This document shows positions 1 through 64,000 of a stretch of DNA of 64,000 nucleotides, piece by piece. Both the position numbers and the translations under genes were made by a program. Source of the stretch: Eubacteriales bacterium (lineage in GTDB: Bacteria > Bacillota > Clostridia > Oscillospirales > CAG-272); contig JAZSKY010000054.1 in the NCBI GenBank assembly GCA_045535095.1, forward strand, positions 541 to 64,540, written 5' to 3'. Position 1 is the first letter of the stretch. Each line of letters opens with the position of its first letter. Below the pieces are notes generated by a model. That model made no database searches and was not told the DNA's origin. It worked only from the letters and a program-made list of their open reading frames with translations.

Positions 1-480
1 TCCCAAAAGCTTTTGGAAATATTTGATTCCGCAAGCTTTATTGAAAACTCAAAGATATTTGTAGCAGGTTCGTCTGAAGGCTCTGTTAACGCCCTGCGCT
101 TGTTTGCTGAAGATACGGAAAAGCGAATCAGCGGTTGTGCTGTTATTGATGTAATATCTGATCTTCCTGCCTTCGGAGAGTTTAGAGGCGAAGGCGTACA
201 GAATCTCTTCGCATCTTTGATTGGCAAGACATATGAAGAAGCCCCCGTGGAATATGACCTTCGCTCTGCAGTAAAGTTTAGTAAAAAGCTCGACAGACCC
301 ATTTTGATTCTTCACTTTCTGCAAACGCCTATAGTGTCTGTGGAGCAAACGGACGCACTCTATGATCTAATAAAGGATACGAACAAAGAGTGTACCTATC
401 ATAAAATTGATGCTTTGTCCGGAGATTTTCAGGGAGAAAGTCTGCAGAGATTGCTTTCTTGGATAAATAAGTATGATTAA
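1..480 (+). CDS. alpha/beta hydrolase (S9 peptidase / dienelactone-hydrolase-like), C-terminal part; 5' end lies upstream of the window
   Basis: Frame 1 is open from nt 1 (SQKLLEIF...) into tracked ORF 13..480. It has a GxSxG nucleophile elbow (VAGSSEGS), then DRPILILH and a late His, the usual Ser-Asp-His order. Confidence 0.6.
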   Translation, partial: SQKLLEIFDSASFIENSKIFVAGSSEGSVNALRLFAEDTEKRISGCAVIDVISDLPAFGEFRGEGVQNLFASLIGKTYEEAPVEYDLRSAVKFSKKLDRPILILHFLQTPIVSVEQTDALYDLIKDTNKECTYHKIDALSGDFQGESLQRLLSWINKYD

Positions 481-1375
481 GAGAATTATTTCATTTCTTT
501 TGATGCTGTTGATTGTATGTAGTTTCGCGAGTTGTAATCAAGATACTACAAACACTGATGAATCAACAGATGCAACTACAAAGGTTGAAGAAACAGCATC
601 AACGCCCATAGAACAGACTGACTCTGATTATATCGTTTGCACCGATTGGATGAAATTCTATTTTTCGAAAAAGGATTTCAAGGAATCGGATATTGCGGAT
701 ATTGTAACCGAAGCAGAATCCGTGATGGCAGACGTTAGAATCTATCTCAAAGTAAATTATACTTTAGAGGAAGCAGAAGAAACCGTTTGCTATTTTGACA
801 GTACATATCGAAACGAGGATGGACAAAAACGTTCGATGTGTTTTTGGGATGAAAAGAAAATCTACTGTATTTCGCTTGATGATTTTGTTCACGAATATGT
901 GCATATGATAAGCAAAAATAATGAGGATCTTGTCTACCATCCGAGCAAACTCTTTAGTGAAGGTTTGGCACAGTATGTAAGCTTGAATTTTTATGACGGA
1001 ATCGCGACACAAGAATATAACTTTTTCAAGGAAGCAACCGTCTCTAAGAATTCTAATGCCACAGAGCATCAGATGATCTGCGATCTTTTGTCGGATAACG
1101 AGCTTGCATATAACGCCGAAAATTACAACAAAGCTTTTGTCGCAATATTGGATAAGAATTACGATGTTTCCCAAATTGATAAGAACAGTGATTTTTACAA
1201 ATACAACATAGGACATATTTTCGTCGATTATTGTATCAATCAACTTGGCGGACTTGAACAATTTATATCCGTGTATTGTGATAGCGTGACAGTTTCCGAC
1301 GCATATGGAAAATCTATTGATGAACTTTTTATTGAAGCATGTGCTTACAATACAGCTACATTTTACAAAGATTAA
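473..1375 (+). CDS. lipoprotein with HExxH...EG gluzincin-type motif (peptidase MA-like)
   Basis: Signal peptide plus lipobox (SFASC). HEYVH is followed about 20 residues later by SEGLAQYV, as in MA-clan metallopeptidase-like proteins. It overlaps the upstream ORF by 8 nt and is AT-rich. Confidence 0.55.
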   Translation: MIKRIISFLLMLLIVCSFASCNQDTTNTDESTDATTKVEETASTPIEQTDSDYIVCTDWMKFYFSKKDFKESDIADIVTEAESVMADVRIYLKVNYTLEEAEETVCYFDSTYRNEDGQKRSMCFWDEKKIYCISLDDFVHEYVHMISKNNEDLVYHPSKLFSEGLAQYVSLNFYDGIATQEYNFFKEATVSKNSNATEHQMICDLLSDNELAYNAENYNKAFVAILDKNYDVSQIDKNSDFYKYNIGHIFVDYCINQLGGLEQFISVYCDSVTVSDAYGKSIDELFIEACAYNTATFYKD

Positions 1376-1390
1376 GGAGTAGGTTATAAA

Positions 1391-1963
1391 ATGACTTTAC
1401 CAAAGGATTTGCAAATATATTGCAGAAATAGAATTTTGAAAAGAGTCATTCCTTGCATAATCCTGATTTCTGTGTTTGCAACAATATTGGCTTTGTGGGG
1501 GAGTGTTATTTTCAACACGGATAACAAGGCTTTCCAAGCATCATGTTATATTGTCGTTATGCTTATTCCGTTTGTTATCACGGGAGTTCCTCATAAACTG
1601 ATTGATTCAACTTACTACGGAACAGTAAAGAAGGTCGATATCGTTACGACGACGGATAATGATTCTTCCGTTAAACCTACCCGTGAGCACTTGTATTTGA
1701 AGAATACCATTTATTTGACCATTGAACGACCGGATGGTAAACTAATATATAAAAAAGCATATAGCGGAAAAGCAAGATTGCAGCAGAATATTAACGCATA
1801 TAATGAAGGGGATGTGGTATTTCATCTTTATGGAACAAATCATGTTGTGGTTTTGCCCGATGACAATGACCGCTCAGTTCATTGTTCCGTTTGCGGTTCT
1901 TCAAACTATATAGCGGATGATAAATGCCGTGATTGCGGACATTCACTGATAAAACACATATAA
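1391..1963 (+). CDS. hypothetical membrane protein with C-terminal zinc-ribbon (CxxC...CxxC)
   Basis: 190-aa ORF with two hydrophobic helices near the N-terminus. The C-terminus is CSVCGSSNYIADDKCRDCGH. An RBS-like GGAG lies upstream and a terminator downstream. Confidence 0.5.
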   Translation: MTLPKDLQIYCRNRILKRVIPCIILISVFATILALWGSVIFNTDNKAFQASCYIVVMLIPFVITGVPHKLIDSTYYGTVKKVDIVTTTDNDSSVKPTREHLYLKNTIYLTIERPDGKLIYKKAYSGKARLQQNINAYNEGDVVFHLYGTNHVVVLPDDNDRSVHCSVCGSSNYIADDKCRDCGHSLIKHI

Positions 1964-1969
1964 ATATTA

Positions 1970-2010
1970 CCGCCGAGAGTAACCCTTTGGTCACTCTCGG
2001 CGGGTTGTTT
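1970..2010 (+). terminator. rho-independent terminator after ORF 1391..1963
   Basis: 11-bp stem ccgccgagagt / actctcggcgg followed by gttgttt. Confidence 0.6.
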
Positions 2011-2027
2011 CAATACGGATAATCAAA

Positions 2028-2078
2028 GTAAAAAACAAATCCGAACAGTTCCGTCGTAACGAAACAGTTCGGATTTGC
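2028..2078 (-). terminator. rho-independent terminator directly after the duplicated tmRNA 3' end
   Basis: On the minus strand: aaatccgaac-gtt ... aac-gttcggattt hairpin (2037-2076), followed by a T-run (A-run 2030-2035 on the plus strand). Confidence 0.55.
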
Positions 2079-2084
2079 TTGTTC

Positions 2085-2111
2085 TGGTGGACCCGGGGAG
2101 AGTCTGAACTC
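2085..2111 (-). repeat. duplicated 3'-terminal segment of tmRNA (T-arm 3' half + acceptor 3' strand + encoded CCA); att-like direct repeat
   Basis: 2089-2111 ggacccggggagagtctgaactc matches 2247-2268 ggacccggggagagtcgaactc, with one extra t. This copy continues into tgg (CCA on the minus strand). No 5' acceptor partner lies nearby. Confidence 0.6.
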
Positions 2112-2208
2112 AAATTCGCGCCAAAGTCTGTCTGCGCCGTTTATTCTCGGAGCGCGAATCTGCGAATGCGAAGCATTCGCGGAGTTCAACTGTGGAGTGC
2201 TGTAAATA

Positions 2209-2238
2209 AGAAAAAGCACGGCTTTGCCGTGTTTTTTG
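2209..2238 (-). terminator. terminator of ssrA (bidirectional hairpin)
   Basis: aaaaagcacgg-ctttg-ccgtgtttttt: a short GC stem flanked by an A-run and a T-run, immediately 3' of the tmRNA end. Confidence 0.6.
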
Positions 2239-2245
2239 TTATTTA

Positions 2246-2604
2246 TGGACCCGGGGAGAGTCGAACTCCCGTCCGAAAACCTCTTGATATAACTTTCTAC
2301 GAGTGTAGTTTGTCTGTAATCTCCCGACAGTGTGCGGACAAACAAAACACACTGTCGGCAGCCGTCTTGTGCGTGAGAGCTGCGACGACGAGCTCACTCT
2401 TCACGTTCATCACTGCATGACGTTCAGTTTCGGGCCGTGATACTCCCGAAAGGAACGGGCTGCCTTATGGCAGCGGCACCGCTTACGCGGCCTGAGCTAC
2501 TCTATTGTTAGCGTTTAATTTTAAAAGTTGGGCAGATTTAAGAGTTTACCCCGCTCTACTCGCTTATCATACCTCAAAATCCCCGTCGAAACCTTTACGG
2601 GCCC
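2246..2604 (-). ncRNA. ssrA: tmRNA (transfer-messenger RNA)
   Basis: Minus-strand 5' end is GGGCCCGTAAAGGTTTCGACGGGGATTTTGAGG. The 3' end is GGGAGTTCGACTCTCCCCGGGTCCA. The acceptor stem GGGCCCG/CGGGTCC has the G3:U alanine identity pair. The tag reading frame (2513..2484) is GCT AAC AAT AGA GTA GCT CAG GCC GCG TAA = ANNRVAQAA*. It lies 13 nt downstream of smpB. CCA is not encoded. Confidence 0.9.
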
Positions 2605-2617
2605 TTGATAGCATTAT

Positions 2618-3079
2618 TTAATATTTTTCTCTCGACGCACGCTCGACGTCTCTCGCCATCTGCTTCTTCGCCTCTGTCTCGCGCTTATCGTAGAGCTTTT
2701 TGCCTCGGCAGACACCGAGTGAAAGCTTCAGATTCTTGCCCGAGAAATAAAGAGACAGTGGAATAAGCGACACGCCCTGACGTCCGACGAGTCCGAAAAG
2801 CTTCATTATCTCCCTTTTGTGCATCAGCAGCTTTCTCTCGCGCAGAGGATCTCTGTTGAAGATGTTTCCCTTTTCATACGGACTTACGTGCATTCCGCGG
2901 ACGAATATCTCGCCGTTTTTTATAAAGCAGTACGAGTCCTTTAAGTTGACCGCGCCCTGTCTTATCGACTTGACCTCTGTGCCGAAAAGAGCGATTCCCG
3001 CCTCATAGGTCTCGTCCACGAAATAATCGTGATATGCTTTTCTGTTTGCCGCAACCGTTTTCGTGCCCTTTTTATCCAT
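2618..3079 (-). CDS. smpB: SsrA-binding protein SmpB
   Basis: 153 aa. [15 protein letters not shown]...[15 protein letters not shown]...KLLMHKREI are the canonical SmpB motifs. Adjacent to tmRNA. Confidence 0.95.
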
Positions 3080-3278
3080 ATCGGCAGGTCCTCCTTTCCT
3101 TTCGGTTTTTTGATTATAGCACAGTTTTTTGTGTTATTCAAGTATTTTTTGGCGTTTTTTCTACCGAAAGAAGCTTTTTGAAAAAAGTTTCTCTCGGGTT
3201 CTCCTCAAAAGCTTTAATAAATCCTTTTAAGCAAAGTTTTTGGGGAGGTTAGGAACCCCTTTTTCCAAAAAGGGGTTC

Positions 3279-4139
3279 CTAATCAATCATTTCCTTATAT
3301 ATCACGCTCTTACCGACGCCGCGTGCGCGGGCGGTCTCCTTGATGGCGTCCATTTTGGACATACCGAGCGAGACATAATGCTCAACCTGCTCGGGAATAG
3401 TCATATCCTTCCAGAAGCACTCTCCGTCGTCGGACGCGCCCTCGATTACTATGACGTACTCTCCGCGCGGAGAGTTTTCCTTATAAAACTCGATAGCCTC
3501 CGAAAGCTTTATGCGCTTTACCTCCTCGTTGAGCTTGGTTATCTCGCGGCAGAGAGCGATCCTTCTGTCTCCGAGATTTTCCAAAAAGGCGTCAAGCGTA
3601 GCGTTAAGTCTGTGCGGCGCTTCGTAGAATATCAGCGTTCTTTTCTCGTTTTTCAGCTCTGAAAGGCGGTTTTTGACCTCGCTTTTCGTACCCGAGACGA
3701 ATCCCTCGAACACGAATCTTCGGGTATCGAGTCCCGAAAGAGTGAGCGCGGTTATCGCGGCGCACGCACCGGGAATCGAGGTGACGCTTACACCGTTTTC
3801 AGCGCAGAGACGGACGAGATCCTCACCCGGATCGCTGATAGCGGGCGTTCCCGCATCGGTAATGAGCGCACAGGACTCTCCCTCCCGCAGTCTCTTTATT
3901 ATCTGCGGACCTCTTTCTCTCTTGTTATGCTCAAAATAGCTGACAAGCGGCTTTGAGATACCGAAAAACGTGAGCAGCTTTGCCGAGTTGCGCGTATCCT
4001 CCGCGGCAACGAAATCGACACCCTCAAGCACCTTGAGTGCGCGATAGGATATGTCGGCAAGATTGCCTATCGGAGTCGCAACGAGATAGAGCGTACCCTT
4101 TTCTATTTTATTTTTTTCGTCGAAATTAGGCTCTTTCAT
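3279..4139 (-). CDS. rsmI: 16S rRNA (cytidine1402-2'-O)-methyltransferase RsmI
   Basis: GTLYLVATPIGNLADISYRALKVL...VAAEDTR is the tetrapyrrole-methylase-fold RsmI signature. I chose the start at MKEPNFDE (4139), which overlaps the upstream gene stop by 14 nt, rather than the track start at 4280. Confidence 0.9.
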   Translation of the reverse strand: MKEPNFDEKNKIEKGTLYLVATPIGNLADISYRALKVLEGVDFVAAEDTRNSAKLLTFFGISKPLVSYFEHNKRERGPQIIKRLREGESCALITDAGTPAISDPGEDLVRLCAENGVSVTSIPGACAAITALTLSGLDTRRFVFEGFVSGTKSEVKNRLSELKNEKRTLIFYEAPHRLNATLDAFLENLGDRRIALCREITKLNEEVKRIKLSEAIEFYKENSPRGEYVIVIEGASDDGECFWKDMTIPEQVEHYVSLGMSKMDAIKETARARGVGKSVIYKEMID

Positions 4140-4893
4140 ATTCCTTACCAAATTCTCCGTTTTCGTAAATATATGCGAGATCTTCCGTATATTTAAGCGG
4201 CTTTTCAGACGCGTCTGGGTGCATAATAAGCGGCTTTGTAACAAGCAGTCCACTCGCTCCGCCGAGCCTTCCCTCAACAAGCACGATACTCGGACGGCTT
4301 TTTGCGTCGGGATACACGAGCGTCATTCTTTTCGGCTCGATCTTTGACTTTTTCATAGCGTCGAAAAGGTCGGAAAGACGGTCGGGTCGCCACACAACGT
4401 AAAAGCTGCCCGAATATTTAAGCAGCCTTGACGCCGACGCGCAGAAATCGTAAATATCGCCGCACACCTCGTGACGGGCGATATACTTTTCGTCGCTTTC
4501 GTTGCGCGCGCCGCTATCCTTTTTCATATAGGGCGGATTTGAAAACACCGCGTCGAATTTGCCGAAAAGGTCGCTCGGCGCGGACTGTACCGCGCAGCAG
4601 TGCGTTTCTATTTTATCGTCAAGACGGTTTTCCTTTACGTTTCGCTCGATAAGTGATGCAAAGGACTCCTGAATCTCGATGGCGTGTATTTTTTTAAACT
4701 TGCCCTTTGATGCGGCAAGCAGGGAGATTATTCCCGTACCTGCGCCGAGATCGGCGGCAAGTCCTTTGGGATTTTTTCTCATATACGCGTAAAGAAGATA
4801 CGCGTCTGTACCGAAGGTAAGTCCGTTTGTTTTTTGGGTAAGCGTAATGCTTTCGTTGACGAAATCTCTTCTTTCGCCGCTCTGAACGGTCAT
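4126..4893 (-). CDS. tRNA (adenine-N6)-methyltransferase, TrmN6/YfiC/YabB-like
   Basis: SAM-binding DLGAGTGI and catalytic NPPY (FSNPPYM). Its position before rsmI matches the yabB-yabC arrangement of Bacillus. Confidence 0.75.
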   Translation of the reverse strand: MTVQSGERRDFVNESITLTQKTNGLTFGTDAYLLYAYMRKNPKGLAADLGAGTGIISLLAASKGKFKKIHAIEIQESFASLIERNVKENRLDDKIETHCCAVQSAPSDLFGKFDAVFSNPPYMKKDSGARNESDEKYIARHEVCGDIYDFCASASRLLKYSGSFYVVWRPDRLSDLFDAMKKSKIEPKRMTLVYPDAKSRPSIVLVEGRLGGASGLLVTKPLIMHPDASEKPLKYTEDLAYIYENGEFGKEYERA

Positions 4894-4980
4894 TTCGCGA
4901 TCTCCTTTCGCCGTTTTTTAAAAACTTAAGGGCAGAACTTACGCCCTGCCCTTTAAAGTTTAGTCCCGATTATGTACGAA

Positions 4981-5154
4981 TTACTCAGCCTTGGGAGCTT
5001 CTACGGGGCAAGCGGTAGCGCATGCGCCGCAATCGAGGCACTCGTCCTCATTGATTACGTACTTGCCGTCCTGCTCGGAAATAGCTCCAACAGGGCACTC
5101 TTCGGAACATGCACCGCATCCGATGCACTCATCAGCATTGATCTTGTAAGCCAT
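4981..5154 (-). CDS. 2x[4Fe-4S] ferredoxin
   Basis: MAYKINADECIGCGACSEECPVGAI...CLDCGACATACP carries two CxxCxxCxxxCP clusters. Start taken at the internal Met (5154), which has an RBS. Confidence 0.85.
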   Translation of the reverse strand: MAYKINADECIGCGACSEECPVGAISEQDGKYVINEDECLDCGACATACPVEAPKAE

Positions 5155-5251
5155 TACAAATACCTCCGATAATTTTGTTGTCTTAATTATAACACACTGA
5201 TTTTGAAAAATCAATGATTATTTTAAATATTTTTCGCTTTATGCAGAAAAT

Positions 5252-6583
5252 TTACTGCTGGTTTTTGTTCTTTTCGCCGCCCTGATGACCTTTTTGGTAT
5301 CTGTGGCGATTTTTTCCGTGTCTGTTTTTGTGATGATGAGGCGCGTTTTCGTTCTTCTTTTCGCCGCCCTCGTTATTTTTCTGCTGGGGACGGGACTCCG
5401 CAGAGTTTCTCTGCTGCTGACGCTGAGCGTTTCTCTCCGCTCTTTCTCTCTTTTCGTCGCGCTTTTCGTCACGCTCGCGAGATTTTTCAGATGCTCTTGC
5501 AAGAGACGCCTCCTTGGCCTCGGCAAGTCTTGCCGCTGCCTGAGCCTTCGCCTCCTGACGCTCCGCCTCCTTCTTATCCCTTACCGCCTTTGCCTCCATC
5601 GCCTTTTTGTATTCCTCGTCGGTTTCGGGACGGAGAAGGTCTCTGTCGTATATCTTGGGATCGGCAGGGCTTTCGTCAAGCGCGATCTTTACAAGTCCGA
5701 GAAGGGGCTTTGCCTCGATGACCTTGCCCGAGCCGTCGGGAGTCATTACTCTGCTATCCACCTTGGGAGTTCTTCTCGACTCCTCCTGATAGGTGTCGTA
5801 CTCGTAGCGCAGACAGCACATAAGACGTCCGCACGCGCCCGAAATTTTCGCCGAGTTAAGAGCAAGATTCTGCTCCTTTGCCATCTTTATGGACACCTGA
5901 ACGAAATCGGGAAGGAAGCTGTGACAGCAGAATTCTCTGCCGCAGACTCCGAGTCCGCCCATTATCTTCGCCTCGTCGCGTATTCCTATCTGACGAAGCT
6001 CTATTCTCGTCTTGAACGAGGACGCGAGATCCTTGACGAGATCTCTGAAATCTACTCTGTCGTCCGAGGTGAAATAGAACAGAAGCTTAGTATTATCGAA
6101 GGTATATTCTGCCTCGATAAGCTTCATATCAAGGGCGTGAGCGGCGATCTTCTTCTGACAAAGCTCGAACGCCTCCTCTTCCTTTTTCTTGTTCTCCTCG
6201 AAATGCGCGTGGTCTGCCGCGTTTGCTATGCGAAGGACGTTTTTAAGAGGGAGAACAAGCTCCTTTTTCGGCACGTTTTTGTTAGTCATTACGACTCTGC
6301 CGTACTCAACGCCGCGTGCGGTCTCGACTATCGCGTAGTCTGTTTCCTTTGCCTTATTGCCGTTTGCGGCAAAATAGTACATCTTGCCCGAGCCTCTGAA
6401 GGAAACACCGATAACCTCGGAAAATTCGGGCATATTTTCGTATTCCTTATCGAAATATACAGGCTTTTTCTCGGCGCTTTCCTCGGTCTTTGCCTCGTTC
6501 TGCGCCATCTTTTCCTTTTCTATTACCTTGTCGGGACGCTCGAGCTTGCCGAACGACCTTCTGTTATTTTTGTATCCGCTCAT
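5252..6583 (-). CDS. ricT: PSP1-domain protein RicT/YaaT with long basic low-complexity C-terminal tail
   Basis: The core (VIGVSFRGSGKMYYF...VETARGVEYGRVV...GVCGREFCCHSFL...CGRLMCCLRYE) is the PSP1/YaaT family. It lies downstream of holB as in Bacillus. The start is uncertain: an alternative Met is at 6433. Confidence 0.8.
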   Translation of the reverse strand: MSGYKNNRRSFGKLERPDKVIEKEKMAQNEAKTEESAEKKPVYFDKEYENMPEFSEVIGVSFRGSGKMYYFAANGNKAKETDYAIVETARGVEYGRVVMTNKNVPKKELVLPLKNVLRIANAADHAHFEENKKKEEEAFELCQKKIAAHALDMKLIEAEYTFDNTKLLFYFTSDDRVDFRDLVKDLASSFKTRIELRQIGIRDEAKIMGGLGVCGREFCCHSFLPDFVQVSIKMAKEQNLALNSAKISGACGRLMCCLRYEYDTYQEESRRTPKVDSRVMTPDGSGKVIEAKPLLGLVKIALDESPADPKIYDRDLLRPETDEEYKKAMEAKAVRDKKEAERQEAKAQAAARLAEAKEASLARASEKSRERDEKRDEKRERAERNAQRQQQRNSAESRPQQKNNEGGEKKNENAPHHHKNRHGKNRHRYQKGHQGGEKNKNQQ

Positions 6584-6613
6584 CTATATTTTTCCTATCT
6601 TTAAAATTCTGCC

Positions 6614-7636
6614 TCAGGTGGTAAACGCTCTCCAAAGTCTTATTGACGCCTCTGCGCGTACGTTGATCACCGCGACGTTCTTTTCGAGCATTTCGATAAG
6701 CTCGAGGACCGTCTTTTCCGCCTTCAGAATAGGTGTCATTCCGAAGCGTCTTGAAAGCTCTGCAAGTCTCTCGTCGTCTCCGAAAAGCATCTCGCATTTG
6801 CCTCTGCTTTTTATTGCCGCCATATCGCGAAGGGCTGTGCGGAGCATTGAGAGAAACTCAAGAAGATCCGATCTTTCCTTCTGCGGAAAGGGGAAAACCG
6901 CAAGAGACGCTCTGTTTTTATCGGCAAGTGCTGTAAGCAGCTCGATAACCTTCTGTCCGTTTGACTGCGACGGATCGCCCTCGCTGAGTATCCGAAGTGC
7001 TTCTCCTATGCTTCCGCCCGAGCGCGCGATGACTCTCGACAGCTCGTCGGGAGAGCTTTTTGCAAGCTCTGCGGCGCGCGGACTGTTTTCTGTCAGATAC
7101 GCGTAAAGCTCGTCCTTTGTAAAGACCTGCATACGGAGAACGGGCGCACGCGAGCGTACGGTCGCAAGAAGCGAGGTTGCGTTCTCAACGAGAAGCATAA
7201 AATAAACGTTCTTCGGGGGCTCTTCAAGAAGCTTAAGTATCGCATTCTGCGCCGCCACCGTCATAGTATCGGCGTATCTTATGATATACGCCTTTATATC
7301 CGAGTCATTCGGGACTATAAAAGCACTCTCTCTTATCTCTCTTACCGCTTCAACGCCTATCGTTTTTCTGCCGTTTTTCTGGGCTATTTCGTAAACGTCG
7401 GCTGAAATGCCGCGGAGTATCTTGCTCGATGCCGTCTCATTTCCCGAAAGCTCTGCCGCAATAGAGCGCGCAAGGGTGAGCTTGCCGCTTTTGGGCGGAC
7501 CTTCAATGATCAGCGCGTGAACGAAGCGTCCTGCAGAAATGTCGTCCGAGACGATGCGCTTTAAGGTATCGTTTTTATAAACCGATGCGTTTATTATATC
7601 CCCTACCATATTTTCCACCAAGTATCTCGGGAGCAT
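6614..7636 (-). CDS. holB: DNA polymerase III subunit delta'
   Basis: AAA+ clamp-loader features: HALIIEGPPKSGKLTLA Walker A, NAILKLLEEPP, SRA sensor. Sits in holB-yaaT synteny. Confidence 0.85.
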   Translation of the reverse strand: MLPRYLVENMVGDIINASVYKNDTLKRIVSDDISAGRFVHALIIEGPPKSGKLTLARSIAAELSGNETASSKILRGISADVYEIAQKNGRKTIGVEAVREIRESAFIVPNDSDIKAYIIRYADTMTVAAQNAILKLLEEPPKNVYFMLLVENATSLLATVRSRAPVLRMQVFTKDELYAYLTENSPRAAELAKSSPDELSRVIARSGGSIGEALRILSEGDPSQSNGQKVIELLTALADKNRASLAVFPFPQKERSDLLEFLSMLRTALRDMAAIKSRGKCEMLFGDDERLAELSRRFGMTPILKAEKTVLELIEMLEKNVAVINVRAEASIRLWRAFTT

Positions 7637-7654
7637 TCCTTTCTTTAAGACTCT

Positions 7655-8305
7655 TTAAACTCCGAGGATCTCACAAAGCTCGCTTGTGCTTGACGCGATA
7701 GCGTCCGCGCCGCTTTGCTCAAGCACGTCTCTCGTTCTAAATCCCCACAAAACGCCTACCGAAAACGCACCTGCGTTTTTAGCGGTCTGAATATCTATCT
7801 CGGTATCTCCGACAAAGGCGCACCTTTCGGGAGAAACTCCGAGCCTTTCGGCAATAAAAAGCATACCCTCGGGATCGGGCTTGTGCTTCACCTTTCCTGC
7901 TCCGACTACCATATCGAGAAGCGATGGATCGAATATGCCTCTGACTATTTTATCAACGTGACTGTGATTTTTATTTGAGAATATTACCCTTTTTATTCCC
8001 TTTTCTCCGAGCCTTCGGAAAAGATCGGAAATGCCGTCATACTCTTTTGTGAGTCTTACTGTATTTTTGGAGTAGTAGTCCTCATAGTACGCCATGCAAG
8101 TATCAACGTTCTCGCTGTCTCTTGCGTTTTCGGGCAAGCTGCACTCTACGAAATATCTCTGTCCGCGTCCGAGATAAGTGCTTATCTCCTCGCGGCTTCT
8201 TTGCGGATATCCGTAGTGCGAAAGCATTGTGTTCATTGCGCTTGCAAGATCGTCAAGCGTGTCGGCGGTAGTTCCGTCGAGGTCAAAAATCACAGCTTCA
8301 AACAC
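7655..8305 (-). CDS. HAD-family hydrolase (phosphoglycolate phosphatase-like)
   Basis: Motif I is FDLDGTTADT. The later motifs SN..., K and GDTEIDIQTAKNAG are also present. Confidence 0.8.
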   Translation of the reverse strand: MFEAVIFDLDGTTADTLDDLASAMNTMLSHYGYPQRSREEISTYLGRGQRYFVECSLPENARDSENVDTCMAYYEDYYSKNTVRLTKEYDGISDLFRRLGEKGIKRVIFSNKNHSHVDKIVRGIFDPSLLDMVVGAGKVKHKPDPEGMLFIAERLGVSPERCAFVGDTEIDIQTAKNAGAFSVGVLWGFRTRDVLEQSGADAIASSTSELCEILGV

Positions 8306-8364
8306 AAGTGCTACCGTCCTTCTCCGTTTTTTTCATTTTTGACAGTTTTTTTACAATAATACTG

Positions 8365-8393
8365 TTGCAAATAGCGTTTCTTTATGTTATTAT
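8365..8393 (+). promoter_or_regulatory. putative sigma-A promoter for ORF 8430
   Basis: TTGCAA, 17-nt spacer, TATTAT, with TGt immediately upstream of the -10 box. Confidence 0.4.
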
Positions 8394-8429
8394 ATACTTA
8401 AAGTATTAAAAAGTCAAGGGGGAGAGTAT

Positions 8430-9311
8430 ATGAAAATAGCTTTTAGAATAATTCGCTGTGCTTTGTCGGTTATACTGCTTGCGGCATTTATACTCGCCCT
8501 CGCATCCGACTCTCTCGTTATGCGTCTCACACCGCCGACAGACGAGATGCCCGTAGGTCCCGGCGTAAACGTTCCGGACAGTCCCGACGATACTCCGTCA
8601 AGACCGAGCGAGCCGATCCTTCCCGACGATACCGTCCCTGCGTGGTCGATAGATCCGATCGTTGTGAAAAACACCCTGACCGACCAGAGCGGCAAGGTGC
8701 TTTGTGAAATGCGTTACAGCTATCCGACGGTCACGTCGAGTGACGGAAGCGACGTTTCGGAATTCGCGCGCGAGCTTGAGGTAATAGCAAGTCGAGTCCG
8801 ACTTTTCGTTGACACGAAGAGCGCGCTTTACAAGTCGGGCTCGGGAGACGATTTCTCGGTGCCTCCGCAGATAACCGGATATTACAAGGTCAACAGATTC
8901 TCGAGCGAGATATTCAGCATCACCTTCGTTTTTGCAGAGATCGCGCCCGATGCAACGATAAGCGAGACCTACATCAACTACAATCTCGACCTTCTTCTCT
9001 CGTCACGAAAGATAAGCGTTGATTCGGTAATGAACGACGCGGTCGGATCGGTAAAGTCAAAGCTTCAGGCACTTCGCGAGAGCGGAAAGATCTCCCTTCT
9101 TGCGAACTATGAAAATATGCTCGTCGGACTTATTGACGAGTCCTGGTCGGTCGAGACCGAGGGAATCTCCTTTAAATTCGCAAAGGGATCGCTTGCTCCC
9201 GCGTCTTACGGAGACATTGAGATCTTCATTGAAAACGCAGAGCTTATCTCCCTGCTCAGCGACTACGGAAGGATACTTCTGAACCTTTCCGATAAGGCGG
9301 GTGACATCTGA
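8430..9311 (+). CDS. membrane-anchored protein, DUF4163/DUF3298 (RsiV/PdaC-like) type
   Basis: N-terminal TM anchor, then a Pro/Asp-rich linker. The C-terminal part with ISFKFAKGSLAPASYGDIEIFI resembles the DUF3298 signature. Assigned from memory of the motif only. Confidence 0.45.
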   Translation: MKIAFRIIRCALSVILLAAFILALASDSLVMRLTPPTDEMPVGPGVNVPDSPDDTPSRPSEPILPDDTVPAWSIDPIVVKNTLTDQSGKVLCEMRYSYPTVTSSDGSDVSEFARELEVIASRVRLFVDTKSALYKSGSGDDFSVPPQITGYYKVNRFSSEIFSITFVFAEIAPDATISETYINYNLDLLLSSRKISVDSVMNDAVGSVKSKLQALRESGKISLLANYENMLVGLIDESWSVETEGISFKFAKGSLAPASYGDIEIFIENAELISLLSDYGRILLNLSDKAGDI

Positions 9312-9312
9312 T

Positions 9313-9501
9313 ATGACTCCCGTTTTACTGTCGGTAAACGACGTTCTCACACTTAAGAAGGCGCACCCCTGCGGAAGCCTGAAATTCAAGGTTCTTCGCG
9401 TTGGCTCGGACATAAAAATAAAGTGTCTCGGCTGCGAGCACTGTCTCGAAATAGAACGCGAAAAGCTTGAAAAAAGAATAAGATCGGTATCAAAAGAATA
9501 A
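9313..9501 (+). CDS. DUF951 family protein (YyzM-like)
   Basis: LTLKKAHPCGS..F.VLRVGSDIKIKCLGCEHCL is the DUF951 pattern. The ATG at 9313 follows RBS AAGGCGGG. The track start GTG 9301 is an alternative. Confidence 0.7.
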   Translation: MTPVLLSVNDVLTLKKAHPCGSLKFKVLRVGSDIKIKCLGCEHCLEIEREKLEKRIRSVSKE

Positions 9502-9532
9502 AAAATCCGTGGTTTTCCACGGATTTTCTTTT
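9501..9532. terminator. bidirectional terminator hairpin
   Basis: aaatccgtgg-tttt-ccacggattt flanked by an A-run and a T-run, between convergent genes. Confidence 0.6.
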
Positions 9533-10505
9533 ATTTTGAAAACACCTCGTATCCTATCTGACGGCGTATTTCGCAGGTTATACTTATAACCTCGCGCGCT
9601 GTTTTTCTCGCCTCGAGATAGTCGCCCTTTTTGTCTATATACGAAATAAAATCGGATAGCTCAAAGGACATACACTCCTCGGGGAGCATCGCATCGCAAA
9701 GGGGATAAGAGTTGCCGAGAATATCGACAAATTCGGTATTTCGCATCTGGGCGCACTGACCTATTTTAAAGGTACCATCGCGGCAGATTATCTCGCTTCT
9801 TATCGCGCTTTCGGCAAGCTTTGAGAATGTCAGCACTGCGTCAAAATCGGCGTAAGACAAAACGACCGTATCGGTAATATCAACTCCGCTTTCATAGAAA
9901 CGGGCGTGCGCGCTTATTTTCCCGGGATAGCCGAAAAGCGACACCGAAAGATATATCGGATAAACTCCGAGATCAAGCAGAGCTCCTCCGCACGACTCCT
10001 TGTCAAAGGTGGAGACTCTCTCGCCCTTTTTCACCCTTTCGAGCTTCGAGGAGCGCTGTGAAAAGTCAAGACGCGCAGAAACAACGTCTCCCGCCTCCGG
10101 AAGCTTTTCCTTTATCTTCTGAAGCTGGGGCAGATGGTAGTTCATCATCGCCTCGGCATAGATGACTCCCTTTTTGTCGGCAAGAGCGCAAAGCTCGCCA
10201 AACTCGTCGGTATTTATACAGATCGGCTTTTCGCACAGAACGTGCTTCCCCGCCTCGATAAAGAGCTTTGAATACGCATAGTGAGTCATATTCGGAGATG
10301 CTATGTAAACGGCGTCGATCTCTCTGTCACGCGACATAGCACAGAGATCGTCGTAGCACTTCGCTCCGCCGTTTTTCTCGGCAAAATCACGCGCCTTCTC
10401 AATATCGCGCGAATACTGGGCATAATATTCTGCGCCCGAGGTCATCTTTATCGCCTTTATGAAATTTTCGGACAGCCAAAAAGCTCCTATAACTGCAAAT
10501 TTCAT
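9531..10505 (-). CDS. Gfo/Idh/MocA family oxidoreductase
   Basis: N-terminal Rossmann fold MKFAVIGAFWLS, the EKP motif (LCEKPI), and the C-terminal alpha/beta domain typical of the family. Confidence 0.85.
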   Translation of the reverse strand: MKFAVIGAFWLSENFIKAIKMTSGAEYYAQYSRDIEKARDFAEKNGGAKCYDDLCAMSRDREIDAVYIASPNMTHYAYSKLFIEAGKHVLCEKPICINTDEFGELCALADKKGVIYAEAMMNYHLPQLQKIKEKLPEAGDVVSARLDFSQRSSKLERVKKGERVSTFDKESCGGALLDLGVYPIYLSVSLFGYPGKISAHARFYESGVDITDTVVLSYADFDAVLTFSKLAESAIRSEIICRDGTFKIGQCAQMRNTEFVDILGNSYPLCDAMLPEECMSFELSDFISYIDKKGDYLEARKTAREVISITCEIRRQIGYEVFSK

Positions 10506-10570
10506 TTGAAAGTCACTCTTTTCTTAAAGTTTTTCCCCGAGACGCAAGGACTCGGGGAATTTTTCGTTTT

Positions 10571-10786
10571 TCAGCTGAGTGCCGCCGCTTCTTCCTCGGA
10601 AAGCTCGTCACATTCGTCGCACTCACATTCCCAAAGATCGTCGCACTCACAGTCGCACTCGCAGCACTCTTCCTTCTTTTTCTTCATTTTCTTCCAGATG
10701 ATTATTGCCGCTGCCGCGATCGCTGCGATAACCACTATTATTCCAACAACCTTGAACGCTGCGGAAAAGGTACTCTTCTCTTTCAT
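10571..10786 (-). CDS. small single-pass membrane protein with Cys/Asp/Glu-rich C-terminal tail
   Basis: 71 aa: MKEKSTFSAAFKVVGIIVVIAAIAAAAIIIWKKMKKKKEECCECDCECDDLWECECDECDELSEEEAAALS. A strong RBS (AAGGAG) precedes the ATG at 10786. The longer track ORF start lacks one. Confidence 0.55.
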   Translation of the reverse strand: MKEKSTFSAAFKVVGIIVVIAAIAAAAIIIWKKMKKKKEECCECDCECDDLWECECDECDELSEEEAAALS

Positions 10787-11112
10787 TTTCAGTCTCCTTT
10801 TTTCTCCGACGGTGAATTTTCTCGCGCGATAACGGATAACGTCGGCTCTCCGACGCGCTGTCATAAGCTTGTCTGTGTTAATTAGTATAGCATAAGCGCG
10901 GCGAAAAATAAACACTTTTTTTATGTATCAATTGTAAATTCTTGATTTTTCAGCCAGACGAGAATATTTTTCTCTCGCGAGAAAAAAATTTACAGTCAAG
11001 CGTTGCTTTTTTTAGTATTATATGCTATAATAAGATGATAAACTATAAAATAGGAGTAGAATTCCGATTTTCGGGTAGCAGTGTCCGACTTCGGAAGTGA
11101 GTTTAAAGCAAA

Positions 11113-12159
11113 ATGGCAGAAAAATTCGAATGGCTCTCTCTCACGTCCGAAGAGTTGAAAGAAAAGCTAAAGGAGCTTGGCGAAGTACCATTCAGAGCGT
11201 CCCAGCTCTCAAAGTGGTTTTGCCTTGGCGCGAGCGCCGACGAGATGACGAACATTCCAAAGGCGCTGAAGGAAAAGCTTTGCGACGAGAATATCGGAAT
11301 ACTCTACTATCCGAAGGTCGCACGAAAGCAGGTCTCGTCTGTTGACGGAACGGTCAAATATCTCTTCGAGATGAAGGACGGACAGCTTATCGAGAGCGTA
11401 GTTATGAAATACGAGCATGGGAACACGATCTGCGTTTCAACGCAGGCAGGTTGCCGTATGGGATGTAAATTCTGCGCTTCAACTCTCGGCGGCAAGGTAC
11501 GCGACCTTTCTGCAGGCGAGATACTCGGTCAGATAATCTCGGCGCAGAGAGATTTCGGAGAAAGGATCTCGGGTGTCGTTATGATGGGCATCGGAGAGCC
11601 GCTTGACAACTACGATAACGTTATCAAATTCCTTGAAATAGTGGGGAGCGAGTCCTCGCTCAACATCGGATACAGACACATTTCCCTTTCGACCTGCGGA
11701 CTCGTTGACAAAATATACCGCCTTGCAGATGAAAGCTATCCGATCACTCTGTCGATCTCGCTTCACGCGTCGTGTGACGCCGACAGAGACCGCATAATGC
11801 CGGTAAACGCAAAGTGGAATATTGATTCCCTTTTAAAAGCGTGCCGCGACTATTTCGACAAAACGAAAAGACGAATTTCGTTTGAATACACGCTTATATC
11901 GGGCGAAAACGATTCAATAAAGCAGGCAGACGAGCTTGCCGGACTTATCAAGAGATACTTCGGATCACGTCCCGTACACATAAACCTTATTCCCTTAAAT
12001 CACGTGGACGAGCGTGACTTCCGCGCAGGAAGCAAGGGAGAGGTCAAGGCTTTCTGCGACAGACTGAACGCACTTCACGTCAACGCGACCGTACGCCGAA
12101 GGCTTGGTCCCGATATAGACGCATCGTGCGGACAGCTTCGCCGCAAAGCAATCAATTAA
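11113..12159 (+). CDS. rlmN: 23S rRNA/tRNA (adenine-C2)-methyltransferase RlmN (radical SAM)
   Basis: FRASQLSKWF, the radical-SAM cluster CRMGCKFCAS, GIGEPL and the C-terminal CGQL. Confidence 0.93.
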   Translation: MAEKFEWLSLTSEELKEKLKELGEVPFRASQLSKWFCLGASADEMTNIPKALKEKLCDENIGILYYPKVARKQVSSVDGTVKYLFEMKDGQLIESVVMKYEHGNTICVSTQAGCRMGCKFCASTLGGKVRDLSAGEILGQIISAQRDFGERISGVVMMGIGEPLDNYDNVIKFLEIVGSESSLNIGYRHISLSTCGLVDKIYRLADESYPITLSISLHASCDADRDRIMPVNAKWNIDSLLKACRDYFDKTKRRISFEYTLISGENDSIKQADELAGLIKRYFGSRPVHINLIPLNHVDERDFRAGSKGEVKAFCDRLNALHVNATVRRRLGPDIDASCGQLRRKAIN

Positions 12160-12198
12160 CAGGCATTTCAGAATTTTATTTACTTAACAGAGCAAACT

Positions 12199-12981
12199 AT
12201 GAAAGAATCGGGTGATATTTTGTTTTTCTACGGAGAAAGCGATATAGGAAACGTAAGACATGAAAATCAGGACTGCTTCAGCCTTACCGAAATAGGCGAG
12301 GACTGTTTTTTAGCGGTCGTGCTTGACGGTATGGGAGGACTCTCCTCGGGCTCGCACGCATCATCTCTTGCGAGCGACACGTTCATAAAATACGTTGTCA
12401 AAAATCTTGAGAAATACAAAAAGAGTACGGGAAAGGTTTCCCTCCACGACGACGCGGTCGTCAGAAACATTCTCTGCGAGGGAGTTTCGAGAGCAAATCA
12501 CGCTCTTTATATGGAGTCGATAACCCTTCAGAGCAGCGCGGGAATGGGCACTACCCTTGTCGCAATACTCGTTATCGGAAAGAAGGCTTATATCTGCCAC
12601 GTCGGAGACAGCAGAGCTTACGCTACCGTATCGGGAAAGCTCGTCCGTCTCACGAGAGACCATTCGCTCGTTCAGTATCTTGTGGATACAGACCAGATAA
12701 GCGAGGCGGAGGCGGCAAGACATCCGCAGAAAAACGTGCTTATAAAGGCTATCGGCACAGAGGAGAGCGTTACTCCCGATATATCGGTCATGACGTTCTC
12801 GAAGGCGAAAAACTATCTTCTCTGCTCTGACGGACTCACCCTCCACGTGAGCGACGAGGAAATAGAATCGGCGCTTCTGTCCGAAAGCGATACGCAGGAC
12901 AAGGTGAAAGAGCTTCTCTCACTTGCAAGGATAAGAGGCGAAAGGGACAACACTACCCTGCTTGTAATATCCGTACAGTGA
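12199..12981 (+). CDS. prpC: PP2C-family Ser/Thr phosphatase (Stp/PrpC)
   Basis: RHENQDCF, VLDGMGG, GTTLV, VGDSRAY and CSDGL motifs. Lies immediately upstream of the PASTA kinase. Confidence 0.9.
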   Translation: MKESGDILFFYGESDIGNVRHENQDCFSLTEIGEDCFLAVVLDGMGGLSSGSHASSLASDTFIKYVVKNLEKYKKSTGKVSLHDDAVVRNILCEGVSRANHALYMESITLQSSAGMGTTLVAILVIGKKAYICHVGDSRAYATVSGKLVRLTRDHSLVQYLVDTDQISEAEAARHPQKNVLIKAIGTEESVTPDISVMTFSKAKNYLLCSDGLTLHVSDEEIESALLSESDTQDKVKELLSLARIRGERDNTTLLVISVQ

Positions 12982-13025
12982 CGTTTTTATACGTCAAACA
13001 ACTTTTTTGAAAGGAAAACCCTGAA

Positions 13026-15218
13026 ATGACGCAGTTTGATAAATACATCGGCACCGTCGTTAATGAAAGATATGAGATAAAAGAGCTTCTCGGCGTTGGC
13101 GGAATGGCTGTTGTTTTTCTCGCCTACGATAGAGCAGAGGGCTATGACGTAGCTCTCAAAATGCTCAAGGAGGAGGTCGCCTCGGACGAGGGCGCGCTCA
13201 ACTGCTTTGAAAGCGAATCGCGCGCGATCTCTATGCTTTCGCATATAAATATCCGTCAGATCTACGATATTTCCACGTCGGGCGAATACAAGTATCTCAC
13301 TATGGAATATCTTGACGGACCTACTCTTAAAAGCTACGTTAAGGAAAACGGCGGTATATCGCAGAGCGAGGCGGTCGATTTCGTGCTTCAGATCCTTGAG
13401 GCGCTCGATCATACTCACTCGAAGGGTATCGTCCACAGAGATATAAAGCCGCAGAACGTTATCGTCACGTCGGACAAGGTTATCAAGATAACCGACTTCG
13501 GAATAGCACAGCGCTACGACCCAAGAAAGAACACGAGCGAGGAAAAGGGCGTAGGAACGGTATATTATATCAGCCCCGAGCAGGCGAGCGGCAAGAATAT
13601 AGACGCGCGAAGCGACATATATTCGCTCGGAGTAATGCTCTACGAGATGGTTTGCGGAAGGCTCCCCTTCGTTGCGGACGATCCCAACGAGGTTGCCTAT
13701 ATGCAGGTGGCAGTCGAGCCCGAAAAGCCGTCCTCGATAACCGACGTTCCCGTCGGACTTGAGCAGATAATAATGAAGGCTCTTGCGAAAAACCCCGACG
13801 AGCGCTTCAGCGATGCAGGACAGATGCTCGCGGCAGTAAAGAAATACAGAGAGTCGCCCGACGCGGTATTCGATCTCGTTTCTGTTCCTGCCGACAGCAG
13901 ATTCTATTCGAGAGCAAAAAAGAGAAATCTTGACGATATAGACCGCTTCTTAGGCGCACAGGGCGAGGAGACGGGAGCATTCACCGTAATTCCTTCCGCT
14001 AAAAAGGAAAAGAAAAAATTTGATTTTATCGCATTTATAAATCGCATTTCAAAAAGACCCGAGGTCAAGGTCGAAACTGTAAGAAAGCGCACTCCCGTAT
14101 CCTTTGTTTCGATAATTTTAGGAGCGCTTCTTGCCTGCATTATCGTTGCGGTAATGACCGTTTCGTACGTTTACAACAACTATATCACCGAGTCGCTCTC
14201 GTCAAACGATGCACAGATACTCGTTATCGACGATTTCGTAAACAGAGAGTACACCGAGGAGCTGATAACGAACATGGAAAGCCTCGGATATTCTGTTGAA
14301 ATAGTTATGCAGCCGAGCACAGACCACGTTATAAACACGATAATCAAGCAGAGCATCGAGGCGGGCTCAAAGAGACCTATTATCCTCGGAGTAAAGCATT
14401 GTAGCATCACTCTGTACGTCAGCAGCGGCGAGGATATGGTAACGCTCGACAACTACGTCGGTCAGAATTACCGCGACGTAAAGATCAAGCTTGACGAGAT
14501 CGGCTTTCCTTATACAGCAGTTTACGAAAACGATCCGTCCGTCCCGGCAGGAAATATTATCAACACCTTTCCCGGCGCAGGATCTTATATTACGTCCGAC
14601 ACACGCATCACGATATACGTCAGCCTCGGTCAGGACGTGACCTACGTCACTATGCCCGACATCAGAGGCAAGAGCGCGTCTGACGTGAGAAGTGTTCTGA
14701 ACAGTAGCGGTCTTTACCTTGCAGACGTTTCGTACGAGTATTCGGATACCGTTCCCGCAGGTCAGATAATCAGTCAGTTCCCCTACTACGGAGCGGCAGT
14801 TCCCAAATACGTCACCGACGTTTCGGTAGTCGTGAGTATGGGCATTGATCCGTCCACGATACCGAGTCCTGATCCCGAGCCTGAGCCGACCCCCGACGAT
14901 CCGAATACCGATCCCGAAAATCCCGAAATCAACCCCGACGATCCGAACACCGATCCCGAAAATCCCGAGGTAAACCCTGAAAATCCCGAGAACCCCGAGG
15001 TAAATCCTGAAAACCCCGAAAACCCCGAGGTAAACCCTGAAAATCCGGAAAATCCCGAGGTAAACCCTGAAAATCCCGAGAACCCCGAGGTAAACCCTGA
15101 AAACCCGGAAAATCCCGAGATAAATCCCGAAAATCCGGGAACAGAGCCTGAAATTCCGGGCGGAGAAGGCGACGACAATACGGACGATCCAAACGATACT
15201 CCCATAATTACGGCATAA
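13026..15218 (+). CDS. prkC: Ser/Thr protein kinase with PASTA domains (PrkC/Stk1) and repetitive Pro/Glu/Asn tail
   Basis: Hanks kinase motifs (GVGGMAVV, ALK, HRDIKPQN, DFG, SPEQ), a TM segment (FVSIILGALLACIIVAVM) and three PASTA-like repeats. The C-terminus is (VNPENPENPE)n. Confidence 0.92.
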   Translation: MTQFDKYIGTVVNERYEIKELLGVGGMAVVFLAYDRAEGYDVALKMLKEEVASDEGALNCFESESRAISMLSHINIRQIYDISTSGEYKYLTMEYLDGPTLKSYVKENGGISQSEAVDFVLQILEALDHTHSKGIVHRDIKPQNVIVTSDKVIKITDFGIAQRYDPRKNTSEEKGVGTVYYISPEQASGKNIDARSDIYSLGVMLYEMVCGRLPFVADDPNEVAYMQVAVEPEKPSSITDVPVGLEQIIMKALAKNPDERFSDAGQMLAAVKKYRESPDAVFDLVSVPADSRFYSRAKKRNLDDIDRFLGAQGEETGAFTVIPSAKKEKKKFDFIAFINRISKRPEVKVETVRKRTPVSFVSIILGALLACIIVAVMTVSYVYNNYITESLSSNDAQILVIDDFVNREYTEELITNMESLGYSVEIVMQPSTDHVINTIIKQSIEAGSKRPIILGVKHCSITLYVSSGEDMVTLDNYVGQNYRDVKIKLDEIGFPYTAVYENDPSVPAGNIINTFPGAGSYITSDTRITIYVSLGQDVTYVTMPDIRGKSASDVRSVLNSSGLYLADVSYEYSDTVPAGQIISQFPYYGAAVPKYVTDVSVVVSMGIDPSTIPSPDPEPEPTPDDPNTDPENPEINPDDPNTDPENPEVNPENPENPEVNPENPENPEVNPENPENPEVNPENPENPEVNPENPENPEINPENPGTEPEIPGGEGDDNTDDPNDTPIITA
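14888..15140 (+). repeat. in-frame tandem repeats in prkC 3' end (two ~48-nt units, then five 30-nt units plus a partial one)
   Basis: 30-nt units gtaaaccctgaaaatcccgagaaccccgag start at 14970, 15000, 15030, 15060 and 15090. They encode VNPENPENPE and differ only by synonymous-type variation. Confidence 0.85.
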
Positions 15219-15245
15219 ATAATACTAAACAGGATTTTTCTATAA

Positions 15246-17054
15246 ATGAACGAAAAGCAAAGAAAAACACGAAATTTCTCTATAATTGCCCATATCGACC
15301 ACGGAAAATCGACTCTCGCAGACAGACTGCTTGAGGCAACCCGCGCGGTTTCCGAGCGCGAGATGGAGTCGCGTCTCCTTGACAATATGGAGCTTGAGCG
15401 CGAGCGCGGAATAACGATCAAGGCGCGCGCCGTCAAGCTGAATTACACCGCTTCTGACGGAGAGACCTACGATCTCAACCTCATCGACACCCCCGGTCAC
15501 GTTGACTTTAACTACGAGGTGTCGAGATCGCTCAACGCGTGTGAGGGCGCTCTGCTCGTCATTGATGCAACGCAGGGTATCGAGGCACAGACTCTTGCAA
15601 ACGCCTATCTTGCAGACGAAAACGGACTTGAGATAGTCCCCGTTATAAACAAGATAGACCTTCCCTCGGCAGACGTTCCGAGAGTGAGAAACGAGATCGA
15701 GGACATAATCGGTATTCCCGCCGACGAAGCGCCTGCGGTTTCGGCAAAGACGGGCGAGAATATTATCGAGGTGCTTGAGGCGGTAGTTAAGAACGTTCCT
15801 GCCCCCAAGGGCGATTCGGGCGCTCCCCTTTCCTGCCTTATTTTCGACTCGTATTACGACTCCTATCTCGGCGTCGTGGTTTATATAAGAGTTATGGACG
15901 GAACACTCCGTAGCGGAGACAAGATAAAAATGATGCACACAGGCGCACAGTTTGACGTTGTTGACGTCGGCACGCTGACTCCCTTCGGTCTCAAAAAAGA
16001 GGACTCGCTTGAGGCAGGTCAGGTCGGATATTTCACCGCGAGCATCAAAAACGTTTCGGACACCCGAGTCGGTGATACCGTAACTCACATTGAAAACGGA
16101 GCAGACAAGCCGCTTGACGGCTTTAAGCAGGCGCTTCCGATGGTATTTTCGGGTATCTATCCTGCGGACGGCTCAAAGTACGGCGATCTCCGCGACGCGC
16201 TTGAAAAGCTCAAGCTCAACGATGCCGCGCTCAGCTACGAGCCTGAGACGTCAGCCGCGCTCGGCTTCGGCTTCAGATGCGGATTCCTCGGACTCCTTCA
16301 CATGGAGATCATTGAAGAGAGAATCGAGAGAGAATTTAATCTTGACATAATCACCACCGCGCCGAGCGTTATATACAGGATCACAAAGCGCGGCGGCGAG
16401 GTGCTTTACATCGACAACCCCTCGAACTATCCCTCGGCGGACGAGATCGAGATCGCCGAAGAGCCTGTCATCAAGGCGAGCATCATTACGCCCACCGAAT
16501 ACGTCGGTGCGATAATGGATCTCTGTCAGGACAGACGAGGCACGTTCAAGGATATGAAATACCTTGACGACAAGCGCGCAGAGCTTTTCTACGAGCTTCC
16601 GCTCAACGAGGTCATCTACGATTTCTTTGATGCGCTCAAGAGCCGCAGCAAGGGATATGCGTCGCTTGACTACGAAATGGACGGATACCGTCAGAGCAAG
16701 CTCGTCAAGCTCGATATACTTCTTAACGGAGACGTTGTGGACGCGCTTTCCTTTATCGTACACGACTCGAAGGCGTACACACGCGGAAGAAAGATTGCCG
16801 AAAAGCTCAAGGAAAACATTCCGCGCCACCTTTTCGAGATACCGATTCAGGCGGCTATCGGCGGCAGAATCATCGCGCGTGAGACTGTAAAAGCGCTCCG
16901 CAAGGACGTTCTTGCAAAGTGCTACGGCGGTGACATCACACGTAAAAAGAAGCTTCTTGAAAAGCAGAAAGAGGGCAAGAAGAAGATGCGTATGCTCGGT
17001 AGCGTAGAGGTTACGCCCGAGGCATTTATGGCGGTTCTTAAGCTCGACGAATAA
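15246..17054 (+). CDS. lepA: elongation factor 4 (LepA)
   Basis: [30 protein letters not shown] and NKID, plus the LepA-specific C-terminal domain. Confidence 0.97.
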
Positions 17055-17110
17055 AAAATCAGGGAACTTTCCGCAAAGTTCCCTGAAATCATATAAGGAG
17101 GTGCCGCTTT

Positions 17111-18232
17111 GTGAAGGATCGCGGACTTTATATACATATTCCCTTTTGCGCGTCAAAATGCGCCTACTGCGACTTTTACTCGCTCCCATCGGGCGAGCTT
17201 CACAAAAGATACGTGGACGCTCTTTGCGACAGCGCGCGTCTATCCGGCGAGCGCTTTTCAGACACCGAGTTTTCCACCGTATATATCGGCGGCGGCACTC
17301 CGAGTATTCTCTCCCCCGAGCTTCTATCCGACCTTTTTAAATCAATAAGAGATAATTTTTCTCTGTCAAGTGACGCAGAAATCACGCTCGAGGCAAATCC
17401 TGCAACGCTTGACGAAAAAAAGCTTTCCGCTATACTTGGCGGCGGCGTAAACCGTCTCAGCTTCGGTTGTCAGAGCGCAAACGAAAACGAGCTGAAAATG
17501 CTCTCGCGACTACACACCTTCGAAGAATTTACAGAGACCTTCAAGATGGCAAGAGCCTATGGCGTTAAGAACGTCAGCGTTGATCTTATGTACGGAATTC
17601 CCCTTCAGACTACAAGGTCGCTCAAAAGCTCTATTGAGAGTGTCGCTTCCCTCTCGCCCGATCACATATCGCTTTACGGACTGCGCGTTGAGCCGAACAC
17701 TCCGTTCGGAAGGGCGAAAAATCTTCCCCTGCCGAGTGATGACGAGCAGTGCGAAATGTATCTTAATGCGGCAGAGATGCTTGCAAGTCTCGGGTATAAC
17801 AGATATGAGATCAGCAATTTTGCAAAAGATGGCAAACTCTCGCGCCACAATTTGCGATACTGGAAGCGCGGTGAATATCTCGGACTCGGCGCGGCGGCAC
17901 ACTCCTATATTGAAGGTGTGCGCTACGCATACGAGCGAGACGCTCTCTCTTATATAGAGTCTCTCGAGAGCGGCAAGATGCCAGATGCTTGCGAGAGCGA
18001 AGCTCTCAGCGCAGGCGATCTTATCTGCGAGGCGATAATGCTCTCTTTAAGGCTCGAAGAAGGTCTTGACCTTGAAGAATTTGAAAAGGAATTCGGCAAG
18101 GAGGAAAGAGACTCTCTCGAAAAGAGGGTACGCCCGTACGTGGGTAAATTTATGACACTTGACAGTGGCAGACTCAAATTCACAAGCGAGGGATTCCTCG
18201 TTTCAAACACTATTCTTTCAGAAATAATATAA
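17111..18232 (+). CDS. hemW: radical SAM heme chaperone HemW (HemN-like)
   Basis: YIHIPFCASKCAYCDF is the CxxxCxxC cluster, and the HemN C-terminal domain is present. GTG start with AAGGAGG RBS. Conserved lepA-hemW linkage. Confidence 0.9.
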   Translation: MKDRGLYIHIPFCASKCAYCDFYSLPSGELHKRYVDALCDSARLSGERFSDTEFSTVYIGGGTPSILSPELLSDLFKSIRDNFSLSSDAEITLEANPATLDEKKLSAILGGGVNRLSFGCQSANENELKMLSRLHTFEEFTETFKMARAYGVKNVSVDLMYGIPLQTTRSLKSSIESVASLSPDHISLYGLRVEPNTPFGRAKNLPLPSDDEQCEMYLNAAEMLASLGYNRYEISNFAKDGKLSRHNLRYWKRGEYLGLGAAAHSYIEGVRYAYERDALSYIESLESGKMPDACESEALSAGDLICEAIMLSLRLEEGLDLEEFEKEFGKEERDSLEKRVRPYVGKFMTLDSGRLKFTSEGFLVSNTILSEII

Positions 18233-18266
18233 AACGCTTTGGAAAAATCCAAAGCGTTTTTTCTTT
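18231..18266. terminator. bidirectional terminator between hemW and the convergent WG-repeat gene
   Basis: aaacgctttgg-aaaaa-tccaaagcgttt with flanking A-run and T-run. Confidence 0.6.
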
Positions 18267-19342
18267 TAATAGCTTGTAACTCCGTTTATGCCCTCGTAAA
18301 GGCAAGGAAGTATCTCGTTACCGCTTTTATCGATAACGCCGAATTTGGAGTCCTTTATTACGATAACGTATCCGTCCGACGAGAAGTCAAAGCCTGCCGC
18401 CTGCTCCGAATAGAGAAGCTCGTATTTAGGCTCAATGACGTAAGCGCCGCTCTTGTCGATATATCCGACCTTGTTTGATTCAAATGCAAGTGCGAGTCCG
18501 TTACTGAACGATCCGACGTAGGTGTATTTACATTCTATCGCGATATTTCCGCTCTTATCTATAAATCCGAAAAGATTGTTTTCGTTTGCAAAACGGGAAA
18601 GTCCCTCATAGAAATCGTCAGAGCTGTATTCCGAGGACGCAAACATAATCGCGCCCTTTGTGTCAATATAGCAAAGGCTTTCCTGAATTACTACTCTTGC
18701 AATTCCGCCAACGAAAATTCCTGCCTCCTCATAAACGAAATCGAGCGCGGTCTTTCCTTTTTTATTTATATATCCGTAATGACCGTCAGACGATTCCTTC
18801 ACGCAGGCAAGCCCGTCTCTGAAGGGGGATGCGGCAACGTACTTTGCGTCGATCACCACCCTGCCCTTTTTGTTTATATATCCGTAGTTTCCGCCCTCCT
18901 CGTGCTGAATGCAGGCAAGTCCCTCGGAGAAATCCGCGCCGTAATTAAACTCAGAATCGGTGATGAATTCGCCATTTTTGTCGATATATCTGTACTTATC
19001 GTTTACTACAACGCAGGCGATATCCTCAACAAAGGCGCTGGCATCGTCAAAGGCAAAGTCGATAACGACCTCTCCGTCTGAATTGATGAAGCCGTATTTT
19101 TCACCGACTGCAACGGCGGCAAGTCCGCACGAAAAGACGTGTGCATCATCGTAAACGGCCTTTATCTGAAGTCTGCCATCCTTGTCGGCATATCCCCATT
19201 TTCCGTCGAGCTTGACCGAAACGAGTCCCTCGCCGAAGAGGACGTTTGCGCCCGATTCGTCACTGCTCGAGCAAGCGCTCATAAAGGGAATGCAAACGGC
19301 AAGCGCGAGAATAAAGCAAATTATTTTTTTGAAATTAAGCAT
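18266..19342 (-). CDS. WG-repeat (KWG) lipoprotein
   Basis: Lipobox FMSAC. About 9 repeats of the x(Y/W/F)G(Y/F)I(D/N)KxG type: KWGYADKDG, KYGFINSDG, NYGYINKKG, KVGYIDKSG and so on. Confidence 0.75.
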   Translation of the reverse strand: MLNFKKIICFILALAVCIPFMSACSSSDESGANVLFGEGLVSVKLDGKWGYADKDGRLQIKAVYDDAHVFSCGLAAVAVGEKYGFINSDGEVVIDFAFDDASAFVEDIACVVVNDKYRYIDKNGEFITDSEFNYGADFSEGLACIQHEEGGNYGYINKKGRVVIDAKYVAASPFRDGLACVKESSDGHYGYINKKGKTALDFVYEEAGIFVGGIARVVIQESLCYIDTKGAIMFASSEYSSDDFYEGLSRFANENNLFGFIDKSGNIAIECKYTYVGSFSNGLALAFESNKVGYIDKSGAYVIEPKYELLYSEQAAGFDFSSDGYVIVIKDSKFGVIDKSGNEILPCLYEGINGVTSY

Positions 19343-19356
19343 TGCAAGGTTTCCTT

Positions 19357-19884
19357 TTAGTTCACTTTTATAACGTAATTTTCCTTACGCGGACGCACCG
19401 CAGGCATATCGCCCTCTCTGTATCCGAGCACGCAGTTGCCAACACCGACATAGTTTTCAGAAAGTCCCCACTCGCGCATAAGAGCCTTTCCCTCCTCCGA
19501 GGAAAACATCTCTCTTGCTCTGTGTATCCAGCACGATCCGACCCCGATAGCGTGCGCGGCGTTCATAAGATTGCCCATAACGAGGCAGGCATCCTCAAAG
19601 CCTGTGCTGACGCTCATATCGGCAAAAACAACGACTACGCAGGGCGCACTGTAAAAGGGATCGGACTCGGAGCCGAGAATTTCCGCGTTCATTTTCGAGA
19701 GCTTTTTGACTGTATCTCTGTCGCGGATAGCTACCATCACGGGCGACTGTCTGTTTCTGCCCGTAGGCGCGTACTTGCCTGACTCTAAAATAGTGTCAAG
19801 CTCCTCGTCGCTTATCTGCTTATCTATATACTTTTTGATGCTTCTACGACTCTGCAGTGAGTCAATTACGCTGTTTTTTATCAT
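19357..19884 (-). CDS. nitroreductase family protein
   Basis: RRSIKKY near the N-terminus plus a typical NfsB/FRP-like fold sequence. Start taken at MIKNSVIDS (19884), so there is no overlap with murI. Confidence 0.85.
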   Translation of the reverse strand: MIKNSVIDSLQSRRSIKKYIDKQISDEELDTILESGKYAPTGRNRQSPVMVAIRDRDTVKKLSKMNAEILGSESDPFYSAPCVVVVFADMSVSTGFEDACLVMGNLMNAAHAIGVGSCWIHRAREMFSSEEGKALMREWGLSENYVGVGNCVLGYREGDMPAVRPRKENYVIKVN

Positions 19885-19897
19885 TTTTTCTCCAAAA

Positions 19898-20674
19898 TCA
19901 AAGAAATTTTCTCGCGCGCGAGTCAAAGGACTCGTCCAGCGCGCTATTTATGATCTTTATTTCTCCTATCTCCGAGGAGTCTGACAAAAGGTTTTCCTCG
20001 AGGAGTCTGCGCTTTGTCTGAACGGCTGTGCCGAGTCCTCCGTCGAAGATCCTTGCGTCCTCAAAAAACTCGGAAATGATGCCCTCTACAAGCGGATAGT
20101 GAGTGCAACCGAGAACGATAGAGTCAACCCTTTTATCCTTGACAGAGGAGAAAAGATCGCAAAGAAGCGCTCTTATCTCACCGTCCGGTGCGCCCGACTC
20201 GATCTTTGAGGCAAGTCCCTCGCAGGGGAGCGGTATGATCTCGGCATTCGGATTATATTTTGCCGCAAGCGCGGTGAATTTTTCCTGCGAAAGGGTGAGC
20301 GGTGTTGCCATAACGAGCACCGAGGGATTTTCCCTGCCACTGCAATTCACTGCAGGCTTTACCGCAGGCTCAATGCCGATTATCGGCATAGACGAAAATA
20401 TCTCCCTGCACCTCGACGCCGCCGCGCCCGTCGCCGTATTACACGCGATAACTACCGCCTTTACCGAATACTTTTCAGTAAGCATTTCGATATTTTTGAC
20501 AGTCAGATCGCGTATTTCGTCTGTCGTTTTTGATCCGTACGGAGCGTTTTTCGTGTCTCCGAAATACACGAAATCCTCGGAGGGCATCTCGCGTACCAGA
20601 TGACGAAGCACGCTCACTCCGCCAAGACCTGAGTCAATGACCGCTATCGGTCTTTTCTCTTTTTTGCTGCTCAC
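19898..20674 (-). CDS. murI: glutamate racemase
   Basis: IAVIDSGLGGVSVL, the two catalytic Cys contexts ACNTA and GCTHYP. Confidence 0.93.
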   Translation of the reverse strand: MSSKKEKRPIAVIDSGLGGVSVLRHLVREMPSEDFVYFGDTKNAPYGSKTTDEIRDLTVKNIEMLTEKYSVKAVVIACNTATGAAASRCREIFSSMPIIGIEPAVKPAVNCSGRENPSVLVMATPLTLSQEKFTALAAKYNPNAEIIPLPCEGLASKIESGAPDGEIRALLCDLFSSVKDKRVDSIVLGCTHYPLVEGIISEFFEDARIFDGGLGTAVQTKRRLLEENLLSDSSEIGEIKIINSALDESFDSRARKFL

Positions 20675-20695
20675 AATATTTACCGTCCTGTAAAT

Positions 20696-23188
20696 TTACT
20701 GACCCTTTATCGCCACAACCTCAAGGTTATCTATCGAGCCTGTTCCGCTTGCAAGGCGCATTCCAACCGCACCTGTGAGGTAGGGATCGGGATCGGTATA
20801 GTCGATAACGAGTGTTCCGCCGATATAGACCTGAATGTTTGCACCGTTGCAAACGATGCCAACCTTAAGCTTCTTTACGCCCTCGGTGTTTATGCGCCCG
20901 CTCACAAGATCTGTGGTCGAGTAGTTACACTTTTCAAGTGTTACCTTGTTGTTTTCAAAGTGCAGATAATATCCCTGCAGCCAGTCAACAGCCTCCGACG
21001 AGCCTTCTACCGTAGGCTTTGTCGAATAGTCAGTACCGTCAACGAATTTGCCGTTTTCTGCCGCGTTCTTCGTTCTGAAAAGAAGTCCGAAATCGATAGT
21101 ATCGCTGAGATATACCTCGCACTCTAAGGTGTAGTCAGACCACGCCTCGTTTCCGTAGAGTCTCTTTCCTATCGAGCGGGCTCTGAGTCTGCCGCCTGCG
21201 CATTCCCAGTTTACACCGTCAGTATAGATAAATCCTTCCTTGATGTCGGTATCAAAGTTGAGGTTCATATCCTGAAGCTCGGTGTAAAGTACGGTGTAGG
21301 ACTTGATATCAGCCTTGCCCGAACGAGCGTAAACCGTAATAACGTTTTCGCCCTCCGAAAGAGCAAGCTTCTTTGCCGACGATGCGGTAGCGTAGTCGGT
21401 CTTGCCACCCTTGAGAGTAACGGTATCTGCAAGATTTCCGTTTACGTAAATATCAAGCACGGTTTCCTCGTCAGCGCGATATTTCACGCCAAAGGTATAA
21501 AGTCCTTCCTTCTCGGCATATACGAGGTAGTTGTAGGACTCGTCTGCCTTTGCGACAAGGTAGCTGCTATTATCGGACACGTCGTATCCGCGCTCTACTG
21601 CGTCCTTCTCGGTGCAGAGAGTTGCGTTTATAACGCCGCTATCGTCACCTACGGGCTTGTAGTAGTCGCAGTTACTGCTTCCGCCTACCTCGTCAGATGC
21701 GCCAAGATATCCGAACGATGCGCTTCCGCTCTCGCAGATAAGACCGAGCTTCGTTCCGGCAAGAGTGCTTTCGTACTTGCAAAGCTCTCTGTCGTTAACG
21801 TAGAAGGTGAAGGTGCTTCCCTTCTTTTCTATCTGAATGGTCTGGGTTGCGCTGAAATCGTACGCCTCGTTGAAGCTGCGGACGAGTGCCTTCGTATAAG
21901 TGGTTGCCTTTCCGTTTTCCACGAAGGTAACAACGAGCATCTCGCTTGTGCTGTTAAATACCGCGCTCGCATAGTTGTTTTCGTCGCTGTACGCGAAAAT
22001 CGCGCCTGCTTTTGCACCCGCAGACATATCCGCGGTGGTTACCTCGATAGTGTATTTATCGCCCGAAAGCGCGTTTTTAGTGATGAGCTTTCCTCCCGCG
22101 TTAAGCTTAACCTTTCCGTCCGAGAGGACTGCCCCTGCAACGTTTTCAAAGATCGCCGCGTCAGAGGGCTCGTCAAAAAATGCGTAAATATCGGGCATTT
22201 CGGGGATATGCTGATCTCCTGCGGTCGGTCCGAAAACGTCCATAGTAGTTCCGTCAAAGACGATTCTGTCTATGGCAAGTCTTCTTCCGCCGGACGGCAA
22301 ATAGCAGTGGTATGCTATATAATATGCGTCAAGGTTAGGTGCCTTGACCGTAGAGCTATGTCCTGTTGCAACGATCTCTCCGCTTGTGTTAAGGAGGAGA
22401 ATGTTATTTCCGTCAGGCTCGTTAAAGCGTGTCGGTACGGTGGTAGAAACACTGTACGGAACGCGGTACGCTGTGTTGTGAACGTGGTTGCCCGTGTAGG
22501 TCATAAAGTAGGTGCCGTCGTGGTAAACTACCATCGGACCCTCGGTCCATCTGCCGTACATCTGCGAAAGCGTAGCGATCTCGCTTCCGATGCTTGTGGA
22601 CGAGAGCATCTTATAAACCTTGATTCCCGATCCGCTTGCCGAGTAGAAGTACCACTGTCCGTCGTTATCGATGAAGATGCTTCCGTCAATCTTGCGGTTA
22701 TAGTTGCCTTCCATCTGCTTGAAGGGACCTGTCGGGCTGTCCGACACGAAGAATCTATGTCCGGTAGCTCCGGGAGCGGTTACCATGATGAACTTTCCGT
22801 TATAGTAGGTGACCTCGGGAGCGTAAGCGCCCATCGCGTCACAGTAAACGTCATTCTCGTTGACGCCCGAGGGAATCTCGGACATCGGAACGCACTCGAT
22901 CTTTTCAGACCAGTTTACAAGGTCCTCGGAAACGTAAACGTACCAGGGCTTGTTACTGCTTTGGCTCGGATAGAGGTAATACTTTCCGTCATAGCGCATA
23001 ATGAAGGGGTCACCGATCATCTCTCCGTCGAGATCTATGTAGTTAGAGAAGGTCTCCCTCTCCTCTTTTGTAAGATCGAAGATCGGTCCTTTCGGGCTTG
23101 CGGGCAAAGCGATCTCGTCCTTCTTGCATGCAAAGAGCATGGGAAGGATGAAAATCATAGCAAGCACAAAGCAAAGTATTCTTTTCAT
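20696..23188 (-). CDS. lipoprotein: GH43 glycoside hydrolase + CBM6/35-like module + C-terminal LamG/DUF1080-like domain (paralog A)
   Basis: Lipobox LFAC. GH43 propeller motifs are DPFIMRYDGKYYLY, YAPEVTYYNGKF, IDGSIFIDNDG and WTEGPMVVYHDGTYFM. The middle has YAEKEGLYTFGVKYRADEETVLDIYVNG (CBM-like). The C-terminus has GLLFRT...GYYLHF (concanavalin-like). Confidence 0.8.
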   Translation of the reverse strand: MKRILCFVLAMIFILPMLFACKKDEIALPASPKGPIFDLTKEERETFSNYIDLDGEMIGDPFIMRYDGKYYLYPSQSSNKPWYVYVSEDLVNWSEKIECVPMSEIPSGVNENDVYCDAMGAYAPEVTYYNGKFIMVTAPGATGHRFFVSDSPTGPFKQMEGNYNRKIDGSIFIDNDGQWYFYSASGSGIKVYKMLSSTSIGSEIATLSQMYGRWTEGPMVVYHDGTYFMTYTGNHVHNTAYRVPYSVSTTVPTRFNEPDGNNILLLNTSGEIVATGHSSTVKAPNLDAYYIAYHCYLPSGGRRLAIDRIVFDGTTMDVFGPTAGDQHIPEMPDIYAFFDEPSDAAIFENVAGAVLSDGKVKLNAGGKLITKNALSGDKYTIEVTTADMSAGAKAGAIFAYSDENNYASAVFNSTSEMLVVTFVENGKATTYTKALVRSFNEAYDFSATQTIQIEKKGSTFTFYVNDRELCKYESTLAGTKLGLICESGSASFGYLGASDEVGGSSNCDYYKPVGDDSGVINATLCTEKDAVERGYDVSDNSSYLVAKADESYNYLVYAEKEGLYTFGVKYRADEETVLDIYVNGNLADTVTLKGGKTDYATASSAKKLALSEGENVITVYARSGKADIKSYTVLYTELQDMNLNFDTDIKEGFIYTDGVNWECAGGRLRARSIGKRLYGNEAWSDYTLECEVYLSDTIDFGLLFRTKNAAENGKFVDGTDYSTKPTVEGSSEAVDWLQGYYLHFENNKVTLEKCNYSTTDLVSGRINTEGVKKLKVGIVCNGANIQVYIGGTLVIDYTDPDPYLTGAVGMRLASGTGSIDNLEVVAIKGQ

Positions 23189-23223
23189 AATTTTCTCCTT
23201 GTTGGTCCGGTATATTGCAGTTA

Positions 23224-25710
23224 TCAGTCGGCCTTGTATGCCGTAACCTTCATATTGTCAAAGAAAGCGGTTCCGTCTGCAAAACGTACTCCGACCGCTC
23301 CCGTAAGGTAGGGATCGGGATCGGTATAGTCGATAACGAGGGTGCTTCCAACGTAAACCTGAATGTTTGCGCCAACGCAGACGACCGTAAGCTTCAGCTT
23401 TGCAGTATCGGTGCTTATGCGCTGTGATGCAAGCTCCGTTGTCGAGAAGTTGCACTTTTCAAGCGTCACCTTGTTATTTGTAATATGCAGATAATATCCC
23501 TGCATCCAGTTTGCGCCGCGGGTCGAGTCATCTATCGTCGGAGTGGATCCGAATCCGCTTCCACTCTTAAAGAGCGCGCTGTCTGCCGCGTTTCTCGTTC
23601 TGAACAGAAGTCCCATATCAACGTTCGCGCTGAGAGTGATCTCACACTCGAAAGCATAGTCCGACCAGGTCTCGCTTCCGTAAAGTCTCTTTCCTATCGA
23701 GCGGCATCTGAGTCTCTCGCTCGCATGCTCCCAGCTAACGCCGTCAGAGTATATGAGATTTGTTTTGATGTCGTCTGTGAAATCAAGATTCATCTCGGCG
23801 TCTTCGGTATAGAGAACATTGTACGATTTAATATCCGCACTACCCGAGCGAACGTAAACGGTGATAACGTTTTCACCCTCGGCAAGAGAAAGCTTTTTCA
23901 GAGCGCACTCCGTTCTATAAGCCGCGCCGTTGGCTATAAGAGTTACCGTATCTGCGAGATTTCCGTTTACGTAAATATCAAGCACGGTTTCCTCGTCAGC
24001 GCGATATTTCACGCCGAAGGTATAAAGTCCTTCCTTCTCGGCATATACGCGGTAGTTGAACGATTCGTCAGCTTTTGCTACAACGTAGCTGCTCTTATCT
24101 ATGTCGCTTCCCGTCTCAATAGCGCCGTTTTCGGTGCAGAGTGTTGCGCCGATAAGTCCGCTATCCTCGCCGACAGGCTTGTAATACTCGCCGTTGCTGC
24201 TTCCGCCTACCTCGTCAGATGCGCCAAGGTATCCGAACGATGCGCTTCCGCTCTCGCAGGTAAGACCGAGCTTCGTTCCCGAAAGGTTGCTTTCATACTT
24301 GCAAAGTTCTCTGTCGTTAACGTAGAAGGTGAAGGTGCTTCCCTTCTTTTCTATCTGAATGGTCTGGGTTGCGCTGAAATCGTACGCTTCGCCAAAGCTT
24401 CTGACAAGAGCCTTCTTGTAGACGGTCTTTGATCCGTCTTTAACGAAGGTAACAACGAGAAGCTCCTGCGCGCTATCGAAAACCGCACTTGCGTAGTTGT
24501 TTTCGTCGCTATACGCGAAAACTGCGCCTGCCTTTGCGCCTGCCGACATATCCGCGGTGGTTATCTCGATGGTGTATCTGTCGCCCGAAAGAGCGTTTTT
24601 GGTGATAAGCCTTGTGCCTGCGCTAAGGTTCACTCTGCCGCCCGAAAGGGTTGCTCCCGACACGTTTTCAAAGATTGCCGCATCGGAGGAATTGTCAAAA
24701 AACGAGTAAATGTCAGGCATTTCAGGGATATGCTGATCGCCCTGCGTCGGTCCGAAAACGTCCATAGTTTTACCGTCGAAAACGATTCTGTCTATGTTGA
24801 GAGTTCGTCCGCCCTTTTCCCTGTACGAATGGTAAACGATGTAATATGCGTCAAGGTTAGGCGCTTTTACAGTCGAGCTGTGACCTGTCGCGGTTATTTC
24901 TCCGCTTGTATTGACAAGCAGGATATTGTTGCCCTCGGGCAGATCGAATTTAAGCGGAGAGACGGTGGATACGCTATACGGAATACGGTACGCGATATTG
25001 CGGACGTGATTTCCCGTGTAAGTCATATAGTAAATACCGTCGTGATAAACCACCATCGGACCCTCGGTCCAGTTTTTGTTTATCTGCGAAAGCGTTCCGA
25101 TCTCGCTTCCTATGCTTGTTGACGTGGGCATCTCGTAAACCTTGATTCCCGATCCGCTTGCCGAGTAGAAGTACCACTTTCCGTCGTTATCAACGAAAAT
25201 GCTTCCGTCTATCTTACGGTTAAAGTTGCCTTCCATCTGCTTGAAGGGACCTGTCGGGCTATCCGAGTCGAAGAATCTATGTCCGGTAGCACCGGGAGCG
25301 GTTACCATAACGAATTTGCCGTTATAGTACGTAACCTCAGGCGCGTAAGCAGGGAGAGCATCGCAGTAGGCTCCCGACTCGTGCGTACCCGAGGGTATCT
25401 GGTCGAGCGAAACACACTCGATCTTCTCAGACCAGTTTACAAGATCCTCGGAAACGTAAACGTACCAGGGCTTGTTGCTCTGTGCGCTCGGATACAGATA
25501 GTATTTTCCGTCATAACGCATAACGAAGGGGTCTCCGATAGACGCGCCGTCAAGGTCTATATTATTTGAAAAGGTTTCTCTTTCCTCAGACGTAAGATCA
25601 AAGATAGGTCCTTTCATTGGTATTACCCCTTTCTCCTCCGGCTTTTTGCAAGAAAAAAGCATCGGAAGCATAAGTGCCATAATAAGTACAAAGCAAATTG
25701 TTTTTTTCAT
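23224..25710 (-). CDS. lipoprotein: GH43 + CBM6/35-like + LamG/DUF1080-like (paralog B)
   Basis: Same architecture and motifs as 20696..23188, and collinear over the full length (828 vs 830 aa). Lipobox LFSC. Confidence 0.8.
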   Translation of the reverse strand: MKKTICFVLIMALMLPMLFSCKKPEEKGVIPMKGPIFDLTSEERETFSNNIDLDGASIGDPFVMRYDGKYYLYPSAQSNKPWYVYVSEDLVNWSEKIECVSLDQIPSGTHESGAYCDALPAYAPEVTYYNGKFVMVTAPGATGHRFFDSDSPTGPFKQMEGNFNRKIDGSIFVDNDGKWYFYSASGSGIKVYEMPTSTSIGSEIGTLSQINKNWTEGPMVVYHDGIYYMTYTGNHVRNIAYRIPYSVSTVSPLKFDLPEGNNILLVNTSGEITATGHSSTVKAPNLDAYYIVYHSYREKGGRTLNIDRIVFDGKTMDVFGPTQGDQHIPEMPDIYSFFDNSSDAAIFENVSGATLSGGRVNLSAGTRLITKNALSGDRYTIEITTADMSAGAKAGAVFAYSDENNYASAVFDSAQELLVVTFVKDGSKTVYKKALVRSFGEAYDFSATQTIQIEKKGSTFTFYVNDRELCKYESNLSGTKLGLTCESGSASFGYLGASDEVGGSSNGEYYKPVGEDSGLIGATLCTENGAIETGSDIDKSSYVVAKADESFNYRVYAEKEGLYTFGVKYRADEETVLDIYVNGNLADTVTLIANGAAYRTECALKKLSLAEGENVITVYVRSGSADIKSYNVLYTEDAEMNLDFTDDIKTNLIYSDGVSWEHASERLRCRSIGKRLYGSETWSDYAFECEITLSANVDMGLLFRTRNAADSALFKSGSGFGSTPTIDDSTRGANWMQGYYLHITNNKVTLEKCNFSTTELASQRISTDTAKLKLTVVCVGANIQVYVGSTLVIDYTDPDPYLTGAVGVRFADGTAFFDNMKVTAYKAD

Positions 25711-25779
25711 AGCTTTCTCCGGTTTTTAGTATGTGATCTATTATACCATAAATTCCGCTCTTTTTCAAGAGCAAACGTA

Positions 25780-26559
25780 TTAAAAAAATCTCTTTCGGTA
25801 GGCAGCAGGGGAAAGTCCCGTGTATTTTTTGAAAATTCTGCTGAAATAGCAGAAATCGGAAAATCCGCTACTCTCTGCAACCTCGGACACGCTCAGCCAT
25901 TCAAGAGCGAGAAGCTCCTTCGCGCGGTCAATTTTGAGATTTATAAAATAGCTTTGGGGTGAGGTTCCCATATATTTTGCAAACACCCGTCTGAAATACG
26001 CAGGGCTGAGTCCCGACATAGCTGCGATACTCGAAACGGTGACCTCACTATCCGACTTATGCTCTGCCATATATCTGCACGCGTTTTCTATTTTTTCTCT
26101 CATTTCGCTTCCGACGTACTCGGTCTGCGACTTTTTCACAAGCGCAAGATATATCTCGCAAAGGGAGGAAAGCGTTTCGGACAAATAGCCTCTGCTCTTT
26201 TTTCCCCACGCTTTTGCGGCGCGGAGAAAGAATTTCTCACATTCGGGAACCTTTCCGAAGATCTCGCTTGAAAAGGTCCTGCCGTCATCGTCAGACAGGA
26301 AATTTATCGCAATAAACGAATAGTTCTCGCTTTTTACGTTCATATCGTACCTTGAGTTCTTGGCGAGATAGAAAACGTCCCCCGTTTTTGCGGTGAAAGT
26401 CACATTATTCTCGAAAAAATAGTCACATTCACCCGAAATTATATATAAAAATCCGTGGCAAAGTCTCGGTGCGGACAGCGGGATCGTCCTTCTTGAAAGC
26501 TCGCCCTGCCACGCATTTTCTATTTTCGTTACTGTCAGCTCGTTTTGTAGGATACTCAC
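25780..26559 (-). CDS. AraC-family transcriptional regulator (cupin sensor + HTH)
   Basis: The C-terminal double HTH (SIAAMSGLSPAYFRRVFAKYMGTSP...VAESSGFSDFCYFSRIFKKYTGLSP) is classic AraC/XylS. Confidence 0.9.
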   Translation of the reverse strand: MSILQNELTVTKIENAWQGELSRRTIPLSAPRLCHGFLYIISGECDYFFENNVTFTAKTGDVFYLAKNSRYDMNVKSENYSFIAINFLSDDDGRTFSSEIFGKVPECEKFFLRAAKAWGKKSRGYLSETLSSLCEIYLALVKKSQTEYVGSEMREKIENACRYMAEHKSDSEVTVSSIAAMSGLSPAYFRRVFAKYMGTSPQSYFINLKIDRAKELLALEWLSVSEVAESSGFSDFCYFSRIFKKYTGLSPAAYRKRFF

Positions 26560-26716
26560 GAGAGTCCACCTCCTTTTCTTATATTATACGGCAAGGGGGA
26601 TAAAAAATCAATATACTTTTGATAAATTATAAGCGAAAAGTCCAAGTCGCTTGATATATCTATTTACTTTTTCCACTCTCGGTGCTATCATATTTTCAGA
26701 AAGGTGTGATTTTTCA

Positions 26717-27631
26717 GTGAAAAAAGGCTTCTTTGACGCATACAAAGAAAATGCGTCGCGCGAATATTTTACGGTATATGCCAAATACGCCGAGGGACTT
26801 GTATCGTCCGAGATCATAGACGCTCTGCACAAGGCGGAGAGCGGAGAGTCGGACTCGCCTATTATCACAATGGCGAAAAACGAAGCGTTTATACTTGAAA
26901 ACGCGAAGATTAGCGTAAATCCGCACGAGATGTTCTCGGGCGCACTTGACGCGCGCGAGCCATCGCAGTTCATTCGAGACGAGCGTCACAGAAAAAATAT
27001 GATTCCTCTTCGCCCTTACACGCCGCGCATCTTTATCGACGGATCAAACTCGCTCGCCTTTACGGCAGGACCCGACTTCGGTCACACCGCTTGTGACTAT
27101 GAGACGGCCGTCAAGGCGTTTGAGCGAGGCGCGAATTGTCTTACGCACACCTTCAACGCAATGCCACCTCTCCATCACAGAAATCCCGGACCTATCGGCG
27201 CGGCTATCGACAAGGGCGCATTCGTTCAGGTCATAACCGACGGATTCCACATTCACCCCTCGGTAGTGAAAATGCTCGACCGCACCTTCGGTCCCGACAG
27301 AATGATCATCATCAGCGATTCTATCGCGCCCGCAGGTCTTTCGGACGGCGAGTACGTAATAAACGGCAGACCGATAGTTATGAAAAACTCGCACGCCTAT
27401 CTCCCTGACGGCACGATCGCAGGAAGCGCGTCAACTCTTATGGAGTGCGTAAGGCAGGCAATTTCCTTTGGAATACCCAAAGAGGACGCCATCAAAATGG
27501 CATCTGAAACGCCCGCGAACTGCATCGGCGTAAAAAAAGGACGTATCGAAAAGGGATACGATGCCGACTTCATCGTTACAGACGGTGATCTGAACGTAAT
27601 TTCCACTATCGTTTGCGGCAAAAAGATATAA
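26717..27631 (+). CDS. nagA: truncated/chimeric NagA-like amidohydrolase: C-terminal ~190 aa of N-acetylglucosamine-6-phosphate deacetylase behind an unrelated N-terminus (probable pseudogene)
   Basis: From GHTACDYETA...THTFNAMPPLHHRNPGPIGAA...VITDGFHIHP...IISDS...AGS...GYDADF it matches the C-terminal half of NagA. The N-terminal beta-sandwich and the first metal ligands are absent. The first ~115 aa resemble no NagA region. GTG 26717 has an RBS; the track start is at 26651. Confidence 0.6.
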   Translation: MKKGFFDAYKENASREYFTVYAKYAEGLVSSEIIDALHKAESGESDSPIITMAKNEAFILENAKISVNPHEMFSGALDAREPSQFIRDERHRKNMIPLRPYTPRIFIDGSNSLAFTAGPDFGHTACDYETAVKAFERGANCLTHTFNAMPPLHHRNPGPIGAAIDKGAFVQVITDGFHIHPSVVKMLDRTFGPDRMIIISDSIAPAGLSDGEYVINGRPIVMKNSHAYLPDGTIAGSASTLMECVRQAISFGIPKEDAIKMASETPANCIGVKKGRIEKGYDADFIVTDGDLNVISTIVCGKKI

Positions 27632-27637
27632 AAAAAC

Positions 27638-27694
27638 ATACTCTGAGTATATTTTTCGTTTATCTTCGGAAAATATATTCAGAGTATTTTTTTA
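27638..27694 (+). terminator. rho-independent terminator after the nagA fragment
   Basis: 18-bp stem atactctgagtatatttt / aaaatatattcagagtat (1 mismatch) followed by T7. Confidence 0.65.
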
Positions 27695-27706
27695 GGCGGT
27701 GATATT

Positions 27707-28408
27707 TTGGACGAACTGACTACCCTTCTTGTGCGAACTGTGATAGTCTATCTTCTCCTCACACTTTCAATGCGCATAATGGGAAAAAGACAGCTCGGTG
27801 AAATGGAGATTTCCGACCTCATTACCACCCTTCTCTTTTCGGAGATCGCCGCCGTACCCGTTGTCGATCAGTCGATTCCTCTTTTTCACGCGATAATCCC
27901 TATCCTTATTCTGATCTCGTTTGAAATAATAATTCCCTTCGCTATCGGCAAAAGTAGAAAGGTGAAAAAGCTGGTCGAGGGCAGACCGTCCTATCTTATA
28001 TACAAGGGCGAGCTTCGTCTTTCCGAAATAAAAAAGAACCGCGTTTCACTTGACGAGATAATGTGCGAGCTGAGAAATCAGGGGTATTTTGATCTTTCCG
28101 ACGTGGACTACGCCCTGCTTGAACCCAACGGACAGCTTTCGGTCTTGCCGAAAAGCAACGACGAGACCTTGCGTAACGTCGGCGGAATGATGCACTGTCT
28201 CGTTATAAACGGCGAGATAGTACGCTTTAATTTAAGTCTTGTCGGCGTAGATGAAAACTGGGTAAACAAGACCGTTTCCGCTATGGGCGCACGTCTTAGC
28301 GACGTAAGCCTTCTCGGTATCGACGACAACGGCTGCGTCATCTACGCTATATCAAAAAACGGAAAAAACACGAAAATAATGAAAAAAGCAAAAAAAGACG
28401 TCCCGTGA
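27707..28408 (+). CDS. DUF421 (YetF-like) membrane protein
   Basis: RIMGKRQLGEMEISDLITTLLFSEIAA plus C-terminal LEPNGQLSVLPK match the DUF421/YetF pattern. Confidence 0.85.
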   Translation: MDELTTLLVRTVIVYLLLTLSMRIMGKRQLGEMEISDLITTLLFSEIAAVPVVDQSIPLFHAIIPILILISFEIIIPFAIGKSRKVKKLVEGRPSYLIYKGELRLSEIKKNRVSLDEIMCELRNQGYFDLSDVDYALLEPNGQLSVLPKSNDETLRNVGGMMHCLVINGEIVRFNLSLVGVDENWVNKTVSAMGARLSDVSLLGIDDNGCVIYAISKNGKNTKIMKKAKKDVP

Positions 28409-28436
28409 TTTTCACGGGACGTTCTTTATCGCTTTT
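28391..28436. terminator. bidirectional terminator between DUF421 gene and rplQ
   Basis: gacgtcccgtga-ttt-tcacgggacgt with an A-run upstream and a T-rich tract downstream. Confidence 0.6.
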
Positions 28437-28858
28437 TAGCCTTCGATAGCGGGAGCTTCTACCTTCTTGGTATCAGCCTTGCTATCCTCTTCGGCCTGCT
28501 TCTCGGGAGCCTTGTAACCAACGAGAGTGATTACTGCCATTTCGGCGCCGTCTCCGCGACGGGGTCCGAGCTTGTAAATAGCGGTGTATCCGCCATTCTG
28601 GTTCTCATAACTGGGAGCGATGGTATCGAAGAGTTTTCTTACAACATCCTCCTTAGTAATGAAAGCAAGTGCCTGACGGCGTGCAGCAAGAGTGTTGGTC
28701 TTGCCGAGCGTGATCATTTTATCAGCAAGCGCGCGAACTTCCTTTGCTCTGGTTACGGTCGTCTCGATTCTGCCGTTTTCAAGCAGATAGGTTACGAGAC
28801 CGCGGAGCATAATGTTTCTATGCGCTGTGGTTCTGCCGAGTTTTCTGGTTCCTGGCAT
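28436..28858 (-). CDS. rplQ: 50S ribosomal protein L17
   Basis: [21 protein letters not shown]... Last gene after rpoA. Confidence 0.97.
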
Positions 28859-28894
28859 TTCAGTTTTACCTCCTTCAACTTTTTGTAGGCTGGA

Positions 28895-29845
28895 TTATTC
28901 TTCTTCGTGTTTGAAGTTGAGACCCAGCGAGTGAAGCTTTGCCCTCACTTCATCAAGTGATTTCTTTCCGAGGTTTCTGACCTTGATCATCTCTTCCTCG
29001 GTCTTGTTTACAAGGTCTTCAACAGTGTTGATGCCTGCGCGCTTCAAGCAGTTGAACCTACGTACAGACATGTCAAGTTCCTCAATGGTCATCTCATAAA
29101 CCTTTTCCTTAATGCTAGCGTTGCTATCAATAAGTATCTGCTTATCTCCGTTCTCCTCAGAGAGGTTTACAAAGAGACTGAGATGCTCGTTGAGTATCTT
29201 GGCTCCGTAGGATACTGCGTCCTTAGCGGAGATCGTTCCGTTGGTCTGTACCTCGAGGGTGAGCTTGTCATAGTCAGTAATGTTACCAACACGAGTATTC
29301 TCTACCTTGTAGCTTACGCTATATACGGGGGTATAGATCGAATCGGTATAGATAAGTCCGATAACGGGCGAATTGCTCTGCTTGTTCTTTTCCTGAGAAA
29401 CATATCCTCTACCGTGATCAAACGTCAGCTCCATATAGAAATGAGCGTTCTCACTAAGGGTAGCGATATGAAGATCGGGATTGAGGATCTCAATATCCGA
29501 ATCCTGCTTAATATCTCCTGCAGTTACTTCTGCGGGACCTGTAATATCGATTATCGCCATTTTAGCGCTTTCTGTGTAAAGCTTTGCAACGATTCCCTTG
29601 ATATTAAGAATGATCTCGGGTACGTCTTCCTTAACTCCGGGGATAGTGGATATCTCGTGGAGTACGCCGTCTATCTTAACGCTGACGACTGCAACGCCGG
29701 GAAGAGAGCTGAGAAGAACTCTGCGGAGCGAGTTTCCGAGGGTAGTTCCGTAACCACGCTCGAGGGGCTCTACAACAAATCTTCCAAAGCTGCCGTTTTC
29801 ACTCTCGTAATCGGTTGCAACGATAGGCTTTTCGATGTTTTTCAT
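28895..29845 (-). CDS. rpoA: DNA-directed RNA polymerase subunit alpha
   Basis: The NTD has [18 protein letters not shown]. The CTD has [19 protein letters not shown]...[12 protein letters not shown]. Confidence 0.97.
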
Positions 29846-29927
29846 TAAATTTTCCTCCTGATTATTTTTTGCGTTTTGATCTTGTACGGTTTAACTGCAC
29901 CGTAATAAACACGTTGGAGGCTGATTA

Positions 29928-30554
29928 TTACTTCGAATACAACTCAACGATAAGCTGTTCGTCAAACGGAAAATCAATATCCTCTCTCTTGGGAAGTGCA
30001 ACTACCTTTGCAGCAGCCTTCTCTTTGTTAAGATCAAGCCATGCGGGAGCTACGTGGGACTGCATATTCTCGATGAGTCCAGCGAACTTTTCAAGAGACT
30101 TAACGTTATCCTTGAGAGCGATCTCGTCGCCAACTTTAACGATAAGCGAAGGAATATTTACCTTTTTGCCGTTGAGCGTGAAGTGTGCGTGAAGTACCAA
30201 CTGACGTGCTTCTCTGCGGCTGCTAGCGAGACCCATTCTGTAAACTACGTTGTCGAGTCTTCTCTCAAGCAGGCTGAGCAGGTTTTCACCGGTTACGCCT
30301 TCCTGATTATCTGCCTTCTCAAAGTAGCCCTTGAACTGGCTCTCGAGAACGCCGTAGTATCTCTTGGTCTTCTGCTTTTCACGAAGCTGCATTCCGTATT
30401 CACGGGGTTTCTTAGTTTCTGCACCATGCTGTCCGGGAGCTACCGGTCTACGCTCCATAGCGCACTTGCCGGTAAGGCAACGGTCGCCCTTGAGAAAGAG
30501 CTTTACGCCTTCTCTGCGGCAGAGCTTGCATGCAGGACCTGTATATCTTGCCAT
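29928..30554 (-). CDS. rpsD: 30S ribosomal protein S4
   Basis: [16 protein letters not shown]... Confidence 0.97.
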
Positions 30555-30577
30555 TTGTCTGTTCCTCCTTATTATGA

Positions 30578-30976
30578 TTAGACGCGTCTTCTCTTAGGCG
30601 GTCTGCATCCGTTGTGCGGGATGGGGGTTACGTCCTTGATCATCGTGATATCAAGACCTGCGGTCTGGAGAGCGCGGATTGCTGCTTCTCTTCCCGATCC
30701 GGGTCCCTTAACGTAAACCTCGATGGTCTTCATACCATGCTCGATTGCTGCCTTTGCAGCGGTCTCGGATGCCATCTGTGCTGCGAACGGAGTGGACTTT
30801 CTGGAGCCCTTGAATCCGAGTTCTCCTGCCGATGCCCACGATACTGCGTTTCCGTTAGTATCGGTGATCGTCACGATGGTATTGTTGTAGGTCGAACGAA
30901 TATGAGCAGTTCCCTTTTCAATATTCTTGCGCTCGCGGCGCATTCTGATGACCTTCTTAGTTGTTGCCTTTGCCAT
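30578..30976 (-). CDS. rpsK: 30S ribosomal protein S11
   Basis: [18 protein letters not shown]...[13 protein letters not shown]. Confidence 0.97.
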
Positions 30977-30993
30977 CTTATTGAATCACTCCT

Positions 30994-31362
30994 TTACTTC
31001 TTCTTGTTAGCGATTGTCTTTGCGGGACCTTTTCTGGTTCTCGCGTTTGTTTTGGTTCTCTGTCCTCTTACGGGGAGACCCTTTCTGTGTCTGATTCCGC
31101 GGTAGCAGTTGATCTCGATCATTCTCTTGATCTCGAGCGAAACGTCACGGCGAAGGTCTCCTTCTACAGTGTAGTTTGCTTCGATCTCATCACGAAGTTT
31201 ACTGATCTCGTCGTCTGTAAGATCCTTTGCGCGCTTGTCGGGGTCTATACCGGTTGCTGCAAGGATATCGTTAGAGCTCTTTCTGCCTATTCCGTAGATA
31301 TAGGTAAGTGCGATCTCTACGCGCTTGTTGTTAGGAATATCAACACCAGCTATACGTGCCAT
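30994..31362 (-). CDS. rpsM: 30S ribosomal protein S13
   Basis: [26 protein letters not shown]... Confidence 0.97.
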
Positions 31363-31385
31363 TCAGTTTTCACCTCTCTTTTAGA

Positions 31386-31499
31386 TTAACCCTGTCTCTG
31401 CTTATGCTTAGGGTTCTCGCATATAACCATTACGTTACCTTTTCTTTTTATGATCTTGCACTTGTCGCAAATCTTTTTAACGGATGGTTTTACTTTCAT
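31386..31499 (-). CDS. rpmJ: 50S ribosomal protein L36
   Basis: Not in the ORF track because it is under 60 aa. The minus strand reads [37 protein letters not shown]. Lies between infA and rpsM as expected. Confidence 0.95.
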
Positions 31500-31528
31500 T
31501 GTTTGTCACCATTCCTTTCTGAATTTGG

Positions 31529-31747
31529 CTATTTGGAACGCCATGTGATACGTCCCTTGGTGAGGTCGTAAACAGAAACCTCTACTTTAACCGAGTCACC
31601 GGGGAGTATCCAAATATAGTTCATTCTGAGCTTTCCGGACAGATGAGCTGTGATCATGTGTCCGTTAGCAAGCTTTACTTTGAAGGTGGCGTTCGGAAGT
31701 GCCTCTACAACCGTTCCTTCAAATTCAATTACGTCATCTTTAGGCAA
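31529..31747 (-). CDS. infA: translation initiation factor IF-1
   Basis: [26 protein letters not shown]... Confidence 0.97.
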
Positions 31748-31803
31748 AACAATTCCTCCTCATTATTAGGTTTTGGTCCTTTGTGGACTTACGATACGTT
31801 TTT

Positions 31804-32556
31804 TCAATCAATAGCGGTGAGCAGTACTGCTCCGTTATCGGTGAGCGCTACCGTATGCTCGTAGTGAGCGGAGAGACTGCCGTCGGAGGTAACTACCGTC
31901 CAACCGTCCTTTTTCACGAATACGTCGCCGCTTCCCACGCAGACCATCGGCTCTATTGCGATGACCATACCGGGGATAAGGCGCGTTCCGCGTCCGGGAG
32001 TTCCGTAATTGGGAACCTCGGGCGATTCGTGAAGCTCTTTACCTACTCCGTGTCCAATAAACTGTCTTACTACCGAGAAGCCGTCCTCGAGAACACGTCT
32101 CTCAACTGCGCTTCCGACGTCGCCTATGCGTTTTCCGCTCTCGACCTGCGCGAGCGCTTTCATAAAGCTGTCCTTTGTAGCCTCGATAAGTCTATCTGCC
32201 ACTTCGCTTACTTTTCCGCATCTGAAGGTGTTGGCGCTGTCTCCGTGAAATCCCTTGTAGTAGGCTCCGACGTCGATCTTGACTATGTCGCCTTCTTTAA
32301 GTATCACGTTTTCAGACGGTATTCCGTGTATTACCTGCTCGTTTATGCTGATGCAAGCCGATGCAGGAAATCCGCCGTATCCGAGAAACGAGGGGGTCGC
32401 TCCGCTTTTTTCGATATATTTGCGTATCTGCGCATCAATATACGCGGTGGTCACTCCCGGTTTTACCAGTTCGCCACCAAGCGCGAGCGCCTCTCCCGTG
32501 ATTCTTCCGGCATCCTTCATTAAGGATATTTGATGTGAATTTTTTAACTGTATCAT
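31804..32556 (-). CDS. map: type I methionine aminopeptidase
   Basis: The metal-ligand contexts (DIVKIDVG, GDSANTF, HGVG, IEP, EHT) are in the canonical order. Confidence 0.95.
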   Translation of the reverse strand: MIQLKNSHQISLMKDAGRITGEALALGGELVKPGVTTAYIDAQIRKYIEKSGATPSFLGYGGFPASACISINEQVIHGIPSENVILKEGDIVKIDVGAYYKGFHGDSANTFRCGKVSEVADRLIEATKDSFMKALAQVESGKRIGDVGSAVERRVLEDGFSVVRQFIGHGVGKELHESPEVPNYGTPGRGTRLIPGMVIAIEPMVCVGSGDVFVKKDGWTVVTSDGSLSAHYEHTVALTDNGAVLLTAID

Positions 32557-33191
32557 TATTTACCACCGATCGCTTCGAGCGTGAGTTTAGTGGTATCTGC
32601 GATCTCTTCCTGTCCAATGACGAGTCTAAGCTTGCCCTTGTTCATATAGAAATCTTTAAGCGGCTCTGTAAGATCGTGATAAACGTCGAGTCTGCTGAGC
32701 ACGACCTCGGGGCTATCGTCCTTGCGGAGAGTTAGCACCGTTCCGTCGTTATCACAGGTCTTACCGTCCTTAGACGGCTTGAACTCTGTGTGATAGCTTG
32801 CTCCGCATTTTTCGCAAACGCGGCGACCGCTCATACGCTTAACTATCTTTTCGTCGGGAACCTCGATGCTGACGACTACGTCAAGCTCGATTCCCATTTC
32901 GTCAAGAGCCTCGGCTTGAGCGACTGTACGGGGGAATCCGTCAAGGATAAATCCGTCCTTACAGTCCTCTTTGTCAAGCCTTTCTTTTATTATACCAATT
33001 ACCACCTCATCGGGAACAAGTTGTCCCTTATCGGTGTACTGCCTTGCGGCAAGTCCCATGACCGTTCCGGTCTTGATTGCCTCTCTGATAATAGCGCCTG
33101 TGGAAATTGCGGGAATACCGAATTTCTCAGATGCTATCTCAGCCTGTGTGCCTTTGCCGGCGCCGGGGGCGCCAAGAAACATTATTTTCAT
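32556..33191 (-). CDS. adk: adenylate kinase
   Basis: P-loop GAPGAGKGTQ and a zinc lid CEKCG...CDNDG. Confidence 0.97.
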   Translation of the reverse strand: MKIMFLGAPGAGKGTQAEIASEKFGIPAISTGAIIREAIKTGTVMGLAARQYTDKGQLVPDEVVIGIIKERLDKEDCKDGFILDGFPRTVAQAEALDEMGIELDVVVSIEVPDEKIVKRMSGRRVCEKCGASYHTEFKPSKDGKTCDNDGTVLTLRKDDSPEVVLSRLDVYHDLTEPLKDFYMNKGKLRLVIGQEEIADTTKLTLEAIGGK

Positions 33192-33217
33192 TTTCTTTAC
33201 CCTTTTAAGGCGTGCAC

Positions 33218-34585
33218 TTACTGAAGGAATCCCTTATAGTGACGCATCGTGAGCTGCGATTCAATGTCGCGTCCGGTCTCAAGGATAACTCCGATAACAA
33301 TGATGATCGAAGATCCGAGGCTCGAGAACTGTGCGAAGTTGTACTGGACGTAAAGTCTGTTTACAAGCGTCGCAAGCGACTGAGTAGTATCGTAATCGTA
33401 GAACATAAAGAGTATGCTGTTTGCGATCATAGGAACGCCTACGACGATACAAAGGAATATTGCTCCGATAAACGTGATCCTGTTGAGAATCTTCTTGATA
33501 TACGCTGCAGTCGGCTCGCCGGGACGAACACCCGGGATCATTCCGCCATTCTTCTTAAGATTGTTCGAAACCTCGATGGGATCGAAGGAAATCATAATGT
33601 AGAAGTATGCGAATGCAACGATAAGAATGAGGTATATCGCAAGATAGAGGAAAGACGAGGAATCGAATACCTTGAGGAATTTACCCCAGAAGCCTTCGCT
33701 GTTCTTCGTGATTCCGAAGAAAGTAAGGATCGTTGCGGGAAGAGATGCAATGGAGGATGCGAAGATTATCGGCATAACTCCGGACATATTAAGCTTAAGG
33801 GGAAGGTTGGTGTTCTGTCCGCCGTAAACCTTTCTGCCTACTACTCTCTTACCGTACTGGATCGGGATTCTGCGTTCGCTGTTCGTAACGAAAACGATGA
33901 GGTAGATGATTGCGAGTCCTACGATTGCAGTTACAACTGCAACGAGCGTTGCCCAAGGCCAATCCTTAGCCATTTCGATAAGGCTATTGATAAGGGTGGG
34001 GAAACTGGAAAGGATGTTCGCAAAGAGGATCATCGAGATACCGTTACCGATACCCTTTTCGTTGATCTTCTCACCGAGCCACATTACGACTGCGGCACCT
34101 GCTCCGAAGCAGAAAATGATAACGAGTGCAGCGAAGAGATCGTCTCTGTAAAGAACCTGCTGTGCTTTAAGAATGGTGAAATATCCCCATGCGGTAAGCG
34201 CACCAAGTGCGATAGTTACGTATCTCGTGATCTGAGAGATCTTTTTCTTGCCGTTTTCGTCCTTCGACATTCTTTCGAGTTTCGGGAACGCAACTGCAAG
34301 AAGCTGCATTACGATCGATGCTGTGATATAAGGAGATATACCGAGCGCGAATACCGTTGCCTGCGCGAGTGCACCACCGTTGAGCAGGTTGAGGTACTGG
34401 AAAATCGTTCCGCTGTATATTCCGCTTCCGCTGAAGAGGCTCTGGAGAACCTCGTTCTTAACGTAGGGAACGGGAATTGCGGTACCGAGTCTGTACAGAA
34501 TGAGTATGAATGCAGTAAAGAGGATCTTTACTCGAATGTCCTTAGCTGCCCATACGTTTCTGATTTTGCCGAAAAACTTTCTCAC
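33218..34585 (-). CDS. secY: preprotein translocase subunit SecY
   Basis: 10-TM protein with LGISPYITASIVMQLL and the other SecY signatures. Located in the spc operon. Confidence 0.97.
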   Translation of the reverse strand: MRKFFGKIRNVWAAKDIRVKILFTAFILILYRLGTAIPVPYVKNEVLQSLFSGSGIYSGTIFQYLNLLNGGALAQATVFALGISPYITASIVMQLLAVAFPKLERMSKDENGKKKISQITRYVTIALGALTAWGYFTILKAQQVLYRDDLFAALVIIFCFGAGAAVVMWLGEKINEKGIGNGISMILFANILSSFPTLINSLIEMAKDWPWATLVAVVTAIVGLAIIYLIVFVTNSERRIPIQYGKRVVGRKVYGGQNTNLPLKLNMSGVMPIIFASSIASLPATILTFFGITKNSEGFWGKFLKVFDSSSFLYLAIYLILIVAFAYFYIMISFDPIEVSNNLKKNGGMIPGVRPGEPTAAYIKKILNRITFIGAIFLCIVVGVPMIANSILFMFYDYDTTQSLATLVNRLYVQYNFAQFSSLGSSIIIVIGVILETGRDIESQLTMRHYKGFLQ

Positions 34586-35029
34586 TTAGATCACCTCTAC
34601 CTTTCCGCCAGCCGCTTCAATTTTTTCTTTAGCGGCAGCCGAAAAGACAGCTGCGCAAACAGTGATTTTCTTAGTGATCTCACCGCGTCCGAGTACTTTG
34701 AGTCCGTCATTTGCCTTGCTGATAATACCCTTCTCGCAAAGTACTTCGATAGTTACAGTGTCACCGTCGTTGAAACAAGCATTGAGCTTTTCAACGTTGA
34801 TTATGCTATAGATTTTTGCAAACTTATTGTTGAAGCCTCTCTTAGGAAGTCTTCTGTAAAGCGGAATCTGGCCGCCTTCAAATCCGGGACGTACGCCGCC
34901 GCCCGAACGAGCATTCTGACCCTTGTGTCCCTTGCCTGCGGTCTTACCGTTTCCGGAACCAGTGCCTCTGCCCTTACGCCAAGCCTTCTTTGCGGAGCCT
35001 TCAGGTGCTGAAAGTTCATGGAGCTTCAT
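34586..35029 (-). CDS. rplO: 50S ribosomal protein L15
   Basis: [38 protein letters not shown]... Confidence 0.97.
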
Positions 35030-35069
35030 ATTTTTCTCCTCCTTCGTAGAATTTTAGTCTTTGATTTGA

Positions 35070-35246
35070 TTATTCGGCCGCTTCTACCTTAACGAGGTGC
35101 GAGATAACGTTGATCTTGCCCTTGGTAGCGTCCGTATCGGGAAGAACTATGCTGTCACCGATCTTTTTGAAGCCAAGCGAAGCCGCTGTGGCCTTCTGCT
35201 TAGGAAGAGTTCCGATGAGACTCTTAACAAGTGTAACCTTTATCAT
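35070..35246 (-). CDS. rpmD: 50S ribosomal protein L30
   Basis: MIKVTLVKSLIGTLPKQKATAASLGF... Start taken at 35246 so there is no overlap with rpsE. Confidence 0.95.
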   Translation of the reverse strand: MIKVTLVKSLIGTLPKQKATAASLGFKKIGDSIVLPDTDATKGKINVISHLVKVEAAE

Positions 35247-35263
35247 CTCTTTGTCTCCCCCTA

Positions 35264-35761
35264 TCAAAGTTCTTCTACGCTCTTGCCGCGCATCTGTGCA
35301 ACCTCTTCAGCACTTCTGAGCATGCTGAGTGCTACGAACGTAGCCTTAACTACGTTAGTGGGGTTGGTAGAACGCAGGCACTTAGCTCTGACGTTTTTAA
35401 TTCCCGCAAGCTCGAGAACCGCACGAACGGTTCCGGAAGCGATGATACCGGTTCCTTCGGGTGCCGGCTTGAGCATAACTCTACCTGCTCCGAACTCACC
35501 GATTACCTCGTGGGGAATGGTGGTACCCTTAAGGGGTACTTCGATCATATTCTTCTTAGCATCTTCGATACCCTTGCGGATTGCTTCGGGAGTCTCAGCT
35601 GCCTTTCCAAGTCCGTAGCCTACGTGTCCGTTTCCGTCACCTACAACCATGATAGCTGCAAGGCTTGCAATACGACCACCCTTTACGGTCTTAGATACAC
35701 GCTTTGTCTTGACAAGCTTTTCCTGGAGGTCAAGCGTTGCCGCATCTATTCTTTTTGCCAT
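35264..35761 (-). CDS. rpsE: 30S ribosomal protein S5
   Basis: ...[38 protein letters not shown]... Confidence 0.97.
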
Positions 35762-35778
35762 TAGTACTTTCCTCCTTA

Positions 35779-36135
35779 TCAGAACTTGAGGCCTGCGGCG
35801 CGAGCGCCTTCAGCAAGTTCGAGTACGCGTCCGTGGTAGAGATATCCGCCGCGGTCAAAAACTACTTCGGATATACCTGCTGCGATAGCACGTTCAGCAA
35901 TGAGAGTACCAACTTTCTTTGCGCTCTCCTTGTTGCTGCCGCCTACAAAGTCTTTTTCGTACGAGGAAGCGGATACGAGCGTTACACCCTTGACGTCGTC
36001 AATGATCTGCGCCTGAATATTAGCGTTCGAGCGATATACGCAGAGACGGGGGCACTCGGCAGTTCCCGAGATCTTTCCTCTAACTCTTGCGTGTCTCTTA
36101 AGACGCTGCTGGTTGGAATCTTTTCTTGATACCAT
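35779..36135 (-). CDS. rplR: 50S ribosomal protein L18
   Basis: ...[27 protein letters not shown]...[12 protein letters not shown]. Confidence 0.97.
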
Positions 36136-36155
36136 CTTTAATCCACTCCTTTCTA

Positions 36156-36695
36156 TTATTTACCGGTCTTTCCGGCCTTGCGGCGGACAAACTCACCGGT
36201 GTATCTGATACCCTTGCCCTTGTAGGGTTCCGGAGGTCTCTTGCTTCTGATGTTAGCTGCGACCTGGCCTACAAGCTGCTTGTCGATACCGCAAACGATA
36301 ATCGTGTTTGCATCGGGTACCTCGAACGTAATTCCGTTACCCTCTTCGAAGGTGATACCGTGGGAGTAACCGAGAGAGAGCTGGAGCTGCTTGCCCTGTT
36401 TTGCTGCTCTGTATCCTACGCCGACGATCTCGAGCTTCTTCTGGTAGCCTTCGCTAACGCCAACTACCATGTTGTTGATTAGAGTACGGGTAAGTCCGTG
36501 AATGGATCTGTTGAACTTTTCATCGTTGGGACGGGAAACGAGGATCTCGTTGTCCTTAACCTCGATAGAGAGCTCATTTCTGAACTGCTGAGTAAGAGTA
36601 CCCTTGGGTCCCTTTACCGTTACGAGATTTCCTTCAGCTATATCGATGCTTACACCTGCGGGAACCTTAACGGGATTTCTACCTATTCTTGACAT
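36156..36695 (-). CDS. rplF: 50S ribosomal protein L6
   Basis: [19 protein letters not shown]... Confidence 0.97.
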
Positions 36696-36713
36696 CTCTT
36701 TATGCTCCCTTCT

Positions 36714-37109
36714 TTACCATACAAATGCAAGTACTTCGCCGCCGACCTTCTCTTTACGAGCCTTCTTGTCGGTCATGATACCCTTGGAAGTGGATACGAT
36801 TGCGATGCCGAGGCCGTTCATAACCTTGGGCATGTCATCGCAGCCTGCATAGATTCTAAGACCGGGCTTAGAAACTCTGCGAAGTCCCTGGATAACCTTC
36901 TGCTTGCCGATATACTTGAGTGTTACTCTGAGAATTCCCTGCTTGCCATCTTCGATTACCTGATAGCTCTTGATGTAGCCCTCTTCGAGAAGAATGTCAG
37001 CAATTGCCTTCTTCATGTTAGAAGCGGGAATATCTACGGTTTCGTGTTTTGCGTTGTTTGCGTTGCGGATTCTTGTGAGCATATCCGCAATTACGTCTGA
37101 TATTTGCAT
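36714..37109 (-). CDS. rpsH: 30S ribosomal protein S8
   Basis: ...[26 protein letters not shown]... Confidence 0.97.
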
Positions 37110-37241
37110 ATTATTTTCCTCCTGTTATGCAAGTGTTTTTTCTTGCTGCCCGTTTTTTCCGTCGGGCTGCAAATCGGCGGTTAAAGTTTCCTTTCCTGCC
37201 GATAAGACGGAGTTCTGTTACTTTCTCCGAGGTAGTTTAAA

Positions 37242-37427
37242 TTACCAGGATGCTTTTCTTACTCCGGGGATCTCGCCTTTGTATGCAAGCTCTCTGAAGC
37301 AGATACGGCAAATTCCGTACTTACGCATATAAGCATGGGGGCGGCCGCAGATCTTGCATCTGTTGTACTCACGGGTGGAGAACTTCTGCGTTCTCTGCTG
37401 CTTAACCTTCATTGATGTTTTTGCCAT
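37242..37427 (-). CDS. rpsN: 30S ribosomal protein S14, zinc-binding type Z (61 aa)
   Basis: [46 protein letters not shown] carries CxxC...CxxC. Confidence 0.97.
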
Positions 37428-37442
37428 CTTTTCTATCCTCCA

Positions 37443-37982
37443 TTATTTAGCGAACGGTGCGCCGAGCTGACGAAGAAGCTCTCTTGCCTCGTCGTCGGTC
37501 TTTGCCGTCGTAACGAATGCGATGTCCATTCCGCGGATCTTGTCGATCTTATCGTACTCGATCTCGGGGAAAATGAGCTGCTCTTTGAGGCCGAGAGAGT
37601 AGTTTCCTCTGCCGTCGAAGCCGTCGGGATTGATACCCTTGAAGTCACGAACTCTGGGGAGAGCGAAGTTGAAGAGCTTGTCAGCAAACTCATACATAAT
37701 GTCTCCTCTGAGGGTAACCTTTGCACCGATCTTCATGCCCTGACGGAGCTTGAAGTTCGATACCGACTTACGTGCGAAAGTAGGAACTGCCTTCTGACCG
37801 GTGATGAGCGAAAGCTCGTCGATGATAGTGTCGATTACCTTTGCGTTATCCTTTGCATCGCCTGCGCCAACGTTGACAACGATCTTGTCAAGCTTGGGGA
37901 TCTGCATAACGCTCTTGTACTCGAACTTCTTCATAAGAGCAGGAGCAATTTCGCTCTTATAAGTTTCCTTAAGTCTAGCCAT
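37443..37982 (-). CDS. rplE: 50S ribosomal protein L5
   Basis: [39 protein letters not shown]... Confidence 0.97.
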
Positions 37983-37998
37983 TTCTTACTCCTCCTCC

Positions 37999-38388
37999 TT
38001 AGTCAAACTGATATGAGCAAGGAGTTCCGTCCGACTTCTTACCGGAGCAAACGCGGACTTTCTTTCCGTCGATTACTTCGATATGAGTTCTGACGCCCTT
38101 GTCACACTTGGGGCAGTAAAGCTGTACCTTGCAAGCGTACACGGGAGCATCAACCTTAACGATTGCGGACTGCTCGCCCTGTCTCTTTGCCTTAACGTGC
38201 TTACTAGCCTTGTTTACGTTTTCAACGATAACCTTGCCCTCTTCGGGAGAAACTGCGATAACCTTTGCGGTCTTACGCTCCTTCTTGGTCTCGTTGCCTT
38301 CTTTGTCTTCGCTGGTCTTCCACTTGTCCTTGTAGTCGCCCACGCGTACTACTACGGTATCACCCGTTTTAACGTGCATTCTTGCCAT
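37999..38388 (-). CDS. rplX: 50S ribosomal protein L24 (unusually long, 129 aa, with insertion and four C-terminal Cys)
   Basis: The KOW start MHVKTGDTVVV and the EGKVIVENVNKASKHVK core are present. Position between rplN and rplE. Confidence 0.93.
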   Translation of the reverse strand: MARMHVKTGDTVVVRVGDYKDKWKTSEDKEGNETKKERKTAKVIAVSPEEGKVIVENVNKASKHVKAKRQGEQSAIVKVDAPVYACKVQLYCPKCDKGVRTHIEVIDGKKVRVCSGKKSDGTPCSYQFD

Positions 38389-38403
38389 TTTGACGATACC
38401 TCC

Positions 38404-38772
38404 TTAAAGTACTTCGGGAGCGAGCGAAAGGATCTTAAGGAATTCCTTTTCACGAAGCTCTCTTGCCACAGGCCCAAATATACGGGTTCCTCTGGGGTTT
38501 TTATCTTCTTTGATGATGACCGCTGCGTTGTCATCAAAGCGAACGTAGCTACCGTCTGCGCGCTTAACGCCCTTAACGGTTCTTACGATTACAGCTTTAA
38601 CAACGTCGCCCTTCTTTACCTGTCCGCCGGGAGACACCTTTTTAACGGATGCGACTACTACGTCTCCGATACCTGCATATCTTCTGCCAGTACCGCCGAG
38701 AACGCGTATACACATAAGCTCCTTCGCACCGGTATTATCAGCGACCTTCATATACGACTGCTGTTGTATCAC
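38404..38772 (-). CDS. rplN: 50S ribosomal protein L14
   Basis: [27 protein letters not shown]... Confidence 0.97.
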
Positions 38773-38829
38773 TGTGCGTTTTCCTCCTTAATTCAATACA
38801 ATCTTTGTTGTATCTACTGAACTGTTGAC

Positions 38830-39096
38830 TTACTTAACCTTTTCGATTATTTCAACGAGACGCCATCTCTTAGTTGCGGAGAGGGGTCTTGTTTCCATAA
38901 TGAGTACCTTATCACCGACGTCGCACTGATTGTTCTCGTCGTGTGCGTGTACCTTAAGGGTGTGCTTTATGATTTTTCCGTATTTCGGATGCTTTACGTT
39001 GTCCTCGATTGCTACAACGATGGTCTTGTTCATTGCGTTGCTTACAACCTTACCAACTCTGGTCTTGCGCAGATTGCGCGCTGTCTGTTCCATCAC
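38830..39096 (-). CDS. rpsQ: 30S ribosomal protein S17
   Basis: ...[22 protein letters not shown]...HPKYGK... Confidence 0.96.
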
Positions 39097-39115
39097 GACT
39101 GTATCTCCTTCCTGC

Positions 39116-39307
39116 TCACTGAGCCTTCATTTCGTGGAGGATAGTCATAACTCTTGCGATATCCTTACGAACGTCAGCTATCTTGTGGGGATTGTCAAGT
39201 TGGTTTATAGCGTGCTTAAAGCGCAGGTTAAACAGTTCTTCTTTGAGTCCTGCAAGCTCTTTTTCGAGCTCTTCAACGCTCATCTTTCTGATTTCACTTG
39301 CCTTCAC
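39116..39307 (-). CDS. rpmC: 50S ribosomal protein L29
   Basis: [30 protein letters not shown]... Confidence 0.96.
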
Positions 39308-39309
39308 GA

Positions 39310-39741
39310 TTATCCCTCCTCAACAACATCGTTTGTTTCTTTCATAACAAACTTACACTTAATCGGCAGTTTGTGGGATGCAAGACGCATTGCTTCCTTT
39401 GCTACTTCAGGAGCAACTCCGTCCATCTCGAACATGATTCTACCGGGCTTAACTACTGCTACCCAGTACTCGGGCGAACCCTTACCGGAACCCATTCGAG
39501 TTTCAGCCGGCTTTTCAGTGATCGGCTTGTCGGGGAATATCTTGATCCATACTTTACCGCCACGGCGAATATATCTCGTCATAGCGATACGGGCTGCTTC
39601 AATCTGGTTGCTTGTGATCCATGCGGGCTCGAGTGCAACAAGACCGTAGGTACCGTAAGCTAAAGTGTTTCCGCGCGTTGCCTTACCCTTAAGTCTGCCG
39701 CGCTGAACACGTCTGTACTTAACTCTCTTCGGCATTAACAT
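39310..39741 (-). CDS. rplP: 50S ribosomal protein L16
   Basis: [25 protein letters not shown]... Confidence 0.97.
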
Positions 39742-40571
39742 TATTTGTTGCCTCCCTCTTTACCAGCGTTATTTCTGCCCTGATATGCGGGACGGTTTCC
39801 CTGTCCGCGATTCTGCGTACGGTTCTGCGGGCGACGGTCTCCGTCACGACGCTCTCCGCGGCGCTCGCCGGGCTTGCGATCACGGCGATCGGGTCTTGCG
39901 GGGTTTACGTCTGTGCGGATGGTAGTAAACTTCTTCTTAACATCCGGAAGAACCTCACCCTTGAAGATCCAAACCTTGATACCGATCTTACCGTAAGTTG
40001 TGTGTGCTTCTGCAAAGCCGTACTCAATGTCAGCTCTGAGAGTCTGAAGCGGAATAGTACCCTCGTGGTACTGCTCGCTTCTTGCGATCTCGGCGCCGCC
40101 AAGACGTCCCGAGCACATGATCTTGATACCCTTTGCACCAAGACGCATGGTTCTACCGATCGCCTGCTTCATTGCACGGCGGAAGCCGATTCTGCGTTCG
40201 ATCTGCGATGCGATCGACTCTGCAACGAGCTGTGCGTTAAGGTCGGGCTGTCTTACTTCGATTACGTTAACCGAAGCGGGCTTGCCTGCCATCTTTTCGA
40301 TCTCTGCTTTGATCTTTTCGATCTCTGCTCCACCCTTACCGATAACGGTACCGGGCTTTGCGCAGTAGATGAATACTCTGATTCTGGATGCGTCGCGCTC
40401 GATTTCAACCTTCGGAACGCCGCTTCCCTTGAATTTGTCCAGAATGTACTTTCTGATGTTGTAGTCGGATACGAGAGTATCGCCGAACTTTTCATCTTTC
40501 TCGAACCATCTGGAATCCCAGTTCTTTATAACTCCGACACGAAGACCGTGCGGATTAACTTTCTGACCCAT
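39741..40571 (-). CDS. rpsC: 30S ribosomal protein S3 (with ~55-aa Arg/Gly/Asn-rich C-terminal extension)
   Basis: [23 protein letters not shown]... and the KH domain are present. The tail is ...[36 protein letters not shown]... Confidence 0.97.
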
Positions 40572-40592
40572 TCAGCATTAACCTCCTTCTAA

Positions 40593-40925
40593 TTATTTCT
40601 CTTTTACAGCGATGGTGATGTGACTGGTTCTCTTAAGGAGACGGTCATATCCGCCTCTACCTCTTGCCTGACCTCTCTTAAGAGTAGGTCCGGGGCATAC
40701 GAAGCACTGCGAAACGTAGAGAGCATCAGTATTCATCTGGAAATTGTGCTCTGCGTTTGCAACTGCGCTCTTGAGGAGCTTAGCAACCAGCGGGGATGCA
40801 CCCTTCGGTGTATGATTGAGGATAGCCATTGCTTCCTTGACGTTTTTTCCACGGATAAGGTCGAGAACGTACTGAACCTTACGGGGGGTAATTCTCACAA
40901 ATTTGAGATATGCTTTTGCTTCCAT
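40593..40925 (-). CDS. rplV: 50S ribosomal protein L22
   Basis: [27 protein letters not shown]... Confidence 0.97.
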
Positions 40926-40947
40926 TGTTCAAACTTCCTCCCTTCAA

Positions 40948-41223
40948 TTATCTCTTAGTGGTCTTAGATCCGGCGTGACCCTTGAAGGTTCTGGTCGGAG
41001 CGAACTCACCAAGCTTGTGTCCTACCATATCCTCGATGATGTACACCGGGATATGCTTTCTGCCGTCGTGTACGGCAATCGTGTGTCCGACGAAGTCGGG
41101 GTAAATTGTGGAGGCTCTCGACCAGGTCTTGAGAACTTTCTTTTCGCCGCTCTCGTTCATGGCCACAATGCGCTTATAAAGCTTTGCCTCTACATAAGGG
41201 CTCTTTTTCAGGCTTCTGCTCAT
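40948..41223 (-). CDS. rpsS: 30S ribosomal protein S19
   Basis: [15 protein letters not shown]...[11 protein letters not shown]... Confidence 0.97.
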
Positions 41224-41240
41224 TTATCTATGCCTCCTTC

Positions 41241-42071
41241 TTATTTGCCGTTCTTGTGTTTAACAATGAACTTTTCGGTTCTTGCCTTCTTGTTTCTCGT
41301 CTTATATCCGAGAGCAGGCTTGCCCCAAGGTGTTACAGGGCCCGGACGACCTATGGGAGATCTTCCTTCACCACCACCGTGCGGGTGATCGCAGGGGTTC
41401 ATTACAGATCCGCGTACGGTAGGACGAATGCCCATGTGGCGCTTTCTACCTGCCTTACCGATCTTAACCGTATCGTGTTCAATGTTACCTACCTGACCGA
41501 TAGTTGCCTTGCAGTCAAGTCTGATAAGTCTAACTTCACCGGAGGGAAGTCTGACCTGTGCCATTCCGTTTTCCTTTGCCATGAGCTGTGCAGCTGCGCC
41601 CGCGCTACGAACGAGCTGACCGCCCTTTCCGGGGTAGATCTCAATGTTGTGAATGAAGATACCAACGGGAATGTTAGCAATAGGAAGAGTGTTACCGGGC
41701 TTGATGTCTGCGCCGGCGCCGTTTTCGATAACGTCGCCGTCGGTTACACCTGCGGGAGCGATGATGTAGCTCTTCTTCTTATCTTCATACTCAACGAGAG
41801 CGATATAAGACGTTCTGTTAGGATCGTACTCAACTCCGATAACGGTTGCCTTAGCGTCGTTTGCGCGCTTGAAGTCGATAATTCTGTACTTCTGTCTGTT
41901 TCCGCCGCCCTTGTGACGAACGGTGATTCTACCGTAGCTGTTACGGCCTGCGTGCTTCTTCTGTACGTCGAGAAGGCTCTTCTCGGGAGTCTTTTTGGTA
42001 ACCTCGTCAAACGAGGGAACCGACATCTGTCTGCGACCCGGAGTAGTAGGCTTATAAAGTTTTGCTGCCAT
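41241..42071 (-). CDS. rplB: 50S ribosomal protein L2
   Basis: ...[22 protein letters not shown]...[13 protein letters not shown]... Confidence 0.97.
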
Positions 42072-42085
42072 TTCTGTACTCCTCC

Positions 42086-42379
42086 TTAAATCATGCCGTC
42101 GAAGAACTCAATGGTCTTGGAGTCTGCTGTAAGAGTTACAACAGCCTTCTTCCACTCGGAGGTGTATCCGGAGTGAACACCGAGTCTCTTGGGCTTCTTC
42201 TTCATGTTGATGGTGTTAACGCTTGCAACCTTTACCTTGAAGATCTCTTCAACTGCGCTTGCAATTTCGGGCTTAGTTGCGTCCTTCTTTACCTTGAAGG
42301 TATATTTCTTGCTTTCAAGACCGTCCATGCTCGCTTCGGTTACGACGGGAGCAAGAATGATATCGTATGCGGTTTTCAT
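42086..42379 (-). CDS. rplW: 50S ribosomal protein L23
   Basis: [18 protein letters not shown]...KYTFKV. Confidence 0.96.
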
Positions 42380-43002
42380 TATGCATATACCTCCTCGATA
42401 GTTTTGATAGCGACCTGATCTGCAACTACGGTGTCGCAGTTGATGAGATCATATACGCTGATGATGGTCGAAGGCGTGGTCTTTACGCCGGGAATGTTAT
42501 CAAAGGACTTAACTACCTTCTTGTCGTTCTCAGAGAGAATAACGAGCGACTTCTTGCCTGCGCCGATAGCGCTGAGCATGTTCACCATAGTCTTGGTGCT
42601 GAACTCTTCGGTAGCGATCTTGTCCACGATTATCATTTCGTTTGCTGCAACCTTGGAGGAGAGCGCGCTGATAATAGCAACTCTCTTGGTCTTCTTATTC
42701 ATATCTACGCGATAGCTTCTGGGCTTCGGACCGAGAGCGATACCGCCGTGTGTCCACTGAGGAGAACGGGTCGATCCCTGTCTTGCTCTGCCGCTACCCT
42801 TCTGGCGCCAAGGCTTCTTACCGCCACCCGAAACCTCGGAACGGGTCTTGGTGGACTGAGTGCCCTGTCTCTGATTGAGAAGGTAGCTTCTTACTGCTGC
42901 GTGAAGAACCGCTGCATTGGGCTCTGCTGCAAATACTGCATCAGAAAGCTCGATGGTGCCGACTTCCTTGCCGGTCATATCAACTATTTTCATGTTTGGC
43001 AT
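42379..43002 (-). CDS. rplD: 50S ribosomal protein L4
   Basis: ...TKTRSEVSGGGKKPWRQKGSGRARQGSTRSPQW. Confidence 0.97.
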   Translation of the reverse strand: MPNMKIVDMTGKEVGTIELSDAVFAAEPNAAVLHAAVRSYLLNQRQGTQSTKTRSEVSGGGKKPWRQKGSGRARQGSTRSPQWTHGGIALGPKPRSYRVDMNKKTKRVAIISALSSKVAANEMIIVDKIATEEFSTKTMVNMLSAIGAGKKSLVILSENDKKVVKSFDNIPGVKTTPSTIISVYDLINCDTVVADQVAIKTIEEVYA

Positions 43003-43021
43003 CGTAATTTCCTACCTTTCG

Positions 43022-43666
43022 TTAAGATTTAACCGTATTACGAATGAATACGATACCGCCGCGTGCTCCGGGAACTGCGCCCTTTACCGCGATTATATTC
43101 TTTTCTGCGTCGATCTTTGCGATGTCGAGGTTGAGAACAGTTACCTGCTCGTTACCGTACTGACCTGCCATCTTCTTGTTCTTGAAGATTCTGGCGGGGT
43201 CGATAACACCCATAGATCCGGACTGACGGTGAACAGGTCCGACACCGTGAGTCATTCTAAGCTTGTGAAGGTTCCATCTCTTGATAGCACCGGTGTATCC
43301 ATGACCCTTGGTGATGCCGGTAACGTCGACCTTTTCACCTGCTGCAAAGATGTCAGCGGTGACGGTATCGCCGATTTTGTATCCGGAAATGTCATCAAGA
43401 CGGAATTCCTTAAGGTGCTTCTTGGGCTGGAGATCATTCTTCTTGAAGTGTCCGAGTGCAGGCTTGTTTGCCTTGTACTCACCCTTCTTGGTCTGTGCGA
43501 TAGCCTCAAAACCGAGCTGGATAGCTTCGTATCCGTCAGTGTCGAGGGTCTTGACCTGCGATACTACGCAAGGTCCTGCTTCAATTACGGTTACCGGAAT
43601 GACGTTTCCCTTTTCATCGAAGATCTGCGTCATACCGATCTTTTTGCCTATAATGGCCTTTTTCAT
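43022..43666 (-). CDS. rplC: 50S ribosomal protein L3
   Basis: MKKAIIGKKIGMTQIFDEKGNVIPVTVIEAGPC... Confidence 0.97.
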   Translation of the reverse strand: MKKAIIGKKIGMTQIFDEKGNVIPVTVIEAGPCVVSQVKTLDTDGYEAIQLGFEAIAQTKKGEYKANKPALGHFKKNDLQPKKHLKEFRLDDISGYKIGDTVTADIFAAGEKVDVTGITKGHGYTGAIKRWNLHKLRMTHGVGPVHRQSGSMGVIDPARIFKNKKMAGQYGNEQVTVLNLDIAKIDAEKNIIAVKGAVPGARGGIVFIRNTVKS

Positions 43667-43745
43667 TGTTTTTTCCTCCTGTTTTAGTTATTGGTTGACT
43701 TGTTTGCCAACATGACATAAAACTTTCGAGAGACGAGTAAACCGA

Positions 43746-44057
43746 TTAGAGTTTGATTTCGATTTCTACGCCTGCGGGAAGTTCAAGACTCGTAAGCGCC
43801 GCAACTGCCTTCTGCGAGGGCTTTATTATGTCGATGAGTCTCTTGTGAGTTCTGGTCTCAAACTGCTCACGGCTGTCCTTGTACTTATGAACAGCGCGAA
43901 GAATGGTGACGATCTCCTTATCGGTGGGAAGCGGGATAGGTCCGGAAACCTCTGCGCCGTTTCTCTTAGCGGTCTCGACGATCTTCTCAGCCGCCTGATC
44001 GATAAGTGCGTGGTCATAACTCTTGAGTCTGATTCTGATCTTCTCTTTAACTGCCAC
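43746..44057 (-). CDS. rpsJ: 30S ribosomal protein S10
   Basis: [27 protein letters not shown]... GTG start with AAGGAGG RBS. First gene of the operon. Confidence 0.97.
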
Positions 44058-44317
44058 TTGCTTTTTTCCTCCTTATTTAATGTTAAGCAGGGCGGACTTC
44101 GTTACACTCTGCCGTGTGTTTCCAAACCTTCCTTGCTTTAATCCGAATCCATACGATGCAACTCTTTCGCATAAAATTCGGAAAATCACTCAAAATAGTT
44201 TGTAAACGCGCTCAAAATGCTCCAAAGTGCCGTTTCGCCCGATTGATACGGACATACTCCGGCAGAATTACCCGCATATTTGCGGCAACCTCTGCCATCA
44301 GCGCATCAAGCTCGGAC

Positions 44318-44347
44318 ATTATATCACATTCTTATTATATTTGTCAA
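44318..44347 (-). promoter_or_regulatory. putative sigma-A promoter of the S10-spc-alpha operon
   Basis: Minus strand reads TTGACA, 18-nt spacer, TATAAT, with TGa just upstream of the -10 box. It lies about 260 nt upstream of the rpsJ start. Confidence 0.5.
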
Positions 44348-44556
44348 TATTCTCCTTGAATTTTTTTGCTAAAAAACGCCCTTGTTAACAGAATATTTAC
44401 AATTTTTATCGCTTTTGCCTAAATTTTTAATGATTTTTTGTGCTTTTCGGAGAATTTCGAGACGTCACAAAGGACGTGCGCAACAGACGATACGTGCAAA
44501 TTCGACCCAAAATCTGAAAATATTTACTTTTTTTACCAATTTTTCCAAAAAAGGTA

Positions 44557-44586
44557 TTGACATTTGGGGTCGATATGTGTTATATT
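44557..44586 (+). promoter_or_regulatory. putative sigma-A promoter of abrB
   Basis: TTGACA (44557), 18-nt spacer, TATATT (44581), with TGt extended -10. About 40 nt upstream of the abrB ATG. Confidence 0.55.
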
Positions 44587-44628
44587 ATGTAATAGAAACC
44601 CCATTATCGGAGGAAGGAGTGAATTAAA

Positions 44629-44868
44629 ATGAAAGCAACAGGAATTGTGAGAAAGATCGACTCTCTCGGAAGAATCGTGCTGCCGATAGAGATCAGAGAT
44701 ACGCTTGATATCAAGGAAAGAGATCCGCTCGAGATATTTGTGGACGGCGACAGCATCATCTTAAAGAAGTACGCTCCCACCTGCATCTTCTGTGACTCGA
44801 CCGACGATCTCACTCTTTACAAGGGCAAGCTCATCTGTCCCAGATGCATAAACGATCTTGCAAAATAA
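44629..44868 (+). CDS. abrB: AbrB/SpoVT-family transition-state regulator with C-terminal CxxC...CxxC
   Basis: MKATGIVRKIDSLGRIVLPIEIRDTLDIKERDPLEIFVDGDSIILKKY is near-canonical for the AbrB N-domain. The tail is CIFCDS...CPRC. Confidence 0.85.
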   Translation: MKATGIVRKIDSLGRIVLPIEIRDTLDIKERDPLEIFVDGDSIILKKYAPTCIFCDSTDDLTLYKGKLICPRCINDLAK

Positions 44869-44875
44869 AAAAATC

Positions 44876-44903
44876 GGGCGGACGAAAAACTCGTCCGCCT
44901 TTC
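44876..44903 (+). terminator. terminator after abrB
   Basis: ggcggacga-aaaac-tcgtccgcc followed by ttt. Confidence 0.55.
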
Positions 44904-44978
44904 ACGTATATATATAATATATAATAAAAGGAAGAGTTTCGTCCGAAAAAGACGGTCTCATCACCGAAAGGACAAAAA

Positions 44979-45659
44979 ATGAACAGACCCGTAACCACAC
45001 TTTTTATGCTCTCGTCCCTTGACGGAAAGATCAGCACGGGAGAGAGTGACGAGCGCGACGTTGACAAGGACTTCCCAAAAATCGAGGGCGTGCGCGAGGG
45101 ACTGCACCAGTATTACGAGATCGAGCAGACCACGGATCTGTGGTCGCTGAACTCGGGGCGCACGCAGGCGAAGATCGGAGTCAACGAGAGAGAGCTTCCC
45201 AAAAAGACGGTCGTCTCCTTCGTTGTGATAGACAATCACCACTTAAAAGAGAGCGGAGTGAGATACTTCTCTGCTCTTTCAAAGGAGTTCGTTCTCATCA
45301 CAACGAACAAGGATCACCCCGCGTTTTATGTCAAGGAAAGCAACGTTCACATCATATATCAGGATAAATTATCGCTCAAAGACGCGCTTGAAATCCTCTG
45401 CAACGATTTCAGATGCGAGCGTATCACTCTGCAAAGCGGAGGCACTTTGAACTCGCTTTTCCTTCGTGAAAAGCTTATAGACTACGTCGATATCGTTGTC
45501 GCGCCGATCCTCGTTGGAGGCAAAAATACGCCCACTCTGATAGACGGAAATCCGATCTCAAGCGAGGAGGATCTGTCCTCGCTTGGAGTGCTTGAGCTGA
45601 CAAGCTGCACAGTGCTTGAAAACTCATATTTACGCCTTAATTACCGAGTAAAACGATAA
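44979..45659 (+). CDS. RibD C-terminal domain / dihydrofolate-reductase-like family protein
   Basis: The N-terminus has MLSSLDGKISTG, and the later GG.L motif (LQSGGTLNSLFL) is typical of the RibD_C fold. Confidence 0.7.
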   Translation: MNRPVTTLFMLSSLDGKISTGESDERDVDKDFPKIEGVREGLHQYYEIEQTTDLWSLNSGRTQAKIGVNERELPKKTVVSFVVIDNHHLKESGVRYFSALSKEFVLITTNKDHPAFYVKESNVHIIYQDKLSLKDALEILCNDFRCERITLQSGGTLNSLFLREKLIDYVDIVVAPILVGGKNTPTLIDGNPISSEEDLSSLGVLELTSCTVLENSYLRLNYRVKR

Positions 45660-45719
45660 ACAAAAAATGCCCCGACGGATCTTTTTGACCCGCCGGGGAT
45701 TATTATTTACTGTGATATT

Positions 45720-46774
45720 TTACGCCTTTTTCTTCTTGCCGAAAATGATAGCGAGGATCGCACCGATGATAAGTCCTGCTGCTGCAATAATTATTATAAC
45801 AGTTTTGTCCATCTTAACCTTCACGTCAGTAGGCTCATCTGCGCCGCCGATGTTCGATTCGCCGCTCGATGCACCGTTATCGGTGTTACCAACGTTAGGT
45901 CTAAGATCGTCGTTATCGGTGTTTCCGGGGTTGCTTCCGGTATTATCACCGGTATTGTCGCCGGTGTTATCGCCTGTATTATCACCGGGCTCGTTGGGAG
46001 TATCGGGAGTTTCCTGTGCCGGGGTGATCTCAACGGCGTATATCTTGGTAGGAACGTGGAATCCGTTTCCTACGCGTACACCGAACTCGCCGCCGAAGGG
46101 TACGCAGGAGCCTGCCGCTCTATCCATAGCCGATATGTGGAGATCGTCAACAAACACCTTTACCGCGCCGTCTGCGGTGAACTCAACGGTAAGCTTGACC
46201 TTGCCGTCTGCCTTTGCGGTAGTCCAGTCGTCACCAAGCTGTGTCTTGAGGCTGATATCCTTGATAGCCGCAGGGAACTTGTCAGCAGTACCCTGCCAGC
46301 CGTTCTGAACGCGCGCGATTCTGAGGTTTTCGCCCGTGAACATTACTACGTAGTAGCAGGACGCGTTCTCTACCGCGTTTATAGTGCTTCCCGTAGCCTC
46401 GGCAATTCCGCGTCCGCCGAAGATGATTGCGGTGTCGTTTGCCCCCAGTCGTCGCTGCCGTCTGGTTTTTTATTCGGTACTGCGCGCTTTGCGAAAATAC
46501 TCTCTGTATCAAACGTAACAGCTATGGTAGCCGAAGTATATTCGCCGCCATACATTACCTGTCTTACGTGGTTTTTGTTGGTTACAGATACAGGCTTGCT
46601 CGAATCATACGCCTTGATGGAAAATACTCCGCCGTCAAGCGCCTAGATAGATACTACCTTGGCAGTCCAATCGGCAATTTCGCCTCCGTCACCGGTTGCC
46701 GCATTCACTCCTGCAGGGATAGCGCAGAAAATGAAGGTCAGCACGAGCATAATGCTCAGAATTCTCTTTTTCAT
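45720..46774 (-). pseudogene. disrupted gene for a secreted, C-terminally membrane-anchored LamG/DUF1080-like surface protein (in-frame TAG plus frameshift)
   Basis: ATG 46774 with RBS AAAGGAGAA and signal peptide MKKRILSIMLVLTFIFCAIPAGVNA. TAG at 46645..46643 follows codon 43. The frame continues (ALDGGVFSIKAYDSS...PDGSDDWG) until a C5 run at 46442-46446 (G5 on the coding strand). One extra G would join it to the tracked ORF 45720..46343 (...ANDTAIIFGGRG...MFTGENLRIARV...), which ends with a (GDNT)n linker and a TM anchor. Confidence 0.7.
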
Positions 46775-46913
46775 AATTTTCTCCTTTAATTATAGCTTTG
46801 GGTTTCCCCTTCGTATATTATACCATAAATATATTTAGTCAATATTTTTAGGCTATGTCACATCATTTTTGGCGTTTTGAAAAAACGAAGGGGCGAATTT
46901 TGTACATTTCATA

Positions 46914-46953
46914 CAAAAAAATGACCGAAAGCGTCAAAAACACCTTCGGTCAA
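46914..46953 (-). terminator. terminator after the ThrE-family pair
   Basis: Minus strand: gaccgaagg...ctttcggtc hairpin followed by a T7 run. Confidence 0.55.
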
Positions 46954-46968
46954 GGGTAAAATCCCCAT

Positions 46969-47466
46969 TTATTTTGAATTTTCGTCGCCTTCCTCAAACA
47001 TTTTCATTCGGTAAGGAAGATGGTATTTTCCTCTCGTCACAAGACTCGAGCGAGCTATTATGTGTACGACTGCAACCGCTATCGCGATAGCTCCTGCGAT
47101 AAATCCCGTATTTGCCGCGTGAACACCGAAGCCTGCGTGGTCACCCTGAACGAGACAGTACATACTGTTATAAAGTCCGACTCCCGGAACGAGCGGAATG
47201 ATTCCCGGGAAAATGAATACAGTTGACGGCTTTTTGTATATTCTCGCGCATATTTCGGAGGCTACCGAGATAAATACGGTCGCAACGAAATAGGCAAGTA
47301 TCTCGCGTCCCGACCCGACAAATATGAGTCTGTACATAACGTAAGCAAGTCCGCTTATCACAGACGAGCATACGACAGTCTTTCTCGGTGTGTTGATAAG
47401 CACGCAAAAGGCAAGGACCGCTCCGACGCAGAGGAGAAATTCGGTAATAGCAGATAAAAAGGTCAT
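46969..47466 (-). CDS. threonine/serine exporter family protein, small subunit (DUF3815/ThrE_2)
   Basis: 165-aa protein with 5 TM segments. Its ATG overlaps the upstream stop (ATGA-type coupling). This is the typical YjjB-like partner of the DUF1212 protein. Confidence 0.75.
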   Translation of the reverse strand: MTFLSAITEFLLCVGAVLAFCVLINTPRKTVVCSSVISGLAYVMYRLIFVGSGREILAYFVATVFISVASEICARIYKKPSTVFIFPGIIPLVPGVGLYNSMYCLVQGDHAGFGVHAANTGFIAGAIAIAVAVVHIIARSSLVTRGKYHLPYRMKMFEEGDENSK

Positions 47467-48236
47467 CAGACGACACCTCCCATCGAGATATACGCACTAA
47501 GCACGATACCGACTCCCGCCGCTATCGCAACTGCAACGAGAAGGGCCTCAACGAGCCTTGCCGCACCTGCTATAAGGTCGCCCATAACGCTGTCTCTTAT
47601 CGCGCCCGTCAGCATAAGTCCTGGTAGTATCGGCATCGTTGCGCCGACTACTATACAGCCGATATTTCCCATTTTGAAGATGGTCGTAAAGGCTACCGCG
47701 CACAGCGCAATAGTTGCTCCGCCGATGAAGCTGAAGGCGAAATTATATATGCTCGTATATCTGAAAAGGCAGGATATGAGACGTATCAAAAATCCCGCAA
47801 CGAAGGCAACAATTCCGTCAAAGAGGCTTCCTCCGAAAAGCACCGCAAAAAGGGCGGCGGCAACAGCCGACGCAAAGAGTGTAAGCACCTTTTTCGGGCC
47901 CTTTCTTTTTGAAAGAGCCTTCAGAGCCTCATACGCCTCGTCAAGCGTCATCTCACCCTTTACAAATCTTCTCGTGATGCCGTTAGCCTCGGCGAGCTTA
48001 TAGAGGTCCGTACCTCTTTTGTTTATTCTTTTTATGATAGTCTGCTTTTCCTCTCCGATTCCGACGGTCATAAATATTCCCGTAGGAAAGGCTATCGCAG
48101 AGACATCATTACATCCGCCTGCCATACAGAAATTGACGACAGTCTCCTCAACTCTGAAGGTCTCGCCTCCGTTTTCGAGTATGAGTATTCCCGCAAGCAG
48201 AGCCGCGTCTGTCAGTATTTGTGCGCTATGCTCCAT
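47466..48236 (-). CDS. threonine/serine exporter family protein (ThrE/DUF1212, YjjP-like)
   Basis: N-terminal soluble part (ILENGGETFRVEETV), then 5 TM segments. Paired with the DUF3815 gene. Confidence 0.78.
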   Translation of the reverse strand: MEHSAQILTDAALLAGILILENGGETFRVEETVVNFCMAGGCNDVSAIAFPTGIFMTVGIGEEKQTIIKRINKRGTDLYKLAEANGITRRFVKGEMTLDEAYEALKALSKRKGPKKVLTLFASAVAAALFAVLFGGSLFDGIVAFVAGFLIRLISCLFRYTSIYNFAFSFIGGATIALCAVAFTTIFKMGNIGCIVVGATMPILPGLMLTGAIRDSVMGDLIAGAARLVEALLVAVAIAAGVGIVLSAYISMGGVV

Positions 48237-48366
48237 CAGGCACGCCTCCTTTAGTTTTTGACGCCACCATTATACACCGAGATTTCAAAAAAATAAAGGG
48301 GTTTTGCAAAAAAAGTTGCTCTCTTAAATATTTCCCAAGATTTTCAACATTTTTGCGCGATAAAAC

Positions 48367-48395
48367 TTGACAAAAACAATAAAATATAGTATTAT
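48367..48395 (+). promoter_or_regulatory. putative sigma-A promoter of yicC-remA-rpoZ
   Basis: TTGACA, 17-nt spacer, TATTAT. Confidence 0.5.
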
Positions 48396-48448
48396 AAATA
48401 TGTATGTTGATTTTCAGCGTATAAGTGAAAATTGAAAGAGACGTTTTT

Positions 48449-49333
48449 ATGGCAAAAAGTATGACCGCTTTCGGCAGAAGCGTCGGAAGCACTCAAAACA
48501 AAAACATAACGGTTGAAATAAAAAGCGTAAACAGCAGATATTTCGATCCGCAGATCAAGATCTCGCGCAGCTTTTCCTATCTCGAGGAAAAGGTGAAGAA
48601 TTATATTCAGAGTCACATTTCCAGAGGAAAGGTTGACGTCTGGGTAGGCGTTGAGGTAACCGAAAACGCATCGGGCGAGATAAAGCTTGACAAGGCTTAC
48701 GCGGAGACCTATATAAACGCGCTTTACACACTCCGCGACGAGTTCGGTCTTGCAGACGATATTTCGGTAATGAAGGTCGCGCAGAACAGAGACATCTTCG
48801 TGTTCACTACCTCCGAGGAGGATGCAGACGTGGCTTGGAACGAGATACTTCCCTTCCTTGAAAAGGCAATGGAGGTATTCATCGCGGCAAGAGCTGCCGA
48901 GGGCGAAAAGCTTATTTCCGATCTTCTTGCAAAGAAAGCTCACGTTGCCGAGCTTGCAAAGAAGGTCAGCGAGATGAGTGAGAGCGCAACGTCGGGCTAC
49001 CGCGACAAGCTCGAGGCTCGCATCAGAAGCTTCCTCGAGGATCACACCATCACTATCGACGAGTCGAGAATACTCACCGAGTGTGCAATATTTGCAGACA
49101 AGGTAGCAGTTGACGAGGAGCTTGTAAGACTCGCAAGTCACTTTGCCGCGTTCGACGATATTATAAAGTCGGATCAGCCTATAGGCAAGCGCCTTGATTT
49201 CCTTATCCAGGAAATGAACAGAGAAACGAACACGATAGGATCCAAGTGCAACAGCGCCGAGATCGCTCACGTAGTTGTTGAAATGAAGAACGAGCTCGAG
49301 AAGATTCGCGAACAGGTACAGAACATCGAATGA
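48449..49333 (+). CDS. yicC: YicC/YloC family endoribonuclease
   Basis: [10 protein letters not shown]... N-terminus, and a C-terminal DUF1732 motif [12 protein letters not shown]. Start chosen at 48449. Confidence 0.88.
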
Positions 49334-49349
49334 TCGGAGGAAAGATTTT

Positions 49350-49604
49350 ATGACCCTTCTGAACGTCGGTTTCGGCAATATGGTATCGGCGGAGCGCATC
49401 GTAACGATCGTTTCTCCCGAAGCAGCCCCTATCAAGCGTCTCGTTCAGGACGCACGCGACGCGGGAGCGATAATAGACGCATCCTGCGGCAAAAAAACGC
49501 TCTCGGTAATTATCTGCGACAGCCGCCACGTAATACTTTCGTCGCTGTCAACCGAGGTGCTTTCGGCAAGACTTGAAAGCCTTTCCACACAAAACAAAGA
49601 ATAA
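49350..49604 (+). CDS. remA: extracellular matrix/biofilm regulator RemA (DUF370, YlzA)
   Basis: [33 protein letters not shown]...T..VI..DS. HV.LS matches the RemA pattern. Follows yicC as in Bacillus. Confidence 0.88.
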
Positions 49605-49634
49605 TTTGCAGTTTATATAAAGGAGTAAGACAAA

Positions 49635-49931
49635 ATGTTAATTCAACCCTCTATCGTAGATCTCACCAAGGACAAGTACAACGCTTATACTGTTGTTATC
49701 GCAGCAGCAAAGGGCGCAAGAATGGTAACCGACGAGTACGTTGCTCAGAGAGAGCGCGCAGACCGTATGGTAGCCGCAAAGGAGACCGACAAGCCTCTCC
49801 ACACCCTTATCGAGAGCGAATACCGTGACGAAAAGTCGGTCAAGGTAGCCGTAAGACGTCTCAACGAAGGAAAGTTCATAATAAAGAACGCTCCCAACCT
49901 CGACGGAACTATAAGCTCCGATAACGAGTAA
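49635..49931 (+). CDS. rpoZ: DNA-directed RNA polymerase subunit omega
   Basis: MLIQPSIVDLTKDKYNAYTVVIAAAKGARMV is the omega N-terminal motif. Confidence 0.85.
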   Translation: MLIQPSIVDLTKDKYNAYTVVIAAAKGARMVTDEYVAQRERADRMVAAKETDKPLHTLIESEYRDEKSVKVAVRRLNEGKFIIKNAPNLDGTISSDNE

Positions 49932-49950
49932 TCGGACAACTGAAAACGCG

Positions 49951-49986
49951 CGGCGGATAAGTCTTGATTTATTCGCCGTTTTTTCA
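49951..49986 (+). terminator. terminator after rpoZ
   Basis: 10-bp stem cggcggataa / ttattcgccg (one G-T pair) followed by T6. Confidence 0.6.
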
Positions 49987-50015
49987 CCCAAACCAAAACG
50001 AAAGGAGCTTTTGCG

Positions 50016-52484
50016 GTGACGTACAAAGTAATCGGAGTGCACGCGCTCTCCCTTCCCTATCACGCCGACAGAGAATACGAATATTATCTGCCCATCGACT
50101 TTGATGCTTCGCTCACGCGCGGAAGCTTCGTCATCGTCCCCTTCGGCGGAGGAAACAAGAAGATACTTGCGGTCGTGACCTCCTGCCGTCAGAGTGACGA
50201 CATATCGAAATTAAAGCCCGCGATTTCGTGCATCTCGCACCTCTTTTTGAGCGAGGAGCAGCTCGGAATATGCGAGTATTTAAAGGAGCATATATTCTGC
50301 TCGATCGGCGACGTAGTCAAGGCCATGATCCCGTCAGCGGCGCTCTCCAAGGCGACCGATATTTACCGCGCAAAGGAAAGCGACGAGGGACGTCCCGAAA
50401 TAAGCCAAAAGGCTCTTGTCGTATGGGATTTCGTACGTCAGAACAAGGGCGGAGTGACGTCCGCGCGCCTTTCGGCGAAATTCGGCAAGGAGGTCCTTGC
50501 CATACTGCCAAGGCTCGTCGAATACTCCTATCTTGAAAAGATAACCGAAATAAGCGACGGCGCACGCAAAAAGGAAATAGAAATAATACACCCCCGTCTT
50601 TCTCCCGAGGAGGCAGAAAGATACGTCTCGGGCGACAAAAAGATCAAGGGCGCAAAGAGAGTTTTAATACTTTCCTTCCTCACCGAGAACGGCTCGTGCA
50701 GATCGGAGGAGATCTGCGAGCGCCTCGGCGTCACGAAAAAGCAGATCTTGGCGCTTTGCGAGATGGGGCTTCTTGAAATAGAGAAAAAAGAGGTGCTTCG
50801 CTCACCCTACAACATACCGATAAGTCCCGACAGAGTGTCAAAGCTCTCCGAGCATCAGTCGGCGGCGTTTGAGAAAATAGAGGCGCTTATCGACTCTCAC
50901 GAGCCGAAGGCGGCACTTCTCCACGGAATTACGGGAAGCGGAAAAACGCACGTCATCAAGGCAGCGATAGACAAGGTGGTCGCGTCGGGCAGACAGGTCA
51001 TCGTGCTCGTCCCCGAGATCGCGCTCACGCCGCAGACCGTCGAGACCTTCTGCTCGTTCTACGGAGACAGAGTTGCCGTATGGCATTCAGGTCTTTCGGC
51101 TGGAGAAAAGTACGATACGTGGCGAAAAATAACGGGCGGAGGCGCAGACGTTTGTATCGGCACGCGCTCTGCCGTATTTGCTCCCTTCAAAAATCTCGGA
51201 ATGATAGTTATTGACGAGGAGCACGAAAACACCTATAAGTCGGAGCAGTCTCCGAGATACCACGCAAGAGACGTTGCAAGATACAGATGCGTTAAAAATA
51301 ACGCGCTTATGCTTCTTTCGTCGGCAACTCCGTCGGTAGAAAGCTATTACAAGGCAAAAGAGGGCATATACACCCTTATTGAAATGACCGAGCGTTACAA
51401 CAGCGCGCGACTTCCCGAGACGGTAATATCCGATCTCCGAATAGACGCGCAAAGCGGAAACAACTCGCCGATAGGCGCGATTCTGTCGGACGCGCTCGAA
51501 AAAGCAAACGCAGAAAACTCGCAGAGCATACTCTTTATAAATCGCAGAGGATATAACAATTTCCTCACCTGCACCACCTGCGGAGAGGTGATAAGCTGTC
51601 CCAGATGCAGCGTTTCACTCACCTATCACGCAAAGAGCCGCACAGACAAGTACGGACACCTTATGTGTCACTACTGCGGACACCTCGAGGATATTCCGAA
51701 AAGATGTCCCGAGTGTGCAAGTGAGACGGTCAGCTTCCTCGGCTTCGGTACGCAGATGGCGGAGGACGTCCTCCACGAGCGCTTTCCGAATATGCGAGTA
51801 ATGCGAATGGACGCAGACACAACGACCGCGAAATTCGCCTTTGACAAGATGCTTTCAGATTTCAGGCAGGGCGAGTCGGACGTGCTTATAGGTACGCAGA
51901 TGGTCACTAAAGGTCACGATTTTCCGAACGTTTCGCTCGTCGGAGTCCTTCTCGCAGACACCTCCCTTCACCTTGACGATTACCGCGCAAACGAGCGCAC
52001 CTTTGCACTCGTCACGCAGGTCATAGGACGCGCGGGCAGAGGCGAGAAAAAGGGTACTGCGATCATACAGACGCACCTTCCCGATCATCCCGTGCTTCTT
52101 CTTGCCGCCGCGCAGGACTACAAGGCGTTTTACGAAAACGACGTGGCTCTCCGCCGCTCGCTCGTTTTCCCTCCCTTCTGCGATATAGTTCTTATATCGC
52201 TCTCGTCGAGCGACGAAAAGATGCTTCTCAACTTGTCTGCGGCATTGTCAAAAGAGCTTTACACAATGCTGAAGGGCGACTACTCGGACGTTAAAATGTC
52301 GGTTTTCGGGCCGTTTGAAGCACCCGTTTACAAGGTAAACGACGTTTATCACACCCGTCTTGTCATCAAGTGCAGAATGACCAAACGCACGCGCGAGCTT
52401 TTCTCGGCGCTCACTCTCGGCTTCCAGAGAAAAACGGGCAAAAAAATATCACTTTCAATAGACGTAAATCCCGCTAGCCTTTAA
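50016..52484 (+). CDS. priA: primosomal replication-restart helicase PriA
   Basis: Walker A GITGSGKT, DEEH box, and the zinc-binding region CTTCGEVISCPRCSVSLTYH...CHYCGH...CPEC. Confidence 0.93.
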   Translation: MTYKVIGVHALSLPYHADREYEYYLPIDFDASLTRGSFVIVPFGGGNKKILAVVTSCRQSDDISKLKPAISCISHLFLSEEQLGICEYLKEHIFCSIGDVVKAMIPSAALSKATDIYRAKESDEGRPEISQKALVVWDFVRQNKGGVTSARLSAKFGKEVLAILPRLVEYSYLEKITEISDGARKKEIEIIHPRLSPEEAERYVSGDKKIKGAKRVLILSFLTENGSCRSEEICERLGVTKKQILALCEMGLLEIEKKEVLRSPYNIPISPDRVSKLSEHQSAAFEKIEALIDSHEPKAALLHGITGSGKTHVIKAAIDKVVASGRQVIVLVPEIALTPQTVETFCSFYGDRVAVWHSGLSAGEKYDTWRKITGGGADVCIGTRSAVFAPFKNLGMIVIDEEHENTYKSEQSPRYHARDVARYRCVKNNALMLLSSATPSVESYYKAKEGIYTLIEMTERYNSARLPETVISDLRIDAQSGNNSPIGAILSDALEKANAENSQSILFINRRGYNNFLTCTTCGEVISCPRCSVSLTYHAKSRTDKYGHLMCHYCGHLEDIPKRCPECASETVSFLGFGTQMAEDVLHERFPNMRVMRMDADTTTAKFAFDKMLSDFRQGESDVLIGTQMVTKGHDFPNVSLVGVLLADTSLHLDDYRANERTFALVTQVIGRAGRGEKKGTAIIQTHLPDHPVLLLAAAQDYKAFYENDVALRRSLVFPPFCDIVLISLSSSDEKMLLNLSAALSKELYTMLKGDYSDVKMSVFGPFEAPVYKVNDVYHTRLVIKCRMTKRTRELFSALTLGFQRKTGKKISLSIDVNPASL

Positions 52485-52508
52485 AATACAGGCGGAAAGG
52501 AAAATAAA

Positions 52509-52991
52509 ATGGCAATACTTACAATAAGAACGGACAGCGATCCCATTCTCTCGAAGGTCTGCCGTCCGATCGACGAAATAACGCCTCGAATCATCACTCT
52601 TCTCGACGATATGATCGACACGATGAGAAGCGCAGAGGGCGTAGGACTTGCAGGTCCGCAGGTCGGCGTTGCGCGCAGAATAGTCGTGGTTGAATGTACT
52701 CCCGGTGAGGTTTACGAGCTGATAAATCCGGTAATTATCGAAAAAGACGGCGTTCAGCTCGGAAAAGAAGGCTGCCTCTCGCTCCCCGGTCAGTGCGGTA
52801 TCGTTTCCCGTCCGATGACGGTTACCGTCGAGGCAACAAACAGAAAGGGAGAGCGCTATCAGGTGACCGGCACAGGACTCCTCGCGCGCGCATTCTGTCA
52901 CGAGCTTGATCACCTTGAGGGCATACTCTACCCCAAGGTAGCACAGAGAATGCTCACCTACGAAGAACTCATGAAAATGAACGAGGGTTAA
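52509..52991 (+). CDS. def: peptide deformylase
   Basis: GVGLAGPQVG, EGCLSLPG and HELDHLEG motifs. Confidence 0.96.
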   Translation: MAILTIRTDSDPILSKVCRPIDEITPRIITLLDDMIDTMRSAEGVGLAGPQVGVARRIVVVECTPGEVYELINPVIIEKDGVQLGKEGCLSLPGQCGIVSRPMTVTVEATNRKGERYQVTGTGLLARAFCHELDHLEGILYPKVAQRMLTYEELMKMNEG

Positions 52992-53079
52992 GGGGCTTTG
53001 CCCCTTAACCCCACCAAGAAACTTTTTGAAAAAAGTTTCTTGGAACTTCAAAAACTTTACCTAAAAGGAATGATAATAT

Positions 53080-54021
53080 ATGAAAATCCTATTTATGGGT
53101 ACACCCGACTTTGCGGTGAACTCATTTAGCGCTCTCTGCCGCGAGTTTACGGTAGTCGGCGCGATAACCCAGCCCGACAAACCCAAAGGCAGAGGCTATA
53201 CCCTCACTCCGCCTCCTGTAAAGGTTGCCGCAGAGAGCCTCGGCATTCCCGTATATCAGCCTGAAACTCTTAAAGACGGAGCGATAAGCGACCTTCTTTC
53301 CGAGCTTTCGCCCGATCTTATCGCGGTAGTCGCTTACGGGAAGATCCTACCCTCTTATATTCTCGACTATCCGAAATACGGATGTATAAATCTCCACGGA
53401 TCGCTCCTTCCGAAGTACAGAGGCGCCGCTCCTATGCAGAGAGCTATCATCGACGGCGAGGCCGTAACAGGCGTTACCACGATGTATATGGAAAAGGGAC
53501 TCGACACCGGCGACATGCTCGAAAAGGTCACGGTCGAGATAGGCGAAAACGATAATTTCGAGGATATTCACGACAGACTCGCGTCGGTCGGTGCAGACCT
53601 TCTCGTATCGACTGTACGAAAGCTTGAAAAGGGCGAGATCGTCCCCGAAAAGCAGGACGAGAGCCTTTCGACCTACGCACAGAAGATCGAAAAGACCGAC
53701 TGCGTTATCGACTTTTCAAAAGGCGCAAAGGAAATCCACGATCAGATCCGCGGACTTTCTCCCATTCCGCTCGCTTTTGCATATTTAAATGGCAAAATGC
53801 TCAAAATAAAAGCGTCACGCATCGTTGAAAAGGACGGACTCTACGGCAAAAACGGAGAGGTCGTCGCGCTCGGCTCAAACGGAATCACAGTTTCCTGCGG
53901 CAAGGGAAAAATCATAATTACAGAGGTCATACCCGAGGGCAAGAAGGCAATGGCGGCATCAGCTTTCGTAAACGGACGCGGCATTTCTCTCGGTGACGTC
54001 CTCGCAAGTTCTAAAGAATAA
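53080..54021 (+). CDS. fmt: methionyl-tRNA formyltransferase
   Basis: MKILFMGTPDFAV, NLHGSLLPKYRGAAP. Confidence 0.96.
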   Translation: MKILFMGTPDFAVNSFSALCREFTVVGAITQPDKPKGRGYTLTPPPVKVAAESLGIPVYQPETLKDGAISDLLSELSPDLIAVVAYGKILPSYILDYPKYGCINLHGSLLPKYRGAAPMQRAIIDGEAVTGVTTMYMEKGLDTGDMLEKVTVEIGENDNFEDIHDRLASVGADLLVSTVRKLEKGEIVPEKQDESLSTYAQKIEKTDCVIDFSKGAKEIHDQIRGLSPIPLAFAYLNGKMLKIKASRIVEKDGLYGKNGEVVALGSNGITVSCGKGKIIITEVIPEGKKAMAASAFVNGRGISLGDVLASSKE

Positions 54022-54022
54022 A

Positions 54023-55324
54023 ATGAACGTACGCAAAATAGCATATAATATACTCACCGAAAGCGAAAAGAAGAGTAAATACGTCTCGATAGCGCTTGAC
54101 AGCGCAATATCGTCAAACGGTATTGCGGGCGAGGACAGAGCGCTTCTCTCGGCTCTCGTTTACGGAGTGACCGAGCGAAAGATCACGCTCGACTACTTCA
54201 TTTCGATCTTCTCGGGCAAGAGCGCCGCATCGCTTGATAAGGAGGTTTTAAGCCTTCTCCGTCTCGGCGCGTATCAGATACTTTATATGGACAAGATTCC
54301 CGACAGCGCGGCGGTGAACGAGACTGTGAAGATAGCATCTCGCTACGCATCGCGTTCAAAGGGATTGATAAACGCCATTCTTCGCCGTTTCTGTCGCGAA
54401 AAGGACTCTCTGCCCTATCCGACCGATGCTCTTTGCCGCCTTTCGGTAGAACACTCTCTGCCGCGAGAGCTTTGCGAGCATTTTATGAGAGATTATCCCG
54501 ACAGCTACGCTGAAATAATCAAGGCGTCAAATTCAAGACCGAGACTCACCCTGAGTGCCAACACTCTGAAGATCTCGCGCGACAAGCTCGTCGAGATGAT
54601 CGGAGACGAATGTGAAAAATGCTCGTTTTCCGACAAGGGAGTCCGTCTTACCTCAAATTTTGCAATTTCCGAGTTTTCGCCCCTGAGGGACGGACTCTGC
54701 TACGTGCAGGACGAGGCATCGCAGATAGCGGTCTCGGCTCTTTCACCGAAGGCGGGCGACACAGTCGTTGACGTCTGCTCGTGTCCGGGCGGAAAGGCAT
54801 TCTTCTCGGCAATTTCAATGGAAAACAAAGGCGAGATACACTGCTTTGACCTTCACGAGTCCAAGCTTTCTCTTATAACAAACGAGGCGAAAACGCTTGG
54901 GATAGACATTCTGAGAGTCTCGCAGCACGACTCTGCAAGCGCCAAAGAGGAGCTTATCGGGAAAGCCGACAAGGTCATCTGCGACGTACCCTGCTCGGGA
55001 CTCGGTGTTATTGCGAAAAAGCCGGAAATACGCCATAAATCGTTTGGCGACCTTACAGAGCTTGACGAAATTCAGAAAAAGATACTCCGCGCCTCCGCGA
55101 AGTACGTAAAGCCCGGCGGAACGCTTCTCTACTCGACCTGCACACTTAGAAAAGCGGAGAACGAGGAGAGAGTTTTGGAATTTATAAAGGAAGATCCCTC
55201 CTTTACGCTGACTCCCTTCAAAGTGGGCGACCTTGAGGCAAGCAAAGGATATATCACGCTTATCCCAAAAGAGAGAGGCACAGACGGATTTTTCATCGCG
55301 CTTCTCACAAGAAAGTCTCTTTAA
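54023..55324 (+). CDS. rsmB: 16S rRNA (cytosine967-C5)-methyltransferase RsmB
   Basis: An NusB-like N-domain, and a methyltransferase core with DVCSCPGGK, CDVPCSGLGV and YSTCT. Start at 54023, right after the fmt stop. Confidence 0.9.
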   Translation: MNVRKIAYNILTESEKKSKYVSIALDSAISSNGIAGEDRALLSALVYGVTERKITLDYFISIFSGKSAASLDKEVLSLLRLGAYQILYMDKIPDSAAVNETVKIASRYASRSKGLINAILRRFCREKDSLPYPTDALCRLSVEHSLPRELCEHFMRDYPDSYAEIIKASNSRPRLTLSANTLKISRDKLVEMIGDECEKCSFSDKGVRLTSNFAISEFSPLRDGLCYVQDEASQIAVSALSPKAGDTVVDVCSCPGGKAFFSAISMENKGEIHCFDLHESKLSLITNEAKTLGIDILRVSQHDSASAKEELIGKADKVICDVPCSGLGVIAKKPEIRHKSFGDLTELDEIQKKILRASAKYVKPGGTLLYSTCTLRKAENEERVLEFIKEDPSFTLTPFKVGDLEASKGYITLIPKERGTDGFFIALLTRKSL

Positions 55325-55339
55325 GAAAGGAAAAGAAAT

Positions 55340-56050
55340 ATGTTTTATATAGACTGGACGTACATCATTCTCGTTATGCCTGCCGTTATCTTCTCAATTT
55401 GGGCAAGCTCGCGAGTAAGCACGACCTTTGAAAAGTATTCAAAGCAGAATTCCTCGCGTAGAATGACGGGTGCCGAGGCGGCATCGCGAGTTCTTCGCGC
55501 AAACGGAATTTATGACGTCAGAATAGAGAAAATAGGCGGTAATCTCACCGACCATTACGATCCGAAGGCGAAGGTCATTCGTCTTTCAGATGCAGTTCAC
55601 GACAGCGTATCGACCGCCGCTATCGGAGTTGCCGCTCACGAGGCGGGACACGCAGTACAGCACGCGCAGAACTACGCTCCCGTCAAGATAAGAACTGCGA
55701 TAGTTCCGATAACTAACATCGGCTCAAAGCTTGCAATTCCCCTCGTTTTCATTGGAATTCTTCTTTCGTACGTTGGAGAGCAGTACGCATACATCGCTTA
55801 TGCAGGCGTTGCCGCATTCGGACTTTGCGTCCTCTTCCAGCTTGTAACTCTGCCCACAGAGTTCAACGCAAGCCGCAGAGCGCTCGTTGCTATCGAGCAG
55901 TGCGGAATACTCAGCCGAGACGAGCTTGAAGGCTCGAAAAAGGTGCTGACCGCCGCTGCGCTCACATACGTTGCCGCGCTTGCCGTAACCCTTATGCAGT
56001 TTTTAAGACTCTTTTTAATGGTCGCAGGATCGGGCAACCGCAAAAGATAA
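55340..56050 (+). CDS. membrane zinc metallopeptidase, YugP-like (Zn_peptidase_2)
   Basis: HEAGHAVQH motif, TM helices at both ends, and N-terminal FEKYSK. Confidence 0.85.
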   Translation: MFYIDWTYIILVMPAVIFSIWASSRVSTTFEKYSKQNSSRRMTGAEAASRVLRANGIYDVRIEKIGGNLTDHYDPKAKVIRLSDAVHDSVSTAAIGVAAHEAGHAVQHAQNYAPVKIRTAIVPITNIGSKLAIPLVFIGILLSYVGEQYAYIAYAGVAAFGLCVLFQLVTLPTEFNASRRALVAIEQCGILSRDELEGSKKVLTAAALTYVAALAVTLMQFLRLFLMVAGSGNRKR

Positions 56051-56102
56051 GTAAATATAAAAAACGCCGATTTGCGCAACTTCTCATAAGGAAGTTTACT
56101 CG

Positions 56103-56171
56103 TAGGCGCGATTCACGAATCGCCCGCAAGAACATTCGAAACGATAACGGGCGATTCGTGAATCGCCCCTA
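56103..56171. repeat. pair of inverted GC-rich palindromic (REP-like) hairpins
   Basis: gtaggcgcgattcacgaatcgcccg (56103-56127) and cgggcgattcgtgaatcgcccctac (56148-56172) are reverse complements with about 2 mismatches. Each is also self-complementary (gcgattc..gaatcgc). Confidence 0.7.
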
Positions 56172-56193
56172 CAAACAAATTTCGGCAGAGATG

Positions 56194-56222
56194 TTGTTTT
56201 CTCTGCCGATTTGTGTTATAAT
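56194..56222 (+). promoter_or_regulatory. orphan sigma-A-like promoter
   Basis: TTGTTT, 17-nt spacer, TATAAT (56217-56222), with TGt extended -10. No protein gene lies downstream. Confidence 0.4.
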
Positions 56223-56236
56223 GGGGCTAACGAGAA

Positions 56237-56342
56237 GCCTCGCCCTTTGGGAGAGGTGGCGGCTAAGCCGACGGAGAGGGCTCAACTGTGCGCAAAGAAC
56301 CCTCTCACCCGCTATCGCGGGAGCTCTCCCACAGGGAGAGCC
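56237..56342 (+). repeat. GC-rich multi-hairpin repeat, ORF-less copy (homologous to the reverse complement of 59782-59874)
   Basis: gcctcgccctttgggagaggtggc...ccctctcacccgctatcgcgggagctctcccacagggagagcc aligns end to end with gcctccctcttgagggaggtggc...tccctcagtcgccttcggcgacagctccctcaagagggagcc. Confidence 0.65.
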
Positions 56343-56456
56343 TTTAGACGCGTGCATCTTTAGGGGTATGGGCTTTGCCCGATGTGCCTTTGTAATACAA
56401 TGGCGAAGCTTGCGACAAAGCGAAACGATAAGAATTTGACGAACAGAATGAATTAA

Positions 56457-56499
56457 CCCCGACAGACCTTTAAGTCTGTCGGGGTTCTCTCTTTGTTTT
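56457..56499 (+). terminator. rho-independent terminator
   Basis: 11-bp stem ccccgacagac / gtctgtcgggg followed by ttctctctttgtttt. Confidence 0.6.
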
Positions 56500-56632
56500 C
56501 TGCGAAGCAAATTTTTATCTTAACGGGTCGCCGAGACCGTCGACCCCTACAAGGAGGAATCCAACTTCCTTATGAGAAGGAGCCCTTCTCGGCGTTTTTG
56601 TTTTACTTAAAGTCCTTTAAAGAAAAGAAAGC

Positions 56633-56659
56633 AAAAACAGACCTTGCGGTCTGTTTTTT
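56633..56659. terminator. bidirectional terminator (serves the DUF975 gene on the minus strand)
   Basis: aaaaacagacc-ttgc-ggtctgtttttt. Confidence 0.6.
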
Positions 56660-56665
56660 ATTTAC

Positions 56666-57279
56666 TTATTCTGCCGACTCAGCAATTTCCTCAGCGGGCT
56701 TGACCTTGTTGTAGGGATTAACCTTGTTGTAGAAGTTCGCGGAAGCGGTCTGCATATAGGGTCCTGCGTAAATAAACGCGATACCGAGGGTAATGAGACC
56801 GAGAAGAATCCAACCGATAAAGGAAAGCTGAAGAATGAAATACTCCATCTTGTGTCCCCTCATCATTTTTTCGGAGCGCGAAATAGCCTCAAGCGCGCCG
56901 ATCGACGGATCCTCTGCAACGATATACATCGCCATCGAGTAAGAATATGTCTTGATTATTCCGGGAATGATAAAGAGAAGCGACCAGAGGAATGTGAAAA
57001 GTCCCGTAAGGAAGCCTACCTTGAAAGCGATCCAGAAATCGCCGAAGCTGTTAAATACATCGCCGATCTCAGGCTTTTTGCCTGCGGTAACACCGAGATA
57101 TATTCTGACAAGGCTATCGCGAATGCAGGAGTGACGATCAGTCCGCAAAGTATGCCTAGTCCGGGAATACCGCTTGCTGCCGACGTGATGAGCGACACGA
57201 TCAGGTTAATTACAAACAAGACACCTATCTTGCCCTTTATCTGTTCTTTTGCCGCGCTTTTGAATTCTTTTCTATCCAT
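56666..57279 (-). pseudogene. DUF975 family membrane protein, interrupted by a 1-nt frameshift
   Basis: Frame A from ATG 57279 reads MDRKEFKSAAKEQIKGKIGVLFVINLIVSL...TPAFAIAL. Frame B (ORF 56666..57148) continues RIYLGVTAGKKPEIGDVFNSFGDFW... Joined together they give a normal DUF975 protein. The switch lies near 57100-57112. Confidence 0.7.
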
Positions 57280-57382
57280 AGAAAACCTCCAAAGATGTTT
57301 TTCGGGAAATATTTTTCTCCCGTAAATACATTTTAGCAAATTTTCCGATAAAAGTCAATAGTCTGCGACATTTTCCGCTTTC

Positions 57383-57736
57383 TTATTTTGCCTTGCTCTT
57401 AAATAAAAGAGCAGAGACGAGCGCGGCAACGAGAGTCACGCTGATTCCGACCGCCGAGGCAGAGAGTCCGCCGCGAAAGGCTCCGAGCAGTCCCTCACTG
57501 TCAATTGCCTTGATGACACCGCTCGCAAGCACGTTTCCAAATCCCATAAGAGGCACGGACGCGCCGCAAAGCGCAAAATCGACGAGACGCTTATATATCC
57601 CGAGCGCGCCGAGCACGGTTCCCGAAACGACGTATATAACGAGGATGCGCGCAGGAGTCATCTTCGTTTTGTCTATCAGTATCTGCGCAGGCACACAGAG
57701 TGCGCCTCCGACAAGAAAAGCCCATAAAAACTGCAT
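57383..57736 (-). CDS. spoVAE: stage V sporulation protein AE (SpoVAEb-type)
   Basis: MQFLWAFLVGGALCVPAQILID...PARILV..V..G..LG..G.Y matches the SpoVAE pattern (117 aa). Start at 57736, 1 nt after the spoVAD stop. Confidence 0.85.
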   Translation of the reverse strand: MQFLWAFLVGGALCVPAQILIDKTKMTPARILVIYVVSGTVLGALGIYKRLVDFALCGASVPLMGFGNVLASGVIKAIDSEGLLGAFRGGLSASAVGISVTLVAALVSALLFKSKAK

Positions 57737-57737
57737 T

Positions 57738-58742
57738 TTAATTACCCTTTCCTTTTGTATTTGCCGAAAAATGCACGAGATGTGCGACCGCAGGAATGCT
57801 CTCACCCTGCTGAATACTCGTCGGACTCATAAGCGCGCCCGTACCGATAAAAAGCACCTCGCGAAGGGCTCCCGCCTCGATCTCGGGCAGTATTTTCGCC
57901 GCAAGCACGAGCGCACTGCATCCGCAACCCGATCCGCCCGCGTGCATATCTTGATTTTCTCTGTCGAAAACGATAAGTCCGCAGTCGCTGTAATTCTCGC
58001 CCAGCCTTTTGCCCCTTTTTGCCATAAGATCTCTGACTATCGAATACCCCTCGTATCCGAGGTCGCCCGTAACTATAAGATCGTAGTCGGACGGAGCGCT
58101 TACGCTTTCCTCAAAATAGCGGCAGAGGGTATCAATAGCAGCAGGCGCCATCGCCGCGCCCATATTGTTTATATCCTTTATTCCGCCGTCACGCACCTTA
58201 CCGATCATTATATCGGAGACGGACGCCTTTCCTCCCTTGTCTGCGATTATAAAAGCGCCCGACGCGGTGACGGTATGCTGTGAGGTGGGCGTTCTCTGTC
58301 CGCCGTACTCGAGAGGAAAGCGGAACTGCCTCTCCGCCGAGCAAAAATGAGAGGAGGTCACAGCGCCCGTGCATTGCGCATACCCCGATGCCACCGTCAT
58401 TGATGCGAGTGCTATCGACTCCGCACAGGTCGAGCATGCTCCGTAAAGACCGACGAAGGGGACGTCGAAGCCCGAGAGTCCGTAGCTTGACGAGGTACAC
58501 TGATTCATAAGGTCGCCCGCAAAGACGGCGGACGGTCTTACTGTCGGCGAAAGCTTTGAGAGAGCACCCGAAAAGGCGAGTCTTTGCATCTCGCTTTCCG
58601 CCTTTTCCCACGTATCCTTCAAAAATCTTCCGTCGTCCGAATATTCCTCTATGAGATGACCTATCGGTCCTTCCTTTTCTTTTTTGCCCGATACGGCGTA
58701 GTAGGAGACCACCGACGGACGCTTGTCAAATTTTATATACAT
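57738..58742 (-). CDS. spoVAD: stage V sporulation protein AD
   Basis: Thiolase-like fold with the typical start ...SVVSYYAVSGKKEKEGP... and the GLYGACST and GTGALMSPT motifs. Confidence 0.9.
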   Translation of the reverse strand: MYIKFDKRPSVVSYYAVSGKKEKEGPIGHLIEEYSDDGRFLKDTWEKAESEMQRLAFSGALSKLSPTVRPSAVFAGDLMNQCTSSSYGLSGFDVPFVGLYGACSTCAESIALASMTVASGYAQCTGAVTSSHFCSAERQFRFPLEYGGQRTPTSQHTVTASGAFIIADKGGKASVSDIMIGKVRDGGIKDINNMGAAMAPAAIDTLCRYFEESVSAPSDYDLIVTGDLGYEGYSIVRDLMAKRGKRLGENYSDCGLIVFDRENQDMHAGGSGCGCSALVLAAKILPEIEAGALREVLFIGTGALMSPTSIQQGESIPAVAHLVHFSANTKGKGN

Positions 58743-58794
58743 TTTTCTTCCTCTGTTTTTGTTTTATTGTTTGCAAGAAACAGGGATTTATGCA

Positions 58795-58832
58795 AAAAGA
58801 AAACCGCCGTAAATTATGGCGGTTTTTATTTT
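58795..58832 (-). terminator. terminator after ORF 58836..59318 (hairpin usable in both directions)
   Basis: aaaccgcc-gtaaattat-ggcggttt with an A-rich tract upstream and a T-rich tract downstream. Confidence 0.55.
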
Positions 58833-58835
58833 ATG

Positions 58836-59318
58836 TTATTTTAAGTAATATTCATTTTCGCCTATTATCAGACGATTTCCCGACAAGCGCCAATCTCTTT
58901 TCCACTTGTAAACTTTTCCGTCGAAACAAAGCGTCTTATCCTCGCTAAGCGACCAAGCTTCATTGCTTTTATCTGTCATGCGCTGATTGTGCGGGTTGTA
59001 ATAATTGCATATGCGAACCGTACCTACAGACACGATTCCTGTTGAATAAAAATCCATACTCTCTATGTACTCGGTAAAATCACTTAAGGAGAACGAATTA
59101 CCCAAAGGAGCATAGTCTTCTTTTTCGGGCGGAATAGAATCTTCAGTTATATACCAAACATCAGAAGAGAGCTTTTTCACAATATAGTGTGCAGAATTGA
59201 AATACACAGTTAATGAAACTGCAAGAACAATGACTACAGCCGCCAAAGCAATATAAAACCATTTGTTGCGGAATATTTTATATTTTTTGTTCTCAACATT
59301 ATTCGTTACATCAATCAT
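58836..59318 (-). CDS. hypothetical membrane-anchored protein (orphan, AT-rich)
   Basis: The ATG at 59318 (MIDVTNNVENKKYKIFRNKWFYIALAAVVIVLAVSLTVYF...) has GAAAGGAAAA upstream. One N-terminal TM helix. No family recognised. The longer track start runs into the repeat. Confidence 0.5.
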   Translation of the reverse strand: MIDVTNNVENKKYKIFRNKWFYIALAAVVIVLAVSLTVYFNSAHYIVKKLSSDVWYITEDSIPPEKEDYAPLGNSFSLSDFTEYIESMDFYSTGIVSVGTVRICNYYNPHNQRMTDKSNEAWSLSEDKTLCFDGKVYKWKRDWRLSGNRLIIGENEYYLK

Positions 59319-59348
59319 TTTCGTTTTCCTTTCGTTGTGTTTCAATAA

Positions 59349-59394
59349 CTCCTTCCGTCTCGCCCCGCGAGCCACCTCCCTCTAGAGGGAGGCC
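59349..59394 (-). repeat. half copy (first half, read on the minus strand) of the GC-rich multi-hairpin repeat
   Basis: Minus strand reads ggcctccctctagagggaggtggctcgcggggcgagacggaaggag, against gcctccctcttgagggaggtggcacaacggagtcgtgacggaaggag in the full copy. Confidence 0.65.
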
Positions 59395-59738
59395 TTTACA
59401 ACGGCATCTATATATTTGCATACTCCTATAAAATTATCGTTTATTTGTCTGTTCGTAAAACGTATTACTTTTAATCCGTACTCTTTCAAAACCTCTGTAC
59501 GAAATTCGTCTTTATTTTTTCCTTCCGCCGTGTAGTGCTGTGATCCGTCTATTTCTATAATCAGTCTTGCTCTATAACAGTAAAAATCAGCTATAAAGTT
59601 ATCTATTGCCTTTTGACGTTGAAACCTAATTTCATATTTTGATAAAAAATCGTACCACAAGTGATTTTCTTCCGGCGTAGCGTTTTTGCGTAAATTTTTC
59701 GCAAGTGATATGTTTTTGCCGTTATATTTGAGTGGCAT
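59382..59738 (-). CDS. DUF559 domain protein (Vsr-like PD-(D/E)XK endonuclease fold)
   Basis: 118 aa. LRKNATPEENHLWYDFL...RFQRQKAI.NFIADFYC...LIIEIDGSQH...D..R...L...G..V.RF.N is the DUF559 signature. AT-rich. The stop codon lies inside the repeat hairpin. Confidence 0.85.
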   Translation of the reverse strand: MPLKYNGKNISLAKNLRKNATPEENHLWYDFLSKYEIRFQRQKAIDNFIADFYCYRARLIIEIDGSQHYTAEGKNKDEFRTEVLKEYGLKVIRFTNRQINDNFIGVCKYIDAVVKASL

Positions 59739-59781
59739 CGCTTCTCCTTATCTCTATTTTGTAAATTTCATTTTGCAAGCA

Positions 59782-59874
59782 GGCTCCCTCTTGAGGGAGC
59801 TGTCGCCGAAGGCGACTGAGGGAGTGACTCCTTCCGTCACGACTCCGTTGTGCCACCTCCCTCAAGAGGGAGGC
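59782..59874 (-). repeat. full copy of the GC-rich multi-hairpin repeat
   Basis: 93 nt of consecutive hairpins: cctccctc/gagggagg, gtgac/gtcac, gtcgc/gcgac with a cttcg loop, and gctccctc/gagggagc. It starts 5 nt after the stop of the histidine phosphatase gene. Confidence 0.65.
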
Positions 59875-59879
59875 TTTAA

Positions 59880-60521
59880 TCACACCTTCGCGGGAAATCT
59901 CGTTACAAGATCGCCGAGATGCTCGTCGTATCCGGCCATTATCTCGGTGAATTTTCCGTCCGCATATTCAAACTCGGACACCGATGCGTTAGTTACCCAT
60001 CTGATATTTTTCATCTCAGAAAGAGGCTTTTCTGCGCAGTGGCAACGAAGGGCGCGGATCGGGGTTGCGTGAGTTGCGATGGCAACCGTTTTTCCATCGT
60101 TTTCCGCGGCTATTTTTTCAAGCGCGGACACAAATCGTCTCTGGAGCGAGGCTACCGACTCTCCGCCGTCACAAACCGCCTCTCCGATATTGCAGAGCCA
60201 GACGTTTTTGTACTCGTCGAAGGTCTCGTAAAGCTCTTCGAAGCGGCGTCCCTCCCAGAGTCCTGCACTTATCTCGCGCAGATCTTTGTCGCATATCGGA
60301 TCAAGTCCGATTATATCTCCTATCGCAAGTCCTACGGCAAGCGCTCTTTTCAGGTCGCTTGAATAAACCTTATCTATTTTATAATTTTCGCACAGATACT
60401 CGGCAGTCTTTTTTGCCTGCAAAAGTCCCAGCTCCGAGGGTGGCGAGTCAAAATGACCTGCAAAGACCTCCTCGACGTTTGCCATACTCTGTCCGTGTCT
60501 TATTATAAGAAATCTCGTCAT
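59880..60521 (-). CDS. histidine phosphatase family protein (PGAM/CobC-like)
   Basis: LIIRHGQSMANV (RHG motif) and a later H in ATHATP. Start at 60521. Confidence 0.85.
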   Translation of the reverse strand: MTRFLIIRHGQSMANVEEVFAGHFDSPPSELGLLQAKKTAEYLCENYKIDKVYSSDLKRALAVGLAIGDIIGLDPICDKDLREISAGLWEGRRFEELYETFDEYKNVWLCNIGEAVCDGGESVASLQRRFVSALEKIAAENDGKTVAIATHATPIRALRCHCAEKPLSEMKNIRWVTNASVSEFEYADGKFTEIMAGYDEHLGDLVTRFPAKV

Positions 60522-60537
60522 TTTTATCCTTTCCATC

Positions 60538-61410
60538 TTACAGAGCGTATTTGCGGCAGACTCTGTTTTCATAATAGCAGGCGTACTCAAATCCCATTTC
60601 GCGGAGCATCTCGCTTATTTCAGAGAAGCTGTGTCCCACCTTGGTAGGGTGATGCGCGTCGCTGGCGACAGTAATTAGCTCTCCGCCCATTTCGCGGTAT
60701 TTTCTGATTATCCACTCGTCGGGATAGAGTATTCCGAGATCCTTTTTCGGAGAGGTATTTACCTCCATTGCTATTTTGCGCTCAATGATCTTTTCAAAGA
60801 CCTTTTCGATCTTGCCTTCGTACGGATGAAGATCAACGTTCAGTCCCTTTTTTCTTAAAATATAGGCTTTAACACAGCCAAGATGCGCCATAATGTCCAT
60901 ATCCTGCTCACTGACGCAGCGAAGGAGATCGTCAAAATAGCGGTCAAAAAAGTCTGCTATCTCCTTTTCGGAGACCTTTGCCCAGTCTATCATCGAAAAC
61001 GCTCTGTCAAAGCCGGTCTTACCCTCGGTAAGCGGACTTTCAACTGCGTGCACGGAGCCGATTATAACGTCATAGTCAAGCGACGAGATCAGCTTCTTCA
61101 CCTTTTCGGGAAACCAGAATCCCTCACCTATCTCGATTCCGCGAAGAATCCTGATCTTATCTCCGAAAGCTTCTTGCGTTTCGGCGATTTCTCTGTGAGA
61201 CTCGGCAATATTTGTGTAAATGTCGAGATTTTCGTCGTCACGGCACAAAAAAGTGTCGCAGTGATCGGTAACAGCCATGATCTTCACCCCTGCTGCTACA
61301 CCCGCCTCGCACATCTCGGCAATCGGAAATCTCGCATCGTGCGAATTTCTCGAGTGAGTATGCATATCGACAAATCCGTCTATCTTTTCAAGTTGATTAA
61401 GTTCGCCCAT
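60538..61410 (-). CDS. histidinol-phosphatase family protein (PHP domain, HisJ-like)
   Basis: DMHTHS..SHDA, AVTDH, GSVH, HLG and ASDAHH metal-ligand motifs in PHP order. Confidence 0.85.
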   Translation of the reverse strand: MGELNQLEKIDGFVDMHTHSRNSHDARFPIAEMCEAGVAAGVKIMAVTDHCDTFLCRDDENLDIYTNIAESHREIAETQEAFGDKIRILRGIEIGEGFWFPEKVKKLISSLDYDVIIGSVHAVESPLTEGKTGFDRAFSMIDWAKVSEKEIADFFDRYFDDLLRCVSEQDMDIMAHLGCVKAYILRKKGLNVDLHPYEGKIEKVFEKIIERKIAMEVNTSPKKDLGILYPDEWIIRKYREMGGELITVASDAHHPTKVGHSFSEISEMLREMGFEYACYYENRVCRKYAL

Positions 61411-61564
61411 AAAGCCACCGCCGTTTCGTTAAACTGCCCTAATTATACAACTTATATTTTCTTTTGTCAACACGAAATATTTACTTTATACCACTTTACA
61501 AGTATATATTTTTAGTGTATAATTAAGGGGATAAGTTTTGAAATTTCAGAAAGGAAGGGATTTT

Positions 61565-62281
61565 ATGAGCATTGATATTTCACTGTACTCTATCTGTGCA
61601 GACGTAGAAAAAGACCTGACCTTTCTGTTTTTTTCAGACCTTCACGGCTGTAAAAACGAGGGGCTGTACGAGGTCATCCGAGACCTACCGCACGACGCCG
61701 TTCTCGTTGGCGGCGATTTCGTACACGACGAAAAGAACTACAAGCGAGGAATCGAGTTTTTAAAGACGGTCTCCGAAAAGGAAAACTGCATAGTCTGTCT
61801 CGGAAATCACGACAGCTGTTATCCGGGTGACGTAAGAAAAGCGGTCACAGACTGCGGTGCCACCCTTCTTGACAACTCGTATATAGAACTTGGCGGAATA
61901 AAGATCGCTTCTCTTACCTCGGGAGAGTTTTATATGCCCGAAAGAAAACCTAAAACCGCTTGGCTTTCCGATTTTTCGTCTCTTGACGGCTTTAAAATGC
62001 TTCTCTGCCACAGGCCTGAATACTTTAGGAAATATATCAGAAGCTTTGACATTGACCTGACCGTTTCGGGACACGCCCACGGCGGTCAGTGGCGAATATT
62101 CAAACGAGGCGTTTACGCGCCCGGTCAGGGAATATTCCCGAAATACACCGCAGGGCTTTATGAAAACCGCCTTATCGTCGGCAGAGGGCTCGGAAACCCC
62201 CACCTTATTCCGAGAATAAACAACCGCCCCGAAATACTCGTTATCAGTATAACTGCTAAAAAAACGGAGGAAAACAAATGA
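61565..62281 (+). CDS. metallophosphoesterase (calcineurin-like)
   Basis: FSDLHG, GGDFVHD, GNHD and GHAHGGQ motifs. The ATG at 61565 has an AAGGAAGGGA RBS. Confidence 0.85.
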   Translation: MSIDISLYSICADVEKDLTFLFFSDLHGCKNEGLYEVIRDLPHDAVLVGGDFVHDEKNYKRGIEFLKTVSEKENCIVCLGNHDSCYPGDVRKAVTDCGATLLDNSYIELGGIKIASLTSGEFYMPERKPKTAWLSDFSSLDGFKMLLCHRPEYFRKYIRSFDIDLTVSGHAHGGQWRIFKRGVYAPGQGIFPKYTAGLYENRLIVGRGLGNPHLIPRINNRPEILVISITAKKTEENK

Positions 62282-64000
62282 AAAGAATAATTGCCTTCCT
62301 TATCGTTGTTACTATGATACTCACTATGCTCGTCGGATGCAAGAAGGACGAGTCGGACGGCTCCTCTACCGCAGGAGACACCGATATCTCGTTCAAAATA
62401 CCCGACGGACTCAGCGGCACCGACATAATAAAGCTTCTTCTCGCATCGCGCCGCCTTGACTCCCAACTTCTCAAAAACGAGGGAGACCTTTTCGAGAGCG
62501 GCTCGGCAGTAATGCAGACTCTTGCCGAAAGAGCGTCAGCAAATCTTCCCGCCTCGTATCTTGCAGAGACGTCCGAAGCACCTCGCGGCGGAAAGCTCAC
62601 CCTTGACGGCGACCTCTTTTCGTGGAGCGATTTCCCCGAAAACTGCAATTCCTACGATTATTTTGAAAATATCACGCAAAATATAATATCCTGCGCTATG
62701 CAGGGCGCAACTCTAATAGACGACACCAAAAGACTTGTCCGCGTACTTGACAAGTGGGTGTCTGTTGGCGCGTCTCAGTATTATCTCGGCGTAAGCGAGG
62801 ATTCGGAGATAATCTTCTCACGCGAGGAAGATCTTATCCGCATCTGCCGAAGATACAAAAATGATAGCGGCGAAAACGTTTACGAAATGTATTTCTCGGG
62901 CGACGGATTTGAGTCGAGAATGCTTTACGTCCCGGGTATGCGCTACGAATGGTCTGAAAAAATAAGCGAAAGCGAAGGCACGTATTTCGTTGCGGACAAC
63001 TCAAAGGGATACTGGGAGACCCTCGTTATCGGCGAGACTCCCGACCACTACAACGTATCCTGCTTCGTTATGAAAAACGATATATGCTACGATGCCGCGT
63101 ACGATGCCTCGACAGGAGAAATATCAATTCTCCGAATTATCAGCAGCGACAGAGCGACAGATATCCTCTCGGTCACAGATTTTTCAGACTCCTCTCTTAT
63201 CACCTTAAATCTCGGCGCGTTTGACGGAATCGGCAGTGTCGAGATCGTTGCAGGAGAGGGCAAGACCGCCCCCACGTTCGGTGAAAGCACAGACGAAACG
63301 ACCGTAATATACAGTAGCGAGGGCGAGATATACGCCACAACCACGGGAGTTGACAGCGCAACACTGAATCTTGTAAACGGCGGCAAAATAGAGTACGGCG
63401 TACAGTACGCAGGAAGCTCTGTTATGGCAGGAAGAGTCCTTGTATCGTACGGAAGTGAGGTCTATACGGGAATGCTCGAGCTGACAGTTTCGGGCTCGAC
63501 CTACGGCGAGAGACTTGCAAATCTCAAAGAATTCTTAAATGAGGTGGGACTTGAGTGCAGACGCGACACAGACACCGTCCTTTCGGGAATAGAGCGCGCG
63601 TCCACCGAGACCGACTCCACTCTGAAATATTACAGATGGCACGGCTTTTCAATAAAAACCGAGGGAAATATAGCATCGGCACTTTCTGTTGAGGACACTA
63701 TATTCGACACGCTCCGCGCATCTTACAGCGAAATAAAGGATACCGAGGTCATAGACTTCACAGACAAGGAAACTCTTGAGCTGAATATAGACTTTTCGCC
63801 CGTATCGGTGACGAGCCTCACAGGCGCGGTCTTTGAGAATATGAGCGCCGAGATAATCGGACTCGTTTTAAACGTCAGCGACACTACCCTTTTCGTTGAA
63901 AACGCATCGTACACGATAGGCTTTGCTCTCGTTGAGGAAAACAGCGCAAACGTGATCCATATTCCCGTTGAAAGTCCGACCGAAACGGTCTATACAAGGG
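62278..64000 (+). CDS. large lipoprotein of unknown function (3' end beyond the window)
   Basis: Not in the ORF track because no stop occurs before nt 64000. I translated the frame by eye from ATG 62278 and found it open to the end (over 570 codons). The ATG overlaps the upstream TGA (ATGA). Signal peptide plus lipobox MKRIIAFLIVVTMILTMLVGC. Confidence 0.6.
   Translation, partial: MKRIIAFLIVVTMILTMLVGCKKDESDGSSTAGDTDISFKIPDGLSGTDIIKLLLASRRLDSQLLKNEGDLFESGSAVMQTLAERASANLPASYLAETSEAPRGGKLTLDGDLFSWSDFPENCNSYDYFENITQNIISCAMQGATLIDDTKRLVRVLDKWVSVGASQYYLGVSEDSEIIFSREEDLIRICRRYKNDSGENVYEMYFSGDGFESRMLYVPGMRYEWSEKISESEGTYFVADNSKGYWETLVIGETPDHYNVSCFVMKNDICYDAAYDASTGEISILRIISSDRATDILSVTDFSDSSLITLNLGAFDGIGSVEIVAGEGKTAPTFGESTDETTVIYSSEGEIYATTTGVDSATLNLVNGGKIEYGVQYAGSSVMAGRVLVSYGSEVYTGMLELTVSGSTYGERLANLKEFLNEVGLECRRDTDTVLSGIERASTETDSTLKYYRWHGFSIKTEGNIASALSVEDTIFDTLRASYSEIKDTEVIDFTDKETLELNIDFSPVSVTSLTGAVFENMSAEIIGLVLNVSDTTLFVENASYTIGFALVEENSANVIHIPVESPTETVYTR

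Follow-up and report, generated by a model that had tools for sequence, protein, structure and literature searches.

The data point to an undescribed selfish nuclease-plus-repeat element: a DUF559 family of gut Clostridia that is nearly always built into or onto a family of palindromic DNA repeats and that bears signs of recent movement. These repeats, hereafter termed units, are about 100-135 bp long, dyad-symmetric and REPIN-like, and each is composed of five hairpins (H1 to H5). One DUF559 gene with a unit on either side is located in the window, i.e. the whole stretch of 64,000 nucleotides that was analysed. This block is a mobile insertion, since relatives have an empty site at the corresponding place and the flanks are far older than the insert. 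A literature search for DUF559 or Vsr proteins in combination with palindromic repeats found no prior description.

The DUF559 gene and its flanking units

The preliminary description of this DNA had placed a 118-aa DUF559 reading frame between a full and a half copy of a GC-rich multi-hairpin repeat, and each of these parts was recovered:

59382-59738, minus strand: DUF559 open reading frame of clade A, 118 aa, predicted Vsr-like PD-(D/E)xK nuclease
59739-59779, minus strand: AT-rich leader with the Shine-Dalgarno sequence AAGGAG 5 nt ahead of the ATG, recognised from the sequence
59780-59876, minus strand: full five-hairpin unit U1 of the A-type subtype, found with covariance model R1
59344-59395, minus strand: truncated unit U2, consisting only of H1, H2 and the 5' arm of H3, found with the covariance model
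58836-59318, minus strand: resident gene that is not part of the element, a syntenic, AT-rich and fast-evolving membrane-protein gene

The deduced DUF559 protein matches the Pfam family PF04480 over residues 11-113 (E=7e-28, 97 bits with a cutoff of 20.6), NCBIfam PRK09767 below the equivalog cutoff (E=6e-15) and the PDB entry 3HRL (E=7e-10). Residues D51, E62, D64, G65, Q67 and H68 were invariant in 23 DUF559 sequences from two clades that are 38-44% identical, in line with the conserved acidic/His active-site motif D..ExDG.QH. The catalytic residues are invariant in these sequences, and selection on DUF559 is purifying. Searches with PHROGs, PADLOC, phage and plasmid data yielded only weak or distant matches, including the PADLOC defence nucleases DpdF (5e-7) and mREase_II (1e-6). 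Exact-sequence look-ups of the window DUF559, SpoVAD and histidine-phosphatase (His_Phos) proteins returned no record, and near relatives were used for comparison.

The GC-rich unit U1 has a length of 97 nt (77.5 bits, E=1e-22) and begins 5 nt past the His_Phos stop codon (59880-59882), as previously proposed. It starts with H1, GCCTCCCTC..GAGGGAGG, which is followed by H2, a short H3, H4 and H5; a general repeat search grouped it into families D1 and I2. Its folding z-scores relative to shuffled sequences were -5.4 and -5.7 on the two strands. The half unit U2 (19.5 bits, E=1.5e-4) has two blocks in common with U1, namely 59348-59362 with 59827-59841 (15 nt, 93%) and 59371-59396 with 59852-59877 (26 nt, 92%), and a 23-nt hairpin pattern matched the window three times versus no match expected from 100 shuffles. 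The stop codon of the DUF559 gene lies in the loop of the H1 hairpin of the downstream unit, CCTCCCTC-TAG-AGGGAGG, and the low GC content noticed at positions 59401-59460 was measured as 28.3%. The whole reading frame has 34.5% GC and the unit 63%, with values of 50% for His_Phos and 53.5% for SpoVAD in the neighbourhood. No sigma-70-like promoter was found on the minus strand of the leader (59739-59779), so that the DUF559 gene is probably co-transcribed with the His_Phos gene through U1. In agreement with the first inspection, the block contains no transposase or integrase gene, and no RAYT-like gene was found in the 64-kb window. A high dispersal of the unit within the window was rejected, as there are three copies in 64 kb, all of them tied to two elements.

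The interval between the His_Phos and SpoVAD genes is empty in three related lineages and filled in the window and in a fourth lineage, L081. In L090, His_Phos and SpoVAD are separated by a 94-nt spacer, and in L084-L089 and L091 by an HTH gene and a Zn-ribbon gene, in all cases without DUF559 and without units. In L081, the same place is occupied by U1-DUF559-U2 with two full units, and U2 is followed by a terminator and the HTH gene. Nucleotide identity between the window and L081 is 91% for U1, 95% for the leader and 95% for DUF559, whereas it is only 76% for His_Phos and 78% for SpoVAD. The DUF559 differences are distributed over the three codon positions as 3/0/14, and third positions differ by 12% in the insert versus 44% in the flanks. 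These data bear out the earlier suggestion of a mobile insertion. The left junctions differ, with TTAAA in the window and a 48-nt spacer in L081, and the two insertions are therefore not demonstrably at one nucleotide.

The combination of a full and a half copy, originally taken as the design of the element, is contradicted by the two full units of L081: the half unit U2 of the window is the edge of a deletion that extended over the HTH gene into the 5' portion of the next gene. The latter corresponds to the reading frame 58836-59318, which had been regarded as AT-rich cargo. It is indeed AT-rich (36.6% GC) but was rejected as cargo, since a homologous and equally AT-rich syntenic gene is present in relatives devoid of DUF559. 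Its product shows 29-32% amino-acid identity to that of a 199-204-aa gene upstream of SpoVAD in L081, L084, L085 and L087, where the homologues have a GC content of 0.35, and it lacks the N-terminal Zn-ribbon part.

Association of DUF559 clades with unit subtypes

The supposed tie between DUF559 and the repeat extends to four DUF559 clades, which are 41-48% identical to each other and each of which is built into or onto units of its own subtype. The gene is positioned at the edge of a unit, between units or in the central loop of a unit. In clade A, the protein match overlaps the start of the unit by 8 nt in 63 of 80 loci; among the 19 loci without a cassette promoter, 14 carry a unit or its H1 hairpin at the 3' end and a further four have a unit just upstream. 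In clade B (41% identical), the reading frame lies literally inside a unit, which fits the notion of a nuclease with structured ends: in five contexts, the 375-nt gene is situated in the central loop (H3) of a unit of the subtype proper to this clade and is bordered by two inverted unit halves, the 5' arm of H3 doubling as Shine-Dalgarno sequence. At a distance of 250 nt there is a solo unit of this subtype, the loop of which measures 18 nt. In the two human-gut clades (42-48% identical), a unit is present 20 nt upstream of the gene, or inverted unit halves lie on both sides; this arrangement was observed in L237 as well as in clade B. The gene is always closely flanked on both sides by sequences that are found elsewhere without it, i.e. 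by two units (window, L081, L237), by one unit split into halves (clade B) or by a cassette leader and a unit (most of clade A).

Signs of recent movement were also seen beyond the window. Two loci of the same MAG that differ in flanks, ends and cargo (L023 and L024) share 100% identity over positions -59 to +429 around the reading frame, and outside this tract of about 490 bp the identity falls stepwise (90, 86 and 72%) to noise level. Moreover, 25 pairs of DUF559 reading frames are at least 97% identical, mostly between different species-representative genomes. On one contig (L031), units without DUF559 are accompanied by a DUF559 gene, and their H1 hairpins are identical. All data of the analysis derive from fragmented MAG and metagenome contigs, which give no per-genome copy numbers.

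The repeat also exists as solo units without a DUF559 gene, consistent with the dispersed structured repeat assumed at the outset. The units start with AAGCC, carry no GTAG or CGTC tag and occur in either orientation, including between convergent genes. Many subtypes of the C and D types were seen only without DUF559. Around solo units, neither a target-site duplication nor any other sign of integration was found. The unit stems covary, with 14 pairs showing double changes versus 6.1 +/- 1.3 in shuffles. Paired columns contain G.T 35 times versus A.C 34 times, an equality indicating a constraint on the DNA palindrome and not on one RNA strand; RNA-level selection was rejected in the absence of an excess of G.U over A.C. 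The unit model combines a hand-drawn five-hairpin structure with pair counts and the covariance model, and it replaced an RNAalifold consensus of a MAFFT alignment that was muddled because the H1 and H5 hairpins can also pair together. The variable stems H2 and H4 were considered as a guide to host terminator stems and showed no correlation by eye. In Rfam 15, neither the unit nor the half unit nor the cassette leader had a match at gathering score, and a search at E<=5 across 55900-60000 was likewise empty for all three.

Cassettes in terminator loops

Most close relatives of the window DUF559 are located in the slot of a cassette of about 1.5 kb that comprises, in this order, a portable promoter, the slot, a leader, a variable gene and a terminator. 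Terminal inverted repeats delimit these cassettes, whose insertion sites are the loops of terminator hairpins of the host; instead of DUF559, the slot may hold a bare unit or a RAYT-like transposase gene. The statement that the element fits no mobile-element class was too strong, as most relatives reside in cassettes that are bounded by inverted repeats, share a frame with RAYT-like Y1 transposase genes and insert into the loops of terminator hairpins. The window itself contains a cassette frame without DUF559:

56071-56588, plus strand: cassette frame lacking both DUF559 and cargo, inside the Zn_peptidase_2 terminator loop
56182-56226, plus strand: portable hairpin and promoter module (match of HMM 'five') with a terminator-like hairpin
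56235-56344, plus strand: C-type unit in the cassette slot without DUF559, found with the covariance model
56344-56486, plus strand: cassette leader ('tail', found with HMM 'tail') and terminator without a cargo gene

The split terminator arms are AAAAAACGCCGA (56059-56070) and TCGGCGTTTTT (56589-56599), and the orthologous terminators of L090, L091 and L084 are intact in the form AAAAACGCCGAC-GCTG-TCGGCGTTTTT. The element is bounded by the perfect 17-bp terminal inverted repeats CTTCTCATAAGGAAGTT at 56080-56096 and 56563-56579. The module at 56182-56226 consists of TCGGCAGAGA..TCTCTGCCGA followed by TTTGTGTTATAATGG, with the -35 box TTGTTT and an extended -10 box, and modules of this type precede DUF559, units, REPs or RAYT-like genes elsewhere. 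The C-type unit reads GCCTCGCCC..GGGAGAGG, with H3 formed by GGAGAGGG/CCCTCTC, and it scores almost equally on the two strands (plus, 69.0 bits; minus, 68.6 bits), which indicates dyad symmetry. The leader GGGGTATGGGCTTTGCCC..GCCTTTGTAATACAATGGCGAA.. (HMM match 56344-56434, 73 bits) is directly followed by the terminator CCCCGACAGAC..GTCTGTCGGGG at 56455-56486. GTAGG-type REPs at 56102-56172 and 56524-56550 belong to a family separate from the units.

In a promoter-anchored sample, 29 cassettes contained a unit without DUF559 versus three with DUF559, at variance with the view that the unit brackets DUF559 only. The 29 empty forms have the order promoter-leader-unit without a gene, and the junctions are precise: AACGAAAAGCC in the empty form, AACGATAAAAC at the left and GCCGTAAAAGCC at the right of the filled form. 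DUF559 is present in about 3 of 84 promoter-anchored cassettes, a rough figure since the promoter anchor matches only 14 of 80 DUF559 loci; low slot occupancy of this order counts against a homing reading of the gene. RAYT-like genes in the slot of DUF559 match NCBIfam REP_Tyr_transpos (E=3e-17) and PDB 4ER8 (E=6e-5), and their cassettes resemble DUF559 cassettes in left-end hairpin, promoter, leader and cargo. One cargo gene was seen to follow DUF559, a REP or a RAYT-like gene in different cassettes, and the cargo as a whole comprises many unrelated small genes (NUDIX, GNAT, nucleotidyltransferase, radical SAM). Insertions occurred repeatedly in hairpin loops, both in the H2, H3 and H4 loops of units and in terminator loops. 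No direct duplication was seen at units or cassettes, and no DDE transposase with cassette or unit ends was found in about 1.3 Mb of related loci. An IS1182-type parent of the cassettes was considered because IS1272 targets terminator hairpins; no such transposase was seen, and a RAYT-like gene was found in the frame instead.

Interpretation and comparison with known systems

As the best explanation, which we favour tentatively and consider not quite as probable as an even chance, DUF559 would be a selfish gene for a homing-type nuclease, spreading by recombination into cognate copies of the repeat. The cognate unit would be recognised by the nuclease, probably in palindromic or cruciform form, and unit copies without the gene would be nicked or cut; recombinational repair from a gene-bearing copy would then insert the reading frame, with the repeats serving as homology arms. 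Such cleavage of units by DUF559 is something we infer purely from sequence. The gene could spread within and between genomes without a transposase because its target is itself a dispersed, horizontally mobile repeat. In the window, a unit-leader-DUF559-unit block would have landed after the His_Phos stop codon, and a later deletion would have removed the distal half of the second unit, the terminator, the HTH gene and the start of the next gene. The family shows presence and absence at a conserved site, an insert that is closer between lineages than its flanks and a conversion-like tract, and Vsr-like nucleases include known homing endonucleases such as I-Bth0305I (PMC3239194, PMC2677866). 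The preliminary selfish-cassette or homing interpretation is supported in part. On the other hand, the empty units beside DUF559 in L031 indicate that the unit alone is not an efficiently converted target, the identical tract of L023 and L024 could result from gene conversion among repeated cassettes without a nuclease, and the pairing of clades with unit subtypes could reflect the common descent of each gene-repeat block.

It is rather unlikely that DUF559 is a mere passenger, cargo that serves the cell, for example in defence or repair nicking, and that stays beside the unit through an old juxtaposition, while units and cassettes are moved in trans, most plausibly by RAYT-like Y1 (HUH) transposases. 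The RAYT-like genes in the very slot of DUF559, with the same left-end hairpin, promoter, leader and cargo, the identical cargo gene behind DUF559, REP or RAYT-like gene, the many unrelated small cassette genes, the minority share of DUF559 in the slot and the weak PADLOC matches are all in line with this idea. Four clades with three geometries and their own unit subtypes are however hard to derive from one old juxtaposition, the window and L081 copies have units on both sides although they are located outside any cassette, the units lack the GTAG tag of the REPs paired with RAYT-like genes (PMC3733652), and the window contains no RAYT-like gene. Conversely, DUF559 might mobilise the unit family in a REPtron-like manner, with a PD-(D/E)xK nuclease in place of the HUH transposase and with solo units as non-autonomous, MITE-like derivatives spread by action of the nuclease on hairpin or cruciform DNA. 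This is distinctly improbable, as DNA joining is known for no Vsr-like nuclease and a nickase alone cannot integrate an element; furthermore, many C- and D-type subtypes occur only without DUF559, and solo units lack integration signatures. It would nevertheless account for the likeness of clade B to an autonomous element beside its deletion derivative, for unit subtypes specific to each clade, as RAYTs have cognate REPs (PMC2817692), for the repeated insertions in hairpin loops and for the structural constraint at the DNA level.

The unit might alternatively act as RNA, for instance as intercistronic stabiliser, attenuator or untranslated-region structure, and the association with DUF559 would then reflect needs of expression and not mobility. 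Units in the 5' leaders of cargo genes and at the 3' end of DUF559 are certainly transcribed in many contexts, their folds are very stable, and the H3 arm of clade B is also a Shine-Dalgarno sequence. We regard this role as very improbable in view of the balance of G.T and A.C pairs without a sense-strand RNA signature, the equal covariance scores on both strands of the 56-kb copy, the missing Rfam match and the occurrence in either orientation and between convergent genes, and it leaves the empty sites and the young insert unexplained. A wider proposal, to which we assign a low probability, is that DUF559 and its units constitute a new class of mobile element, in which a Vsr-like nuclease of 118-124 aa would propagate itself and its repeat via host repair by hairpin or cruciform cutting, without transposase, recombinase or reverse transcriptase. 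It would be the equivalent, with a PD-(D/E)xK enzyme, of the RAYT/REPIN partnership and would be very abundant in gut Clostridia, and the promoter-bearing cargo cassettes in terminator loops would form a second undescribed layer.

To our knowledge, DUF559 is a very large family of small nucleases without an assigned function. Thousands of members from gut Clostridia are now linked to a specific DNA partner, which provides a directly testable hypothesis, namely that DUF559 cleaves its cognate unit and that empty units are converted. If true, a homing-type nuclease escapes the one-site limit by targeting a dispersed repeat, and a second enzyme superfamily joins REP-like repeat biology. The analysis also exposed a cassette family by which promoters and accessory genes are placed in terminator loops; insertions of this kind would rewire neighbouring transcription and shuttle small genes between rumen and gut species. 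Additionally, the elements break metagenome assemblies and burden annotations with spurious reading frames and C-terminal extensions.

Like integron cassettes, the cassettes carry small AT-rich miscellaneous genes (NUDIX, GNAT, nucleotidyltransferase), each with a structured palindromic repeat, but each cassette is the only one at its site, a terminator loop, and brings along a promoter and a terminator; on inspection, no arrays, attI/attC consensus or integrase were noticed in the flanks examined. The gene-bearing and the short gene-less forms of clade B have the same inverted ends, as do MITEs and their parent insertion sequences, and the 1.5-kb cassettes resemble mobile insertion cassettes in having terminal inverted repeats and passenger genes. 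Unlike for MITEs and transposons with such ends, no DDE transposase with matching ends and no target-site duplication was found, and the small nuclease is the only conserved gene. IS1272 and TnSha1 of the IS1182 family likewise reside inside intrinsic-terminator hairpins of unrelated sequence without target duplication (PMC4923244, PMC5678879). The cassettes, however, interrupt the apical loop and leave both arms of the stem in place, whereas IS1272 insertion deletes part of the terminator stem (PMC4923244, PMC5678879); no IS1182-type transposase was found, and in the frame only the RAYT-like gene resembles a transposase gene.

Free-standing and intron-borne homing endonuclease genes such as I-Bth0305I (PMC3239194, PMC2677866) have in common with DUF559 the fold superfamily, the lack of a transposase, presence or absence at a conserved site, an insert younger than its flanks and a conversion-like tract with decaying flanks. 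In contrast to these genes, DUF559 presumably targets a dispersed palindromic repeat instead of a single conserved gene, introns and inteins are absent, and the protein is a minimal domain of 118-124 aa with a putative cleavage activity. REPtrons, composed of a RAYT gene and cognate REP/REPIN sequences (PMC2817692, PMC3116915, PMC3337134), also place a small nuclease-type gene between inverted palindromic repeats, which are dispersed as singlets and inverted doublets and fall into clade-specific subtypes; REP doublets inside larger palindromes are on record (PMC3733652). Doublets, singlets and inverted flanks were found for the units as well (both-strand unit score, half unit, clade B, L237). 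The differences from REPtrons are a Vsr-like PD-(D/E)xK gene instead of HUH Y1, five hairpins without a GTAG or CGTC tag instead of a single palindrome, and a gene that is multi-copy and horizontally mobile, whereas REPIN-associated RAYTs are mostly single-copy and vertically inherited (PMC5581495). The genuine RAYT-like genes and GTAGG-type REPs represent a separate system within the same cassettes.

The DUF559 block and its palindromic unit

The DUF559 block occupies positions 59344-59882 on the minus strand of the window, including the stop codon of the His-phosphatase gene, and comprises the following features:

59876-59780, minus strand: GC-rich unit, starting 5 nt after the His-phosphatase stop codon (sequence read)
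between the unit and the DUF559 ORF, minus strand: AT-rich leader of 41 nt with AAGGAG (sequence read)
59738-59382, minus strand: DUF559 ORF of 118 aa (PF04480, E=7e-28; PDB 3HRL, E=7e-10)
59395-59344, minus strand: partial second unit, cut off midway through its third hairpin (repeat comparison)

Sequence, Pfam and covariance model confirmed the arrangement given in the preliminary description, a DUF559 ORF between a full and a partial copy of a GC-rich multi-hairpin unit, and its GC figures were correct as well, with 28.3% in the segment 59401-59460 (34.5% in the DUF559 ORF) versus about 50% in the adjoining genes. The hairpin pattern matched three times in the window and never in 100 shuffles, and the covariance model detected exactly three copies in the 64 kb, at 59780-59876, 59344-59395 and 56235-56344. 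Solo units of several subtypes also occur in ordinary intergenic DNA, with some 20 copies in about 0.9 Mb of flanks. The unit was without any match in Rfam. Elsewhere in the window are two ordinary housekeeping RNAs that fit a Clostridia chromosome, both on the minus strand: a tmRNA gene at 2243-2604, which scores 152.7 bits, and at 44235-44309 an S10-Clostridia ribosomal-protein leader, which scores 36.2 bits.

The unit is built of five hairpins, H1 to H5. Its 5' half, made up of H1, H2 and the first arm of H3, repeats the 3' half in inverted orientation, which is why the covariance model scores on both strands. The unit is a REPIN-like doublet, of which the half copy in the window is the singlet. 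Its stems covary, as 93.7% of the cells are paired versus only 45-60% in slid controls, and double changes affect 14 pairs versus 6.1 +/- 1.3 in shuffles (0 of 500), with many fully compensated versions of H2 and H4. The loops of H2, H3 and H4 often hold further insertions, and the unit of locus L020 has collapsed through fusion of H1 with H5.

Insertion history between the His-phosphatase and SpoVAD genes

Relatives of the His-phosphatase with 76-80% amino-acid identity were traced to their contigs for a comparison of the locus; the comparative data consist entirely of MAG or metagenome contigs. In L090, the His-phosphatase gene is followed by 94 nt with one terminator and then by SpoVAD, and L084-L089 and L091 have an HTH gene and a Zn-ribbon/membrane gene in this interval. 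DUF559 and units are absent from the interval in all three of these lineages, which carry empty sites. A fourth lineage, L081, was reached via a 98%-identical DUF559 and shows the order His-phosphatase, full unit, same leader, DUF559, second full unit, terminator, HTH gene, Zn-ribbon gene and SpoVAD. The window and L081 are 91% identical in the unit, 95% in the leader and 95% in the DUF559 ORF, versus 76% in the His-phosphatase and 78% in SpoVAD, and third codon positions differ by 12% in the insert versus 44% in the flanking genes. The block was therefore gained or exchanged well after the split of these lineages. The mobile insertion suggested earlier is borne out by the empty sites and by this young insert, and the DUF559 block is an insertion at the His-phosphatase/SpoVAD site.

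The combination of a full and a half unit, previously taken as a design, did not hold, since L081 has two full units. The partial unit in the window is the scar of a deletion that took away the distal half of the second unit, together with the terminator, the HTH gene and the first part of the Zn-ribbon/membrane gene. The adjoining ORF 58836-59318 is AT-rich as described, but it was rejected as cargo because it is a diverged homologue (29-32% identity) of this resident Zn-ribbon/membrane gene, which is just as AT-rich in genomes without DUF559. When compared with L081, L084, L090 and L091, the His_Phos-SpoVAD (58743-59879) and SpoVAEB-Zn_peptidase (56051-57382) intervals are hot spots of variable content, with an HTH gene plus a Zn-ribbon gene in some lineages and an adh_short gene, a gene for a membrane protein or no gene at all in others.

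Cassettes and the occupants of their slot

The DUF559 protein of the window has 3262 cluster-level relatives, the best 120 of which are 78-98% identical. Most of these clade A relatives lie on very short contigs, as is typical where repeats break assemblies. Many of the proteins have the C-terminus ..KASLREGGG, a read-through translation of hairpin H1. Spurious C-terminal extensions such as ..ASLREGGGPR and ..SRLRRQLPPGG occur in many database entries (P0008, P0024, P0046, P0010, P0015 and others) and are an annotation artefact, repeat hairpins being translated because the ORF overlaps them.

In a set of 80 clade A loci from species-representative genomes, all of ruminant or human gut Clostridia and chosen for their similarity, so that the association counts are biased, 63 have a full unit that begins 8 nt ahead of where the protein match ends, and a conserved upstream module is present in 61. 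This module consists of a left-end hairpin, a second hairpin with a -35 box and an extended -10 (TGnTATAAT), and the ribosome-binding site GGAGGAG. The unit is followed on its 3' side by a structured leader that is conserved, an AT-rich gene of variable identity, the terminator CCCCGACAGA..TCTGTCGGGG and an inverted left-end copy. Among the variable genes, with a GC content of 0.28-0.41 versus 0.40-0.56 for their loci, are NUDIX, GNAT, nucleotidyltransferase and radical SAM genes; many others belong to no known family. The cassette is flanked at one end by an A-run with a stem X and at the opposite end by the reverse complement of X with a T-run; X is different at every locus, which places the cassette of about 1.5 kb in the loop of a host terminator.

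The leader motif (window 56344-56434; more than 60 loci, e.g. L008 10479-10565) comprises GGGGTATGGGCTTTGCCC, the hairpin GCCTTTGTAATACAAAGGC with compensated variants GCATTTG/CAAATGC, and GAAACTGGCGATAAA. It precedes unrelated cargo genes, begins directly at the stop codon of RAYT-like genes, gave no Rfam match and may represent a novel cis-regulatory RNA or a site of recombination. Tandem short hairpins with GTGATATTC / GAATATCAC represent a further abundant repeat family, inserted beside or within cassettes (L026 ~1700-1950, L034 9800-9930, downstream flanks of L058 and L075).

One gene-less cassette is present in the window:

56071-56588, plus strand: cassette of 518 bp with perfect 17-bp inverted ends

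It contains the module of hairpin and promoter, a unit that belongs to another subtype, leader and terminator, and neither DUF559 nor a cargo gene. The Zn-peptidase terminators at the orthologous site of L090, L091 and L084 are intact (AAAAACGCCGAC-GCTG-TCGGCGTTTTT), and the arms of the Zn_peptidase_2 terminator in the window (56059-56070 and 56589-56599) are 518 bp apart. This places the cassette exactly in the terminator loop and proves its insertion. Nested in it are REP-like palindromes with a GTAGG tag (56101-56172; 56521-56550), of which GGCGATTCACGAATCGCC is a doublet and GGGTCGCCGAGACCGTCGACCCC a singlet, and one of them interrupts the left-end sequence GTTTAC|AAA.

Metagenomes scanned with the promoter hairpin alone, an anchor of limited and uneven sensitivity, yielded 84 informative cases. 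The promoter is followed by a unit without DUF559 in 29 cases, by a GTAGG-type REP or nothing ahead of the leader in 25, and by a gene for a RAYT-like Y1 transposase of 172-185 aa (NCBIfam REP_Tyr_transpos, E=3e-17; PDB 4ER8, E=6e-5) in at least 14. DUF559 was found in three, a rough figure, as the anchor matches no more than 14 of the 80 DUF559 loci. Even so, the slot is clearly held by DUF559 in a minority of cases, and the unit is not a bracket of DUF559 only, as these 29 cassettes show. RAYT-bearing cassettes share left end, leader and cargo with the DUF559 ones, and the same cargo genes recur after differing occupants. The RAYT-like ORFs (L096, L116, L125, L130, L148, L176, L201 and L206, on metagenome contigs) each include one REP half of GTAGG type in frame, translated into peptides such as VGRGLAPAE, VGTGVLDGPQ and VGANCVRPQ. 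The REP type varies among copies, and every gene apparently contains a copy of its own REP.

Signs of movement of DUF559 genes and comparison with known systems

A second DUF559 gene, 41% identical, lies within a unit on L028, in the order H1, H2, H3 5' arm, 5 nt, ORF, 2 nt, H3 3' arm, H4 and H5, where the H3 5' arm GGATGAGGAG also serves as ribosome-binding site. Its clade B, with 3009 clusters as large as clade A, shows this design in five genomic contexts, and in one of these a unit of the same subtype but with no gene lies at a distance of 250 nt. Further DUF559 genes, with 42-48% identity, are present on two contigs from the human gut, the first with a unit 20 nt upstream and the second with inverted unit halves on both sides. 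Every DUF559 clade has its own unit subtype, and the catalytic residues (D, ExD and QH) do not vary in the clades compared. A conserved terminator, GTTCCCACAAACCG..GGTCTGTGGGAAC, lies 3' of the clade B elements of L212, L232 and L234; in L212 and L234 a cassette right-end copy, ATTTCTCCGATAAGAA.ATCAC, comes next, so clade B elements may also be nested in cassettes.

Twenty-five ORF pairs, mostly between different species representatives, are at least 97% identical. In L023 and L024, two loci of one MAG (SIG675), identity is 100% from -59 to +429 around the DUF559 ATG and falls to 90, 86 and 72% and then to noise beyond it, the cassettes being otherwise unlike in flanks, ends and cargo; this tract resembles a gene-conversion footprint. 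DUF559 has as its close flanks two units, two half units, or a cassette leader on one side and a unit on the other, and all geometries obey one rule, namely that both flanks are sequences existing elsewhere without DUF559. Owing to this rule, the empty sites, the young insert, the conversion-like tract, the intact nuclease and the clade-specific subtypes, a homing-type selfish nuclease gene targeting a dispersed palindromic repeat is the best fit, held tentatively at somewhat less than an even chance; the nuclease would recognize and cut the repeat.

That DUF559 is instead a passenger, the repeats and cassettes being moved by RAYT-like enzymes, whose genes occupy the slot of otherwise matching cassettes, is rather unlikely. 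Still less probable is a role of the nuclease in mobilising the units themselves. An action of the unit as RNA is the least likely, as its covarying stems hold G.T (35) and A.C (34) equally in paired columns, which puts the constraint on the DNA palindrome and not on one RNA strand.

No link between DUF559 and repeats of this kind was found in the literature mentioning DUF559, represented mostly by titles and abstracts, and literature combining Vsr, REP and endonuclease yielded nothing relevant. The nearest analogues are REPtrons, in which RAYT genes are combined with REP/REPIN repeats (PMC2817692, PMC3116915), Vsr-like homing endonucleases (PMC3239194, PMC2677866) and pairs of MITEs and parent elements, and the cassettes resemble the hairpin-targeting IS1272 (PMC4923244, PMC5678879) and REP doublets within palindromes (PMC3733652).
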